In this document: piece after piece, positions 1 through 64,000 of the stretch
Layout of the letters: the number at the start of each line of letters is the position of its first letter
Numbering within the stretch: position 1 is the stretch's first letter
Assembly (NCBI GenBank): GCA_029856145.1
Contig: JAHQWK010000022.1
Coordinates: 61,422 to 125,421, forward strand
DNA: 64,000 nucleotides
Direction: 5' to 3'
Source of the DNA: Promethearchaeia archaeon
Lineage (GTDB): Archaea; Asgardarchaeota; Lokiarchaeia; Sigyniarchaeales; SOKP01
Notes under the pieces: generated by a model
Seen by the model: the letters and a program-made list of their open reading frames with translations, nothing else
The model's database searches: none
Told to the model about the DNA's origin: nothing
Made by a program: the position numbers and the translations under genes

Positions 1-173
1 AAGAACATAATAGAAATAAATCCAATTTCCAACCCTGCATCTCTGAAGGGAATAAGAGGTGATAAATTTTGACCATAACCTAAAATTCTTGACATTGAAA
101 AAGAAATAACCACCCAGAATAGGCAGTAAACACAAAAAATAATAAGAGATTTTTTATATTTTGAATTTTTCAT
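1..173 (-). CDS. Membrane protein, 5' part only (runs off window start)
   Basis: ATG at 173 preceded by GGAGG (181-185 on minus strand); open frame MKNSKYKKSLIIFCVYCLFWVVISFSMSRILGYGQ... with a hydrophobic segment. Confidence 0.7.
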   Translation of the reverse strand, partial: MKNSKYKKSLIIFCVYCLFWVVISFSMSRILGYGQNLSPLIPFRDAGLEIGFISIMF

Positions 174-205
174 AAAAAATCCTCCATTTTAATTTTTTAT
201 ATAAT

Positions 206-1228
206 TTATATGATCTCTGAAATAACTTGTTTTATGGTATTATTATTTACAAAGGTTTCAAGTTCTTGAACGCTATTAGGTAATCCTTCTCTAACACCTA
301 TTTCTTTACTTTCTAAGAAACTCATCGCTGTCGCCATTTTTGATGTTTTTTCAAGAGAAAAATTGTTTAAACGAGAGATTAAGATTCCAGCTAAGAAAGC
401 ATCACCTGCTCCTGTTGTATCTTCAACTTTTCCAGCACTATAAACGCCGCTGTTTATAATTATCTTGCCATCCGATATAATTGAACCATTAGGACCATCC
501 GTTATAGAAATCAGTTTTATTCCCATATCTAAGAAATCCTTAATCATAAGAGTTTTTTTACTTTCACCAGTAAACTCTTGAGCTTCTTCTAAATTCATAG
601 ATACAACATCAGAATTAGAAATCAGGACCTTTGCCCAATTTGGGGCATTTTTAATTATTGACATACTCGGAGCTGCAAAGACTATTCCTCCCTTATTTTT
701 TGTAAGAGTAATTGATTTCTCTATAGCTTTACACGCATCCTCAGTAGTTAAAGATGTCCAAGCAAATGCTTTAATATTATTAAATAATTCTTCATTAACG
801 TCTGAAGGTTTTAAGAGATTATTGGCACCTTTATAGGCAAGAATGCTTCGATCTTTTCCCCACGGGGTTTTTAGTATAATTGATAATGCCGTAGTATCTT
901 TGTCAGTCTGAATTACTTGAGAGAGATCTACACCACGTTTTTTCAAATCTGTCAGACAAATTTCTGCTGAAAAATCATTACCCATCACCCCAATATATGC
1001 ACTTTTTAATCCTAACATAGAGCAATTTGCCGCGATATTAGCACCTGAACCTCCTGGTACAAATCTAACGTTCTTAACATTCAATTTACGAGAATATTCA
1101 ATAGCAGTATACTTTTTTATGATCTCTTTATCAAATAATTCAAAGCGTAAGATATCATCGATATCAATTATGATATCTAAAGTATTGCTTCCAATCGTAA
1201 TTAATTCCGGAAAATTCATAATTATCAC
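206..1228 (-). CDS. PfkB/ribokinase-family carbohydrate kinase
   Basis: PGGSGANIAA N-terminal signature and DTTGAGDAF C-terminal PfkB signature. Confidence 0.93.
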   Translation of the reverse strand: MIIMNFPELITIGSNTLDIIIDIDDILRFELFDKEIIKKYTAIEYSRKLNVKNVRFVPGGSGANIAANCSMLGLKSAYIGVMGNDFSAEICLTDLKKRGVDLSQVIQTDKDTTALSIILKTPWGKDRSILAYKGANNLLKPSDVNEELFNNIKAFAWTSLTTEDACKAIEKSITLTKNKGGIVFAAPSMSIIKNAPNWAKVLISNSDVVSMNLEEAQEFTGESKKTLMIKDFLDMGIKLISITDGPNGSIISDGKIIINSGVYSAGKVEDTTGAGDAFLAGILISRLNNFSLEKTSKMATAMSFLESKEIGVREGLPNSVQELETFVNNNTIKQVISEII

Positions 1229-1270
1229 TAAATAAATACATAAATTTGATATATAGAATAAGTTTAAAAT

Positions 1271-1301
1271 AGAAAATAGTCTTTTAATAATTTTGCTAAG
1301 A
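1271..1301. repeat. 31-bp direct repeat, copy 1 (partner at 2027-2057); promoter-like on minus strand
   Basis: AGAAAATAGTCTTTTAATAATTTTGCTAAGA vs AGAAAATAGCCTTTTAATTATTTTGCTAAGA, 29/31 identical. Confidence 0.85.
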
Positions 1302-1357
1302 ATGGATTTTTATAGAATTTAAAGTATAGCCTAATAATTATTTCTCTTTACTTGATC

Positions 1358-1909
1358 TTATAGTCTTTCTTTATTATTGTTAATAATATTTCCCATTTTC
1401 TTTATCATGCGATGTGTAAGTTCGAGAAAAGCAATTTCAACATTTTCTCCTGTTTTCGCTGAGGTTTCAATATATAAACAACCTTCGTTCTTTGCATATT
1501 CTTCTACTTCATTTCTATCTATAATCTGACCAATTTCAGGTATTAAATCGGATTTATTGCCTATAATCACTTTAGGTATGTCATCATTTAATATACTACG
1601 CATTTCTGAAAGCCAAGTTTTCATGCTTGAAAATGTATGTTGTCTTGAAAGATCAAATCCAAGCAATGCACCAAATGCACCTTCATAAAAGCTACGATGG
1701 AGAAATTTGAATCTTTCTTGGCCGCCTATATCCCATATGTGGAGTTTTGCAAATTTTGATGGCTCATATTCCAAAGTTTTCGTTAAGAAATCAACGCCTA
1801 TCGTCAATTTGTACTTCAAATCAAATTCGTTATGCACAAATCTATTTAGTAGACTCGTTTTACCTACAGCAGCGGGTCCGACAATAATAACTTTAAAGGA
1901 TAATTCCAT
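1358..1909 (-). CDS. Rab-like small GTPase (Ras superfamily)
   Basis: G1 GPAAVGKT, G2 TIGVDF, G3 WDIGGQERF, G4 NKSD, G5 ETSAK; no C-terminal cysteine prenylation motif. Confidence 0.96.
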   Translation of the reverse strand: MELSFKVIIVGPAAVGKTSLLNRFVHNEFDLKYKLTIGVDFLTKTLEYEPSKFAKLHIWDIGGQERFKFLHRSFYEGAFGALLGFDLSRQHTFSSMKTWLSEMRSILNDDIPKVIIGNKSDLIPEIGQIIDRNEVEEYAKNEGCLYIETSAKTGENVEIAFLELTHRMIKKMGNIINNNKERL

Positions 1910-2026
1910 TTTGCTTTCAATAAGTTTAGAATTAGATTAATAGTGATTGATTATCTTTTTAAATTTAATCAAAAGTGAACTTTCATATATAGTAATATCA
2001 AAAATTATAAGAAAATTCGATAAAAA

Positions 2027-2057
2027 AGAAAATAGCCTTTTAATTATTTTGCTAAGA
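2027..2057. repeat. 31-bp direct repeat, copy 2
   Basis: See 1271-1301; the two copies bracket the GTPase gene. Confidence 0.85.
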
Positions 2058-2092
2058 TGTACTTCTCAGAGAAGGAAAAAAAAATAATTCAT

Positions 2093-2728
2093 TTATTCAT
2101 CTGATTTAAGACGATTTAACTCTTTCTCTAATTCGGCTATTTTTTCATCAGAACCGGCACTAGGTAATGCTACACCCATTTCCACTTGGATTTCAGCATC
2201 TATTTCACCCAGAACATCCTTAATATCCGTATCAGTAACTGCTGTGTCAACCATTATATCGCTTATTCCATCGGTTGTGATTTCCTCTGTAACCGCAAAA
2301 TCTTCCATATCTACTCCAATCGAGGTCATTAATTCCGTAAGTTGTGGTATAGATAACTGATTCTTTAATGCACCTAGACTTACTGCAATCCCCTTCATTA
2401 CTTCAGCAACATCTTTTACCGCTGTGGCTTGTTCTAATTTAAATACCATTCCTTCAAGGTTAGTTCTGAATAAATCTATCGCCCTGGCCTGTTTTTTTAC
2501 TTGGAGATAGTTTCTCGCGTGAAATTCTGAACCTTGCATATCACCTTGCTTTCGAAGATTTACAGCTTTATCTCTAGCTAGCTTTGCTGACATTTCCATT
2601 TTTTTAGTTTGTCTCATTAGTCGTTTATTGAAAACTTTCAATTTGACTGTTGCGGATCGAACGGTATCCTTTTTCTTACCACCTGATAGAAAATTAGTTA
2701 AATCTTTTAGAAAACCCATATTCATCAA
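2093..2728 (-). CDS. ESCRT-III subunit (Snf7 family, Vps2/24/46-like)
   Basis: Basic N-terminal helical hairpin, acidic C-terminal half, terminal MIM1-like helix EKIAELEKELNRLK; divergent from vps4. Confidence 0.9.
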   Translation of the reverse strand: MMNMGFLKDLTNFLSGGKKKDTVRSATVKLKVFNKRLMRQTKKMEMSAKLARDKAVNLRKQGDMQGSEFHARNYLQVKKQARAIDLFRTNLEGMVFKLEQATAVKDVAEVMKGIAVSLGALKNQLSIPQLTELMTSIGVDMEDFAVTEEITTDGISDIMVDTAVTDTDIKDVLGEIDAEIQVEMGVALPSAGSDEKIAELEKELNRLKSDE

Positions 2729-2927
2729 AAATTATTAGTAATTATATAATATATATAAAACTTCGGTCTTATATAATTGTTTTTGGAGACCAATAATTAT
2801 ATATTATATGTAGAGATTAGCCTCGTTGGTTAAACCGTAAATTTGATATATTCAGATTAAATTATTAAATATATTTATACTAATTTAGATTAGCTATAAA
2901 TAGTATAATTATTTTAATATAGTTATC

Positions 2928-4139
2928 ATGTCATCAGTAGATTCGAAACTTTATCAGTATGCCGTTCAAACGGCGAAGGAGGCAGTTGCTTTAGATAATC
3001 AGGGCAAGTACCGGCAGGCGATGAATAAGTACTATCGTGCAGCGGAAATTTTGATGCAATTTATGCAATACAATAAAAATCCTCAAATGAGAAAGCTGTG
3101 TCAAAGAAATATTGAAGAATATGTTGATCGCGCAAAAATTCTAAAATCCCATTTGGGTGGTCCTAGAAGTGCAAGATACATTACTAAATCCAGTGAGTCA
3201 AAAGCAGGTGCTGTAGATTCTGAATCCGGTGCTGTATCTTCAGAAGAACAGGAACTTATTGATACAATATCAGGAACAATCATTACAGAATCTCCTAATA
3301 TAAAATGGGACGATATTGCTGGTTTGGAAAATGTTAAGCAAGCTTTAAGGGAAGCAATAGTTTTACCTATAGCAAAACCACAATTATTTACAGGTGCTAG
3401 AAAACCTTGGGCTGGAATTTTGTTATTTGGTCCACCTGGATGTGGAAAGACATTGTTGGCTAAAGCAGCCGCTACGGAGTGTAAAGCAACTTTTTTTAGT
3501 GCATCATCTGCAGATTTATTAAGTAAATGGTTAGGGGAAAGTGAAAAATTAATAAGTTCCTTATTTAAAGTTGCCCGATTAAAGGCACCTAGTTTGATAT
3601 TTATGGATGAGATAGATTCAGTTGCAACTAAACGAGGAGAAGGAGCGGAGAGTGGAGGTGAGAGAAGAGTTAAAACACAGCTCTTAAGCGAAATACAAGG
3701 GTTAAAATCAACTCATGATAAACCTTTATTGGTTTTAGGGGCAACTAATCGTCCTTGGGATATTGATAATGCTATGCTAAGTAGATTTGAGAAAAGAGTG
3801 CAAGTCCCTCTTCCTGATTTAAAAGCAAGAGCGGGAATCTTTAAAATTCATACAGAGGGAGTGGATTCTGCATTAACAGATGAGGACTTTGTAGAATTGG
3901 CAGTAAGAACAGAAGGGTATTCGGGTAGAGATATAGCAAATATTTGTCGTGAAGTAATAATGTTACCTGTGCGTGAGTTAGACATGAGTGGACTTTTAGA
4001 AGATTCTAATAAAGAAGTTATTATAAGAGATATAGATTTAAAAGATTTTAAAAAAACTCTTAAAAAAGTCAAACCAATGACAAATAAAGCATTATTAAAG
4101 CAATATAACGATTGGGCAGAGGAGTTCGGAGAAATATAA
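2928..4139 (+). CDS. vps4: Vps4 AAA+ ATPase with N-terminal MIT domain
   Basis: MIT-like N-terminus (AVALDNQGKYRQAMNKY...EEYVDRAKILK); Walker A GPPGCGKT; SKWLGESEK; Walker B IFMDEID; ATNRPWDID; C-terminal YNDWAEEFG. Confidence 0.96.
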   Translation: MSSVDSKLYQYAVQTAKEAVALDNQGKYRQAMNKYYRAAEILMQFMQYNKNPQMRKLCQRNIEEYVDRAKILKSHLGGPRSARYITKSSESKAGAVDSESGAVSSEEQELIDTISGTIITESPNIKWDDIAGLENVKQALREAIVLPIAKPQLFTGARKPWAGILLFGPPGCGKTLLAKAAATECKATFFSASSADLLSKWLGESEKLISSLFKVARLKAPSLIFMDEIDSVATKRGEGAESGGERRVKTQLLSEIQGLKSTHDKPLLVLGATNRPWDIDNAMLSRFEKRVQVPLPDLKARAGIFKIHTEGVDSALTDEDFVELAVRTEGYSGRDIANICREVIMLPVRELDMSGLLEDSNKEVIIRDIDLKDFKKTLKKVKPMTNKALLKQYNDWAEEFGEI

Positions 4140-4145
4140 TACATT

Positions 4146-5051
4146 TTGATGGTTAAAATGGAAAGACAGAGAGAAAAACCTACGGAAATTCCTAAGGAAG
4201 TTAAAGAAAAAGCAGAAAAGGAGTTAGAAGAATTAAGGAAAGAGCTCGCTAGATTAAGAAATTTAAAAAAAGAGAAGGAACAATTGGAAATTGAAGCAAC
4301 TCAAAAACAAATCATTAAAGAAGAAGATATTAAATCTACTGAATTAAATTATATAGAAGAACAGTTTGATAAACTGGAAAATATATTATCTTCTAAATTA
4401 GGTGAAATAGATCAAAAATTATACCGTCAGCATGCTGAACAAGTCGAAGAAGAACTACAAACCCTCGAAGAAGAAATTCTTGGTGAAAAGGGTTTAATAG
4501 AGAAGAAATTAACAGCTTATGAAAATTTATTGAAGGCTTATCCTTGGCTTGAGGAAGAACGTAAAAAATTTATGTACTCAATGCCAAATAAAAAGGTAAA
4601 TAAAAATGATTATACTTCTTGGAAAATAGAGTGGGCAAAAGTTCTTTTTGATTACGCTAGATTTGCTGTTCTTCATATTATTTATATTAGAGAAGTAAGT
4701 TCTCAAAAACCATTTTCTAATTTCACTAAAAGAGAACATTATATACTAGAAATCGTTGAAGAATTAATTAGTCAAAATCAAGCGAAATGGCTCTCAAAAG
4801 AGAAGAATAGACTAAGAGTATACTGGAAAACTCTCGAAGCGTGGTCAGATGAAATTTACAAATGGTGTTATGAGAATGGAAAGATCGAGCCGATAATGAT
4901 TTATGAATTAAGAGAAGCAGCACAAGAAGATTTTAGTTCACTCCCACTTGAGGATCTGGAAGAAATATTTAAAATTTTAGCTAAAAATCGAAAAGCTAAA
5001 ATCCTAAAAATGGAAAACGGACAATTAGCATTTAAAATTAGATTAGAGTAA
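4146..5051 (+). CDS. vps25: ESCRT-II Vps25-like protein with long N-terminal coiled-coil extension
   Basis: C-terminal winged-helix pair with VYWKTLEAWSDEIYKWCYENG...IYEL motif typical of Vps25; 6 nt downstream of vps4. Confidence 0.85.
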   Translation: MMVKMERQREKPTEIPKEVKEKAEKELEELRKELARLRNLKKEKEQLEIEATQKQIIKEEDIKSTELNYIEEQFDKLENILSSKLGEIDQKLYRQHAEQVEEELQTLEEEILGEKGLIEKKLTAYENLLKAYPWLEEERKKFMYSMPNKKVNKNDYTSWKIEWAKVLFDYARFAVLHIIYIREVSSQKPFSNFTKREHYILEIVEELISQNQAKWLSKEKNRLRVYWKTLEAWSDEIYKWCYENGKIEPIMIYELREAAQEDFSSLPLEDLEEIFKILAKNRKAKILKMENGQLAFKIRLE

Positions 5052-5066
5052 TACAATCCACTTTTT

Positions 5067-5780
5067 TTATAAAGATGGGAAATACCATTGTTTCCCTGTT
5101 AAAATATTTTCCCTGAATTTCGCAATACCTGTTTTTTCAAGTGATTCCAAGGCTCTAATAGCACGATCTTGGGACCATTCCAAATTAGCACACACATCTT
5201 CTAAAGTAAGGACTCCTTTTTCTTTCGCTAATTCTACAACTTTAGATTCATCACCAGTGTATTGAATTGGAAAAAACCGTATGATAACTGCTCCTGAATC
5301 CAATCGAGTAATATCCTCAATTACTCTTGTTTTTTTCAAAAGTCTCAAAGCCTTCTCAACATCCTTAATATCTACATTTCCTTTCAAAATTCCTGTATTT
5401 ATTAATTCAAATACTTCTGATAATGGAATTATTCCGCCTGTTTCTTCCTTACTCATCAAGACTCTCTGATATGCCAACATCCCTAATTTCTGAGGGTCAA
5501 TTTTTGAGAATTTTCTCATTACGTCATGTTCTGTTATTTGTTCAGTAATAATCTTTGAAGAAGGAATGTTATATTTTTTTTGTAATTCTTTAATTTCTCG
5601 TCTTAACTCTGGTGTTAGAGCTAATAAAACACCATGTTTCTTTGCTAAATCTCGAAGTCTATCTTTTGTAAACTTTTCAACAGAGGCTTTTGCTTCCATA
5701 TCTTTCATTTTAAGTTCGGCTGCCTTCTTTTTCATAGCTTCTTTTAAATCAATCTCATCTTCTATCTTTCGAATGCCCAT
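5067..5780 (-). CDS. ESCRT-II Vps22/Vps36 (EAP30 domain) protein
   Basis: Vps22-like N-terminus MGIRKI; ETGGIIPLSEV and LEWSQDRAIRALESLEKTG...WYFPSL tandem winged helices; ESCRT context. Confidence 0.88.
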   Translation of the reverse strand: MGIRKIEDEIDLKEAMKKKAAELKMKDMEAKASVEKFTKDRLRDLAKKHGVLLALTPELRREIKELQKKYNIPSSKIITEQITEHDVMRKFSKIDPQKLGMLAYQRVLMSKEETGGIIPLSEVFELINTGILKGNVDIKDVEKALRLLKKTRVIEDITRLDSGAVIIRFFPIQYTGDESKVVELAKEKGVLTLEDVCANLEWSQDRAIRALESLEKTGIAKFRENILTGKQWYFPSL

Positions 5781-5853
5781 TTTTAGATAACACTATTTTT
5801 TAATACCTTTATTGATTAATAATAATAAAACTTCTTAATTCTTTCTATTTTAA

Positions 5854-6441
5854 ATGAGTATGATTGAATCTTCTAATTTTAGGGAAATTAATAAAATCGA
5901 AAGAGAAATCATTTTTCAATCACTCTCCAAAATATCTACCAATATTTTCCAATTCTTAATAAGATCTAAGAATAAGTTATATATTTCATTAAAGGATTCA
6001 AAATCAAGGACCAATTTCCCTAACATTTATTTAAGCTCGATTTATTTTGAGAAAGAAATAGATATAGTTAAGTCTAAAAAAGAAATTTGTTCAGTTGGTA
6101 TATATTTTGGATTTATCAAAAAAGGAAACTTTCATTTAAGTTTAGAGGGCGCAGAATTTCTAAATAAACAAGGGATATTGTCTGATGTTAAATGTTTATA
6201 TGTTAACAAGAAGGGAGAAAAATCTATTTTATATGGAAATAATATTTTAAAGAATATGGTTATCAAAACACCCTCTAATCTACAAAAAGATGATTTCCTA
6301 TTAATCTTCAATGATTTGAATGAAATTTTAGCTATAGCTCAATCCAAAATTGAAAGCAATATTATACAAAACCTTAAACCCAAAGATATTGTTGCTCTCA
6401 ATATGAGTGATAAGGGTACCTATTTAAGAGAAAAACAATAA
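5854..6441 (+). CDS. Nip7-like PUA-domain ribosome biogenesis protein
   Basis: SVGIYFGFIKKGNFHLSLEG, GEKSILYGNNILK and C-terminal DKGTYLRE, all Nip7/UPF0113-type motifs. Confidence 0.85.
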   Translation: MSMIESSNFREINKIEREIIFQSLSKISTNIFQFLIRSKNKLYISLKDSKSRTNFPNIYLSSIYFEKEIDIVKSKKEICSVGIYFGFIKKGNFHLSLEGAEFLNKQGILSDVKCLYVNKKGEKSILYGNNILKNMVIKTPSNLQKDDFLLIFNDLNEILAIAQSKIESNIIQNLKPKDIVALNMSDKGTYLREKQ

Positions 6442-6466
6442 AAAAAAAGAAGAGTTAGGATTTTAA

Positions 6467-8206
6467 TTATTTTTTATATTTTTTAATTAGGATTAGTGTT
6501 ACTAAACCTGTTACACTCAGCAACAGAACTATACTAAATCCAGGTATCGGTGGTAGTATAGAAGGTATCTCTACTAATATTACCAGAAGTTCATTTTCAG
6601 ATTCAACATTTCCTACAGCATCAACTGCTTGATATGTGATAAGATAATAGCCATAACTGTAGCTAGATAAGTCAAAAGAGCCAGTATAATCGTACCAAAT
6701 AGAATTATTAATTTTATATCTTAATACAGAGACACCAGATCCTGAACCGTCATTAGCAGCAAGTGAAAAAGTTGTTGTTTTGTTCACTATATTAGGAGTT
6801 ATGTATGGTATAAAAGATATACTTGAAGTAGGCGGTGTAAGATCTTTTTGAATAATAACATCGTCAAAACTCTCTAATCCCCCTGTATCATTTATATAAA
6901 ATCTGATCGTCACCGGTCCACCCCCTAACTTGTCCCACTCTATTTGATCTATTTTACCAGTTAACCCGCTAAATATTGTTTCATTTGTTCCAGGACCCAA
7001 ATGATACCATGTTGTGTCTAAATTTAGTTCAGTTAAGGAAATCTGGAAATCTGGAGATATACTACCGAAAAACTCATCTGGAGAAGGAGAAACTATATTA
7101 ATATCGGGAATTATCGTATCAATTAAGAAAGATCTAATTGTAGAATGGTATTTATTACTAAGAGAATCTTCTCCAAATACTTGAATTGTATGGTGTCCAT
7201 CATTCGGTATTGGGATAGTAGTATTTCCTATAATTTTTAATTCATTTTGTCCATCTAAAGAATAACTCATTAAATCAAGAATATTTGGGCTTTCAAAATC
7301 AAGTAATAATCCTTCTTCAATATTATCACCTAATATATACCCATCTTGAAGCCCTGTAATGCTAAAAGCATCCAAGTAATGAGAAACATCAGATTGAGAT
7401 TCAGTTGATAATACATGATACCTGTATGGACCTCCTGTGGGGTGCGAAGTTAATAAATCTAAATCTGCGGAAACGTAAATCATATCACCAGTATCATTAT
7501 AGATTCGGAATCTAAATTGATTTGTCCCTAATCCAGCATATCCACCATCACAAGAAATATCTATAGAATAACGATACCATTTATCCCATTCATGATACAC
7601 TCCCGTACCAAACTCTCCAGTAGCAGGAGTGATCCTTATTTCAGGATCATTTGTAGTTCCGTATGAGTCCCATTCAAATTGTACCATACTTCCCAGATCT
7701 CCTATAATCTGAAAATAACTATGCCAATAAGTCCCTGAGTGTGTGTTGCATGCCCAGAATTCAATAGTACAATTACGACATATCTCTGAACCTTCGCTTG
7801 TAAAATTAAGCCTTCCATGGGTTGTTCCACTGCTGGTTCGATCATAGGTTTTGAACACCTTATTATGGGTATTTCCCGCGCTATCAGTGTAGCTATCTTC
7901 AACTCTAGCATAAGAGCCAGGACCATCCGGAGTTGTACCTCCCGCAGCATAGTCACAATAAGAAGGTAAAACACCATTAGGTGTTTCTTCAAACCCAAAT
8001 GTTCCAGGATAATAACCTTCCATTGGCTCAGAGTAAGTTTTATTTTCAGGAGTATTTATATCTATATTTTGGCTAAGTTTTGGAGTCTGTTTTAGATTTT
8101 GAGTGATTAGTATATTTCCAGATAAAATCAAAGGACTAAACGCAGTTAAACATAGAACTAAAATTAATACTAAAGTTGTTTTCTTTTTTCTTTTTGAATT
8201 TACCAA
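6467..8206 (-). CDS. Secreted cell-surface protein with Ig-like/beta-sandwich domains and C-terminal IPGF + TM + basic sorting signal
   Basis: Signal peptide; repeats of IDTIIPDINI/DLTPPTSSI type; YQAVDAVGNVE; tail PIPGFSIVLLLSVTGLVTLILIKKYKK; TTG start with GGTGA upstream. Confidence 0.85.
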   Translation of the reverse strand: MVNSKRKKKTTLVLILVLCLTAFSPLILSGNILITQNLKQTPKLSQNIDINTPENKTYSEPMEGYYPGTFGFEETPNGVLPSYCDYAAGGTTPDGPGSYARVEDSYTDSAGNTHNKVFKTYDRTSSGTTHGRLNFTSEGSEICRNCTIEFWACNTHSGTYWHSYFQIIGDLGSMVQFEWDSYGTTNDPEIRITPATGEFGTGVYHEWDKWYRYSIDISCDGGYAGLGTNQFRFRIYNDTGDMIYVSADLDLLTSHPTGGPYRYHVLSTESQSDVSHYLDAFSITGLQDGYILGDNIEEGLLLDFESPNILDLMSYSLDGQNELKIIGNTTIPIPNDGHHTIQVFGEDSLSNKYHSTIRSFLIDTIIPDINIVSPSPDEFFGSISPDFQISLTELNLDTTWYHLGPGTNETIFSGLTGKIDQIEWDKLGGGPVTIRFYINDTGGLESFDDVIIQKDLTPPTSSISFIPYITPNIVNKTTTFSLAANDGSGSGVSVLRYKINNSIWYDYTGSFDLSSYSYGYYLITYQAVDAVGNVESENELLVILVEIPSILPPIPGFSIVLLLSVTGLVTLILIKKYKK

Positions 8207-8327
8207 TTGGTTTCACCAATAATATTTTTAGGGTAATTTTGTTTTTCAAATTATTAATTTCGGATTTCGCGTTATTTTCGCTATAAAATCATAACAAAAA
8301 TAGGCTTATAATTATACATGACTAATT

Positions 8328-8510
8328 TTAATATAAAATCACTAGGACCAAATTTTGACAAATTAAATGGTTTTAGTATAAATAGAACTCTTAAATAGAT
8401 TAAAGGGAGGATTTCACCCTAACTTCCCTAATTTACTTAATAATATTAACTAATTCAAAAATCATTATTTATTTAGTTAATATAAAATCACTAGGACCAA
8501 ATTTTTACAA
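8328..8510. repeat. Pair of 34-bp direct repeats (8328-8361 and 8477-8510), candidate operators
   Basis: TTAATATAAAATCACTAGGACCAAATTTT[G/T]ACAA, 33/34 identical, 149-bp period, upstream of the surface-protein gene. Confidence 0.9.
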
Positions 8511-8602
8511 GAATATTAAAAGAATATCTAAGAGGCTTTATACTAAAGAAAGAGAATAATAAATTCAATGTTTAAACGTGCATACTATTGTTTGTTTCTT
8601 CC

Positions 8603-9904
8603 TTAATTTTCATCTAAATATTTTATATCTTCATCTGAGATTTTTTTGATCTCATCTTTTAACTCTTGATAAAACTTGGTGAATTCAGAACTAAACGAGA
8701 GGGGTGATCTTATCAATTCAGTTTTAATAGCTTCAAATTCTTCTTCATCTGGAAATATTTTTCGAAGTTTGTTTTCTAATTCTAGTGGTATTTTCACATA
8801 TTTCCCTGTTAGAATGAGGGGCTGTTTTTTGCTTTTGATAATTTTATATGGAAAGTTTGAAAAATACTTTTCAATCAATTCGAATGCCGCTTCGTATTGA
8901 GACATATCTTTAACCGAGTTTTTTAATTCTCGTTCAAATTTCCTCTCAAAATCATCAGTGAATTTAATTACAGAATCTCTTAACAATTTTGAAGTTTTTG
9001 AGGCGACTAATCCTACTGTTATATTTTTAGATTCTTTTAATATCAAGATGCCCTCTTCTAGATTAATATCTAAAAGCCCCCCAATATGCATTACTTCTTC
9101 GCTTATAAGCTGTACTGCATTTAAAAAGCCTGTGAATATTGCTTCACTTATATTTGTTTCAGACCAATCATGATCATACAAGGGATGCCCGTCCCTGTCT
9201 TTAACAATAATTCTATGGATTGTAAAGGGTAGTATATATAATAATTTTGGTTCTCTCGCAAGTGTAAATATAAAAATAAGAGCGCCTATCATAATCATAA
9301 TATCAGATACAAGAATAAGAAGTGTTTCAAAAAGATATAAAACATAAAATATAAGTCCTAAAGGACAAATGAATAAGATCCCTATAAAGAAAATAGAAGC
9401 TTCCTTTTTTATTAAAATAGGAGAATTCACCCAAGTTTTCAAGCCCCAAAAAAATAAATAAAACACAGAGATACTAGTAAAAAATATTCCTATGATATTA
9501 AAGACCCCTATCCAATCTACTCTAAGATATCCTGCTTCCAAACTTATTCCTATAGCACCAGGTTGCGTACCTACGTAGATAAATAATGTACTTAGCCCAG
9601 AAATGACCAGAAGACCTTTAGAATAAAATGTTTCCTTAATTGTATAGGTCACACCTATTACTATAAAAATGGTCGTGGGTATAAGAAGTAATCCAGTAAA
9701 AACCGCAAGAACTTCATTAATAAAAAGAAATGCTAAGCCATCAAATAGTAAAAAGATCCAGAAGAAAATCCATCCAAATCTCATAAATAATAGGGATGTT
9801 ATTTTTTTAGATTTTGGAGAATAATAGGAAATAACTGTAACAATTATACCTAGAGTTGCGACTATAAAATCAATAATAACCTCAATATTCCAATTTAAAA
9901 CCAT
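8603..9904 (-). CDS. Polytopic (about 7 TM) membrane protein with C-terminal longin/roadblock-like domain
   Basis: About 7 hydrophobic segments, then RIIVKDRDGHPLY...IFTGFLNAVQLISEEV...ITVGLVASK...LRDSVIKFTDDFERKF, a longin-type pattern. Confidence 0.75.
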   Translation of the reverse strand: MVLNWNIEVIIDFIVATLGIIVTVISYYSPKSKKITSLLFMRFGWIFFWIFLLFDGLAFLFINEVLAVFTGLLLIPTTIFIVIGVTYTIKETFYSKGLLVISGLSTLFIYVGTQPGAIGISLEAGYLRVDWIGVFNIIGIFFTSISVFYLFFWGLKTWVNSPILIKKEASIFFIGILFICPLGLIFYVLYLFETLLILVSDIMIMIGALIFIFTLAREPKLLYILPFTIHRIIVKDRDGHPLYDHDWSETNISEAIFTGFLNAVQLISEEVMHIGGLLDINLEEGILILKESKNITVGLVASKTSKLLRDSVIKFTDDFERKFERELKNSVKDMSQYEAAFELIEKYFSNFPYKIIKSKKQPLILTGKYVKIPLELENKLRKIFPDEEEFEAIKTELIRSPLSFSSEFTKFYQELKDEIKKISDEDIKYLDEN

Positions 9905-9926
9905 TCTCTTACCTCTTATCTAATTA

Positions 9927-10649
9927 TTACCTAAGTTTTTTTTTTGTATAAGATTTTGATGTATCTAAAATTTCAATAAAAAAATCGTTTAAGTTGGTGT
10001 TTATACATATTTCGCTATCCAAATCTTGGTTTAAAGTAATTATGCCATGATCTAATAAATAATTGATGCGATAATAAACATCCTCTCTCTTTTCATCAAT
10101 TTCTTTATAGATATCTGACTTGATGACCGTTTTATTCTCATTAAGCAAGTGTATTATTTTGTTATTTATTCGATCTCTTAAGATGAAAAGGATTCTTCCT
10201 GCCATCTCATCAAGTTCATATGGAAGAAAAACAGTATAGTTCCCAACTTTTATTTTTTTAATGTAATTAAATTTTAGAAGCATTTCCAAATGCCATACTA
10301 GTTGCCCAGAACTCCCCATTTCTTCTGATAAAGCTTTTTTTCTTAGAATTGAAAAGTGTACTCCAGGGTTCATTATTATGTATTTATAAATCCTATTTCT
10401 AATACTGTTTGAAAGAACTGTTTCCCTTGAGAATTTTGAACCTTCAATCAATATTTTTTTGTTTATTAGAAGTTGTATTATAAATAAGAGACCATTTCTG
10501 GGTATTTTTAATCTTTTTTTAGCAATATTGTATAGAGTCTCTAAATTTAATACTTTATTCTTACTCATTATTTCCTCAGCTATCTCTATAACTCTCTTTA
10601 CATTTGGATGTTCTAATCCAACTGGTTTAGATAAAATTTGAGTTTTCAT
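9927..10649 (-). CDS. Winged-helix transcriptional regulator (multiple wHTH)
   Basis: RNRIYKYIIMNPGVHFSILRK...GQLVWHLEMLLKFNYIKK pattern, followed by a second HTH (REDVYYRINYLLDHGII). Confidence 0.85.
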   Translation of the reverse strand: MKTQILSKPVGLEHPNVKRVIEIAEEIMSKNKVLNLETLYNIAKKRLKIPRNGLLFIIQLLINKKILIEGSKFSRETVLSNSIRNRIYKYIIMNPGVHFSILRKKALSEEMGSSGQLVWHLEMLLKFNYIKKIKVGNYTVFLPYELDEMAGRILFILRDRINNKIIHLLNENKTVIKSDIYKEIDEKREDVYYRINYLLDHGIITLNQDLDSEICINTNLNDFFIEILDTSKSYTKKKLR

Positions 10650-10684
10650 AATAAAGATAACAAATTGTATAATATTAGGGAAAT

Positions 10685-11050
10685 CTAAGCATTATATTCG
10701 ATTTTGGATAATTTATATGATTCTTTCTTTATATCGTTAAATAGGTTTACAAATTCTGTAAAAGATCCTTCAGGGGCTTTCAGAATTTCATCTTTTAACA
10801 ATTTCCTAAAATTGGCGTCTTTTATAATTTTATCAAGAATTCTATAAAGTTTGTTTCTTAATAAATTTAAATACAAATTATCAGTAAGAACAAATATTTT
10901 AGAAATATAACTTATTTTTTTAAAAAACGTGAAGAGCTTATAATTTTTTATTGTTAGTATTTCTAGCCTTCTTCTATATTTTAAGATTAATGACTCTATT
11001 ATTCCTAAAGTGTTATTTTGGTCCTTAAAATGTTTTCTTATAATTAACAT
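10685..11050 (-). pseudogene. Probable degenerate remnant paralogous to the C-terminus of the 8603-9904 protein
   Basis: LKDEILKAPEGSFTEFVNLFNDIKKESYKLS aligns by eye with IKTELIRSPLSFSSEFTKFYQELKDEIKKIS; the N-terminal half looks non-coding. Confidence 0.45.
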
Positions 11051-11146
11051 GTTAAAGAGGATTTAAAAGAAAAATGCAAGTTCAATGAAAGAATAATTTA
11101 TTAAATCCTATAAATTCATATAGACCGAAATTCTACAAAAGTAATA

Positions 11147-12131
11147 TTATAACTTCGTTATAAGACAATAATAAAATCCGATAGTATCGTGAATGTGAGG
11201 ATACAATCGTTGTGAGAACTTTAAATCTTCTATTAAATTAATTCCAAAAACTTCAGTTAATCCTTTCAAGCCATATTTATTAGAAATATCAACTATAGAA
11301 AAATTGTCTAAGCTCTTTAAGGTATCATTTACAACTAGCTCATTTTCTTCAGGAGCAATTGAACATGTACAATATAGTAAATTTCCCCTTGTTTTTAAAG
11401 TGTTTAATCCTGTTTTTAATAACTTCTTTTGAATTAAAGCCATTTTTTCAATGTATCGTATATTTTTACTCTTCTTTCTATCGGGATCTTGTCTTATCAA
11501 TCCTTCTCCTGTACATGGAGCATCTAATAAGATTTTATCCGCCTTAATATGTAAATTTGATACATTAACAGCGTCCATATTAAGAACTATTGAATTTATA
11601 ATTCCCATTCTACGAAGATTAATTTCTAAAGCAGGAATTCGATTTTTGTTCCTATCTATTAAAATCAATGTTCCTTCATTTTCCATTAGTTGAGCTAGAT
11701 GTGTTGATTTACTTCCTGGAGCTGCACACATATCAATCACAGTATCATTTGGCTTAGGATCGAGAATAATAGCTGAAAGCATTGAAGCAACATTTTGTAA
11801 ATAATAATAACCTTGTAGAAATTCATGAGAAGAACCTAAATTATAAGGGGTTTTTAACACATTAAATGCATGTGGAATCCATTCAATTGGTTCTAACTCA
11901 AATCCTTTGTTTTCTAATCTTTTTCTTAATTCTGATGTGGATATCTTAAGAGTATTGGTTCGGATTGATGGAGTTAATGGGAGCTCATTTGCTTTCAAAT
12001 AATTTATTGTTTCATCTAAACCTAAGAATTGAATATATCTTTCAATCATATAGGGAAGGTAACCATATTCTTCAGCGAGTTTTCTAGCATCTTTATGGGT
12101 CTGAGAAATTGAAAAATCATCTCGATTTCAT
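11147..12131 (-). CDS. RsmB/NOP2 (NOL1/Sun) family RNA m5C methyltransferase; 5' end irregular
   Basis: DMCAAPGSKS, LLDAPCTGEG and YCTCSIAPEENE motifs. The frame continues upstream of the 12049 ATG as KDARKLAEEYGYLPY, but the nearest upstream ATG (12131) is 1 nt out of frame. Confidence 0.9.
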
Positions 12132-12191
12132 TCTATTAATACTAATAAAAAATAATAAATTATAATTGTTATCAGAGAGAAAATTTGTCCT

Positions 12192-12806
12192 ATGATTGAA
12201 GTAGAAATAAAAGTAAGAATCTCAAATCACGATTTAATTCGAAAAAAGTTTGAAGAAAATAACGGAATTTATAAAATTTCACTTCTTCATGAGGATACTT
12301 ATTTTAACCTGCCAAAAGGATTAAGAGATTTTAAAAAAACTGATGAAGCTTTAAGATTGAGGAAATCCGTTGAATTTAACAAAAATGATGAGACAAAAAA
12401 ACAAGTTATCAATCATTTTATCACTTATAAAGGTAAAAAGATGGATCTCTCGACAAAAACTCGTAAAGAGCTTGATATCAAAATAGAAGACATTGAAAAT
12501 ATGAAGTTATTGCTAGAAGAATTGGGATTTCAAGAAATCTTTACCGTTAAGAAAGAAAGAGAATTATATGAGTTTGAATTTAAAAACTACTATATTGAAG
12601 CGTTAATTGATTATCTACCAATTTTAGACCAACATTTTTTAGAAGTTGAATTTTTATTAGATTCTCCTAAAAATCTTAAAGATTCCACAGTAGTTCTATT
12701 TGATTTTTTAAGTTTGTTCGGTATTAAGAAGGAAGAATCTATAAGAAAATCATATTTAGAACTGATTGCTGAAAAACTTAAAGGAAATTTTAAAAGATTT
12801 TCTTGA
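12192..12806 (+). CDS. cyaB: CYTH-domain protein (class IV adenylate cyclase-like / triphosphate tunnel enzyme)
   Basis: EVEIK N-terminal ExExK, HEDTYF, DEALRLR, ITYKGKK, VKKERELY, FLEVE, RKSYLEL. Confidence 0.9.
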   Translation: MIEVEIKVRISNHDLIRKKFEENNGIYKISLLHEDTYFNLPKGLRDFKKTDEALRLRKSVEFNKNDETKKQVINHFITYKGKKMDLSTKTRKELDIKIEDIENMKLLLEELGFQEIFTVKKERELYEFEFKNYYIEALIDYLPILDQHFLEVEFLLDSPKNLKDSTVVLFDFLSLFGIKKEESIRKSYLELIAEKLKGNFKRFS

Positions 12807-13085
12807 TTATTTCTTTAAATCTTTATATTGTCCATCCAAGATTTGTGCGATATAACGTCGTTCTTTAATAATCCACATTATTTTATGACCTTCTCTAGCC
12901 TTTTTACCCCATTCTGATTTTTTATTGCGATTTTGTTCAATATATCGATATCCAAAAAGATCCACATATTTTACACCACTAGAAAATTTGTGTATAGAGT
13001 ATTCGATATCATCAATTTCAACATTTTTTTTACGTTCAAATATGGCATTAAAGATCTTCAAACCATTTTCTTTTAAATCTTCCAT
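12807..13085 (-). CDS. Small hypothetical protein
   Basis: 92-aa ORF with ATG, 14 nt downstream of the HD gene, protein-like composition (YIEQNRNKKSEWGKKAREGHKIMW). Confidence 0.75.
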   Translation of the reverse strand: MEDLKENGLKIFNAIFERKKNVEIDDIEYSIHKFSSGVKYVDLFGYRYIEQNRNKKSEWGKKAREGHKIMWIIKERRYIAQILDGQYKDLKK

Positions 13086-13099
13086 ACTCTTGAATCACC

Positions 13100-14575
13100 T
13101 CAAATTATTATAGTATCTTGTGCCATTATGTTTTCTTTCTTTTCCTTTTTATCTTTTATAATTTCTATATCTTGAAGATTAATCATGGTTTTTGGGAACA
13201 ATTCTCCACTATCTAATCTTCCAAATGTTTTTCTCTTTTCATTTGAAAATAATTTGAAATTAAATTCCATGATGTCTTTAGCTTGTTGATTTTTAAATTG
13301 CATTAACCAAGTAAATTCATCTAAACTAAGTAAAAGTTCATCTAACAATGTTACTTTTTGCAATTCAGTAGTAAAATATGTATCACGTATTTGAACAGGA
13401 ATAGGTCTCCCCCACTCCTGCAATTCATCTATTAACATTAAGAAAAATGCTAATGGTTGCTCTTCAAAAACATAATCTTTAAGTTGGGCTTTAAAATTAT
13501 GTAATGCTATTGCTCTTGCAACTAATATATATCCGATATATTCATTATTTTGTTTAATTTCGTGTGGACTTCCAAGACCCTTCAAAAGAGAAAGCGCAGA
13601 AATGACACCATGATCTAATTCTACAGGGTTCTTATATTCAAATTCAGGATGTCCATTTGGCTGATTTAAGAAAGTCTGTGTATCTTGAACAGAACTGCTT
13701 TGATATTTAAATCCAGCTCCTTGCCTTATTAGTTCACGAGCTTCTTTAGAAAGTCCTTCTTCTATAATTTTCAGATATTCTTCTTGTTTGCCTTTCCATG
13801 CTAAAGTTATTTCAAAAGGTATGAATTCTAAATCAAGAGTAGGATAACACTTTAATAATTGGTTAAGAAGTGAATAGTTAACTGCTGTTGTCATTTTTCC
13901 TAAAGGATAACCGATATCATGAAGTAACCCCGTGATCCACCAAAATTTATCCTTTAATAAATTCTTGTCTAGTTCTGTTAATTCAGAAATCACGCCTTCT
14001 AGAGATCCTTGTCCTAAATCTTGTTCTAAAAGAAAATCTCCTAACACTGCCACCCGAAGCGCATGTTCAGTATGATCTCGATAATATTTTCTTACACTGG
14101 TACTATAAAGAAATGCCTCAAGGTCGGGTAAAGCTCGTATAAGATATAATAAACCCTCAGATTCAATTCCCCTTTCTTTAGATACATCAAAAAGAGCCGT
14201 AGATAAATCTTTTTTTTTACCTGTAATAAAATCCAAATCAAAATCTAAGCCCTCAACATCCTTTAAAGATTTTTTAATATGTTTCTCAATTGGTTTTTTA
14301 ATCCCACTAAGAATTTTCGTTTTAAAGCTTGAAATACTTTTTCCCAAAAATCCTAACTTATCCAATTCTTTTTGTGCTTCGCTTAATTCCTTATCCAAAT
14401 CTTTGAATGATAACATTTTTTTATCTTTTTTGAATTCTTCAAGTGCTTCAGGATGTACTTCTTCTAAAGTTTTTTCTACAGAACTCATTATATTAGAAAG
14501 CCATTGGCTAAAACTATTACTTTGACCCGAAATTCGATTTAATATCCAATCATCATTTATTTGAAAATCTGGCAA
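13100..14575 (-). CDS. HD-superfamily metal-dependent phosphohydrolase
   Basis: DHTEHALRV ... LLHDIGYP ... DHGVISA ... ALHN ... DELQEWGRP metal-ligand pattern. Confidence 0.8.
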   Translation of the reverse strand: MPDFQINDDWILNRISGQSNSFSQWLSNIMSSVEKTLEEVHPEALEEFKKDKKMLSFKDLDKELSEAQKELDKLGFLGKSISSFKTKILSGIKKPIEKHIKKSLKDVEGLDFDLDFITGKKKDLSTALFDVSKERGIESEGLLYLIRALPDLEAFLYSTSVRKYYRDHTEHALRVAVLGDFLLEQDLGQGSLEGVISELTELDKNLLKDKFWWITGLLHDIGYPLGKMTTAVNYSLLNQLLKCYPTLDLEFIPFEITLAWKGKQEEYLKIIEEGLSKEARELIRQGAGFKYQSSSVQDTQTFLNQPNGHPEFEYKNPVELDHGVISALSLLKGLGSPHEIKQNNEYIGYILVARAIALHNFKAQLKDYVFEEQPLAFFLMLIDELQEWGRPIPVQIRDTYFTTELQKVTLLDELLLSLDEFTWLMQFKNQQAKDIMEFNFKLFSNEKRKTFGRLDSGELFPKTMINLQDIEIIKDKKEKKENIMAQDTIII

Positions 14576-14848
14576 ATTAATACAACAAAGAGTTTTATTT
14601 ATCTATTTTAATCTATAGTATTTATTCTTTTTAAATTTTTAAATTGAAGTTAAGATGTTAATAAGAAGTGAAACTAATAAAGCATACTTCTTGAGAATAC
14701 AGAAATTTCGTGTTATTATCTTAGAATTGGATTTCTTCCTAAAAATTTAAATGTCCGATAATTTATGTTAAACCAAATTAAAAACGATTTTGATATCATG
14801 TTTTAAATTGTATAGATTCAATCCTTTTTTTTAAAATATAACATCGAA

Positions 14849-16237
14849 GTGTTGATTTTTTTCATGGTTTACTTTGAAATTGATCGTTTAGGATTTAATT
14901 GCGGAAAAATTAAGGAAAAGTGCTCAAAATACCCTAAATTCTGTATGGCTTGCATTAAAAATAGATTAAAGCAACTTGGATTTGAAATTGATTCTAATGT
15001 AGAAGTATATGAGGTAGATTCTTATGAACGCCGTATTCAGATGGAACGAGAGTTAATTTGGCGGAAGTTTTTAGATGTTCTGAATATTAGGCATATTATA
15101 ATAATGGATAAAGAGTCAGGTTTGACTTTATTGAATTATCCCGTATCGGGAGAAGAAATAAGCGCAGATTTATTAAGTGGGTTTATTCAAGCAAATATAA
15201 CTTTTTCTGAATACCATACTACTTCTTATGAGAATACACATTCACCAAGGAATCATAAGTTCTATGAGTTTCAATATCAAAACTTTAATATTCTTTTAAA
15301 GGATGGAGAATTTATTCGTCTCTGCTTAATGCTTGATCATAATGCTTCTGAAAATATGAGAAGCCATGTTCTCCAATTCATACCTGAATTCGAAGAAATA
15401 TTTAGTAAAGAACTAAATAATTTTAGAAATGCAGGAATGTTTTATTCTAAAAATATGGTTGAGTTCATTGTTGACTCGTTTGAAATAAAATTGGTTTTTC
15501 CCATGACTTTGGCTCTTTCGATTACTCCACATGATTTGAAGAGCATAGACCAAAATCAAATTCAAAAAGCTATAGTTAATATTGCTACAGAACTACTTAT
15601 TTCAAGGCAATTCTTTTTTATTAACAATTTGTTGAATCAAGTGAAGAAAATTGTTAATATAGATGCGAATGTTATTTTATACCAGATATATCAACTAGTA
15701 GAGAATAAAATCATTAATCCTATAAATTTAGAAGCAGTTGTGAGTAATATCGAAATGATTCAAGAAGCTCATAATGAAAAGGTCGCTAAATACAAACCAA
15801 TTTCTTCTATAATTATTACAAATTCAGATTTTGAAAAATTAAAAGAACAAGTAGAAGATATGGAAAAAGACTCAGCAATCAAAATGATAAAAGAATTAAT
15901 AAAAAAAGGTAAAGCTGCCGAGAAATCTCTAGCTTATCAAGTAGGAGAAGAAGAATACAAGAAAGCCTTATTTTTAGCTAGAGAATTTAATTTGAAAACA
16001 GAAATCGAGCGAACATCAAAAATGCTATTAGAATTAGACAAGCAAGTTAAACAAATAGAGTTAGACTTTAATATAGAAGCAGGAGAAAATGCGGAAAAGA
16101 ATGGTGATTTTATTAATAGCATCCAGTATTATCAAAAAGCATTAAAAATTCTCGAGGGTTTTCTAATTTATAATGTATCTGATTCTCGAATTAAAAAATT
16201 GAAAAAGAAGATTATTAAACTTCGTGAAGAGATTTAA
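14849..16237 (+). CDS. Protein with N-terminal Cys cluster, longin-like domain and C-terminal TPR-like helices (start probably ATG 14864)
   Basis: CGKIKEKCSKYPKFCMAC; IRHIIIMDKESGLTLL...ADLLSGFIQANITF longin-type pattern; AEKNGDFINSIQYYQKALKIL TPR-like. Confidence 0.7.
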   Translation: MLIFFMVYFEIDRLGFNCGKIKEKCSKYPKFCMACIKNRLKQLGFEIDSNVEVYEVDSYERRIQMERELIWRKFLDVLNIRHIIIMDKESGLTLLNYPVSGEEISADLLSGFIQANITFSEYHTTSYENTHSPRNHKFYEFQYQNFNILLKDGEFIRLCLMLDHNASENMRSHVLQFIPEFEEIFSKELNNFRNAGMFYSKNMVEFIVDSFEIKLVFPMTLALSITPHDLKSIDQNQIQKAIVNIATELLISRQFFFINNLLNQVKKIVNIDANVILYQIYQLVENKIINPINLEAVVSNIEMIQEAHNEKVAKYKPISSIIITNSDFEKLKEQVEDMEKDSAIKMIKELIKKGKAAEKSLAYQVGEEEYKKALFLAREFNLKTEIERTSKMLLELDKQVKQIELDFNIEAGENAEKNGDFINSIQYYQKALKILEGFLIYNVSDSRIKKLKKKIIKLREEI

Positions 16238-16246
16238 CCTCTTATA

Positions 16247-17383
16247 TTAAGATACATCCAATCTCACTACATCATGATGACATACTGTTAGCGAAGAATT
16301 AGGGGGAGCAATTAACTTCACATTATCTAACACTTCTACAAAAGAAGAAAGAATTACTAAATTCTGATTATTTCCAACTAATTGAACTCCATCATGAAGT
16401 AAACAATTATCTGCTATTATTGCTTTTTCACATTTAATATTCTTAGAAATGTAAGCCTCATTATAAATCAAGGTATCTTTGATTTCTGTATTTGCTCCAA
16501 TATACACATTATCACCAATTATTACATTTGGTCCTATCCGACAATTCTTTTTAATGACCACGTTTTTTCCAATAGTAACAGGAGGATAAATTAATGCTTT
16601 TCCTTCTATATCTAGATTCTCATCAATTAAATTTTCTTTTTTCTCCTTTAGGTTTTTTAATATATCCTTCATTAATTGAATATTTCCTTCCAGTAATTCT
16701 TCTGGTTTACCGATATCTTTCCAAATGCCTGGAATTGAATAATGATACAATTTTTCTTCACTTACGAGAATAGGAAAAACATCATGTTCAATTGAAACTT
16801 TTTTATTAGGTTTAATATATTGAAAAATATCAGGCTCCAAAAGGTAAACACCAGCATTGATAGGCATTGGAATATTTTTTCCATCTGGAGGTGTATATTC
16901 GGATTTTTCAAGAAATTTTAATATTTTATTTGTATCTTCTTCGACAATTAACACACCATATCTTGATGGATCTGGAACAATTTTACTAGCAATCACGCCT
17001 AATCCTTTATATCTATCATGAGCTTGAATCATTTCTTTAAAATCAAAATTGAAAATGACATCACCATTCAATATAAAAAAATCGTCATCTTTTAGATAAT
17101 CTTCAGCTAATTTTATCGCCCCAGCAGTTCCTAATGGGTTTTTTTCGTCTGTATATTCAATTTTAATTCCAAGTTTCTCTCCATTTCCTAAATGTTTTTT
17201 TACAAGATCTGCCATAACACTAACTGCTAGAACTATCTCTCGAACTCCCGCTGATTTTAGTAATAATATTTGGCGCTCAATAACTGGTTTATTAACTACT
17301 GGGATTAGCGTCTTAGGGATCACACAACTCAATGGTCTAAGTCTTGTGGCAAAACCACCCGAGAGAATTATTCCTTTTGTCAT
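16247..17383 (-). CDS. NDP-sugar pyrophosphorylase (mannose-1-phosphate guanylyltransferase-like) with left-handed beta-helix
   Basis: ILSGGFATRLRPL...PKTLIP, PLGTAGAI, LNGD, WKDIGKP, hexapeptide repeats. Confidence 0.92.
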   Translation of the reverse strand: MTKGIILSGGFATRLRPLSCVIPKTLIPVVNKPVIERQILLLKSAGVREIVLAVSVMADLVKKHLGNGEKLGIKIEYTDEKNPLGTAGAIKLAEDYLKDDDFFILNGDVIFNFDFKEMIQAHDRYKGLGVIASKIVPDPSRYGVLIVEEDTNKILKFLEKSEYTPPDGKNIPMPINAGVYLLEPDIFQYIKPNKKVSIEHDVFPILVSEEKLYHYSIPGIWKDIGKPEELLEGNIQLMKDILKNLKEKKENLIDENLDIEGKALIYPPVTIGKNVVIKKNCRIGPNVIIGDNVYIGANTEIKDTLIYNEAYISKNIKCEKAIIADNCLLHDGVQLVGNNQNLVILSSFVEVLDNVKLIAPPNSSLTVCHHDVVRLDVS

Positions 17384-17493
17384 TGTAAGAATTAAGTGAT
17401 TTTATCAAAAATCTAGTTTTTATATGATAGTTTTAAGGAATAATAGCAGAAATTAAAATTTAATCAATACTCAACTAAATGAATAAAAAATAT

Positions 17494-18804
17494 TTATAAT
17501 TCAATTTGTTCAGATCTAAAGCCAACTTTTTCTTTTTCTTCTATTATTTCAGCTTTAGATTCTTTACGGATAATATTTTTAATATCAGTAAAATACCATG
17601 TTATTACAATACTTACAAATTGTAAGTATATTACAATTATGAATAGTAACTGAATTCCAAAAAGTTCTGCTAGTGGTCCAGAGATTAACATTCCAAGCGG
17701 AGTGACAGCAGCAGCAATACTAATGACAATTGAAAATACTCTACCCTGGGTCTCTGGAGGTATTTTAGTTTGAAGTATTGTTAGAAACATAGTGTTTGCG
17801 ATAGGAATCATAGAAGCATGAAATAATGCACCAATCCCCATTAAAATAAAATTTCCAGTCGGAGCTAAGGTCAAAAGCGAGTAACCGGCAATTCCAATAA
17901 ACACAGAATATAAAATTATTAATTCCTTGTGTTTCCAATGTTTTTTAGCTAAAGCTATGATCGCCCCTATAACGATGCCAATTTGTAATAATGCACTTAT
18001 CAGAGCAAAATCTAGTTCTCCTCCAGAGTGATTGATAAAGACAAATAATGACATCTGAGTAGTGAAAGGCATGTTTAAGAGATTAATAACAGAAATAAAT
18101 ATAATTAAAATAAGAAAGCTTTTTACTGACTTCAAAATTTTTAAACCAGATTTAAAATCCTTAATAAATGAAATCTTTTCTTTTCGATTCGAATTTGATG
18201 TGATAGAGGGAATACTAATTAACAATAATGGAATAATTGCAATCCCAAAAGTGATAATATCAATCCAAAGTATATGTTCAATTTCAATTATAGGATTAAT
18301 TTCAACAATAGCTAATAAAATTCCTCCTACAATAGGACCGATTACTTGAATAACCCCTGTGAATAAATAATTAATTGCATTCATTCTACTTAGATGTTTC
18401 TTTGGTACCATTAACGGGATTATAGCATTTACCGTAGGAAAATGAATTGCTTGACAGATTCCTCGAAGAACATTCAGAAAGATTATAAGCCAATAATTAG
18501 CGAATCCAGTTAAAAAAAATAATATCATCGTAAAAGTTATGAGAGCTTGAAGTGAATCTGTTAATGCTATGGTAAGTTTTTTGTTCCATCTATCTATAAA
18601 CACCCCTATAAGGAGGGGGATAATTACCATTGGAAGCGCACCCAAGAAATATGCAATAGAAACGTAAATTGGGCTTAAAGTTTCTATAGCTATCCACACA
18701 ATAATAACAAACCGAACAATAGAGGACCCTAGTATCGAAACTAACTGCCCAGAAAATAAAAAAAGGTAACTCTTAAATGTATGTCCAGTTGGGCTTGACT
18801 CCAT
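17494..18804 (-). CDS. MFS transporter (MefA/DHA3-like efflux type)
   Basis: GQLVSILGS, GVFIDRWNKK, QTKIPPETQGRVFS; about 12 TM. Confidence 0.9.
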   Translation of the reverse strand: MESSPTGHTFKSYLFLFSGQLVSILGSSIVRFVIIVWIAIETLSPIYVSIAYFLGALPMVIIPLLIGVFIDRWNKKLTIALTDSLQALITFTMILFFLTGFANYWLIIFLNVLRGICQAIHFPTVNAIIPLMVPKKHLSRMNAINYLFTGVIQVIGPIVGGILLAIVEINPIIEIEHILWIDIITFGIAIIPLLLISIPSITSNSNRKEKISFIKDFKSGLKILKSVKSFLILIIFISVINLLNMPFTTQMSLFVFINHSGGELDFALISALLQIGIVIGAIIALAKKHWKHKELIILYSVFIGIAGYSLLTLAPTGNFILMGIGALFHASMIPIANTMFLTILQTKIPPETQGRVFSIVISIAAAVTPLGMLISGPLAELFGIQLLFIIVIYLQFVSIVITWYFTDIKNIIRKESKAEIIEEKEKVGFRSEQIEL

Positions 18805-18907
18805 AAAAATTGTAATTAAATATCATATCAAAACTTTATGAAATTATTTTGATTCTTTTGTAAATTTCTTAGATTTTGATAATAATTAAAAAAGTAAAAA
18901 AAATGAT

Positions 18908-20674
18908 TTATTTTTTATATAGTGGGTCAGCTTCTTGCAAAACACGTCTCTGAACCTTTCCTAAGATACTCTTTGGGACTTCGTCGATTATATCGATTAT
19001 CGCAGGACATTTCCATTTTGTCATATTCTTTTCGGTCCAAGCTATTAATTCTTCTCCAGTAATTTTACCCTCGTATCCAGGTTTTAACGAGACCCATGCT
19101 TTTGTGATTTCACCAACTTTACCTTTAGGATCGGGTAAACCAGCAACCGCAGCTTCTGAGACTGCTTCATGGCTCATAAGCATGGTTTCTACTTCTGCTG
19201 GGAAGACCGAATGTCCTGCAACTTTAATTAATTGTTTCTTTCTGTCTCTTATAGCTATTGTTCCATCTTCACTCATAAACCCAATATCACCAGTTAGAAG
19301 CCATGTTCGTCCATCCCATTTTTTTAACGTATCTGCTGTTTCTTCTGGCTGGTTCAAATATCCTTTCATAACTTGAGGTCCGCAAACACAAATTTCTCCA
19401 GTATTTTCCTCTCCAAATTTTGACCCTGATAAGCCAACTGCTATTGGTCCTTTCTCAAAATCGTCCGTATCAAAGATTCCCCAATCAGTACCAGGAAGTG
19501 GCATCCCAATGGTTCCAACTGGACTTTCACCGAACAGACTCCCCGCACTTACAACAGGACTTGCTTCTGAAAGCCCATATCCTTCTACAATTTTTCCACG
19601 AGTATTTTCTTGGAATGATTTCTGTACAGGAGCATGCAAAGGCCCAGCACCTGAAATACAGAGTTTTAACCTACCCATTAAATTCGGAAACTTTTCTAAA
19701 TTTGGAAAATCCGCTATCCTCTTGAATAATATTTCAGCACCCGCATAAAAGAGACCTTTTGGAGCATCAATATGTGTAATTTCTTTTAAAAAGTCACCTG
19801 TTGGTGGTGGTCTTGGAAAAAGCATCATCCAACCTCCCAAACCTATAGCTGTATTCATAACTGCTGTCATTGCAAATGAATGGTACAATGGAAGCGCCCC
19901 GATATCGCCTATTCCAGGGTCTTCACCACCTACCCATAAAACACATTGAATTGCATTAGAAACTAAGTTGAAATGTGTTAAAACTGTTGCTTTAGGAATC
20001 CCCGTAGTTCCACCAGTCATTATAAATGTAGCTATTTGTTCAGTTGGATCAATTTCAACTTTTGGAAGATCGGGTTCAGCATTTAGAAGATCTAAAAATT
20101 TAATAGCACTTGGAAAATCAACTTTTCCTTTTGGTATCTTACCAATCATTTTTCCTAACCCTTTCTTCAATCCTGATAAACCCGAAGCTAAATCAGCGAT
20201 GTTTGTATAAATTACCATCTCAATATTAGTCTTTTTAATGATTGGACGTGCTAATTCTCCGTATAATGCATCCAAGGTAATTAGTACCTTTGAATTAGTC
20301 ATTTTAAGTTGATGCAATACTTCTAAAGGTTTGTAAGTGGGATTTATACCTGTCGCAATTGCTCCTAATTTTGCTGTTGCATAAAAAGAAATTACATACT
20401 GAAAACAATTTGGCATTAAAAATGCTACAACATCTCCTTTTTTCACACCTAATTTATGGAGTGAAGTTGCTAAAGAATCTATAGCTTGCCCTGCTTCCTC
20501 GTAAGTCATCCATGATTCAATAAACCACATCATCTTTTCATTTGCATGCTTTTGTCTTTGCCTTTCAAAAAATTCTCCTAATGAAATATTTTCAAACTTG
20601 TGATTCTTAGGTGTTTTTTCAGGCCACCATTTCTTAAACCATGCTTTTTTTGAGTCAACTTGCCATTCTGACAT
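18908..20674 (-). CDS. Long-chain fatty acid--CoA ligase (AMP-binding family)
   Basis: MTGGTTGIPKA, EGYGLSEASP, GPQVMKGY, LTGDIG, DRKKQLIK, PKSILGKV. Confidence 0.93.
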   Translation of the reverse strand: MSEWQVDSKKAWFKKWWPEKTPKNHKFENISLGEFFERQRQKHANEKMMWFIESWMTYEEAGQAIDSLATSLHKLGVKKGDVVAFLMPNCFQYVISFYATAKLGAIATGINPTYKPLEVLHQLKMTNSKVLITLDALYGELARPIIKKTNIEMVIYTNIADLASGLSGLKKGLGKMIGKIPKGKVDFPSAIKFLDLLNAEPDLPKVEIDPTEQIATFIMTGGTTGIPKATVLTHFNLVSNAIQCVLWVGGEDPGIGDIGALPLYHSFAMTAVMNTAIGLGGWMMLFPRPPPTGDFLKEITHIDAPKGLFYAGAEILFKRIADFPNLEKFPNLMGRLKLCISGAGPLHAPVQKSFQENTRGKIVEGYGLSEASPVVSAGSLFGESPVGTIGMPLPGTDWGIFDTDDFEKGPIAVGLSGSKFGEENTGEICVCGPQVMKGYLNQPEETADTLKKWDGRTWLLTGDIGFMSEDGTIAIRDRKKQLIKVAGHSVFPAEVETMLMSHEAVSEAAVAGLPDPKGKVGEITKAWVSLKPGYEGKITGEELIAWTEKNMTKWKCPAIIDIIDEVPKSILGKVQRRVLQEADPLYKK

Positions 20675-20810
20675 CTTTTTTCACATTTAAATTGTTCTTA
20701 TTGGATAATATATAAAATTTTTATATTAGAACACTAGGTAAAATTAGCTTAAATTTATAAAGTTTATAAAAAATAACAACGATCAAGACACCTAGAATCA
20801 ATTCTTATAA

Positions 20811-21596
20811 TTATGAAGCTTTCTTCAAATCAAGTATTTTATATAACTCTTTTAATCTTGAAATTGTCTTAAAAGGTTTTATCTTCAAATATTGGTTAAT
20901 ATTCTCTCTTGCTTTTACTTTTACTACGCTTTTTGAATAATAATCATTACCAATCAATCTTTTCTTAAAGCTCTGACGTTGAATTAAAATTGGTTTAATA
21001 CCCGTATTTAGAGCACCCTCAATATCTTCTTTACTATCACCAATATATACAACTTCTTGGGGTTTTAATTCAAACTTTTCAAGAGTAATATGAAAAATCT
21101 GTGGATCTGGTTTTTTAACACCAATTTCTCCTGAAATAGCAATAAATTTGAAGTATTTTTTGAGTTTGTACTTAGACAAAATTGAGTAGAGATAAGGGGG
21201 ATGATCAAAATTAGAAATTAACGCAAGAGCTTTATTAATTCTTAAAATTCTTAATAATGGAAGTGCTTCTGGATCAATCTTTACATACTTATGCCAAGAA
21301 TTAACACAATCATTAGCTATTTTTTTTATCTCATGTGTTTCAAGCTCTAAACTTAAATCCAAAGCAAAACGCCTAATCCTATTCTCATAAATAGTTAAAT
21401 TTTTATCCTTCTCTATGGGTTCTTCTCTTGTAAAAAAACCATTACATACATTTGCAAAATCTCTTTTTGATAGATTTAGGCCATTGTTTTTCATGAGTCT
21501 ATAAAATGTTGACAGCCAATTGTTCCATGCTTTTTTGTTATTTTTAGGTATTAATATTGTACCATAAAGATCAAAAAAAACCCCTTTTATCAGCAT
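20811..21596 (-). CDS. HAD-superfamily hydrolase
   Basis: FFDLYGTIL, ISNFD, KKPDPQIF, YIGDSKEDIEGA. Confidence 0.92.
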   Translation of the reverse strand: MLIKGVFFDLYGTILIPKNNKKAWNNWLSTFYRLMKNNGLNLSKRDFANVCNGFFTREEPIEKDKNLTIYENRIRRFALDLSLELETHEIKKIANDCVNSWHKYVKIDPEALPLLRILRINKALALISNFDHPPYLYSILSKYKLKKYFKFIAISGEIGVKKPDPQIFHITLEKFELKPQEVVYIGDSKEDIEGALNTGIKPILIQRQSFKKRLIGNDYYSKSVVKVKARENINQYLKIKPFKTISRLKELYKILDLKKAS

Positions 21597-21737
21597 AATC
21601 GTTAACTATGGTAATTCTTTTTAATTCATTAAAGAAGTCTGGTTTTTTAAAGTATCTAAAAATTATAATAATAAAAAATAAATGATACAAATAATACGAA
21701 ATATTTAGAGTTTGAATAAATAAAAATTAGAAAAATT

Positions 21738-22100
21738 ATGACTTGTATTCACGGATTAGATGAAATTAATTGCCCCACTTGCCGAATTTTAAAATCTGCA
21801 ATACCATTAAGGGGGATCAAATTAAGTAAGTTAGCCTTTCCGAAAATTAATGATTCTCTTTCTAGAAAAAATATGAATCTTGAAAAAAAATTAATAGATG
21901 ACATAACTTTTAAAAAAGGAATTCCGCATCCTCCTAATCTTATTTCCAAACCAAGTTTTATTAATGAAATTCCTAATTTTAGAAATGAATTATTCTTAGA
22001 AAGATCTAAAGATCTCGATATAACTAAAGAAGATAATTACGGAATCACTAAAAAAATTCCTCTCGAAAGCCCAGAATGGAAATTTGAGGAAGAAGACTAA
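21738..22100 (+). CDS. Hypothetical protein with N-terminal CxH...CxxC putative zinc site
   Basis: MTCIHGLDEINCPTC. Confidence 0.7.
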   Translation: MTCIHGLDEINCPTCRILKSAIPLRGIKLSKLAFPKINDSLSRKNMNLEKKLIDDITFKKGIPHPPNLISKPSFINEIPNFRNELFLERSKDLDITKEDNYGITKKIPLESPEWKFEEED

Positions 22101-22216
22101 GTTCCTCTTATAAATTTTATATTAGTCTTTAAATCGTTTCTTACTTATTACATTAGTATTTTAAGGGATTATATCATTATAATAAATTAGAACTTCATCT
22201 TTGAAATAATTAAGAA

Positions 22217-22876
22217 GTGAAACTAATGGCACAAATGGAAATTACTTGGCTTGGACATGCTGCCTTTAAATTAAAAACTCATAGTGGAAGAATTATTTAC
22301 CTTGATCCTTACCAAATCAAGAAAGGAGAAGAGAAAGCAGATATAATAGTTTCAACACATTCTCATGGGGATCATTTTGATTCAAGTAGTATACAAGAAC
22401 TTATGAAGGATGATACTGCTCTTATAGGCCCTGAGAGTATTGCTAGCAGTTTGCAAAAATTTGATGGAACACCACTGAAATTAGGAGACTTGTTTGACTA
22501 TAAAGACCTTTCAATCGAGCTAGTTCCAGCTTATAATATTAAAAAACCAAACCATCCCAAAAGAAATGAATGGGCAGGAATTATAGTAACCTCAGAAGAT
22601 AAAAGCGTCTATCATGCAGGAGATACCGAACGAATCCCTGAGATGAAAGATTTAGCAAGTCGAAACATAACTGTTGCTCTAATGCCATGTGGTGGAACAT
22701 ACACAATGGATTTTGACGAAGCTACTGACTCAATTATTGATGTAAAACCCGAAATTGCAATTCCAATGCATAATTGGGGCAAAGATTTAACTAAGTTTAA
22801 AGAACTTCTAGAGAAAAAAGACCCTAGTATTAATGTAGAAATACTAGAAGAAGGTGGCGAACCCCTAAAAATCTAA
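22217..22876 (+). CDS. Metallo-beta-lactamase-fold hydrolase (UPF0173-like)
   Basis: WLGHAAF, THSHGDH, YHAGDT, IPMHNW. Confidence 0.92.
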   Translation: MKLMAQMEITWLGHAAFKLKTHSGRIIYLDPYQIKKGEEKADIIVSTHSHGDHFDSSSIQELMKDDTALIGPESIASSLQKFDGTPLKLGDLFDYKDLSIELVPAYNIKKPNHPKRNEWAGIIVTSEDKSVYHAGDTERIPEMKDLASRNITVALMPCGGTYTMDFDEATDSIIDVKPEIAIPMHNWGKDLTKFKELLEKKDPSINVEILEEGGEPLKI

Positions 22877-22999
22877 ATTTTATTTCTTTATAATCACTCT
22901 TTTATTTTACTTATTTTTTCAATTCTCGCTTTAAGAATTATTTAATAATTCTGATAAATTAATTATAGTTTTATTAACAAATACAACCTAGTACAATAT

Positions 23000-24265
23000 A
23001 TGTCGAAAGTTGACGCTTTTATAAAAAAAAAAGATGAAGAATACGAGGAAAAAACTCTCAGATCAAAAAAATATCAATGGTATATTGTAATATTCATGGG
23101 TTTGGTGGGTTTTCTTGATAACAATCTGAACTTAATGGAAGCACAAATTACTTTTGATATATATACCTATTATAGTATATCTCCTATAGATTTTGCTTTT
23201 TGGCAAGGGATTTTTGGGATTTTTACATTTTCAGTCTTTATTTTGGCTTGGTTTACAGATGCTTTTGGGAGGAAAAAAGGAATTTTTATCTTATTGCTTT
23301 TAATGGGTATTCCAGCATTCTTGATGCCCTTCTTGGCAGTTAATATTTGGATTTTTTATATCCTATATGCTATACTTATTACTGGTACTATCAGTAATAT
23401 GTGGGAGATTCCAGTTAGCGAAGAATCTCCTGCCAAGAAAAGAGCTACATATGGAGGGATTGCAACCTTAATAAGTCTTATACCAATTTATGCCCTTTTC
23501 GGAGATGATATTGCAGCTGCTTGGGGTTGGCAATGGAGCTATGGAATTTTCTTTTTTGTCATGTTAGGATTATTAGTTCTATTATATTTTATGAAAGAAC
23601 CTCAACGATGGGTTGATGCAAAAGAAGAACGAGGACATGAATATCTCAAATTTAGAAAAGCACTAAAATCATTCACTAAAAAAGATTGGACATATGCTTT
23701 AATGGCATTCGTAGTTTATGGTATCTGGGCAATTGGTTTAAAAGTAGGAAATGCTTGGGGAGAGCATTATTATACAATTGTAAGAACTGTATATTCTCCT
23801 CAATTATCTTGGAATACTATTATATTAGTTGCAGGACTGATGATCTTACTTGGTGCAATTATCTCGGGAATAATAATGGATAGAGTCTCGAGAAAAGTTA
23901 CTTTTATTGTTAGTTGTTCTGGTTCAGTTTTAGGATTTGTTTTATTGGGAATTACAGGATCTCCTATTGCTATGTGGATTGCTTATCTATCTATGGCTAT
24001 TGTATTTACCTGGATTATGGTTTATTTTACCGAAATATTTCGAACAGAAATTAGAACTACAGGGATGGGTATAGCTGCATTAGGTTCAAGATTATCATAT
24101 GTTTTTGGACCTTTATTAGCTTCAGCAATGTTAGCAGCATTTCCAGATATGGTAATGTTTTGGGTTATACCAGGATTACTGATGATAGTACCGCTATTCA
24201 TATTATTTCTGAAACCTTATGAACCAAAGGGTAAAACTTTAGAAACAATTCAAGAAGAAAGATAA
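23000..24265 (+). CDS. MFS transporter
   Basis: DAFGRKK and DRVSRK loop motifs, EIFRTEIRTTG, EPKGKTLE terminus; about 12 TM. Confidence 0.9.
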   Translation: MSKVDAFIKKKDEEYEEKTLRSKKYQWYIVIFMGLVGFLDNNLNLMEAQITFDIYTYYSISPIDFAFWQGIFGIFTFSVFILAWFTDAFGRKKGIFILLLLMGIPAFLMPFLAVNIWIFYILYAILITGTISNMWEIPVSEESPAKKRATYGGIATLISLIPIYALFGDDIAAAWGWQWSYGIFFFVMLGLLVLLYFMKEPQRWVDAKEERGHEYLKFRKALKSFTKKDWTYALMAFVVYGIWAIGLKVGNAWGEHYYTIVRTVYSPQLSWNTIILVAGLMILLGAIISGIIMDRVSRKVTFIVSCSGSVLGFVLLGITGSPIAMWIAYLSMAIVFTWIMVYFTEIFRTEIRTTGMGIAALGSRLSYVFGPLLASAMLAAFPDMVMFWVIPGLLMIVPLFILFLKPYEPKGKTLETIQEER

Positions 24266-24468
24266 TAGTAAAACGTTGAAAATATTAAATATTTAAATTA
24301 TTTTTATTTTTTATTTTTATTTCTTAATTGTTATTATTTAATTCAAGCTAAAATGTTCTATCAATTTTTTATAGGGATAATATTTTAAACTATGAATTTT
24401 AAAAGTATTATATAAAAATCGAAAATATCAATAATTTTAGCTAAATATAGTGCAATATGTGAAGAAAA

Positions 24469-26193
24469 ATGGAAGTCGATGAAGATTTAAAATCAAATAC
24501 ACGTGTAGCATATATTTCCATGGAGATAGCTGTTGATTCAAACATCCCTACATATAGTGGAGGTTTAGGTGTATTATCCGGAGACACAGTAAGATCAGCA
24601 GCAGATTTGGAAATACCTATGGTTGGAATTTGTTTATGTTATAGTTCTGGATATTTTTATCAATTTTATAATGAATTTGGAGAACAAAAAGAAAAAGAAA
24701 TTGCATGGAATTTTTATTATGAGTTTGAGAAAGTAGAAAAACCGATTACTTTGAAAATTGAAAACAAAGATGTTCACGTAAGTGCTTGGTTATATCGAGT
24801 AATAGGACAATCGGGTCATGTACTTCCAATTTACCTTCTAACTACTGATGTGGAAGGAAATGAAGATTGGATGAAAAAAATGACAGGTTCTTTATATGAT
24901 AGTACAAGTCGCTGGAACAGAATAGTTCAAGAGATGATTTTAGGAATTGGAGGTGTTAAACTTCTGAAATCATTGGGGTATAATAATATTGAAACCTACC
25001 ACCTTAATGAGGGTCATGGTTCTTTTGCTACTCTTGAGTTATTTAATGAATTAGGGAGTATTGAAAAAGTAAAAGAAAAAGTTGCATTTACGACACATAC
25101 ACCTGTACCCGCGGGGCATGATCGCTTCAAACAAGATTTAGTTGATAAAGTTTTTAAAAGTAATATGCCAAAAGAAATTTGAAAACTTGCAGATGATAAT
25201 GGAGAATTTAATATGACTTTTTTAGGCATGGCTCTATCAAGATATTGAAATGCTGTAGCACGAAAACATGGAGAAATCTCAAGAAAAATGTTCCCTCAAT
25301 ATGAAATTGACTATATTACTAATGGTATCCACTTGCCTTTCTGGGTTTCCAAACCTTTCCGGAAGATGTTTGGTCGAAAATGGCCAAATTGGAGGGCAAA
25401 TCCTTCTGTTCTTGAGAATGCAATAGAATTAGATCCACTTGATATCTTTGATGCTCATATTGAAAACAAATTTAACTTAATATCATATCAGAAAGGCCAT
25501 TCATGGAATTTATTAGATGAAGAATTAATTACGATTGGTTTTGCTAGGCGATTCGCAACCTATAAAAGAGCTATACTAATCTTTCACGATATTGATAGAC
25601 TGGGCAAAATAGCGAAAGATCACATTCAATTCATATTTGCAGGGAAGGCACATCCTAAGGATCAGATGGGAAAGGATTATATAAAGAAGATTCATCAATC
25701 CGGAGAATACTTATATGATAATTATGGAGTAAAAGTTGTAATGATGGAGAATTATAATATGGATCTCTCTCACAAATTAGTGTCTGGAGTAGATATTTGG
25801 CTTAACACACCTAATAGATATCGTGAAGCAAGTGGCACAAGTGGAATGAAGGCTGCCCTTAATGGAGGACTGAATTTATCGGTCCAAGATGGATGGTGGT
25901 TAGAGGGTTATAAAAAGAATCACCTCGCAGGATGGTCAATTGGTCCAGATGATTCCAATCCTGAGGATCCAGGGGTTTCAAATGATTGGGATATTGATTC
26001 AAACGCTTTATATGATATTCTAGAAAATCAAGTTATCCCTACTTACCTAAACCACGATGAGTGGCTCTACAAGATGCAATGCGCTATCTCGCTAGCGGCA
26101 TATTTCAATACTCACAGAATGATTCTCGATTACGCAGAGAAGGCTTATCGGTTAAAAAAACAGAACCCCTGGAAGTTTGAGCCAATTTCTTAA
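24469..26193 (+). pseudogene. glgP: Alpha-glucan (glycogen/maltodextrin) phosphorylase interrupted by two in-frame TGA codons
   Basis: Single frame of 574 codons with TGA at 25180-25182 and 25246-25248; YSGGLG, HLNEGH, FTTHTP, FARRFATYKR and EASGTSGMKA motifs intact. Confidence 0.88.
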
Positions 26194-26276
26194 GTTCTTT
26201 CATAGCCCTGAAAATATGTGAGATAAAAAATTAATATTTTTACTTTTTTAAATTTTCTTCTTTATAATTATTATAC

Positions 26277-26801
26277 TTAAGAATTTCCACAATTGAGTAA
26301 TTTAAAGGGACAGATTTTAATATAATCATCAAATCTCTGTTGATTCAGAAAATCCTCTAAGATTTGTTTTAAAATAGACTCCATTGTATTAACCCCTGAA
26401 ATTAAACCATCCATATCTTTTGATAACAGTAGCATAAAATCTGAACTTGTTTGAAGATAAAAACAACCAGAATTTAGTTCAAGATCAGAATGTTCTTTAA
26501 GAAGCTCGTTAGAGTTTTTAATTGTTTCTGAAGTAGTTAATAGAACCAGTAAAAAATTATCCGAATATTCTTGCTTTAAATAAGAGTCTCTTATACCCGC
26601 AGCATGTAAAGCAATTTTAGTGTAAGATTTAATTAAATACTGGAGGCGAGTTAGCTCCTTTCTAAATTTGCTTTTATTATGAAAAAACATGAATTCATTA
26701 CTTAATTTTAACGGCTCTTCATCAAGATATGTTATCTTGAGGGGTGGTTTTTCAAATTTAAATTCTTTGAGGAAAGTCGACATTTTAATTAATAGACTCA
26801 A
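26277..26801 (-). CDS. Stand-alone GH20 domain-2 (zincin-like)-type protein
   Basis: GCFYLQTSSDFMLLLSKDMDGLISGVNTMESILKQ resembles the hexosaminidase N-terminal domain pattern; no catalytic barrel. Confidence 0.55.
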   Translation of the reverse strand: MSLLIKMSTFLKEFKFEKPPLKITYLDEEPLKLSNEFMFFHNKSKFRKELTRLQYLIKSYTKIALHAAGIRDSYLKQEYSDNFLLVLLTTSETIKNSNELLKEHSDLELNSGCFYLQTSSDFMLLLSKDMDGLISGVNTMESILKQILEDFLNQQRFDDYIKICPFKLLNCGNS

Positions 26802-26891
26802 TAGTATTATTTAAGTATAGTAAATTTCATTTAATAAAAAACTTCATTATTATAGCTTGTAAGGTAACAACGAGAAATAAGTATAAAAATT

Positions 26892-27881
26892 ATGAAATTA
26901 GGAACACTTAATTTAGAAAATAGGTATATATTAGCGCCTATGTTAAATGTCACAACCGCTCCTTATCGGAGATTTTGTAGAAAGCTTCAAAAAGTGGGCC
27001 TAGTTTATGTTCCAATGCTATATACTAAAAATATTGAAAAAAATCCTAAATCTTTAGAAAAAGAATTATTCAAAATTGAAGAGGAAAGCCCCATTGGTGT
27101 TCAACTAATCGGTTCTGATCCTAATGCACTGAAAAAAACTATAGATCATCTTGACAGTTATAAATTTGATATACTAGATTTAAATGCAGGATGTCCATCA
27201 AAGAGGGCTATAAAAGCACAGGAAGGGGGATATTTACTGAAGGATTTAGAAAAGTTGAGTGTTTTAATTAATACCGCTGTGAAATACTCTTCTAGACCAA
27301 TTTCACTAAAAATCAGAATAGGTTTTGAAAGACCAATTAATACTCAAAAATTAACACAAATAATAAACGATTCTGGAATAGATTTATTAATAATTCATGC
27401 ACGGACTGTTTTAAGTAAATTTAATCATGGAACATTAGATCTAGATACAGTAAAACGTATAAAAGAAAAATTAATGGTGCCAGTAGTTGGAAATGGTAAT
27501 ATTATCAATCCTATAAGTGCTAAACATTTTATAGACTATACTAATGTTGATGCATTTATGATTGGCAGGGAATCAATGGGAAATCCAGAAATTTTCAATC
27601 AAATTCATGAATATTTAGCAAATAATAGGATAGTCTCTTTTAAAAATAATAGAGAAACAATGGAAAAATATGTCAACTTTTATGAAAATACCATTGATGA
27701 GTTCCTTAACGGAATTTCCCATCCCGTAGGTAATGAACTAATAAAATTTTTTGAATTAAAAAGAAATGCGATATGGTTATCAAAAAATATTAACAAATCC
27801 ACACAAATAAGAAACCAACTAAGTAAAGTTAAAAACCTTATTCAACTTAAAGAGATTTTAAACATATTTTTTAACTCTTAA
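26892..27881 (+). CDS. dus: tRNA-dihydrouridine synthase family protein
   Basis: LAPM, VQLIG, DLNAGCP, SLKIRIG, IHART, VGNGNI, MIGR. Confidence 0.92.
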   Translation: MKLGTLNLENRYILAPMLNVTTAPYRRFCRKLQKVGLVYVPMLYTKNIEKNPKSLEKELFKIEEESPIGVQLIGSDPNALKKTIDHLDSYKFDILDLNAGCPSKRAIKAQEGGYLLKDLEKLSVLINTAVKYSSRPISLKIRIGFERPINTQKLTQIINDSGIDLLIIHARTVLSKFNHGTLDLDTVKRIKEKLMVPVVGNGNIINPISAKHFIDYTNVDAFMIGRESMGNPEIFNQIHEYLANNRIVSFKNNRETMEKYVNFYENTIDEFLNGISHPVGNELIKFFELKRNAIWLSKNINKSTQIRNQLSKVKNLIQLKEILNIFFNS

Positions 27882-27910
27882 TCTTAAAAAATAAAATTAG
27901 TAAGTGTTTT

Positions 27911-28138
27911 TCAAAGTTTTTTTATAAAATATAGGGCTATCAATAAACATGCCAACACTCCACCTATAATAGAGGAAACAATTAAAATTAGACTAATAAT
28001 TTCAATAGCAGATAAAAATAGAGGACTTCCAGAATAATATACATTTGCTACTACTGAAATAATAATGAAGATTATTAGACATAATATTGTTAATACCGTA
28101 CTAAGCAAACCTACTTGAAGATATTTTTTCCGTTCCAT
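27911..28138 (-). CDS. Small two-TM membrane protein
   Basis: 75 aa, two hydrophobic segments, GAGG upstream of ATG. Confidence 0.7.
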   Translation of the reverse strand: MERKKYLQVGLLSTVLTILCLIIFIIISVVANVYYSGSPLFLSAIEIISLILIVSSIIGGVLACLLIALYFIKKL

Positions 28139-28182
28139 AATATAAACCTCAAAAAGCGTGTATAAAAAATAATTTAAAATGA

Positions 28183-29205
28183 TTATTTATACTTTTTCAA
28201 GAGATCCTCAGGACTAAATACTCCATCTTCAGTAATTATTCCTGTTACCAATCTAAACGGAGTAATATCAAAAGCATAATTCAAACACTCTACTCCATCA
28301 GGAATAATTTGAACCTTTCCCAGTATATTACTAACTTCTAAGCTATCTCTTTGCTCAATTTTTACATCGTCTACAGTTTCGTGAAGAGATAATGTTGACG
28401 TTGGAGCAGCCACATAAAAAGGTATATTATTATCTTTCGCAGCTAACGCAACTAAATATGTACCAATCTTATTGAAAACTGCATCAGAAGTTACTCGATC
28501 AGTTCCAACTATAACTTTATTTATTTTTCCCAGTCTCATTATTAATCCAGAGGATGTATCAGAAATTACTTTTACGGGAATTTTATCATATTGTAGCTCA
28601 TACGCAGTTAATCTCGCTCCCTGTAATCTAGGTCTGGTTTCATCAGCAATTACACTAATATTTTTTCCATCTTCAATTGCAGTTCTTACAGGTGCGAGAG
28701 CAGTTCCATATTGAACTGTTGCTAGTGAACCAGCATTGCAATGCGTCAAAACAACATCTCCATCCTCCAATAAAGTAGCTCCATTTTTGCCAATATTTTT
28801 GTTAACATTGACATCCTCTTGAGCCATTAATTTAGCTTCTTCAATGACAAGTTCTGATAAATTTGAAGGATTATCTGGATATGAACTAACAATTTTCCAA
28901 ATTCTGTCAATAGCCCAAAAGAGGTTTGAGGCAGTTGGTCTTGTGCTTCTAATTCTCTCAGCAGCTTCTTCCATTTTTTTTAGAAATTCAGATTTTGGAA
29001 GTCCCTTATATTCAATCGTGGCTAGTGCCATTCCCATTGCTGCCGCAACACCTATAGCTGGGGCACCTCGGATATTCATAACTTTAATTGCAGTCGCAAC
29101 ATCTCTATAATTGGTAAACTCAAGGAATTCAAGTTTATGGGGAAGGATCGTTTGATCAATCATTTTTACTTTATTATCAATCCATTCAATCGTCGAAGGA
29201 ATCAT
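28183..29205 (-). CDS. mtnA: S-methyl-5-thioribose-1-phosphate isomerase (eIF2B-alpha-like family)
   Basis: DQTILP, IRGAPAIG, RPTASNL, THCNAGSLAT, DETRPRLQGARLT, NKIGTY, FDITP. Confidence 0.9.
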   Translation of the reverse strand: MIPSTIEWIDNKVKMIDQTILPHKLEFLEFTNYRDVATAIKVMNIRGAPAIGVAAAMGMALATIEYKGLPKSEFLKKMEEAAERIRSTRPTASNLFWAIDRIWKIVSSYPDNPSNLSELVIEEAKLMAQEDVNVNKNIGKNGATLLEDGDVVLTHCNAGSLATVQYGTALAPVRTAIEDGKNISVIADETRPRLQGARLTAYELQYDKIPVKVISDTSSGLIMRLGKINKVIVGTDRVTSDAVFNKIGTYLVALAAKDNNIPFYVAAPTSTLSLHETVDDVKIEQRDSLEVSNILGKVQIIPDGVECLNYAFDITPFRLVTGIITEDGVFSPEDLLKKYK

Positions 29206-29344
29206 AAATATTTAGAATCTTACAATCCTTAAAAATTAAATTTGAAATTGTTTATATGCTTAATTGATATATGAAGAACTTTTTTTGGTTAGTTCTAAAG
29301 GTATTGTGAATAAAAAGGATTTATAAACAAAATTGATTAGATAT

Positions 29345-30211
29345 ATGAATATCCTAAAATCCCCTATTATCTCTTGTAGCCGCAGAACAGATATCCCCGC
29401 ATTTTTAATGGATTGGGTCGTTCAACAGATAAAGATTGGCTACGTCGATGTAGTAAATCCTTTTAATCGAAATCAAATATCTCGTATTTCTTTAAAACCA
29501 GAGGATGTTAAATGTTGGGTTTGGTGGTCAAAAAATTTTAAAGATTGGATTAAGACATTTAATGAAACTGAAAATCTATTTAGAATGTATAAAGGTCATT
29601 CCTTCCAATTTACAATTAATTCACCTTCTGAATTAGAGAATAATGTAAAAATCTCTTTAGAAAATAGGTTTCAGCAATTAGAATGGTTGATAAATGAATT
29701 TGGTTTATTAGCTGTTAATTTTAGATTTGACCCAATAATTCTATACAAAAAACATAACTCTAAGATAATAAAAAGTAATCTAGACAAATTTGAATACATT
29801 ATTAAGAATATTTCAGCCCTTGGGTTGAAAGAAATGATTTTTTCTTTTGCAACGATTTATGAGAAAGTAAAAACTCGTATGAATGCTAGGGGTTATACTC
29901 CAATTGATCCCCCTATTGAACGAAAAAAAGAAATTCTCACCAAAATGATTGAGATATGTTCTAATTACGATATTAAAATGAATGCTTGTTGTCAACCAGA
30001 CTTAATTAAAATAAACGGTGTTGAGCAAGCACATTGTATTGATGCTTATAGAATTGAAAAGATTGTGGGGGGGCAAATCCCCAAAATAAGAGATACTGGT
30101 CAGAGAAAGGATTGTGGATGTTTTAGAGCAAAAGATATTGGAGGTTACACTGGAATTTTTCGGTGCAAGCATAATTGTGATTATTGTTATGCTTCTCCAG
30201 CAAAAAAATAA
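29345..30211 (+). CDS. DUF1848 family protein (radical-SAM-like)
   Basis: ISCSRRTDIPAF, FRFDPI, C-terminal GQRKDCGC...DIGGY...CKHNCDYCYA. Confidence 0.9.
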   Translation: MNILKSPIISCSRRTDIPAFLMDWVVQQIKIGYVDVVNPFNRNQISRISLKPEDVKCWVWWSKNFKDWIKTFNETENLFRMYKGHSFQFTINSPSELENNVKISLENRFQQLEWLINEFGLLAVNFRFDPIILYKKHNSKIIKSNLDKFEYIIKNISALGLKEMIFSFATIYEKVKTRMNARGYTPIDPPIERKKEILTKMIEICSNYDIKMNACCQPDLIKINGVEQAHCIDAYRIEKIVGGQIPKIRDTGQRKDCGCFRAKDIGGYTGIFRCKHNCDYCYASPAKK

Positions 30212-30220
30212 GAAATGAAA

Positions 30221-30676
30221 CTACTTTTTCATCCCAGAAACATATTTAGATAATTCCCAAAATGGTGGAACAAGTCCGAGTTCATAAAATATATCATAAA
30301 AGCAAAAAGCACCCCATTGATCCTTAATTTTGCCTTCTGAGTTAATGTATAAAATTGTTGCTCCTTCAAATGTTACATTTTTTCCTGTAGGTTCGAAACC
30401 CCATCCTTTTCCTAGATGTATACCATGTCCTTTATAGCGTATCCAAACCTTATCTTCTTCTCCCTTCATCTCAACAATTTCATATTTTAAATCTGGAAAG
30501 AGAGAACGAAAATATGTGATTTCATGTTTTACCTGAGCTGGACCGACTTTATCTATTTGAATCCAACTTGGATTATATTTCGGATCAATAATTTCATCAG
30601 CAATATTAAGATCTGGCTTACTCCACCTCAATTCAAAAAACAATCTTCCAATTTTTTCAGTTTCTTCAATTTTCAT
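30221..30676 (-). CDS. SnoaL-like ester cyclase (NTF2 fold)
   Basis: FRSLFPDL...EDKVWIRY...GIHLG...GFEPTGKNVTFEG...GKIKDQW. Confidence 0.88.
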   Translation of the reverse strand: MKIEETEKIGRLFFELRWSKPDLNIADEIIDPKYNPSWIQIDKVGPAQVKHEITYFRSLFPDLKYEIVEMKGEEDKVWIRYKGHGIHLGKGWGFEPTGKNVTFEGATILYINSEGKIKDQWGAFCFYDIFYELGLVPPFWELSKYVSGMKK

Positions 30677-30850
30677 TTTATAACTGTATAATTTAACTTT
30701 TTAAATAAAAAATATAATTATAAATTTTAATAGAATCTAATATATTGAATATTAAAGAAAAACCAAAATAAATACATATTAAAAACAATTCAGTTTTTAT
30801 ATTATATATAATATTATTGTTGAGGTTTTAACTAATAGAGAGGTTATTTC

Positions 30851-31735
30851 ATGCCAAAGTGTAAGTTTTATATAGTAGATGTGTTTGCTGAAAGAAAATT
30901 CGAAGGAAACCAACTTGCTGTTTTCATATGTGAGGAAGCACTCTTTGAAGCTGAAATGCAAAAAATTGCAAAAGAGATGAACTATTCTGAAACAACTTTT
31001 ATTACTTCCAAAGAAAATTATGATGTTCGTATTTTTACCCCAGAAGTTGAATTACCCTTTGCAGGGCATCCGACAATAGGAACTGCTTATGTAATTCAAC
31101 AGGAATTAATTAAGGGAAATGTTAAGACTATTCTTCTTAATCTCAAAATTGGCCCAATCCCTGTATTATTTAAATATAAATCTGGAAAGCCCGATTTAAT
31201 ATGGATGGAACAAAATCCTCCTACATTTGGCAGATTTTTTGATACAGAATCAATTTCTCAAATTCTGAATTTAGAAGAGAGCGATATTGATGATAGATTT
31301 CCAATTCAAGAAGTATCTACAGGAGGCCCCTTCATTATTGTACCTTTGAAGACATTGGATGCTTTAAAGCGAGCTAAAGTAGATGTAGATAAATGTTTTG
31401 ATCTGGTGGAAAAAACCGAAGCAAAATCGATATTAATTTTTTGCTCAGAAACTCGTAATAAAGGAAATGATTTGAGTGTCCGTGTTTTTGCTCATTATCA
31501 TGGTGTCCCAGAAGACCCTGCTACAGGAAGTGGCAACGGATGTCTAGCCGCATATTTAGTAAAACATCAATATTTTATTAAAAATCGTATAGATATTAAA
31601 GTTGAGCAGGGTTATGAGGTAGGAAGACCTTCATTGCTTTACTTAAGAGCAGAAGGAAGTGATAAAGGGGAAATTAGTGTATCAGTTGGAGGAAAGGTTA
31701 TCCTTTCAGCTATAGGAGAATTAGTAGATAATTAA
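30851..31735 (+). CDS. PhzF/PhzC family isomerase
   Basis: VDVFAERKFEGNQLAV, NYSETTF, ELPFAGHPTIG, EDPATGSG. Confidence 0.93.
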   Translation: MPKCKFYIVDVFAERKFEGNQLAVFICEEALFEAEMQKIAKEMNYSETTFITSKENYDVRIFTPEVELPFAGHPTIGTAYVIQQELIKGNVKTILLNLKIGPIPVLFKYKSGKPDLIWMEQNPPTFGRFFDTESISQILNLEESDIDDRFPIQEVSTGGPFIIVPLKTLDALKRAKVDVDKCFDLVEKTEAKSILIFCSETRNKGNDLSVRVFAHYHGVPEDPATGSGNGCLAAYLVKHQYFIKNRIDIKVEQGYEVGRPSLLYLRAEGSDKGEISVSVGGKVILSAIGELVDN

Positions 31736-31756
31736 TTACATTAAATTTCTTATTTT

Positions 31757-32875
31757 TTATACACTAGTTCTGTATGCTTTAACTTGTTTTACTAAAGCAT
31801 TAACTTCTTCAGAATGAGAAAATAAAGCGCATGGAGATCCATTAGTTTCTAATAAATGTTCACTTTCTCTAATAACCTTAAATAATTGGCTATTTAAACC
31901 TTCTCTTAAGGTATTTTTAGTTAAATTATGAGTTGCGATGTTAGAAACCGGACAAGGTGTCAAATCACCTAATGGTGTTATATGAGCAAATCCCCTCCCT
32001 GCAGATACACAACCACCCATATATTCTTCATCTCCAGGAGAATGAATAAGAAATATTTGTTTCGTTTCTCGATAATTTAAAACGATTTCTCTAAATTTCT
32101 TACTTTCCTCATTAGTGAGCATTAGTTCTGCATCATTATCTACTGGAATATATTCTAGAAGGAAAGCTAAACGTACACCTTTAGATATCAGATCATCGAT
32201 ATTTTTGGGGTTCATCCAAAATTTAACATTTTTTCTGTTAATTGTAACTGAAATTCCACTAATGACACCTTTACTATCTAACTCGTTAATTGTATTAAAA
32301 GCTTTTTCAAAAACTCCTAATCCTCTTCGTTTATCAGTTAAATCTTGATCTCCTTCAATACTTACCATTATTATCGTATTTCTTAATCGTTTAAGCTTTT
32401 CAATATCTTGGCTTTCTAACATTGTTCCATTTGTGAAAATCAAGAATAATCTATCTTTGAATTCCTCACTAATTTTTAATAAATTTGGCATTAAGAAAGG
32501 TTCACCACCCGCAATTATAAAAGCGAACACACCTAATTCTCTTGCTTCTTGTATTATTTTGATCCATTGTTCTAAATCTAATGTTTTTCTAGTTCTTTGG
32601 TTACATAATGTGCCTGTTGCAGCGGCATAGCAACCTGCGCATTTAAGATTACATTTTGAAGTTATACTTAATATTAAGAAGGGTGGTACTTTTAGACCTT
32701 TAAGTAGTTCTTCTCCTCTTAACTTGCGAGACTTTCTATACGCTTTCGCTAATCTAATCATTTTATACATACTTTTTGGATTCTTTAAAATCCAAGGCAT
32801 GAAGATTTTTGCCATTGTAGGATCGACTTTCTTCAGAGTACGGTTTATATAATTAGTATTTTTTTCGTCCATCAT
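31757..32875 (-). CDS. Radical SAM protein with SPASM/twitch-like C-terminus
   Basis: CNLKCAGC, GGEPF, FTNG, GCVSAGRGFAHITPLGDLTPCP. Confidence 0.92.
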   Translation of the reverse strand: MMDEKNTNYINRTLKKVDPTMAKIFMPWILKNPKSMYKMIRLAKAYRKSRKLRGEELLKGLKVPPFLILSITSKCNLKCAGCYAAATGTLCNQRTRKTLDLEQWIKIIQEARELGVFAFIIAGGEPFLMPNLLKISEEFKDRLFLIFTNGTMLESQDIEKLKRLRNTIIMVSIEGDQDLTDKRRGLGVFEKAFNTINELDSKGVISGISVTINRKNVKFWMNPKNIDDLISKGVRLAFLLEYIPVDNDAELMLTNEESKKFREIVLNYRETKQIFLIHSPGDEEYMGGCVSAGRGFAHITPLGDLTPCPVSNIATHNLTKNTLREGLNSQLFKVIRESEHLLETNGSPCALFSHSEEVNALVKQVKAYRTSV

Positions 32876-33212
32876 TTGTTCAATTTTCCTTGATCTTCTT
32901 AGACTAAAATTTGTTAAATTCTTTCTATGTTTTTTAATAAAATTTTGCTTAACTTATAATTTCAGTAGTCCATTTTTTAATACTGATAGAAAAGTTGGGG
33001 CTTTACTACATAAGTGTCTAATTGGCTTCTTTAATCATAATACCTAAGATAAATTTTAATAAAGTTTTACTTTTCGAAATCTTAAATGAATGTAAATGTT
33101 TTGAATAGAAAAACAAACTTGATAGTATTTTGGGTTTCAAACGTAATATTTATTTTCAAATTCAACCTTTACAAATTTAATAGTTTTATTCTTATTTCAG
33201 ATACAGAACAAA

Positions 33213-34652
33213 ATGAATATTAAAATCAAATTTGCTTTTATAACTCTTATTATAATATTATTTCAATCATCCTTGAAAGTAATCGGTGTGTTAATTACCG
33301 GTAGTTTAAGTTTTCTTTCTGAAACAGTAGATACTCTAACGGATATACTTTTTGTTTCTATAACTTTATATTCATTGTATTATAGTCAGAAGCCAGCTGA
33401 TTATGAACACATGTATGGGCATACAAAAATCGATTCCATTTCTGGATTAATTCAAGGGATAATTCTGATGAATATTTATGTGATATTGATTTATATCGGT
33501 ATCCAAACAATTATTACAGGGAATTTTCAAATTATCAACCCTGAAGTCGGCTTAATATTGTTAATAATTTCTTTTGTTGTAAATTTAGTTTTCTCGAGAA
33601 TATTAATATCGAAAGGAAAGCAACAGAAGAGTCTAACTTTGAGAATACAGGGTCTTAATTTATTTCAAGATTCTATGAGAGCTATTATCGTTTTGCTAAG
33701 TTTTATCTTTGCTTACTTTAATATCATTTTTATTGATCCAATACTTAGTGTTGTTCTCTCTGTTTGGATAATAATTGGAGCATTTAAATTATCGAAAGGA
33801 GGGGTTAAAGAACTTACAGATACGAATCCTATAAGTACAATTATAATCGAAGAACTAAGAAAAAAAATTTTCCTTTTAGAACATGTTGTTGGTGTACATG
33901 ATATCAAAATACGAACAAGTGGTAAAATATTATTTTTAGAAGTTCATTTATCTGTTGAAGATCATATTTCCATTGTTCATGCGAATGAAATTATAAAAGC
34001 TATAAGAAGCTTAAGTGAGAAGTTATTTTCATTATATGAAGTAGAATGCATTGTAGAAATGAATCCTATGGCAAGTGAAAAATCAATTGGCGAAGGATTA
34101 ATAAATTTAATTTTTTCCATGAGATCTGAATACCATGAAATTGTGAATTTTAAAGATCTAAACATATTTAGTATTGAAAATAAATATTTTCTTTCTTTAG
34201 TAGTGATTGTTGATGAAAATCTTTCCCTTTCAGAAGCTCATCAGACATGCTCTCATTTTGAGAATGAGATAATAAAACAAGCACCTCATATATCCAGAGT
34301 TATTACTCATATAGAAGGTCAACCTTATAGTGGAGTTCTAATACCAGGACAAATAAAATGTGCTGATGTTGGACCAGAAATGATAAAACAAATAACTGAG
34401 TCTGTCGAAAAGGTCCTAAGGTCACATCCCCAAGTTAAAGGATTTCATAGATTAGAATTTTGGGCAACATTAGATTACTGTATCTTAGAAGCACATGTAT
34501 TTTTTGATGGCTCATTAAATATAGCAAAAATACATAATTTCATTTCTGAATTAGAAAATAAGATTAGAGAAGAGCTAGGTATTGATAATTTAGATACAAT
34601 ATTTCTTCATTCTGAACCAATTGAAAATCAAAAAGAAGGTACTATTTTCTAA
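33213..34652 (+). CDS. Cation diffusion facilitator transporter with three tandem cytoplasmic dimerisation domains
   Basis: TM region with PADYEHMYGH; three C-terminal repeats ending VEMNP, THIEG and LHSEP. Confidence 0.9.
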   Translation: MNIKIKFAFITLIIILFQSSLKVIGVLITGSLSFLSETVDTLTDILFVSITLYSLYYSQKPADYEHMYGHTKIDSISGLIQGIILMNIYVILIYIGIQTIITGNFQIINPEVGLILLIISFVVNLVFSRILISKGKQQKSLTLRIQGLNLFQDSMRAIIVLLSFIFAYFNIIFIDPILSVVLSVWIIIGAFKLSKGGVKELTDTNPISTIIIEELRKKIFLLEHVVGVHDIKIRTSGKILFLEVHLSVEDHISIVHANEIIKAIRSLSEKLFSLYEVECIVEMNPMASEKSIGEGLINLIFSMRSEYHEIVNFKDLNIFSIENKYFLSLVVIVDENLSLSEAHQTCSHFENEIIKQAPHISRVITHIEGQPYSGVLIPGQIKCADVGPEMIKQITESVEKVLRSHPQVKGFHRLEFWATLDYCILEAHVFFDGSLNIAKIHNFISELENKIREELGIDNLDTIFLHSEPIENQKEGTIF

Positions 34653-34665
34653 TAAAAAGATGGAT

Positions 34666-35805
34666 CTAAAATGGAAAATTATATTTATCTAACCCAAGTT
34701 CTTTTTGCATTATTTTAATGTCTTTTTGTAAGCTTTTATTTAGTGGAATACCAGTTTTTTTTCTTTCTACTTCATTAATGTGTTCTTTTTCCCCTGCTGT
34801 GTAAATTCTATTCTTTCCTGGTGCTTTTTTAGAACTTCTTAATTCTCGCATGATATTTCCTGATATTTCTTTAAATTTTTCTAATGGAATGAAATTTTGA
34901 ACATTAATTGCCAAAAAGAAATGTCCTACTTTCAATCTTTTTTGACCGCCTTCAACAATACCCGCCGTATCTTTAAGATATATCCCATCTTGTAATGCAG
35001 AAGATAAAATCTCAGCAAAAGTAGCATAGCCATACCCTTTATGACCGGAAGTATCTTCACCTTTACCTCCTAAGGGTAATAATGCTGCAGAACGATTAAC
35101 TAATTTATTTAATATTACACTAGGATCTGTTTTGGAATTACCATTAGAAGAAATAATCAATCCATCGGGGAGTGGTTTATGTAATCTATTATAAACCTCA
35201 ACCTTCCCTCGTTGAATAATAGAGGTCGCGCAATCGATTAGAAATGGAAAATCTTCATCAGTAGGGGCACCATAAGTTAAAGGATTAGTACCTAACATCG
35301 GTTCAATACCAAAAGTAGGAGGGACCGCAGGACGGGTATTTGTAGTGACAAAACCAATCATCCCCTCTTTTATTGCCATTGATGAATAATAACCAGCAAT
35401 ACCAAAATGAGTAGAATTTCTTACTGCTACTGCTCCAAGACCATATTTTTTCGCTTTTTCAATTGCTAATCTCATTGCTAAATATGCAATGACATGCCCC
35501 ATTCCGCAACCTCCATCAAGAACAGCCGTAGTTTTATCGTCTCTAATGATTTTTATATTAGTTTTTGGATTATATATACCCTCTTTAATTCTGTCATAAT
35601 ACATTTTACATCTTTGAATACCATGTGAATCAATGCCTCTTAAATCGGAAGAAATAAGAACTTTAGTGATAATTTCTGCGTGGCCTTCTGGAACGTCTAA
35701 ATTAATAAAAACATCTTTTATGAAATCCTTAAGAATATTTACTTCCATATAAACAATATCATCTGATGGTTCTAAGTTAGTTTCCTCTTGTATTTGTTCT
35801 ACCAT
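34666..35805 (-). CDS. Ldh_2 family (malate/L-lactate/sulfolactate dehydrogenase-like) oxidoreductase
   Basis: DLRGIDSHG, RNSTHFG, LGTNPL, GHKGYG, RIYTAGE. Confidence 0.92.
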   Translation of the reverse strand: MVEQIQEETNLEPSDDIVYMEVNILKDFIKDVFINLDVPEGHAEIITKVLISSDLRGIDSHGIQRCKMYYDRIKEGIYNPKTNIKIIRDDKTTAVLDGGCGMGHVIAYLAMRLAIEKAKKYGLGAVAVRNSTHFGIAGYYSSMAIKEGMIGFVTTNTRPAVPPTFGIEPMLGTNPLTYGAPTDEDFPFLIDCATSIIQRGKVEVYNRLHKPLPDGLIISSNGNSKTDPSVILNKLVNRSAALLPLGGKGEDTSGHKGYGYATFAEILSSALQDGIYLKDTAGIVEGGQKRLKVGHFFLAINVQNFIPLEKFKEISGNIMRELRSSKKAPGKNRIYTAGEKEHINEVERKKTGIPLNKSLQKDIKIMQKELGLDKYNFPF

Positions 35806-35906
35806 TTTCTTAAATGCCTCAGAGTTGTTTAATCAAATAATTATTTATTCTAATAAAAAGGTAATGGTTAGAATAATACCAATAAAAGTATGAAAACAAA
35901 GTAAAT

Positions 35907-37070
35907 TTATATTCTTTTTTGTGTCATATAATGTTTACGTAAAGGTTCGCAGTGAGGGAATATCGTATCTATTGCCCGTGAATTATTCGACCAGATCGCA
36001 GTGCCTTCATAATAATCTACTCCGTGTAGGTTAGCAGTAAGCTGTCCGATGTTGTTGAGGGATGAAAAGATCCCTTTTCCAAAATAACCTTTCTTTACCA
36101 TTGCGGTATCTACATTACATCGTGTAATCGGATTTCCTGTCCAAGCTTCAAATAAATCCGGAAGCCCCAATAAAATACCAACTAACTCACCAGTAGTTTT
36201 ATTGAAAGCCATTGGAGCAAAGGGTTCTGTGTTCTCAAGATCGCATGTCTCCCATGTTTCCACAAACTGTGGTACATCTGAGTATGTCTTCGGATTGAAA
36301 TCCTCTTTTATTTTGTAGAAAGATTTCGGAATCCTTTCAAATACTTTGAAAAATTCAAATACTCGATTTCTTCCTGAAGCATCAGGTAAAATTTCATGAA
36401 AGGAATTACTTGCTAAATTTCGAATATCATCAACATAATCATATAATTCTTTCATTGTTACATATCTAAACTCGATGTTTTTGTCAATTTTCTTCCCTTT
36501 ATCCCACGTTTTTTGAGTTACATATACACATGTATATTCTGATTCTTTTTGATATCCTAAAGAATCTAAATATTCAAGGATTCGCGAATTTGGATCGTTA
36601 TATGACACACCATAAAGCATCTGTTCATTGAATCCCATGAATTGTATACCAATTCCTCCTAAATTTTTGGGAAAATTGATATTTCCACGAATTTTACGTA
36701 CATTATTTACTTTTACAAACTTCTCACATCGTTTAATCAATTCCTTGCATACTTCTAAGCTATTCGCATGAAGCCATCCAAAAGTACCACATTTACGGCT
36801 ATAGCTTGTATAATAAGGATCAATCTGTGCAATAACAAACCCTTCTACTTCTGTTCCTATATATCCAATACAAACTTGGATTTTATAGTCTTCATCTAAA
36901 AACTTTTTTTCCAAATAAAAGAGAAGTTCAGAAATTACATATGATTTGACAACTTCATTCGGAACAAATAAAATATCTTCTAAAGCTTTTTTAATTTCTT
37001 TTAGGTCAGTAGTAATGACTATTTTTATGGGTTTTCCTACGTCAATTAATTTCTCTAATATTTGTACCAT
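35907..37070 (-). CDS. Double-GNAT-fold (YghO-like) protein
   Basis: GTFGWL...IRGNINFP...YNDP and C-terminal AMVKKGYFGKGIFS...IWSNN acyl-CoA-binding-like motifs. Confidence 0.65.
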   Translation of the reverse strand: MVQILEKLIDVGKPIKIVITTDLKEIKKALEDILFVPNEVVKSYVISELLFYLEKKFLDEDYKIQVCIGYIGTEVEGFVIAQIDPYYTSYSRKCGTFGWLHANSLEVCKELIKRCEKFVKVNNVRKIRGNINFPKNLGGIGIQFMGFNEQMLYGVSYNDPNSRILEYLDSLGYQKESEYTCVYVTQKTWDKGKKIDKNIEFRYVTMKELYDYVDDIRNLASNSFHEILPDASGRNRVFEFFKVFERIPKSFYKIKEDFNPKTYSDVPQFVETWETCDLENTEPFAPMAFNKTTGELVGILLGLPDLFEAWTGNPITRCNVDTAMVKKGYFGKGIFSSLNNIGQLTANLHGVDYYEGTAIWSNNSRAIDTIFPHCEPLRKHYMTQKRI

Positions 37071-37112
37071 TTCTATATCATTTTAAGATGTTTTCATTAT
37101 CCTACTTTTATT

Positions 37113-37164
37113 TGTATTTAAAGAAAAAAAAGGGAAGAATGCAGTTTTTCCTTTATATATACTT
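37113..37164. promoter_or_regulatory. Back-to-back promoters with T-tract in the BRE position
   Basis: Minus: CCCTTTTTTTTC-TTTAAATA (37134-37115); plus: GCAGTTTTTCC-TTTATATA (37141-37159); located between divergent genes, so not terminators. Confidence 0.65.
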
Positions 37165-37210
37165 GATTTTCATATCTATCATATCTTATTTAAAAAAAAG
37201 AGATAAAAGG

Positions 37211-38377
37211 ATGATAGAACATATTTGTAAGAAATGTATCTTACCACATGGATTTCTAGGCGTATCTCTAGGCTCTGAAGGCTTATGCGAATTTTGTACT
37301 GATCCTGACCATAAAAATGTCAATTGGTCTCGAACTGCAATAGACCAAGAAAGAAGGAATCAAGCTCTTACTGATTGGAAATTAGTAGTGGAGAAAATGC
37401 AAATTGAACATGAGAAGTGTTCATATGATTGTATTTTAGGATATTCCGGAGGTAAAGATTCCACTGCTCTATTAGATTATCTAGTGAATGATCTTGGTTT
37501 GACTCCTTTAGCAGTAACTACTGATACAGGATTTATGACCGAGATTGCCAAGGATAATATGAAGGATACTTTAGCACAAATTAATGTGGATCATGTGTTA
37601 ATCGAAGATTGTATTTCTACTTTTACAAAACTCTATAAATGGCACTTTTTTAACCATAATTCTAAAGAGACATTCCTAGCACGAGGTATATGTGATTATT
37701 GCTCAGATTTAATACATAGTATTGTCGTAAAAGAAGCTATAAAACAGGAGATACCCTATGTACTATTTGGTTACTCACCAGCTCAGATTTTCAGGTATTT
37801 CTATGAAATGCCACAGGAGGAGGTCATTGAAGCGTGGAAGCCGGAGCTTATATTTGATGAGCTTATATTTGATGAGAGTGATCATAAGTGGTATTTAAAT
37901 GATGGTGAGATTAATAGTGGCATCCTCCCACGAGTTCTACTTCCATATCATGTAATACCATATCGAGAACAAGATATCATCAAACTTGTAGAATCTAAGA
38001 ATTATATAAAAAAAGGACATGCAGACCCGCTATTAACTAATTGCAATGTGGTTCATGCTGCAACTTTCTATGATTTCAATAGATACGGAGGAATTCTGTA
38101 TGCCTATCAGTATGCTGAATTAGTACGTCAAAATCCAGAGTCCCGTAAGAAGTGGCTAAGAACATTAAAAATGTCTGCTCCACTAATTCTTGAAAACAAT
38201 TTTAAGCGAAAAGAAGTCAATTTATTCTTTAGCCAAATTGGAGTTACTCAAGAAGAAATGCAAGAGCATATACAGGAGCAATTAGAACAAGATCCTAATA
38301 AAAAGCGAATCTTAAATATAATTGCAATGTTTCAAAAAAAGCGAAAGACACGACAAGTGGCCGTACTTACCCAATAA
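37211..38377 (+). CDS. PP-loop ATPase, N-acetyl-sugar amidotransferase (WbpG-like) / adenine-nucleotide alpha hydrolase family
   Basis: Start reassigned to ATG 37211 (MIEHICKKCILP); CEFC; YDCILGYSGGKDST; ICDYC; LTNC. Confidence 0.8.
   Translation: MIEHICKKCILPHGFLGVSLGSEGLCEFCTDPDHKNVNWSRTAIDQERRNQALTDWKLVVEKMQIEHEKCSYDCILGYSGGKDSTALLDYLVNDLGLTPLAVTTDTGFMTEIAKDNMKDTLAQINVDHVLIEDCISTFTKLYKWHFFNHNSKETFLARGICDYCSDLIHSIVVKEAIKQEIPYVLFGYSPAQIFRYFYEMPQEEVIEAWKPELIFDELIFDESDHKWYLNDGEINSGILPRVLLPYHVIPYREQDIIKLVESKNYIKKGHADPLLTNCNVVHAATFYDFNRYGGILYAYQYAELVRQNPESRKKWLRTLKMSAPLILENNFKRKEVNLFFSQIGVTQEEMQEHIQEQLEQDPNKKRILNIIAMFQKKRKTRQVAVLTQ
37844..37876 (+). repeat. Perfect in-frame 15-bp tandem duplication inside the PP-loop gene
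   Basis: GAGCTTATATTTGAT x2 + GAG, encoding ELIFD-ELIFD-E. Confidence 0.9.
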
Positions 38378-38417
38378 ATTTTATTTTTTTTCTTTTTCTT
38401 ATATATATATAATAGAT

Positions 38418-40325
38418 TTACCTAAAAGAGACCCAGCAAAAAAATGGTATCAATGACTCGATAATAGAAAAAAGGAGAATCCATTCTAAGAATGGACTGG
38501 GAAATATACATATCCAAATAAGTATTATCATGGGTAAAATCCCATTTATGCCAATTATTTTCTGTATTTTTGAGCTATTTCGAGAGATCATCATCCCATA
38601 GGCAAAGAGCGCAAGGATAAACCCACCAAACGCAAATATCATTGAAAGATTGTGAAATATTCCTCGTGGTCCTGATCTGTCAGAACTAAAGATCCCTATT
38701 AAGATTATTCCAGTACTCCCAATAACACCTGAAATAGTAGCGTAACGACGTATCTTATCCATAACTCTATTCTTATCTGTGCTAATCCTTCGTGAAAGAA
38801 AGCAATATAATAACATAGTTGTTAAGCCACCTATCACACAGGCACAATCAAACATAAAAGGTACGGGCGTAGTGGTAAGTGACCCAAGTTGACTAATATA
38901 ATGAGAAATTAGGGTATACCCAAAAAATTTCGCAATAATAATACTCCCAATAAGCATAAAAAGATATACTATTAATCCTGTCATCAACGAGGATTTAATT
39001 ATCTTCGGATAATTCCATACATTTAATATCTTATCCTTTACACTATAAAAGAGTGGAATCCTTTCCAATATTTTTTTACTTACGGAGCTATTACCAAGTG
39101 CCAAAGTTTTTAACAGTTTTTTACCCTCATCAATAAGATGAATATCTTTATCTAAATTTCCTTCATACCAATTAAACAGGATGTTATCCTCAAAGACTCC
39201 TTTTTGTGTATTATAATTCCAGCTTGGGATATATCCTCGTGGAGAGAGTCCAGCATTAAGAAAAATCTTTTGATGGGTAGGTTCACAGGCAGAAAGAAAT
39301 ACTTCACAGTATCGTATTCCTCTTTCTTTTCCACAGTTAATAAATTCTTCTACAAACACATATAATTCTTCAAGACTGTTCACACGGTATTTTGTCTTTT
39401 CAAAGTTTTGTACCTGTGGAGTATAGAGAAACTCAAAATACGAAGAGGTATCAGGAAATCTAAATTGAATTGTTTCATACCCAAAATCATCAATTTCACT
39501 ACTTCTTATCAGACATTTTTTTAGATAATTTATTTTCTTCTGATCTAAGATGATACCTGGTGTCTCGATGTTATAGTCTCCTAACTTATATCGATTATCT
39601 GAATACAGAAAACAACTCTCCACTTGAGGCAATATGCTTGGAACTGTACTCATTCTTAAAGTTCTTAACGCTCGTTCATCATAGCAAATTTGCATTAAGT
39701 CAGATTCTACACGCCCTAAGAATACGTCCTTATTTGGATAAAACCCAATTGGAGCAATTCCACACACCCACATAGAATACTGAGACTTTGCATGAGCTGT
39801 TCGATTCTCTACGTACCACAAAAAGATCACATCTTTATATTTATGAATCATTCCCAGCATAGAACCGATCATTGCCTTCGTAATATCAATATATCCTTGA
39901 TATTTCTTTTTAAGCATAAACCCACGAATGTAACCCCTCTTATTGTCAAAATCTAAAACAAATGTAATGCAACCTGCGATATTATATGAAGGATCTTGAT
40001 AGATTATCCATTGAATTGATGGCTCTTGTATCATCTTTCGAACTTCATCAACATCTTCCATTTCCTTGTATGGATAGGTTCCGTTGTACAACTCCCTATA
40101 AATCCCCACAATTTCTTGTGCATCCTCTGGTTTTGCGAGACGTAAAATAGGTCCTACTTTATCTTTTTGTTTTCTGTCGCATAGTTTAAAATCAAGGTAC
40201 ATTCCTTTATGAATATCAGGATCTACTACCTCTTCAAACGGTTTAATGAATTGAGTTGTAGAATTTGAAAATAACTCATTTAACGATATTATTGAACTTG
40301 TAATTACTTCTTCTGAAATAGTCAT
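38418..40325 (-). CDS. GNAT-fold protein fused to a C-terminal DUF998-like multi-TM domain
   Basis: ILRLAKPEDAQEIVGIYRELYNGTYPY, KKYQG, ENRTAHAKSQ; then GYTLISHYISQLGS...GIF...FHNL...LEW with about 5 TM. Confidence 0.7.
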   Translation of the reverse strand: MTISEEVITSSIISLNELFSNSTTQFIKPFEEVVDPDIHKGMYLDFKLCDRKQKDKVGPILRLAKPEDAQEIVGIYRELYNGTYPYKEMEDVDEVRKMIQEPSIQWIIYQDPSYNIAGCITFVLDFDNKRGYIRGFMLKKKYQGYIDITKAMIGSMLGMIHKYKDVIFLWYVENRTAHAKSQYSMWVCGIAPIGFYPNKDVFLGRVESDLMQICYDERALRTLRMSTVPSILPQVESCFLYSDNRYKLGDYNIETPGIILDQKKINYLKKCLIRSSEIDDFGYETIQFRFPDTSSYFEFLYTPQVQNFEKTKYRVNSLEELYVFVEEFINCGKERGIRYCEVFLSACEPTHQKIFLNAGLSPRGYIPSWNYNTQKGVFEDNILFNWYEGNLDKDIHLIDEGKKLLKTLALGNSSVSKKILERIPLFYSVKDKILNVWNYPKIIKSSLMTGLIVYLFMLIGSIIIAKFFGYTLISHYISQLGSLTTTPVPFMFDCACVIGGLTTMLLYCFLSRRISTDKNRVMDKIRRYATISGVIGSTGIILIGIFSSDRSGPRGIFHNLSMIFAFGGFILALFAYGMMISRNSSKIQKIIGINGILPMIILIWICIFPSPFLEWILLFSIIESLIPFFCWVSFR

Positions 40326-40389
40326 TTTCTTTTTTATGATTTATTTGTTAATTCTATGAGCTTTTTTATGATTTAACAAGAAATTTACT

Positions 40390-40447
40390 AAGTATATTTA
40401 AATAAAAAACAGAAGAAGACAGGGGGGATTTTTCCTTTATATATAAA
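40390..40447. promoter_or_regulatory. Second back-to-back T-tract promoter pair; the plus-strand copy faces no sense gene
   Basis: Minus: GTTTTTTA-TTTAAATA-TACTT (40410-40390); plus: GGATTTTTCC-TTTATATA (40426-40443). Confidence 0.55.
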
Positions 40448-40450
40448 CTC

Positions 40451-40822
40451 TTACTCAGTACCTTCCAAGTCACTATTTAATGTCTCATAAATTTTATTAA
40501 TTCGTGAACCGATGGTTTCAAGAAGCTGATTTTTTTCTTCTAATTCGTTTTCTAATTGAGGTGAATTGGGGCTCCTTTGAGTAAACTCTGCTAGAGATTT
40601 ACTTGTACTTTCCCGTTTTAGATGGAACGGAATAAATTCTTTCAACGCCTTTAATATATGTGCGCGTAGTTTGATGATATTTTTGCCCAAATCGTTTATT
40701 GAAATCTTCCCGCTTCTTGCTTTCATAAGGGCTTTTTTGAGATCGTCTAGATTATCTTTATCAAACACGATCTTTTCTAAAATTTCTTCAATATCTATTT
40801 TATTTTGCATTTTTGTTCTCAC
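40451..40822 (-). CDS. Small alpha-helical hypothetical protein, last gene of five-gene operon
   Basis: 123-aa ORF overlapping the upstream stop by 4 nt; C-terminal coiled-coil pattern. Confidence 0.75.
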   Translation of the reverse strand: MRTKMQNKIDIEEILEKIVFDKDNLDDLKKALMKARSGKISINDLGKNIIKLRAHILKALKEFIPFHLKRESTSKSLAEFTQRSPNSPQLENELEEKNQLLETIGSRINKIYETLNSDLEGTE

Positions 40823-43800
40823 TCCTTATTAATAAAATATTGAATCTTACCGAAAAAAGTAGAAATAGATTGATACATTTCTTTTGCGAAAGGTTCTAAA
40901 TTAGGGTCTTCTAATTTGATAACCTGATATTGATCAATAAAGTCAATAAGTTTTTGTTTTGAGAACGGAAATCCTTCGGTTTCTCCTAATACGCCCAAAA
41001 AGAAATTGAAATCGTTTATTACTACAGATTCGACATTATAAAAATGTCTGTATACCCCCATCAGATAATTTTTAATTAACCCGTGCTGAATTTTTATCGC
41101 ATTTGAATAATCACCATTATCAATAAATCTATAAATTTTGAAAATATGAAAGTAAAGATCGCCGATTTCACGTGATAAGGCTTCTATTAAGTTTTCTTTT
41201 TGGATAACATATCGTCGAGTGTGTTTTGGAAAAATAGTAGCTAAATCCTCAGAATCCATACCTTCCCGTTCTAATACTTCCACTTGAAAATCTCTATTTG
41301 CTCCTCCTTTCACTTTATAATAATCTTCTAACGCTTCTTGGTATCGTGATCCTACCGAATACGATGTTCTTAAAGCTTCCCCGCCACCCGCTCTTCGTGG
41401 ATGATTTTCTACTAAATACTCGTGTTTGATAAGAGCCTCTAATACATTTTCTATAATTCTTTTTAGGTGTTGTTTATTTTGTGTCTTTTCCGAAATTGTG
41501 GGATATAAAGATTGTTTTAAGTATTTCTTTAGTTTATCCCTGTATAAATTTCCAATCTGATCAATTGTTAATATTTGATCCATAAATTTGATGATATCTT
41601 TCACATAAATATAATAATGCCCTAAATCTATTTCAAACAAGGACTCTCGTGCTTGCTCTAATATTTTCCGTTCAGAAACATGCAAATTAAATCCTTGAGT
41701 GTCCATAAATTTCACGATCTCTTCATAAGGGAGAGTTGACTTCTCTTGGATGTCTTTCCAATCTATTATAGCAGGAAAGGGTTGGTCAATATCATCCCTC
41801 CGAGTAATTATTGTATCGTGTTTCAAATTTTTCAAATAATTAATCTGGTGGGAGTGTTTTCTTTTTGAGGAGTAAATACCTATTCCTTCAAGTTCCTGTA
41901 AGTTTACTATATTCCGTAGCATAGCAATATCTCGGGTATCTGTTGCTCTCAAGGTCATATAATTGTTAAAATATAAAAGAGCATTTGCATGAAGGTAATG
42001 AATTTGATGTGCAGAAAAGATAAGTCCAAATTTTTTCTCTACAAATGGTTTTAGAAAAATGTCCACTTTATCGTAGTTTCTTCTCAAATCCAAGAAATAT
42101 GAATCAAAGATATTATCTATATAGGGTATATATAGAATTTTTTTGTAATATTCTTCGTGATGTTGTATATAATGTCCGATTTTAGAAAGGATTACAAATG
42201 TTACAAACATTTTCTTTTTGAGGTCTCGAAATACTGAAAGATCAATTATAACGGTTTTGTTATTTTTAACGAAATCACTTGCCCCAATACTGTCTTTCTG
42301 AATTGTCTGGAAATAAGTCATTTCATTGGGGGTAAAATCTGCAAATATCGTTAGGAGGAGATCATTTACTGGGGTTTTTTCCCATTCAGTTTGATTTTGG
42401 AGTGCCATTTGAATAGAACCTAAATCCATATCAGGATTTTTTTGTATCGTTTGTCGAAACATCTCCACTATACGCTCATCTCTTTTTAATGCCAGTCCAA
42501 ACGCATCATAGATATTTTCGAGATAATCTGCATTATGAGGGTCGTAAGGAATGTCTGATTTAATAGGATCAACAATAAACGAACTTCCGTACTTGAAATA
42601 TAAGATATCTTTTTTAAACTCTGTACCATCAAAATAGGGGAGAAGTCTAGACCACTCACCGGCAAAGTCAAATACAATAGAGGGAATCTTTGCTTTAATC
42701 AGCTCAGATATGATTTTCATAGAAATTAAATCTCGATGCTCAGAAGTGCCATTCATAATAAGTAAATTATGCAACTGTTCACGTGTAAAACCAAAAGCTA
42801 CTTCTGTTTCCAATACCTCGGTATTGAATGCATGACCAATAGTAATAAAGTTTTCCAGATACAAAGGCGTATTAAACTCGGCAGCAATTTCTATATGTAC
42901 GCCTTTTTTTAGAACATCTACAATTTCCGTAAGAGGATACATATATGCTCCTTGGAACATTACATAATTTAAATGAGTCCCATTAAGTCGATATAAGTTA
43001 TGTTTTAAGACAGAAAAGAGGTATCCAGAAATTAGCGTGCTTGTCCTCATCACCTCAATTTCATATGCCTGAAAATTAATATCAAATGCCCCTTGAAGCT
43101 CATCAATTTGGGATATAAGGTCTTCTTCCATCTCGCTGAAAACAGCATCATTAAGGGTATCTACAAACTTGTAGGAGTTCACCGACATAGTGAGCATAGT
43201 AAACCACATTCCATAACGCATTCCTAACCATCTTTCTTCTTGAATCTCTTTTTGAAACCGTGTCTTATAGAACCATTGCGGGGTCAAATATTTTTTCCCT
43301 CCATTATGGTAAAAATCATAAAAAGATAGTGGCTGATTTTTCAAAGTATAGCTAAAATTTACTTTATGATTATTCAGGCTTTCAATAAACTTTCCCAGCA
43401 AGCAGAAGGGTCTGTTATACACATGCTTCAGATTTACTAGTTTCATCCCAATAAGAAGTCGATTCTCTACATGGAAAAAGACACTATAAGGAAATTCTCT
43501 TACCCTGTAGAATTGGACATCAGCAAATGGTTTTGTAACGATAATATCATCTGTCTTTATGAGTTTTGATTTTGTAAACTGAAATAATAAGGATCTCCAC
43601 CATAATAAGGTTAATCCGACAATGAATACTAGATTTATACAAATAATATAGAAAATAAGCAGATTCATAAAAAAAAATAGAAATAAACTAAAATAGAATA
43701 CCAATCCAGCACATATACCGAATTTCCAAAAGATATGTGAATTATTTGAATTTAAAGCTTTTTTCTTGTTAATAGGTGTCTCGTAGGTGGCCACCTTTTC

Positions 43801-44622
43801 TTTAAGATAAAAAGTCCGTACGGCATTCATTAAGGCATTTCCAGAAAGTAAAACAGCTTGAAAGTGATGAAAATTACTTACAATATTACTTTTTAGAGTA
43901 TCGGAATATTTTCTGATAAAATACTGCATTTTATCAAGTTTATGGTTTGTAAGAATCCCTTTTTCTTCTTTAAACACCGAAAAATAAATAGTTGTGCCTC
44001 GTGAGTGGAGAGATTTAAGAACATTGTTTCGGGACGTGTCCTTGTTAAAGAGATGGATAACTGGTTTTTGCACGATTTGGTATGAGTATGACATACGTAT
44101 ATTTTTGGAAGCTAAAGCTTTTACAAACTGTACAATTGCAGGATGAATATTTTCAGCAATCACTTGTATTTGATAGATTCGCAAGGCAACATGAACTAAA
44201 TCTTTTTTATTGGACATAAATAATGTTGAGCTATCTTCGTTTTTATGCCAAAACACCATATCTTCGAACGGTGTAAAGGCAACTTTATTTCTAGAAAAAA
44301 ATCTAAAGAAATATCTTAATAAATAAATTTCATCATGAAATACTAAAATAAAGCCAATACAACTTATAACCCCAACGCCTATAGAACCGATAAGGTGTTT
44401 GGTGAATAGGTACATTGTAACAATAATACAGATGGTAATTATTAGAAGAACTATCACCTTAACAATGGAAAAATTATTTGAAATATCTTTATATGAGGGA
44501 TTAGCCTCCCAAATATTCAGATCCTCTCTTAGGTCTTCTTTCTCTTCTGTTTTGATAATCTTCCTTTTTATTTTTTTATTATACCCTTCATATTTTTCTA
44601 AATGATCATCAATCTCTACCAT
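40819..44622 (-). CDS. Membrane-anchored HerA/FtsK/VirB4-superfamily protein with degenerate Walker motifs
   Basis: Two [2TM + soluble domain] N-terminal units; FITIG...LHNLLIMNGTSEHRD...ELIKAKIPSIVFDFAGEWSRL, TVIIDLS and FGLIFSAHQ...NNYMTLRATDTRD follow the HerA/DUF87 pattern but lack GxxGxGK[ST] and DE. Confidence 0.75.
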   Translation of the reverse strand: MVEIDDHLEKYEGYNKKIKRKIIKTEEKEDLREDLNIWEANPSYKDISNNFSIVKVIVLLIITICIIVTMYLFTKHLIGSIGVGVISCIGFILVFHDEIYLLRYFFRFFSRNKVAFTPFEDMVFWHKNEDSSTLFMSNKKDLVHVALRIYQIQVIAENIHPAIVQFVKALASKNIRMSYSYQIVQKPVIHLFNKDTSRNNVLKSLHSRGTTIYFSVFKEEKGILTNHKLDKMQYFIRKYSDTLKSNIVSNFHHFQAVLLSGNALMNAVRTFYLKEKVATYETPINKKKALNSNNSHIFWKFGICAGLVFYFSLFLFFFMNLLIFYIICINLVFIVGLTLLWWRSLLFQFTKSKLIKTDDIIVTKPFADVQFYRVREFPYSVFFHVENRLLIGMKLVNLKHVYNRPFCLLGKFIESLNNHKVNFSYTLKNQPLSFYDFYHNGGKKYLTPQWFYKTRFQKEIQEERWLGMRYGMWFTMLTMSVNSYKFVDTLNDAVFSEMEEDLISQIDELQGAFDINFQAYEIEVMRTSTLISGYLFSVLKHNLYRLNGTHLNYVMFQGAYMYPLTEIVDVLKKGVHIEIAAEFNTPLYLENFITIGHAFNTEVLETEVAFGFTREQLHNLLIMNGTSEHRDLISMKIISELIKAKIPSIVFDFAGEWSRLLPYFDGTEFKKDILYFKYGSSFIVDPIKSDIPYDPHNADYLENIYDAFGLALKRDERIVEMFRQTIQKNPDMDLGSIQMALQNQTEWEKTPVNDLLLTIFADFTPNEMTYFQTIQKDSIGASDFVKNNKTVIIDLSVFRDLKKKMFVTFVILSKIGHYIQHHEEYYKKILYIPYIDNIFDSYFLDLRRNYDKVDIFLKPFVEKKFGLIFSAHQIHYLHANALLYFNNYMTLRATDTRDIAMLRNIVNLQELEGIGIYSSKRKHSHQINYLKNLKHDTIITRRDDIDQPFPAIIDWKDIQEKSTLPYEEIVKFMDTQGFNLHVSERKILEQARESLFEIDLGHYYIYVKDIIKFMDQILTIDQIGNLYRDKLKKYLKQSLYPTISEKTQNKQHLKRIIENVLEALIKHEYLVENHPRRAGGGEALRTSYSVGSRYQEALEDYYKVKGGANRDFQVEVLEREGMDSEDLATIFPKHTRRYVIQKENLIEALSREIGDLYFHIFKIYRFIDNGDYSNAIKIQHGLIKNYLMGVYRHFYNVESVVINDFNFFLGVLGETEGFPFSKQKLIDFIDQYQVIKLEDPNLEPFAKEMYQSISTFFGKIQYFINKE

Positions 44623-44626
44623 GATA

Positions 44627-45487
44627 TTAAGACCTCACTTTTCGAAATTGCTTGATATAGAAATATGTTAAAAGTACGGCACATCCAAAAAAGATGAGGA
44701 TCCATGAACTTAAATCATTTGAAAACATTGGAATAAGACTTAGTTCAATTAAGATTATTATCCCAAGTGATGAAAGTAATACAATTAATCCCAAAATGAA
44801 ATATCCAAAAATGGATTCAATCGAGCTCTGATAGTTAAGGTTGTCCTTAAGTGCCCCATGAATCGTTATTTTCCCTTTTTTATCATGGGTTATTGAATTT
44901 TTTATAGAACGTAAATGGATGGCAGTTTCTAATTTAGGTCCGTCTAACTCATACTGGAGATTTTTTCTCAGATTTGTTTCTTTTTCTACAATTTTCTGTA
45001 AGATTAATGGCTTAAGAGCGTCTGAATTTTTTTCTTTCCGTCTACTACTAGGTGATAAAAATGAAAAGGCGCCTAACTTAGAGGAGAGTAGAATGCTTTC
45101 ATGGTCCAAGCTTTTATGGAGGTTTGGTACCTCTAATTTTCTTAATTCATAGTAAATAGATAACATCTGTTTAATATGCTCTTGGGGAATATTACCCTTA
45201 CTCTTCAAAAAGAGAATTTCACATTCCCGTACCGTCTCAATATAGGAACCTCGATAAATAGGAACTTTTAGATTCTCCTCAAAAATCTCATTAATAAGTT
45301 CCATATATTCGAATATTTTTTCTCCTGAAGTTCTATTACGTGGTCGTACACCAAGATTGATCCCAATTTCATTTACTCTATTGCTCGTAAGAATAAAACT
45401 TACAACTGCTAGTTTCTTATAATTTTGAGTTTCTTTACATATATGAATTAGATTTTTTAACTTGGCATCAAGTAATTGATAACTCAT
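44627..45487 (-). CDS. Hypothetical protein with two C-terminal TM helices
   Basis: 286 aa, soluble N-terminal region, two hydrophobic segments at the C-terminus; ATGA overlap with the upstream gene. Confidence 0.8.
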   Translation of the reverse strand: MSYQLLDAKLKNLIHICKETQNYKKLAVVSFILTSNRVNEIGINLGVRPRNRTSGEKIFEYMELINEIFEENLKVPIYRGSYIETVRECEILFLKSKGNIPQEHIKQMLSIYYELRKLEVPNLHKSLDHESILLSSKLGAFSFLSPSSRRKEKNSDALKPLILQKIVEKETNLRKNLQYELDGPKLETAIHLRSIKNSITHDKKGKITIHGALKDNLNYQSSIESIFGYFILGLIVLLSSLGIIILIELSLIPMFSNDLSSWILIFFGCAVLLTYFYIKQFRKVRS

Positions 45488-46218
45488 TTTCTCCCCTCCA
45501 TGAATGTTGTTAGAATAGGATTTACCTCGTCTTCGGGCATACCTATATCCCGTTCTTGATTTAACTCCTCTTTTGCAATGTATTTATCTAAATCAAGAAA
45601 CTCTTGAGAATCTTGAATGGTTTTCTGGAGCATTTTCTCCGGAGCCCGTTCTTGCTGGATGAATGAACTTATAGTTTTATAGTAGAATGCGGAATATGGG
45701 AAAATAAGAGGAAATGAAATAAGTTGCAAAATGTATCCTGAACCAATTGAATATACACGGATAACTTCTAAATCATAATCTCTTATACTTAATAAAGGAA
45801 AATAAAGCTCATTGGGAACTAAATACATTACAGGGCAAACAATTACATAGTATCCTATAAGTAATAATAAAAATATATTGATATACGCATACTTGTTATA
45901 ATTTCTAATGGTCTTCGCTTGGTCGATGTTTTTAAACAAAATCACATATCCCGCAGCTAAAATGGCTATAATTAAGATTATATTTATCATGAACGGGATT
46001 GAGGCACTCTCAGGTTTCATGAGGGTATTTAAAGAAGAACTTGTGGAAAAGGGGGTTTGCCATGCGGTAAAAAAATAATAGCTCCAGGACACTAAAAGAT
46101 TATTTTCAAAATCATACATTTGAAATGAATACCATTCTAAGAAAATTGAGAAAAAAAGCATAATGAGTCCTATCAGGTTTACCAGTCGAAAAATATAGGT
46201 TGTTTTTTGTTCCATCAA
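45484..46218 (-). CDS. Four-TM membrane protein with acidic C-terminal tail
   Basis: Four hydrophobic segments, FLEWYSF after TM1, IGSGYIL before TM4; abuts the upstream stop. Confidence 0.8.
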   Translation of the reverse strand: MMEQKTTYIFRLVNLIGLIMLFFSIFLEWYSFQMYDFENNLLVSWSYYFFTAWQTPFSTSSSLNTLMKPESASIPFMINIILIIAILAAGYVILFKNIDQAKTIRNYNKYAYINIFLLLLIGYYVIVCPVMYLVPNELYFPLLSIRDYDLEVIRVYSIGSGYILQLISFPLIFPYSAFYYKTISSFIQQERAPEKMLQKTIQDSQEFLDLDKYIAKEELNQERDIGMPEDEVNPILTTFMEGRK

Positions 46219-48270
46219 TCAATCCTCCAAAAATGAGCTGTATTTATCTACATATTTATCTTTCACATTAGAAATCTCTTCTTTTTGAGTTTTTGAATAT
46301 TCTAAGGGTTCTGATTCCATTACGATATCCTGCTCAAAAATGTTAGATTCTTCAATTCTTCTATTTTGTACTCGTTCAGAAAGAAATTTTTCGGCATTCT
46401 CTTTTTCTAGTTTATCGATAAAATTGAACCCAGAATCTTTTCCTACACTCTCAAATATAAACTGATCCATCAATTTCGAGCTCAATTCCTCGTTTATGAG
46501 GATAAGAGTAGTCTCATCTAAGTTAAGTTTTTTCTGATAATAAGGGGTCGAAAACTCTTGGTGAAGTGCTGATTTTTGCTTAAAGAGTTTCAAATAAAGA
46601 TAGCTAATCATAACAATATAAAATGAAACAACCCCATATCCCAAATTGATTAATAATGGTAAAACTGAATATTCTTGGGAAAGTAATACAAATAATACTA
46701 CAATTCCATAAATCATAAATGGTGAGGAATAACTTCGCAGATCTTTCATAAACTTGTTAGTAGCTTCGCAATTTAAAACAACCGCATTTTTTTCTTCACT
46801 ATACGTTTCTATAAGAAAATATTTTTGATCAAGATACTGTAAAAGATCTGCAAATTTCGAGTGCTGTACTATATGAATATTTGAATTTTTTTGATACGCA
46901 AACGGAATAATTTTTTCTGTAAATCCTACGATGTTCTGACAGACCAATACTGGCTCAATCAAAATTTTATGTTGAAGTGGACCTGAACGGAAAAAAAGAT
47001 TTTTTCGTGTAAATGATTTTTCTAAAGAAATATTTGTTCCTAAATATCTTGAGAGGTATCTTAGCAAGGTACCTTCACTTACAATATCTGAATAGATCGA
47101 CAGCTTAACTTGTGAAAGTGCTTTTAAGTATGATTGAGGTAACCGATCCACCCGAAAACTTGTATCTTCAATTTTTTTAGTGGAATTATATTGAACACTC
47201 TCACTCGATATAATAAGAGAGCCTTTAAGAGTACATATTTTAATAGGTAAAATGTATATTAGATCTAAGAATTCTTTTACCCTTACATGTTTTATGGCTA
47301 AGAGATCGATTCCAGTAAATATTGCTCGTAATTTAGGGTGTTTTTCAATAATACCGAATCCAGATAATTTTAAGTCCTTGGTAATTCGCATTAGAGATTC
47401 TTTGATTTGGGCATGTGGTAAAACCTCTTGGGATGCTGTATTCCTTTCTTGTAAGGTAAGATTAGATTGTCGCAATAATTCTGGCGAAACTACTAAAGTA
47501 TTATTTTTTTCAGATCCTTCAACTAATAAAGGCTCATTTAATTTAATTTTTTTATCAGTATCATCATAATTTATTATTGATGATCCATCTTCATCAATTT
47601 CTTCATAATCTAACTCTTCAAAATTATTAATAGAACTTTCGTAGTTCTCTGAATCAATTTTTAAAGGCTCAGCTACAGGTGAAACTTCCTCTGGGGGATA
47701 CCATTTCTCAGTTTCAGGTTTTTCAAATTTTTTTTCAAACCATTTTTTAGGTTCTTCTCTTAAGTTTGATTCTCCACTATTTTCTAAATTTGCTCCAGAC
47801 TTATTTGCTTCTGGAAAATCGTTTAACTTTTTCATTTTCATATGCTCCTTGGCACTTGAAATATATTTTTGTGCTGTTGCGAGCCCTATACCATTTACCC
47901 TTGCTATCCTTTCTGGAGGTGATTGTGCTAATTCTGCTACTGTATGGACTCCTATTCCATAAAGCTTTTCAGCAACCTTTGGTCCGATACCTTTAACAAT
48001 GGTTATTGTTTCTTTTTTTATACTCGATAGTAATGAAGAATCTTGAGCTGAATTCATAGTATCTGCTTGCCCTTGAGAAATATTTGTGTTGAGGGAATCA
48101 AATTTATCAATCCATTCGCCACTATTTTGTAATTTGGCTTGCTTAAGACCATTTTTAGAAATTTTGAGGGCTTCATCTACATCATTTTCTTGATATGCCT
48201 CTTGGGCCAAATTATAATATGACTTCAAATCCGGTTTTTTTTGGAGAAGACTATTTTCCATATCCGTCAT
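46219..48270 (-). CDS. Membrane-anchored helix-hairpin-helix DNA-binding protein with a probable inactive PD-(D/E)xK-like domain
   Basis: VKGIGPKVAEKL...VNGIGLATAQKY HhH pair; acidic linker; LKLSGFGII...GIDLLAIK...ILPIK; two TM near the C-terminus; start set at ATG 48270 from TATA spacing (48261 or 48279 also possible). Confidence 0.8.
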   Translation of the reverse strand: MTDMENSLLQKKPDLKSYYNLAQEAYQENDVDEALKISKNGLKQAKLQNSGEWIDKFDSLNTNISQGQADTMNSAQDSSLLSSIKKETITIVKGIGPKVAEKLYGIGVHTVAELAQSPPERIARVNGIGLATAQKYISSAKEHMKMKKLNDFPEANKSGANLENSGESNLREEPKKWFEKKFEKPETEKWYPPEEVSPVAEPLKIDSENYESSINNFEELDYEEIDEDGSSIINYDDTDKKIKLNEPLLVEGSEKNNTLVVSPELLRQSNLTLQERNTASQEVLPHAQIKESLMRITKDLKLSGFGIIEKHPKLRAIFTGIDLLAIKHVRVKEFLDLIYILPIKICTLKGSLIISSESVQYNSTKKIEDTSFRVDRLPQSYLKALSQVKLSIYSDIVSEGTLLRYLSRYLGTNISLEKSFTRKNLFFRSGPLQHKILIEPVLVCQNIVGFTEKIIPFAYQKNSNIHIVQHSKFADLLQYLDQKYFLIETYSEEKNAVVLNCEATNKFMKDLRSYSSPFMIYGIVVLFVLLSQEYSVLPLLINLGYGVVSFYIVMISYLYLKLFKQKSALHQEFSTPYYQKKLNLDETTLILINEELSSKLMDQFIFESVGKDSGFNFIDKLEKENAEKFLSERVQNRRIEESNIFEQDIVMESEPLEYSKTQKEEISNVKDKYVDKYSSFLED

Positions 48271-48292
48271 GCGTATCATAAAAAGATAAAAT

Positions 48293-48315
48293 AAGTATAT
48301 ATAAAGAAAAAATGC
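48293..48315 (-). promoter_or_regulatory. T-tract/TATA promoter of the five-gene membrane operon
   Basis: GCATTTTTTC-TTTATATA-TACTT; TATA ends 28 nt before ATG 48270; near-identical to 37141-37164. Confidence 0.65.
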
Positions 48316-48429
48316 AAGCCCCCCCAAATTTATTATTTAGAAGGAATAACTATAAATGGATAAATAGCATATCTTAACTTAAATTGGCAGAAATTAGCAA
48401 ATTATAAGAAAATATTAATTACAAATTAT

Positions 48430-48552
48430 GATCCGCTCCCCCCTACACCCTGGATTTTTGTCTTTTGGTAGTGTAAATTCTTACACTCTGATTTCGCCCT
48501 CCTCCTTATAATTTGTTGACACTTTTTTGTGTCGGTGGGGAGGGAGCAGGTC
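48430..48552 (+). ncRNA. Candidate structured RNA or structured DNA element (multi-stem junction)
   Basis: 16-bp closing stem 48430-48446/48535-48552 (one bulge, one mismatch, two G-U); inner hairpins AGTGTAA-ATTC-TTACACT (48470-48487) and TGACAC-T6-GTGTCG (48517-48534); GC-rich in an AT-rich spacer. Confidence 0.5.
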
Positions 48553-48621
48553 ACCCTTTTAGAAATAACAAAGTTATGACATTATAACGTTTTATTATCG
48601 AATAAAGTAATTCCAAAGTAT

Positions 48622-48693
48622 AGATCCTATCTTATCTATTGGTTTTTGTCTTCTACCTTCTTTAATAAGACTCTATCTAAAAAGATAGGATCT
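48622..48693. repeat. Perfect 12-bp inverted repeat with inner 5-bp stem
   Basis: AGATCCTATCTT (48622-48633) / AAGATAGGATCT (48682-48693); inner GTCTT/AAGAC. Confidence 0.75.
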
Positions 48694-48717
48694 TTAACCC
48701 TTCTCTAAAATTTTGTA

Positions 48718-48737
48718 CCCTTTTTTTTCTTTAAATT
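48718..48737 (+). promoter_or_regulatory. T-tract/TATA promoter of the Zn-finger / helicase unit
   Basis: CCCTTTTTTTTCTTTAAAT, 19 nt identical to the minus-strand element at 37134-37116. Confidence 0.6.
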
Positions 48738-48812
48738 AGGTTATTTCATTTATTCTATACTAAGAAGAATGCGTGATGAAATATCGTAGTAGTTTTTGGA
48801 AAAATTAAGGAT

Positions 48813-49085
48813 GTGAAAGAAGTAAAACAGAAAGTCCAAAATATTATCTGTCCTATGTGTGGTGAAAAGATATCAATTGGGATAGAGCTTAATATTACAA
48901 GAAAAGGGAATACAGATATTTATTTTCCACATATTCACTTGCACGGTGATCCACTTCATGCTCTTATCTGCTATATTAATTCGGACTTAAAAATGAGAAA
49001 TATTGGTGTCATTAAAAGTATTGAGATTTCAAGAGATTCACAGACTTTTTCTCAACTTATGAAAAAATGGACAAATCCTTACTAA
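48813..49085 (+). CDS. Small putative zinc-binding protein
   Basis: ICPMCG ... HIHLHGDPLHALICYI; GTG start after AAGGA. Confidence 0.75.
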   Translation: MKEVKQKVQNIICPMCGEKISIGIELNITRKGNTDIYFPHIHLHGDPLHALICYINSDLKMRNIGVIKSIEISRDSQTFSQLMKKWTNPY

Positions 49086-49168
49086 TAATACTGAGGTGAA
49101 ACATAATAACTCTAACAGATTTTACAGATAAAGTCAGAGAGAAAGACTTAGAAGATTTAGAAAACGGG

Positions 49169-51649
49169 ATGGATAAAGAAATTTTTAAATTTATTCCTGA
49201 TAAACGCATCTTACGGGTGTTATTTGAAGGGAAGATTTTTTCCTTACGGCAGATTCAAAAAGAAGCGATTAAAAAGGGACTATTCTTTCGTAAATCATTT
49301 TTAGTATGTGCTCCCTCAGGTAGTGGGAAAACTCTAATTGGTGAAGTATGTGCGATAAACAATGTGTTCCAAAAGTTTGGAAAGTCTATATATTTAGTAC
49401 CATATAAAGCCCTTGCCACAGAGAAGTATTCTCATTTTAAGAAAAGCTATAGTAGGTTTGGCGTGAAAGTAGAGCTTTCTATAGGGGATTATGATGTGGA
49501 TGACTCTAAGTTAGAAAAGGCAGATCTTATTGTCACTACCTATGAGAAATGCGACAGTATCCTAAGAAATTTCCATGATAAAGAGTGGATTTTCAATATT
49601 TCAACAATTATTATAGATGAGATTCATATCATCGCAGAATCTGATAGAGGTCCACGATTGGAATCGTTAGTTGTTCGACTTAATGAATTCCTTCATTATC
49701 CACAAATTATTGGACTTTCAGCCACCATCGCAAATCCAAAATTCTTTAATTCATGGCTTTCTTCACTTGGAAACCATACTACGCTTATCAAATCTGATGA
49801 TCGTCCTGTACCCCTTCATTATAAGATTGATATTACACAAAATAAGGACTCAACAATAAAAAGGTTAGTGAAAGCCACTTTAGAAAAAAATGGACAAGTG
49901 CTTATATTCGTAAATAGGAGGAAAGCAGCCCAAAAGTCGGCAGATAGTATAAAACGTATTGTTGAGAAATTTTTAGAAGAAAATGAACTGAACGTGTGTA
50001 AATCACTTGAAAAAAAGTTAAGTAATATTAAGGGAGGTCATCGTGACCTACGAAAAGTGATAAAACATGGTGTTGCGTTTCATCATGCGGGGCTACTTCC
50101 AAAAGAGAGAAAAGCAATTGAAGATAACTTTAGGAAGCGAATAATTAAAGTAATATGTTGTACAACCACGCTTTCAGCGGGTATAAACACACCCGCACGA
50201 TTAGTCATTCTAAAAGACTTCAAGAAGTATATAACATCTGGACATAATATCAAGAATTTCTCTGGATACCATGAAAACGGAGACGGTTTTTCTTATTTTA
50301 AATCGTTTTCTGGAAATGAAGTTTTTCAAATCCTTGGAAGAGCAGGACGCCCCGGACTTGATACCGTAGGGTATGGAATCATACTTGTAAAAGATATTGA
50401 AGAGAAAATGTGGGTTGAGGATCATTTTTTTCAAAACTATAATCTCGCTAAGACATTAATACCAAAATATAATGATTTGACTTCAGGATTAAATAAAATT
50501 AATACCCTTAAAGAACAGGTACTTCTTCGAATCTTCGAAGAGAATAGAATTACATTAGAAAAATTAAAAGAATTTTTTGAAAAAACCTATTTCTGGTATG
50601 GAATTAAAAATAAAATGAAAGAGCAACAAATTCCCATTGAACAACTTTTAATGATAAAAGAAATTACGCCTATTAACATATTAAAACTCCATTCTAATCC
50701 TGAACAAGTTAGTTCACTAAAAAAAAATATACTTCAAATTAAGCTTTCAAAATTTACCGAAGATAACATCTCTGGGTATGTGAAGACTGCCTATGGGGTG
50801 TATTACGGCCAATTCGATATTGAAACGGGAATCCAATGTACTTGTGGCTTTAAGAATGGCATTTCTGATAATTTTGCGAATGACGAGTTCTCATTTGAAT
50901 TTTGCAATCATATAAGTGCTTTTCTGGTCTATCTCATTCAGATTCCAGATATGAATTTTCAGAAATATGTAGATTCTATTATCCCTAAATCAGTAAAAAA
51001 TCAGTATATTCTTAATTACCTGTTTGAGAAAGGGTTGATAAAAAAGACTGAAGATGGGACTATTGAATGCTCTCAGTTTGGAAAGTTAATTATTCGCTTG
51101 TACTTATATCCCGTATCTGGAGTAATGATAAGATATAAGCTTGAAAATGTCGAAATTGATAGCTTCCAAGATCTTATCAAGGAATCTTATGACATTTTAA
51201 AGGCAGAATTTCGCGTAAAGGATTATAAGATGTTCCAGCCGATCCTTGAGTGGGCAGATGAGGAACCAATTGATCAGATATTAGAGAGATACAATATTAT
51301 GGCGGGAGATCTGTTTTCTGTAAGAGATAGTCTTGAACGTATCATTACATTTATAGGAATTATAGCCAGTAATTTAAGCACGCACGGTGTAGACTTGCAA
51401 GATAAGCTGACGAGAGTAGCTGAGATGAGCGAAACATTGAGGATTCGACTTCATTATGGGATCCGTGAAGAGTTATTTGATTTAGTTTTGAGGTTAAACG
51501 ATGTGGCTCGTGTGAGGGCAAGAATTTTATATAGAGCTGGGTATCATATTGCTTCACAAGTGAAAAGAGAGAGCCCTTATATTTTAAATCAAAAGACAGG
51601 TTTAGGAATTAATCTCTGTAAAAAGATCATTAAAGAAGAAAATAAGTGA
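49169..51649 (+). CDS. Hel308/Ski2-like SF2 DNA helicase with inserted SWIM-type zinc finger
   Basis: APSGSGKT, VPYKALA, DEIH, LSAT, FHHAGL, TTTLSAGINTPA, QILGRAGRPG; insert QCTCG...FCNHI; C-terminal VARVRARILYRAG HhH-like. Confidence 0.9.
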   Translation: MDKEIFKFIPDKRILRVLFEGKIFSLRQIQKEAIKKGLFFRKSFLVCAPSGSGKTLIGEVCAINNVFQKFGKSIYLVPYKALATEKYSHFKKSYSRFGVKVELSIGDYDVDDSKLEKADLIVTTYEKCDSILRNFHDKEWIFNISTIIIDEIHIIAESDRGPRLESLVVRLNEFLHYPQIIGLSATIANPKFFNSWLSSLGNHTTLIKSDDRPVPLHYKIDITQNKDSTIKRLVKATLEKNGQVLIFVNRRKAAQKSADSIKRIVEKFLEENELNVCKSLEKKLSNIKGGHRDLRKVIKHGVAFHHAGLLPKERKAIEDNFRKRIIKVICCTTTLSAGINTPARLVILKDFKKYITSGHNIKNFSGYHENGDGFSYFKSFSGNEVFQILGRAGRPGLDTVGYGIILVKDIEEKMWVEDHFFQNYNLAKTLIPKYNDLTSGLNKINTLKEQVLLRIFEENRITLEKLKEFFEKTYFWYGIKNKMKEQQIPIEQLLMIKEITPINILKLHSNPEQVSSLKKNILQIKLSKFTEDNISGYVKTAYGVYYGQFDIETGIQCTCGFKNGISDNFANDEFSFEFCNHISAFLVYLIQIPDMNFQKYVDSIIPKSVKNQYILNYLFEKGLIKKTEDGTIECSQFGKLIIRLYLYPVSGVMIRYKLENVEIDSFQDLIKESYDILKAEFRVKDYKMFQPILEWADEEPIDQILERYNIMAGDLFSVRDSLERIITFIGIIASNLSTHGVDLQDKLTRVAEMSETLRIRLHYGIREELFDLVLRLNDVARVRARILYRAGYHIASQVKRESPYILNQKTGLGINLCKKIIKEENK

Positions 51650-51653
51650 AAAT

Positions 51654-51917
51654 ATGAATTCTAAGACAGAAAAGAAGAACTCTATAAAGATCCAAGAATC
51701 AGACTCTCCAAATTTATCAAGTTTTAAAGAAGAATCTTCTCAAGTAATAGATGAGAATATCGAGAACTTGTGCGACGAGAACCTAACCACTCTTCAAAAA
51801 ATCCACTCGATCTTACTTAACTGTGTCAATCTTTCTAAAAAGCAAAAACTCGAGTTTTGTGAAAGTGAGAGATATTTTATGAAGCTTTACTTGAAAAAAT
51901 TAAAGAATAAAAGTTAA
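51654..51917 (+). CDS. Small hypothetical protein
   Basis: 87-aa ORF starting 4 nt after the helicase stop. Confidence 0.65.
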   Translation: MNSKTEKKNSIKIQESDSPNLSSFKEESSQVIDENIENLCDENLTTLQKIHSILLNCVNLSKKQKLEFCESERYFMKLYLKKLKNKS

Positions 51918-52020
51918 GATTAAGATCATGGTTTAACTCTCAGATGTTAATTGTTATTTTTATTTAAAAGATTTCCAGTTTTTCTTTCATATTTTTCCCT
52001 TCTCCCTTTTAATATTAATT

Positions 52021-52629
52021 TTATCTATCCATATTTTTCCTTACCTGAGAAAATCTTATTATTGAATATGAAAAAATAACTAGTTTAGAAATTAACGCAG
52101 TTAAATAATGAAATATACTTAATACACCTAATACATCAACCCAATCTCCTCCAAAATATAACAAAGATTGAAGAACATCTCTTAAATAGATGATATAAAA
52201 GTAGATTGAAGATATTGCAGAAGGTATTCCAATTAATGCGGCAAAAAATAGAATTATTGCTGATGTTTGAGATAATTTAAAACCAAACCAACTAAGAGCA
52301 TTATAAGTTGCATTCATGTTATGTTGAATTTCATTGCTGTCTTTTCTGGATTTAGCACATATATATAAAGTATAACAGAAAATAACTAAAATAATTACTC
52401 CTGTGATGATAAAGAAAATCTGCCTTGACACAATCTCGAAAGGCAATCCGAAATGAATATATGTAATAAGACTATTTATTGACAACCATAATATTGTGCC
52501 CTCTATTACTCCGATTAATGCCAAATAAAATAGAATAACTTTAGCTGTTTGGCTTAATTTAATGCCAAACCATCTAGTTTCATCTAATCTAGTTGTATTA
52601 TTAATTTTGATTTCGCTCATAAAAATCAA
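52021..52629 (-). CDS. Four-TM membrane protein built from an internal duplication
   Basis: WFGIKLSQTAKVILFYLALIG vs WFGFKLSQTSAIILFFAALIG; A-rich BRE-like GAAAAAG upstream. Confidence 0.8.
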   Translation of the reverse strand: MIFMSEIKINNTTRLDETRWFGIKLSQTAKVILFYLALIGVIEGTILWLSINSLITYIHFGLPFEIVSRQIFFIITGVIILVIFCYTLYICAKSRKDSNEIQHNMNATYNALSWFGFKLSQTSAIILFFAALIGIPSAISSIYFYIIYLRDVLQSLLYFGGDWVDVLGVLSIFHYLTALISKLVIFSYSIIRFSQVRKNMDR

Positions 52630-52790
52630 CTTTTTATATTTATTTTTCGGATATTATTTTTAAGTCTTTTTCTCAAACTGGAGTTTAAAATAATAAAAAT
52701 AAAAACTTCAATTCCATTCCAAAGGATTTTTTATATAAATAATTCGGTTTTCAATATAGATAAAAAATAATTTTAATAAAAGGTTTTATC

Positions 52791-53006
52791 ATGAGTTCTC
52801 AATCAGCAGAAAAAACGGAATTTATTCTCCTAAGTTTTGATACCTATAAAGAGGACTGCATAAATTTTAATAAGATTATAATCCCTTTTTCTAAGTTCGG
52901 CATATCTAAAAATCCAGTATATATTTATGAAGGCCTTGAAAAGGCTAAATTCAAAGAAAGACATCCTGTTTATAAATCGATTTTTTTAGATGAGTTTGCT
53001 GAATAA
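52791..53006 (+). CDS. Small protein, tandem paralogue 1
   Basis: IIIPFSKF...IYEGLEKAKFKERHPVY shared with the next ORF. Confidence 0.8.
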   Translation: MSSQSAEKTEFILLSFDTYKEDCINFNKIIIPFSKFGISKNPVYIYEGLEKAKFKERHPVYKSIFLDEFAE

Positions 53007-53049
53007 TTGAGATTAATTTAAGAAAAATCATAAAATCTCATATGACTAA

Positions 53050-53066
53050 ATATTTTTCTTTATATA
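53050..53066 (+). promoter_or_regulatory. T-tract/TATA promoter
   Basis: ATATTTTTC-TTTATATA, 38 nt before ATG 53104; could also serve as terminator of the upstream gene. Confidence 0.45.
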
Positions 53067-53103
53067 ATTTTGATTCTATCCTATATTAAAAGGTGAAAAG
53101 AAT

Positions 53104-53340
53104 ATGAGCTCAAAATCAACAGATAAAGAATATCAGAAAATACCAATTCAAGATTTAGAGGAACCTCTTAAATTAAAGAATATTATCATTCCTTTTTCTA
53201 AGTTTTCTAAATCTGAGAAATTTATCTATTATGGACATGAAAAAATCCCATTTCATGAAAGGCACCCTGTTTATCAAACTCTTTTGAAAAAAGAATTCAT
53301 AGAAGGGATTAAAGGTTTTATAAACAGATTTAAAAAATAG
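53104..53340 (+). CDS. Small protein, tandem paralogue 2
   Basis: IIIPFSKF...IYYGHEKIPFHERHPVY; AGGTGA upstream. Confidence 0.8.
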   Translation: MSSKSTDKEYQKIPIQDLEEPLKLKNIIIPFSKFSKSEKFIYYGHEKIPFHERHPVYQTLLKKEFIEGIKGFINRFKK

Positions 53341-53357
53341 TTAAAATCCATCTATTT

Positions 53358-53882
53358 TCATACCCTTATTTTATACGAATAATCACCATTTAAACGTATT
53401 AAGAATCCTTGTCTCTGTAGTCTTCTTGTTAACAATTTCACTTCTGATTGTGGAATCCCGTAGTTTTCTGCCATGATTTCAATAATATAGTAGGGAAAAG
53501 AGTTATGAGTTTCAGATAAACTATAAAGCATTTGTTTAAATTTCTCATAATAATCATCATCTTCAGAATCTAAATTTATGGCATTTTTCTGATACTTTAC
53601 TTTTCCAGCAATTTTAAAATCCCCCAAAGTTCTAAACTCTGGTTCTGAACCCAATTCTTTTATCGCAAGGTCATTCTGTTTTTTTTTTACTAATTCTACG
53701 GCATTGGATATACCCTTTATAATTTCACCACGATCTATTATTTTGCTGACTTTATGAGTATAACCACACCTAACGCATTTTTTAGACTTTTGAGTGATTT
53801 TCGTATAAATATATTGATGACATTTACTACAAGAAAATATTAAATAAGGAGTCTCATCTTTTTTCCATGTGATATCTTCCAT
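53358..53882 (-). CDS. DUF1922-like zinc-ribbon protein with C-terminal winged helix
   Basis: YLIFSCSKCHQYIY...KKCVRCG; C-terminal AENYGIPQSEVKLLTRRLQRQGFL; 3 nt downstream of the Hef-like gene. Confidence 0.75.
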   Translation of the reverse strand: MEDITWKKDETPYLIFSCSKCHQYIYTKITQKSKKCVRCGYTHKVSKIIDRGEIIKGISNAVELVKKKQNDLAIKELGSEPEFRTLGDFKIAGKVKYQKNAINLDSEDDDYYEKFKQMLYSLSETHNSFPYYIIEIMAENYGIPQSEVKLLTRRLQRQGFLIRLNGDYSYKIRV

Positions 53883-53885
53883 ACT

Positions 53886-56057
53886 TCATTTCTCCTCGTG
53901 TGGATTTTCTAAGATATTTTTTACGATAAAATACAATTCTTCTTCATTATCAATGGCTATTGCTTGAATGGTATGTTGCTTTGCGAATTCCTGCAATTTT
54001 CTTTTTAGTAATCGTTTTTCACCTTCTACAGTTTCAGTAAAATCTGTAAAATCAAAACTAATGATAAGAAGAGATGAAATTTGGCTAAAGTCATTAACTT
54101 CAGCAAGTAGGGATTCCGAATTGAAATCTTTAGGGTTATAGATTTGAATAAGGACTTTATTATGAATGACAATATGAAGATCAGAATCTTCGATAGCATA
54201 CGAAATTTTATCTGTTTGGAGCCTGTTTCTTATCCCGAACTTCATCGGTAAGAATTTACTCAGTTTAATAGGATAGGTTCTTTCTGTAGGTTTATCTTGG
54301 GGCGTTTCTTCTATAAAAGTATGGAGTTTCGATTGGGTTTGTCGTGTACCTACTTTTTTTCGAGGGATTTCTTCTATTTTAAGGGCGATTTTATGAACGG
54401 TTTCTCGAGTATCTTGACTTGGGGTAATAGGCGTTAGGAAAGGGACTTTATTTTTGTAGGAATCGTTTAATTGCTGTGGATTTTTGAGATTTACATTCAT
54501 CCTCTTTAATTTACTTAAAGCGATTTTAAGATATATCTCATCACGAGTATTTTTGCTGTATAATATTACCACTTTGCCTTCCCGATGCCGTGCGGTTCTT
54601 CCTTTTCTCTGAATCAATCGAATCTCAGAAGCTACCACATCGTAAAAAACTACTAAGTCACATTCACTAATATCTAACCCTTCTTCACCGACATTAGTAG
54701 AACACAACACGTTATATTGGCCTTTTTTAAACTGATCTAAGATCTCAATCTGTTGTTTTTGGGAAAGTCCTTTATCATCTTGGGACTTGGTTGCTTGTCC
54801 TACAAATCGCACCGGTCTTATTACGGATACAGTTTTCAGTTTTCTTACAATATTTTTGACTGAATTCCTAAGTTTAATAAATACCAAAATTCGAGATTCA
54901 GAAGTATTTTGTAATTCTTCTAATATGATTTTTAAGAGGACATGGTACTTAGGGTGGGTAAGATTTTCTGGGGAAAACTCTACGTTTCTTTTCAGCTCCA
55001 TGTAGATTCTATGTAAGCGCCCATCTGAGGCGAGAATCTTTGTAGCTTTTGAACTAGTTTTCTTTCTGGCATCTCTATGAAGCTTATTAAAATAATCCAG
55101 TAAAACATCTAATCCTTGCTGTTCAACTAATTCAAGCATATGAAATAAAATTAAGCCTTGAGCATTAATAGATAAGGCGCTATATACCCCCGTTTTATCA
55201 CCATCACTTTTTAGAAGCCGTACTAACTCTGCATTTAATCTTAGTAAATCTTTTCTGATAACCTTGTTATGTAATTGATCCCCCTGTGCTTCTAAAAAGT
55301 TCAACTGAGATAAATAATGAAGTCGTTCTTCTAATACCATAGTAATCACCTGATATATATCCTCCATGAGACTTGTAAGGTCCACTCCAATTTTGTAGAT
55401 ATCCATTGGTTTGAGATAGGTTTTTACATCACTATCTGTACGCGTTCTAATATGGATATTATCCATTGGAATATGTAAGTTTGTACAGAGCGCAGCAATT
55501 TTTTTCTTGGAAGCCCCAGGTGAAGCTGTTAATCCTAATATGATTCCATCAGGATTGTGATCAGTAAACTCATCTGCGATCATTGTATAAGGGTAGTCAC
55601 CTGTTGCATGATGTGCCTCATCAAATATTACTAATACAGTGTCTGTTAAGGTATATTTTCGATTTACTAAATCGTTTCGAAGCGTTTGGGGGGTATAGAA
55701 TAATATTTGATTTTGGCCAAAAATATCGATTCGATGTTCAGGAAGAATTTTCCCTGTTAAAATTGCAAATTTCTCTTCGTGAATCCCTAAAAATTTTAAG
55801 AATGTATGATAATGCTGGTTAATTAAAGGACGAGTGGGCGCAAGTACGATAATCTTGCTATTAGCCGGAAATCTTTCTAAGACTTTACTTGCAACTAATA
55901 CAGCAATTATGGTTTTTCCAAGACCCGTAGGGAGAACCACTAATGAATTTTTATCAATACATTCTTCAGCGATATGTAATTGGTATTTTCTTGCTTCTAG
56001 ACCTTTCGAATTTAACTCTGAAGTGGTGTCACTGGTAACTTCTTTTATCTCAGCCAT
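53886..56057 (-). CDS. Hef/FANCM/Mph1-like DEAH helicase with degenerate C-terminal ERCC4-like domain
   Basis: EARKYQ, LPTGLGKT, APTRPL, DEAHHA, LTASPG, RFVGQA, TNVGEEGLDI, IQRKGRTAR; tail SDLHIVIHNKVLIQIYNPKDF lacks the GDY...ERK catalytic motif. Confidence 0.92.
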   Translation of the reverse strand: MAEIKEVTSDTTSELNSKGLEARKYQLHIAEECIDKNSLVVLPTGLGKTIIAVLVASKVLERFPANSKIIVLAPTRPLINQHYHTFLKFLGIHEEKFAILTGKILPEHRIDIFGQNQILFYTPQTLRNDLVNRKYTLTDTVLVIFDEAHHATGDYPYTMIADEFTDHNPDGIILGLTASPGASKKKIAALCTNLHIPMDNIHIRTRTDSDVKTYLKPMDIYKIGVDLTSLMEDIYQVITMVLEERLHYLSQLNFLEAQGDQLHNKVIRKDLLRLNAELVRLLKSDGDKTGVYSALSINAQGLILFHMLELVEQQGLDVLLDYFNKLHRDARKKTSSKATKILASDGRLHRIYMELKRNVEFSPENLTHPKYHVLLKIILEELQNTSESRILVFIKLRNSVKNIVRKLKTVSVIRPVRFVGQATKSQDDKGLSQKQQIEILDQFKKGQYNVLCSTNVGEEGLDISECDLVVFYDVVASEIRLIQRKGRTARHREGKVVILYSKNTRDEIYLKIALSKLKRMNVNLKNPQQLNDSYKNKVPFLTPITPSQDTRETVHKIALKIEEIPRKKVGTRQTQSKLHTFIEETPQDKPTERTYPIKLSKFLPMKFGIRNRLQTDKISYAIEDSDLHIVIHNKVLIQIYNPKDFNSESLLAEVNDFSQISSLLIISFDFTDFTETVEGEKRLLKRKLQEFAKQHTIQAIAIDNEEELYFIVKNILENPHEEK

Positions 56058-56682
56058 CTCTCATCACCGTAATTGTATGATTGTCTATTGTTATTTTCTC
56101 AAGGGGTTTATTGCTTTTATTATAGGAAATAATCACCTCACCTAACTTTAGCCCTAGCTTAGAAGGATATACCATACCAGTTCCGTTCGATTCAAATAAA
56201 TATGGATGGATCTCTTTTAACTTCTTGACCTTCCCTAATAATTCTGAACCATTTCTCACAAGATCAAATCCCTTCCCTCTTTTTATATGCTTAAACACAT
56301 AAATAATATCATTTAATAGAGCTATATGAGAGGGGGAGATCTCAATAGTATCAGGAACTGCAGTCGTCTCATATTCATGCCTTTTTTCGGTAATAAGGTA
56401 CACATGATTGTCTGCGCGATATTTTTGAAGCTGGTATTTTTTAAACACATTTTCAAACTTCTCTTGAAAATTAAGCAATAGATAAATAATTTTATCAACT
56501 TCAGAATTAGGGATATTTAACAGTTGTGCTAACTTGCTGAAATTAAATTTTTTATCATAATGATCCTCGAACTTCCCTAAATAATCTACAATTTGATTCA
56601 AAACCCTAAGGATCTTTCGAAACTGCTCTTTATTATAATGAGTCGAATTGTTTGTATCTGAAGCTAATGTCATCAAATACAA
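56050..56682 (-). CDS. Hypothetical protein, probably winged-helix DNA-binding (start probably ATG 56673)
   Basis: FNFSKLAQLLNIPNSEVDKII HTH-like segment; YPSKLGLKL wing-type ending; overlaps the Hef-like start by 8 nt. Confidence 0.7.
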   Translation of the reverse strand: MYLMTLASDTNNSTHYNKEQFRKILRVLNQIVDYLGKFEDHYDKKFNFSKLAQLLNIPNSEVDKIIYLLLNFQEKFENVFKKYQLQKYRADNHVYLITEKRHEYETTAVPDTIEISPSHIALLNDIIYVFKHIKRGKGFDLVRNGSELLGKVKKLKEIHPYLFESNGTGMVYPSKLGLKLGEVIISYNKSNKPLEKITIDNHTITVMRDG

Positions 56683-56719
56683 TTAAAATAATAAGTAAAT
56701 AAAAAGAAAAAATTTGAAT

Positions 56720-64000: not shown

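What the first reader, a model, noticed from the sequence alone, without database searches (positions are those of the whole stretch)
40819..44622. 1267-aa HerA/VirB4-like pseudo-ATPase with duplicated membrane-proximal module
Seen: Walker A position reads NGTSEHRD and Walker B position reads ILYIPYIDN, while the flanking HerA-type motifs (IPSIVFDFAGEW, VIIDLS, GLIFSAHQ, TLRATDTRD) are retained. The N-terminal ~540 aa appears to be two copies of [2 TM + alpha/beta domain] (FVKALASKNIRMSYSYQIVQKP vs FIESLNNHKVNFSYTLKNQP). There is a further C-terminal region with a winged-helix-like segment (LEALIKHEYLVE...TSYSVG). Inference: a catalytically dead ring or scaffold, powered by a partner ATPase or acting as a passive DNA conduit or anchor.
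Basis: partly seen in the sequence, partly recalled or inferred. Interest (0 to 1): 0.7.

Follow-up and report, generated by a model that had tools for sequence, protein, structure and literature searches.

The report
Motor-dead VirB4-like Asgard membrane protein
This 1267-residue membrane protein of a Loki-type Asgard archaeon is built like VirB4, the ATPase of bacterial DNA-transfer machines, but it and every relative checked lack the ATP-binding motifs, so it is probably a structural platform in an undescribed membrane complex.

Summary
The ORF at 40819-44622 (-) is intact. Its Walker A and B positions read NGTSEHRD and ILYIPYID. The N-terminal half is a true tandem duplication of [TM hairpin + alpha/beta domain] (hhalign 97.8%, E 1e-12).

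The fold assignment can be sharpened. It is not HerA proper but a full VirB4 architecture:
- The N-half matches only TrwK/VirB4 NTD (Z 25.2, 307 residues).
- The C-half is closest to VirB4 CTD (Z 25.3), then DndH-C and HerA.

P-loop loss is family-wide. All 33 aligned orthologues (38-72% identity) lack it. So do 26 distant relatives from a profile search of 1.84 billion proteins that I checked, including split and single-module forms in other Asgard lineages. dN/dS is 0.14-0.20.

The gene sits in a tightly packed, conserved operon: HhH membrane protein, 4-TM protein, tail-anchored protein, this gene, then a small coiled-coil protein. A Hel308-like helicase lies divergently next to the operon. 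No active VirB4 paralogue was found in the genome.

Best reading: a non-catalytic, T4SS-derived platform of a membrane complex. Handling of DNA is inferred, not shown.

The scan already found this family on other DNA (e1-2385082, e1-5562353). I found no paper describing it.

The parts
40819..44622 (-). Gene for the 1267-aa VirB4-like pseudo-ATPase (P0001)
   Evidence: orthologues
44341..44475 (-). TM hairpin 1 (aa 50-94). It lies N-terminal to the part that aligns with VirB4. It is possibly the counterpart of VirB3 (inference).
   Evidence: AF2 helices 50-74 and 77-94; hydropathy
43753..44286 (-). alpha/beta module 1 (aa 113-290), the first half of the VirB4-NTD-like region
43555..43737 (-). 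TM hairpin 2 (aa 296-356), inserted between the two NTD halves
42952..43545 (-). alpha/beta module 2 (aa 360-557), the second half of the VirB4-NTD-like region
41740..42870 (-). RecA-like VirB4/HerA-type domain (aa 585-961) without catalytic motifs
   Evidence: VIA Z 25.3 to 4ag6_A over model residues 46-422; Foldseek; atlas DUF87 clusters
42730..42768 (-). Degenerate Walker A position (NLLIMNGTSEHRD). N624 is near-invariant; G625 and R630 are invariant in the Loki-family clade.
42115..42141 (-). Degenerate Walker B position (KILYIPYID). K828 and P833 are invariant. There is no D-E pair.
41344..41541 (-). Predicted winged-helix segment (aa 1028-1093)
   Evidence: DSSP of model; weak MAGE hits. 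The split form P0274 in another Asgard family also aligns through this segment (hhalign).
40831..41190 (-). C-terminal helical bundle (aa 1145-1264), fold not identified
44627..45487 (-). P0002, 286 aa: a cytoplasmic domain plus a C-terminal TM hairpin. Its stop lies 4 nt before the start of P0001.
   Evidence: conserved position in L007-L009
45484..46218 (-). P0003, about 243 aa, a 4-TM protein. Its stop overlaps the start of P0002 (ATGA).
46219..48279 (-). P0004, about 686 aa counted from the ATG at residue 17 of the listed ORF. It has a cytoplasmic HhH (HHH_5, E 7e-12), an acidic linker, a middle domain and a TM hairpin.
40451..40810 (-). P0005, about 119 aa, a small helical or coiled-coil protein. 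Its likely ATG lies 8 nt after the stop of P0001.
   Evidence: 117-119 aa counterparts in L007 and L008
49169..51649 (+). Divergently transcribed Hel308-like SF2 helicase (DEAD, Helicase_C, Helicase_dom4_arc). This is conserved context, not shown to be a partner.
   Evidence: same arrangement in L007-L009. Helicases are also near distant relatives.

Best explanation
P0001 is a membrane-embedded, non-catalytic descendant of the type IV secretion ATPase VirB4.

Shown here:
- It has the complete VirB4 plan, NTD plus RecA-like CTD.
- The NTD is a tandem duplication, with each half preceded by a TM hairpin.
- The CTD keeps its fold but has no Walker A lysine/serine and no Walker B acidic pair.
- This loss is shared by every relative examined, and the gene is under purifying selection.
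- The gene is translationally packed with three other membrane proteins and a small helical protein. This operon is conserved across genera of its GTDB family.

Inferred:
- Like VirB4 in the T4SS inner-membrane complex, it oligomerises into a ring or trimer-of-dimers platform on the cytoplasmic face of the membrane. It organises the partner TM proteins rather than supplying energy.
- The complex probably holds or passes DNA at the membrane. The operon's first protein carries a cytoplasmic RadA-type HhH domain. P0001 carries a winged helix after the motor-like domain, as FtsK and TraB do. The locus is repeatedly next to Hel308-like or Hef-like helicases, or RadA.
- Any mechanical work would come from other proteins, such as the neighbouring SF2 helicase.
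For: Fold:
- N-half model pLDDT 89.7. Foldseek hits with E < 1e-3 are TrwK/VirB4-containing R388 entries (E 4e-9), and the next hit has E 0.055.
- VIA gives Z 25.2, rmsd 3.5, 307 aligned, model 116-560 to TrwK 14-390.
- C-half model pLDDT 82. VirB4 CTD 4ag6_A gives Z 25.3, DndH-C 24.9, HerA 23.7 and TrwB 21.6.

Dead site:
- Walker positions in the alignments.
- 26 distant relatives have no GxxxxGK[ST].
- The split form P0274 reads VAGGSHKER.

Selection:
- dN/dS 0.198 at dS 0.22, and 0.137 at dS 0.89.
- 52 of 68 genomes of the same GTDB family carry a strong match.

Operon:
- Junctions of -4 to +8 nt with SD-like GGAG motifs.
- The same gene order in L007, L008 and L009.
- The P0002 family is comparably conserved (44-73% identity) and occupies the same position in L007-L009.

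DNA link:
- HHH_5 E 7e-12 in P0004, with no N-terminal TM in its orthologues, so it is cytoplasmic.
- Hel308-like and Hef-like helicases flank the locus.
- Helicases or RadA lie near distant relatives.

Precedent for a conserved dead VirB4: RvhB4-II of Rickettsiales (PMC4676284).
Against: - No oligomer, partner contact, DNA binding or lack of ATP binding was demonstrated. All structure evidence comes from predicted models.
- No neighbour could be shown to be a VirB6, VirB3, VirB8 or VirB2 homologue. There is only a faint pilin-like NCBIfam hit for P0003 (E 0.015), and atlas searches were uninformative.
- One distant relative (L012) has no helicase or recombinase within 10 kb, so the DNA-repair neighbourhood is not universal.
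- HhH and winged-helix domains can also mediate protein contacts.
- A conserved Arg at the Walker lysine position in many clades leaves open some phosphate or nucleotide contact.
Confidence: 0.55

Rival explanations
1. It is the same dead VirB4-like platform, but the complex has nothing to do with DNA. It would scaffold protein export, surface-structure assembly or membrane organisation. Many T4SS derivatives do this. EccE/EccC do it in type VII secretion.
For: - The N-half also resembles ESX chains built as 2 TM + cytosolic alpha/beta domain (6umm_A Z 12.7, 6sgz_D 9.9).
- EccC ATPase domains appear among C-half matches (Z about 13.6-13.9).
- L012 lacks DNA-repair neighbours.
- A DUF998 membrane protein follows the operon in the window and in two of the three related loci examined.
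Against: - The operon's own HhH protein.
- The winged helix kept even in the short split form.
- The recurrent helicase or RadA neighbourhood.
- No secreted substrate or large extracellular domain is encoded in the operon.
Confidence: 0.2
2. It is a hetero-oligomer with an active ATPase encoded elsewhere, as RvhB4-II is thought to pair with RvhB4-I. The dead subunits would alternate with, or cap, a live HerA/VirB4-type ring.
For: - The genome has five DUF87 proteins elsewhere. The ORFs at these loci carry canonical or near-canonical GK[ST] motifs.
- Near-invariant D895, R897 and D898 in the TDxRD motif could serve as trans-acting residues (inference).
- An earlier scan note describes another Asgard module that pairs a dead membrane ATPase with a live one (e1-5505548, not tested here).
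Against: - None of the active paralogues is linked to this operon in the window or in L007-L009.
- No second VirB4-NTD or CTD paralogue exists in this genome, apart from a 41-codon broken fragment.
Confidence: 0.1
3. It is not dead. A non-canonical pocket still binds nucleotide or another phosphate ligand, and the protein acts as a slow switch.
For: - R630 sits at the Walker lysine position. It is invariant in 33 of 33 Loki-family members and recurs as GG[ST]xxER in several distant clades.
- D836 is near-invariant close to the Walker B strand.
Against: - There is no glycine-rich loop. In the model only about three residues join strand 619-623 to helix 627-643.
- The Lokiarchaeum ossiferum-type subfamily lacks the Arg altogether.
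- No acidic pair follows the Walker B strand.
Confidence: 0.12
4. It is strain-specific decay of a once-active HerA/VirB4 gene, that is, a pseudogene in the making.
For: None beyond the missing motifs.
Against: - Intact ORFs of about 1260 codons occur in dozens of genomes down to 38% identity.
- dN/dS is 0.14-0.20.
- The degenerate positions themselves are conserved.
Confidence: 0.01

Closest known systems
VirB4 / TrwK (R388) and VirB4 of Thermoanaerobacter pseudethanolicus (PDB 8rtb, 7o42, 4ag6)
   Same: Two-domain plan. The NTD matches at Z 25.2 and the CTD at Z 25.3. It is associated with the membrane. An N-terminal TM hairpin sits where VirB3 sits or is fused in bacteria (my knowledge, not tested).
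   Different: - No Walker A or B motifs.
- A second TM hairpin is inserted in the NTD.
- A 300-residue C-terminal extension with a winged helix and a helical bundle.
- No hit to the VirB4 Pfam model PF03135 in the genome's six frames.
- Chromosomal and vertically inherited in Asgard archaea.
- No recognisable VirB2, VirB6 or VirB8 neighbours.
RvhB4-II of Rickettsiales
   Same: A conserved VirB4 paralogue that 'lacks conserved ATPase active sites' (PMC4676284).
   Different: RvhB4-II coexists with an active RvhB4-I in a bona fide T4SS. Here no active VirB4 paralogue was found in the genome.
CedB/TedB of the archaeal Ced/Ted DNA-import systems
   Same: Chromosomally 'domesticated' archaeal VirB4-like protein. 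It is encoded with small and polytopic TM proteins and linked to DNA repair (PMC9905601).
   Different: - CedB/TedB are described as AAA+ ATPases that appear to power DNA translocation (PMC9905601).
- No CedA (VirB6-like) or pilin homologue was demonstrated here.
- Different phylum.
- No direct comparison with CedB was possible.
HerA (DUF87; PDB 4d2i)
   Same: RecA-like core fold (Z 23.7). hhhDxxGE-type and hhhDLS-type motifs are present.
   Different: - No HAS-barrel: the N-half is VirB4-NTD-like.
- DUF87 scores below the Pfam cut-off.
- No Walker motifs.
- No NurA partner in the operon.
FtsK/SpoIIIE/TraB-type translocases
   Same: TM anchor, then a FtsK/HerA-superfamily domain, then a C-terminal winged helix. 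This architecture-level resemblance is from my knowledge.
   Different: Those are active motors. The winged helix here was not fold-matched to the FtsK gamma domain.

Membership tests
VirB4/TrbE/CagE (T4SS ATPase) | VirB4-type N-terminal domain fold | tested here: met
   VIA Z 25.2, rmsd 3.5, 307 aligned, to TrwK 14-390. Foldseek hits below E 1e-3 are TrwK/VirB4-containing R388 entries. Based on a predicted model.
VirB4/TrbE/CagE (T4SS ATPase) | RecA-like C-terminal domain of VirB4/TrwB/HerA type | tested here: met
   4ag6_A Z 25.3, rmsd 3.8, 328 aligned
VirB4/TrbE/CagE (T4SS ATPase) | Walker A GxxGxGK[ST] and Walker B hhhhDE | tested here: not met
   NGTSEHRD and ILYIPYID. Absent in 33 orthologues and in 26 distant relatives.
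VirB4/TrbE/CagE (T4SS ATPase) | Match to curated family HMMs (PF03135 and NCBIfam VirB4/TrbE models) | tested here: not met
   No Pfam or NCBIfam VirB4 hit at E <= 0.1. PF03135 was not found in the genome's six frames.
VirB4/TrbE/CagE (T4SS ATPase) | Encoded with VirB2, VirB3, VirB6 or VirB8 homologues | tested here: inconclusive
   Three TM-protein neighbours are conserved. No family assignment was possible. Their folds were not predicted because structure jobs were exhausted.
HerA (DUF87) helicase | DUF87 HMM above gathering score | tested here: not met
   19.8 bits versus a cut-off of 23.2, in 1 of 33 members
HerA (DUF87) helicase | N-terminal HAS-barrel | tested here: not met
   The N-half folds as a VirB4 NTD. 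The best HerA alignment starts after the barrel (4d2i_A from residue 110).
Ced/Ted DNA-import system | Active VirB4-like ATPase plus VirB6-like CedA/TedA plus VirB2-like pilin | tested here: inconclusive
   The ATPase motifs are absent. There is only a faint pilin-like hit for P0003 (E 0.015). No CedA-like fold test was possible.
RvhB4-II-type degenerate VirB4 | Coexists with an active VirB4 paralogue in the same genome | tested here: not met
   The A2 profile finds only this gene plus a 41-codon broken fragment in G000. No PF03135 hit. The genome is 97% complete.
FtsK/SpoIIIE/TraB | C-terminal DNA-recognising winged helix (gamma domain) | not tested
   A winged-helix-like element is seen in the model. 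It was not folded or searched on its own.

The most novel reading that the evidence does not exclude
Lokiarchaeia, and in split form other Asgard lineages, carry a chromosomal, T4SS-derived DNA-transfer or DNA-docking apparatus. It would be analogous to Ced/Ted. Its VirB4 subunit has become a pure scaffold. DNA would be moved by the co-located Hel308-like SF2 helicase through a channel made by the operon's TM proteins. This would be a previously unknown route of DNA exchange or repair in the closest archaeal relatives of eukaryotes.
Probability: 0.15. Interest if true: 0.85.

Novelty: new variant of a known kind. Interest (0 to 1): 0.6.

Why it matters
VirB4 is generally regarded as the most conserved T4SS component and its ATPase as essential (my knowledge). 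Here is a whole, deeply diverged family that keeps both VirB4 domains under selection while lacking the active site, with no live paralogue found in this genome. That would show the VirB4 scaffold has a function separable from ATP hydrolysis.

The family also preserves each half of the VirB4 NTD as a unit with its own TM hairpin. Forms range from separate genes, to one module fused, to both fused. This bears on how the VirB3-VirB4 module evolved.

The operon is a conserved, uncharacterised membrane complex of Asgard archaea, with DNA-binding parts and DNA-repair neighbours. A homologue exists in the cultured Lokiarchaeum ossiferum (NEF87_004794), so it is experimentally tractable.

Tried and rejected
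- PDB sequence search with the protein and with the family profile found nothing usable.
- BLASTP of the two N-terminal halves gave E 1.5, so the duplication is visible only at profile level.
- PHROGs gave no hits for P0001, P0002, P0003 or P0005.
- ESM-atlas look-alikes were uninformative. P0003 returned only generic 4-TM bundles. The P0004 middle domain has a poor Atlas model (pLDDT 0.39), so its matches mean nothing and the 'Hjc-like' idea of another note could not be tested.
- Complex prediction of the P0001 N-half with P0002 gave no verdict (score 0.00). This is neither support nor evidence against binding.
- The bacterial promoter/terminator scan found no excess over shuffles and does not apply to archaea.
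- No tRNA genes lie in 25-64 kb, and I saw no integrase among the neighbours scanned. GC is even at about 0.31-0.33, so there is no sign of a mobile element.
- Seven literature searches found no description of this family.
- dN/dS against the window's own gene is saturated (dS about 1.8-2.4), so closer orthologue pairs were used instead.
The A2 profile was used instead.


Full report
**The observation**

The ORF at 40819-44622 on the minus strand is intact and encodes 1267 residues. The window is AT-rich (GC about 0.31) and composition is even across the locus.

At the position where HerA/VirB4 ATPases carry GxxGxGK[ST], the protein reads NGTSEHRD (aa 624-631). Where they carry hhhhDE, it reads ILYIPYID (aa 829-836).

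Sequence-level evidence for a HerA relationship is thin:
- Pfam DUF87 scores 19.8 bits, under its 23.2 cut-off, and in only 1 of 33 family members.
- NCBIfam gives no hit, and sequence searches of the PDB give none of any use.

**Fold**

I folded the protein in two overlapping pieces, using alignments of about 100 orthologues each.

C-half (aa 540-1267; pLDDT 82):
- It is a HerA/FtsK-superfamily RecA-like domain over aa 585-961.
- Foldseek gives E 2e-9 to Sulfolobus HerA.
- VIA-align gives VirB4 CTD 4ag6_A Z 25.3 (rmsd 3.8, 328 aligned), DndH-C 24.9, HerA 23.7 and TrwB 21.6.
- ESM-atlas neighbours are DUF87/TraG/TrwB clusters.
- In the model the Walker A position follows strand 619-623. Only about three residues lead into helix 627-643, so there is no glycine-rich loop. 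The Walker B position is at and just after strand 829-832.

N-half (aa 1-560; pLDDT 89.7, pTM 0.87):
- Foldseek hits below E 1e-3 are the TrwK/VirB4-containing entries of the R388 type IV secretion system (E 4e-9). The next hit has E 0.055.
- VIA-align gives Z 25.2 (rmsd 3.5, 307 aligned), with model residues 116-560 on TrwK 14-390.

The whole protein therefore has the VirB4 plan, not the HerA plan, and there is no HAS-barrel.

**The duplicated module**

The model shows helix pair 50-94, alpha/beta domain 113-290, helix pair 296-356 and alpha/beta domain 360-557. BLASTP sees no similarity between the halves. Profile-profile comparison does, with probability 97.8%, E 9.7e-13, over 221 columns. 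Without the TM helices it gives 97.1%, E 6e-11.

Together the two copies correspond to the VirB4 NTD.

In other Asgard lineages the unit exists on its own:
- In locus L013 (a complete genome of another GTDB family), a 282-aa protein with two TM helices and one module precedes a 520-aa dead ATPase-plus-winged-helix protein. hhalign gives 96.5% for the module against the N-half profile and 97.4% for the ATPase protein.
- In L011 a 253-aa stand-alone module (94.7%) precedes an 818-aa form. The N-terminus of that form is a weaker match to the module (74%).

The Loki-type 1260-aa protein is thus the fully fused form.

**Is the dead site a family trait?**

Yes. In 33 orthologues (38-72% identity) the Walker A position is hhI-x-N-G-x4-R-[ED], with N624 near-invariant and G625 and R630 invariant. 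The Walker B position is K-x-hhh-P-x-h-D with no acidic pair.

A profile search of 1.84 billion representative proteins found 249 relatives. None of the 26 distant ones I checked has GxxxxGK[ST]. Several clades read GG[ST]xxER. The Lokiarchaeum ossiferum-type clade has lost even the Arg.

Selection and distribution:
- dN/dS is 0.198 for a pair at dS 0.22, and 0.137 at dS 0.89.
- In a sample of 301 genomes of the phylum, 52 of 68 genomes of the same GTDB family have strong matches.
- Three of 7 genomes in the sister family have weak full-length matches.
- Scattered other families have the short form.
- Source labels of hits are all Promethearchaeota or other Asgard MAGs.

**Context**

The gene is fourth in a packed operon, with junctions from -4 to +8 nt and GGAG-like motifs:
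1. P0004 has an HhH domain (HHH_5, E 7e-12), a linker, a middle domain and a TM hairpin. Its real start is the ATG at 48279. Orthologues have no N-terminal TM, so the HhH is cytoplasmic.
2. P0003 is a 4-TM protein.
3. P0002 has a cytoplasmic domain and a C-terminal TM hairpin.
4. P0001 is the protein studied here.
5. P0005 is a small helical protein.

The same order occurs in three other genomes whose P0001 orthologues are 38-66% identical. A Hel308-like helicase is transcribed divergently, and a Hef-like helicase with a DUF1922 protein lies beyond it. The same pair appears in L007 and L009.

Distant relatives also sit near SF2 helicases (L010 in L. ossiferum, and L011) or RadA (L013). L012 does not.

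The genome has five DUF87 proteins on other contigs. The ORFs at those loci carry canonical or near-canonical GK[ST] motifs. It has no second copy of this family beyond a broken 41-codon fragment, and no PF03135 match.

**Mechanism**

Shown: a VirB4-architecture membrane protein with a conserved, selected but motif-less ATPase domain, in a conserved operon of membrane proteins, one of which carries a DNA-binding-type domain.

Inferred: it forms the cytoplasmic platform of a membrane complex, as VirB4 does in the T4SS inner-membrane complex, without supplying energy. The complex deals with DNA, and work is done by other proteins. Oligomeric state, partner contacts, DNA binding and absence of nucleotide binding were not tested. 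One complex-prediction job gave no verdict and is not used as evidence.

**Comparison and novelty**

The nearest precedent for a conserved dead VirB4 is RvhB4-II of Rickettsiales, which accompanies an active paralogue (PMC4676284). The nearest archaeal analogue is CedB/TedB of the chromosomal Ced/Ted DNA-import systems, which are described as ATPases that appear to power DNA translocation (PMC9905601).

Seven literature searches found no description of this family. Earlier agents of this scan reached the same core reading on other genomes (e1-2385082, e1-5562353). My fold, motif and synteny results were obtained independently and agree with theirs.

I rate it a new variant of a known kind: structurally a VirB4 homologue, but failing the catalytic and HMM criteria for membership.

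Noticed in passing
window 38418-40325 (-): A 635-aa protein sits directly downstream of the operon. It has an N-terminal soluble domain (faint GNAT hit, E 0.017) and a C-terminal DUF998 membrane domain (E 2e-8). The same gene follows the operon in L007 and L008 but not in L009, so it may be a fifth or sixth member.
   Followed up: partly
window 49169-51649 (+) and 53358-56057 (-): A Hel308-like helicase (DEAD, Helicase_C, Helicase_dom4_arc) and a Hef-like helicase with a DUF1922 protein flank the operon. The arrangement recurs in L007 and L009.
   Followed up: partly
model of P0001 aa 53-557 versus PDB 6umm_A, 6sgz_D, 7b9f_E: After TrwK, the next-best structural matches of the N-half are ESX type VII secretion chains of about 240-285 residues (Z 12.7, 9.9, 7.9; rmsd about 7 for the top two). 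From memory these are EccE, which is 2 TM plus a cytosolic alpha/beta domain. This hints that the [TM hairpin + alpha/beta] unit is shared between T4SS and T7SS membrane platforms.
   Followed up: no
G000:C7:89967-90107; also G195:C4:90144-92344 and G171:C50: Broken fragments of this family, with in-frame TAA, TAG or TGA stops, occur elsewhere in this genome and in relatives. Some relatives (G008, G171) have two or three full copies. The family therefore duplicates and decays occasionally.
   Followed up: no
L013 4223-5290 (+): In another Asgard family, a RadA gene (Pfam Rad51 E 2.6e-72, with HHH_5) lies 4 kb upstream of the split form of this system, on the same strand.
   Followed up: no
L010 (Lokiarchaeum ossiferum CP104013.1, 5621864-5645658): The cultured L. 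ossiferum has a divergent 1264-aa homologue (NEF87_004794). Three SF2 helicase genes lie within 10 kb upstream of it. The small neighbours are on the opposite strand, so the operon is rearranged there.
   Followed up: no
window 46219-48327 (-): The listed TTG start of the HhH protein adds a hydrophobic 16-residue extension. The extension is absent from orthologues, whose upstream frames contain stops. The ATG at 48279 is the likely start.
   Followed up: yes
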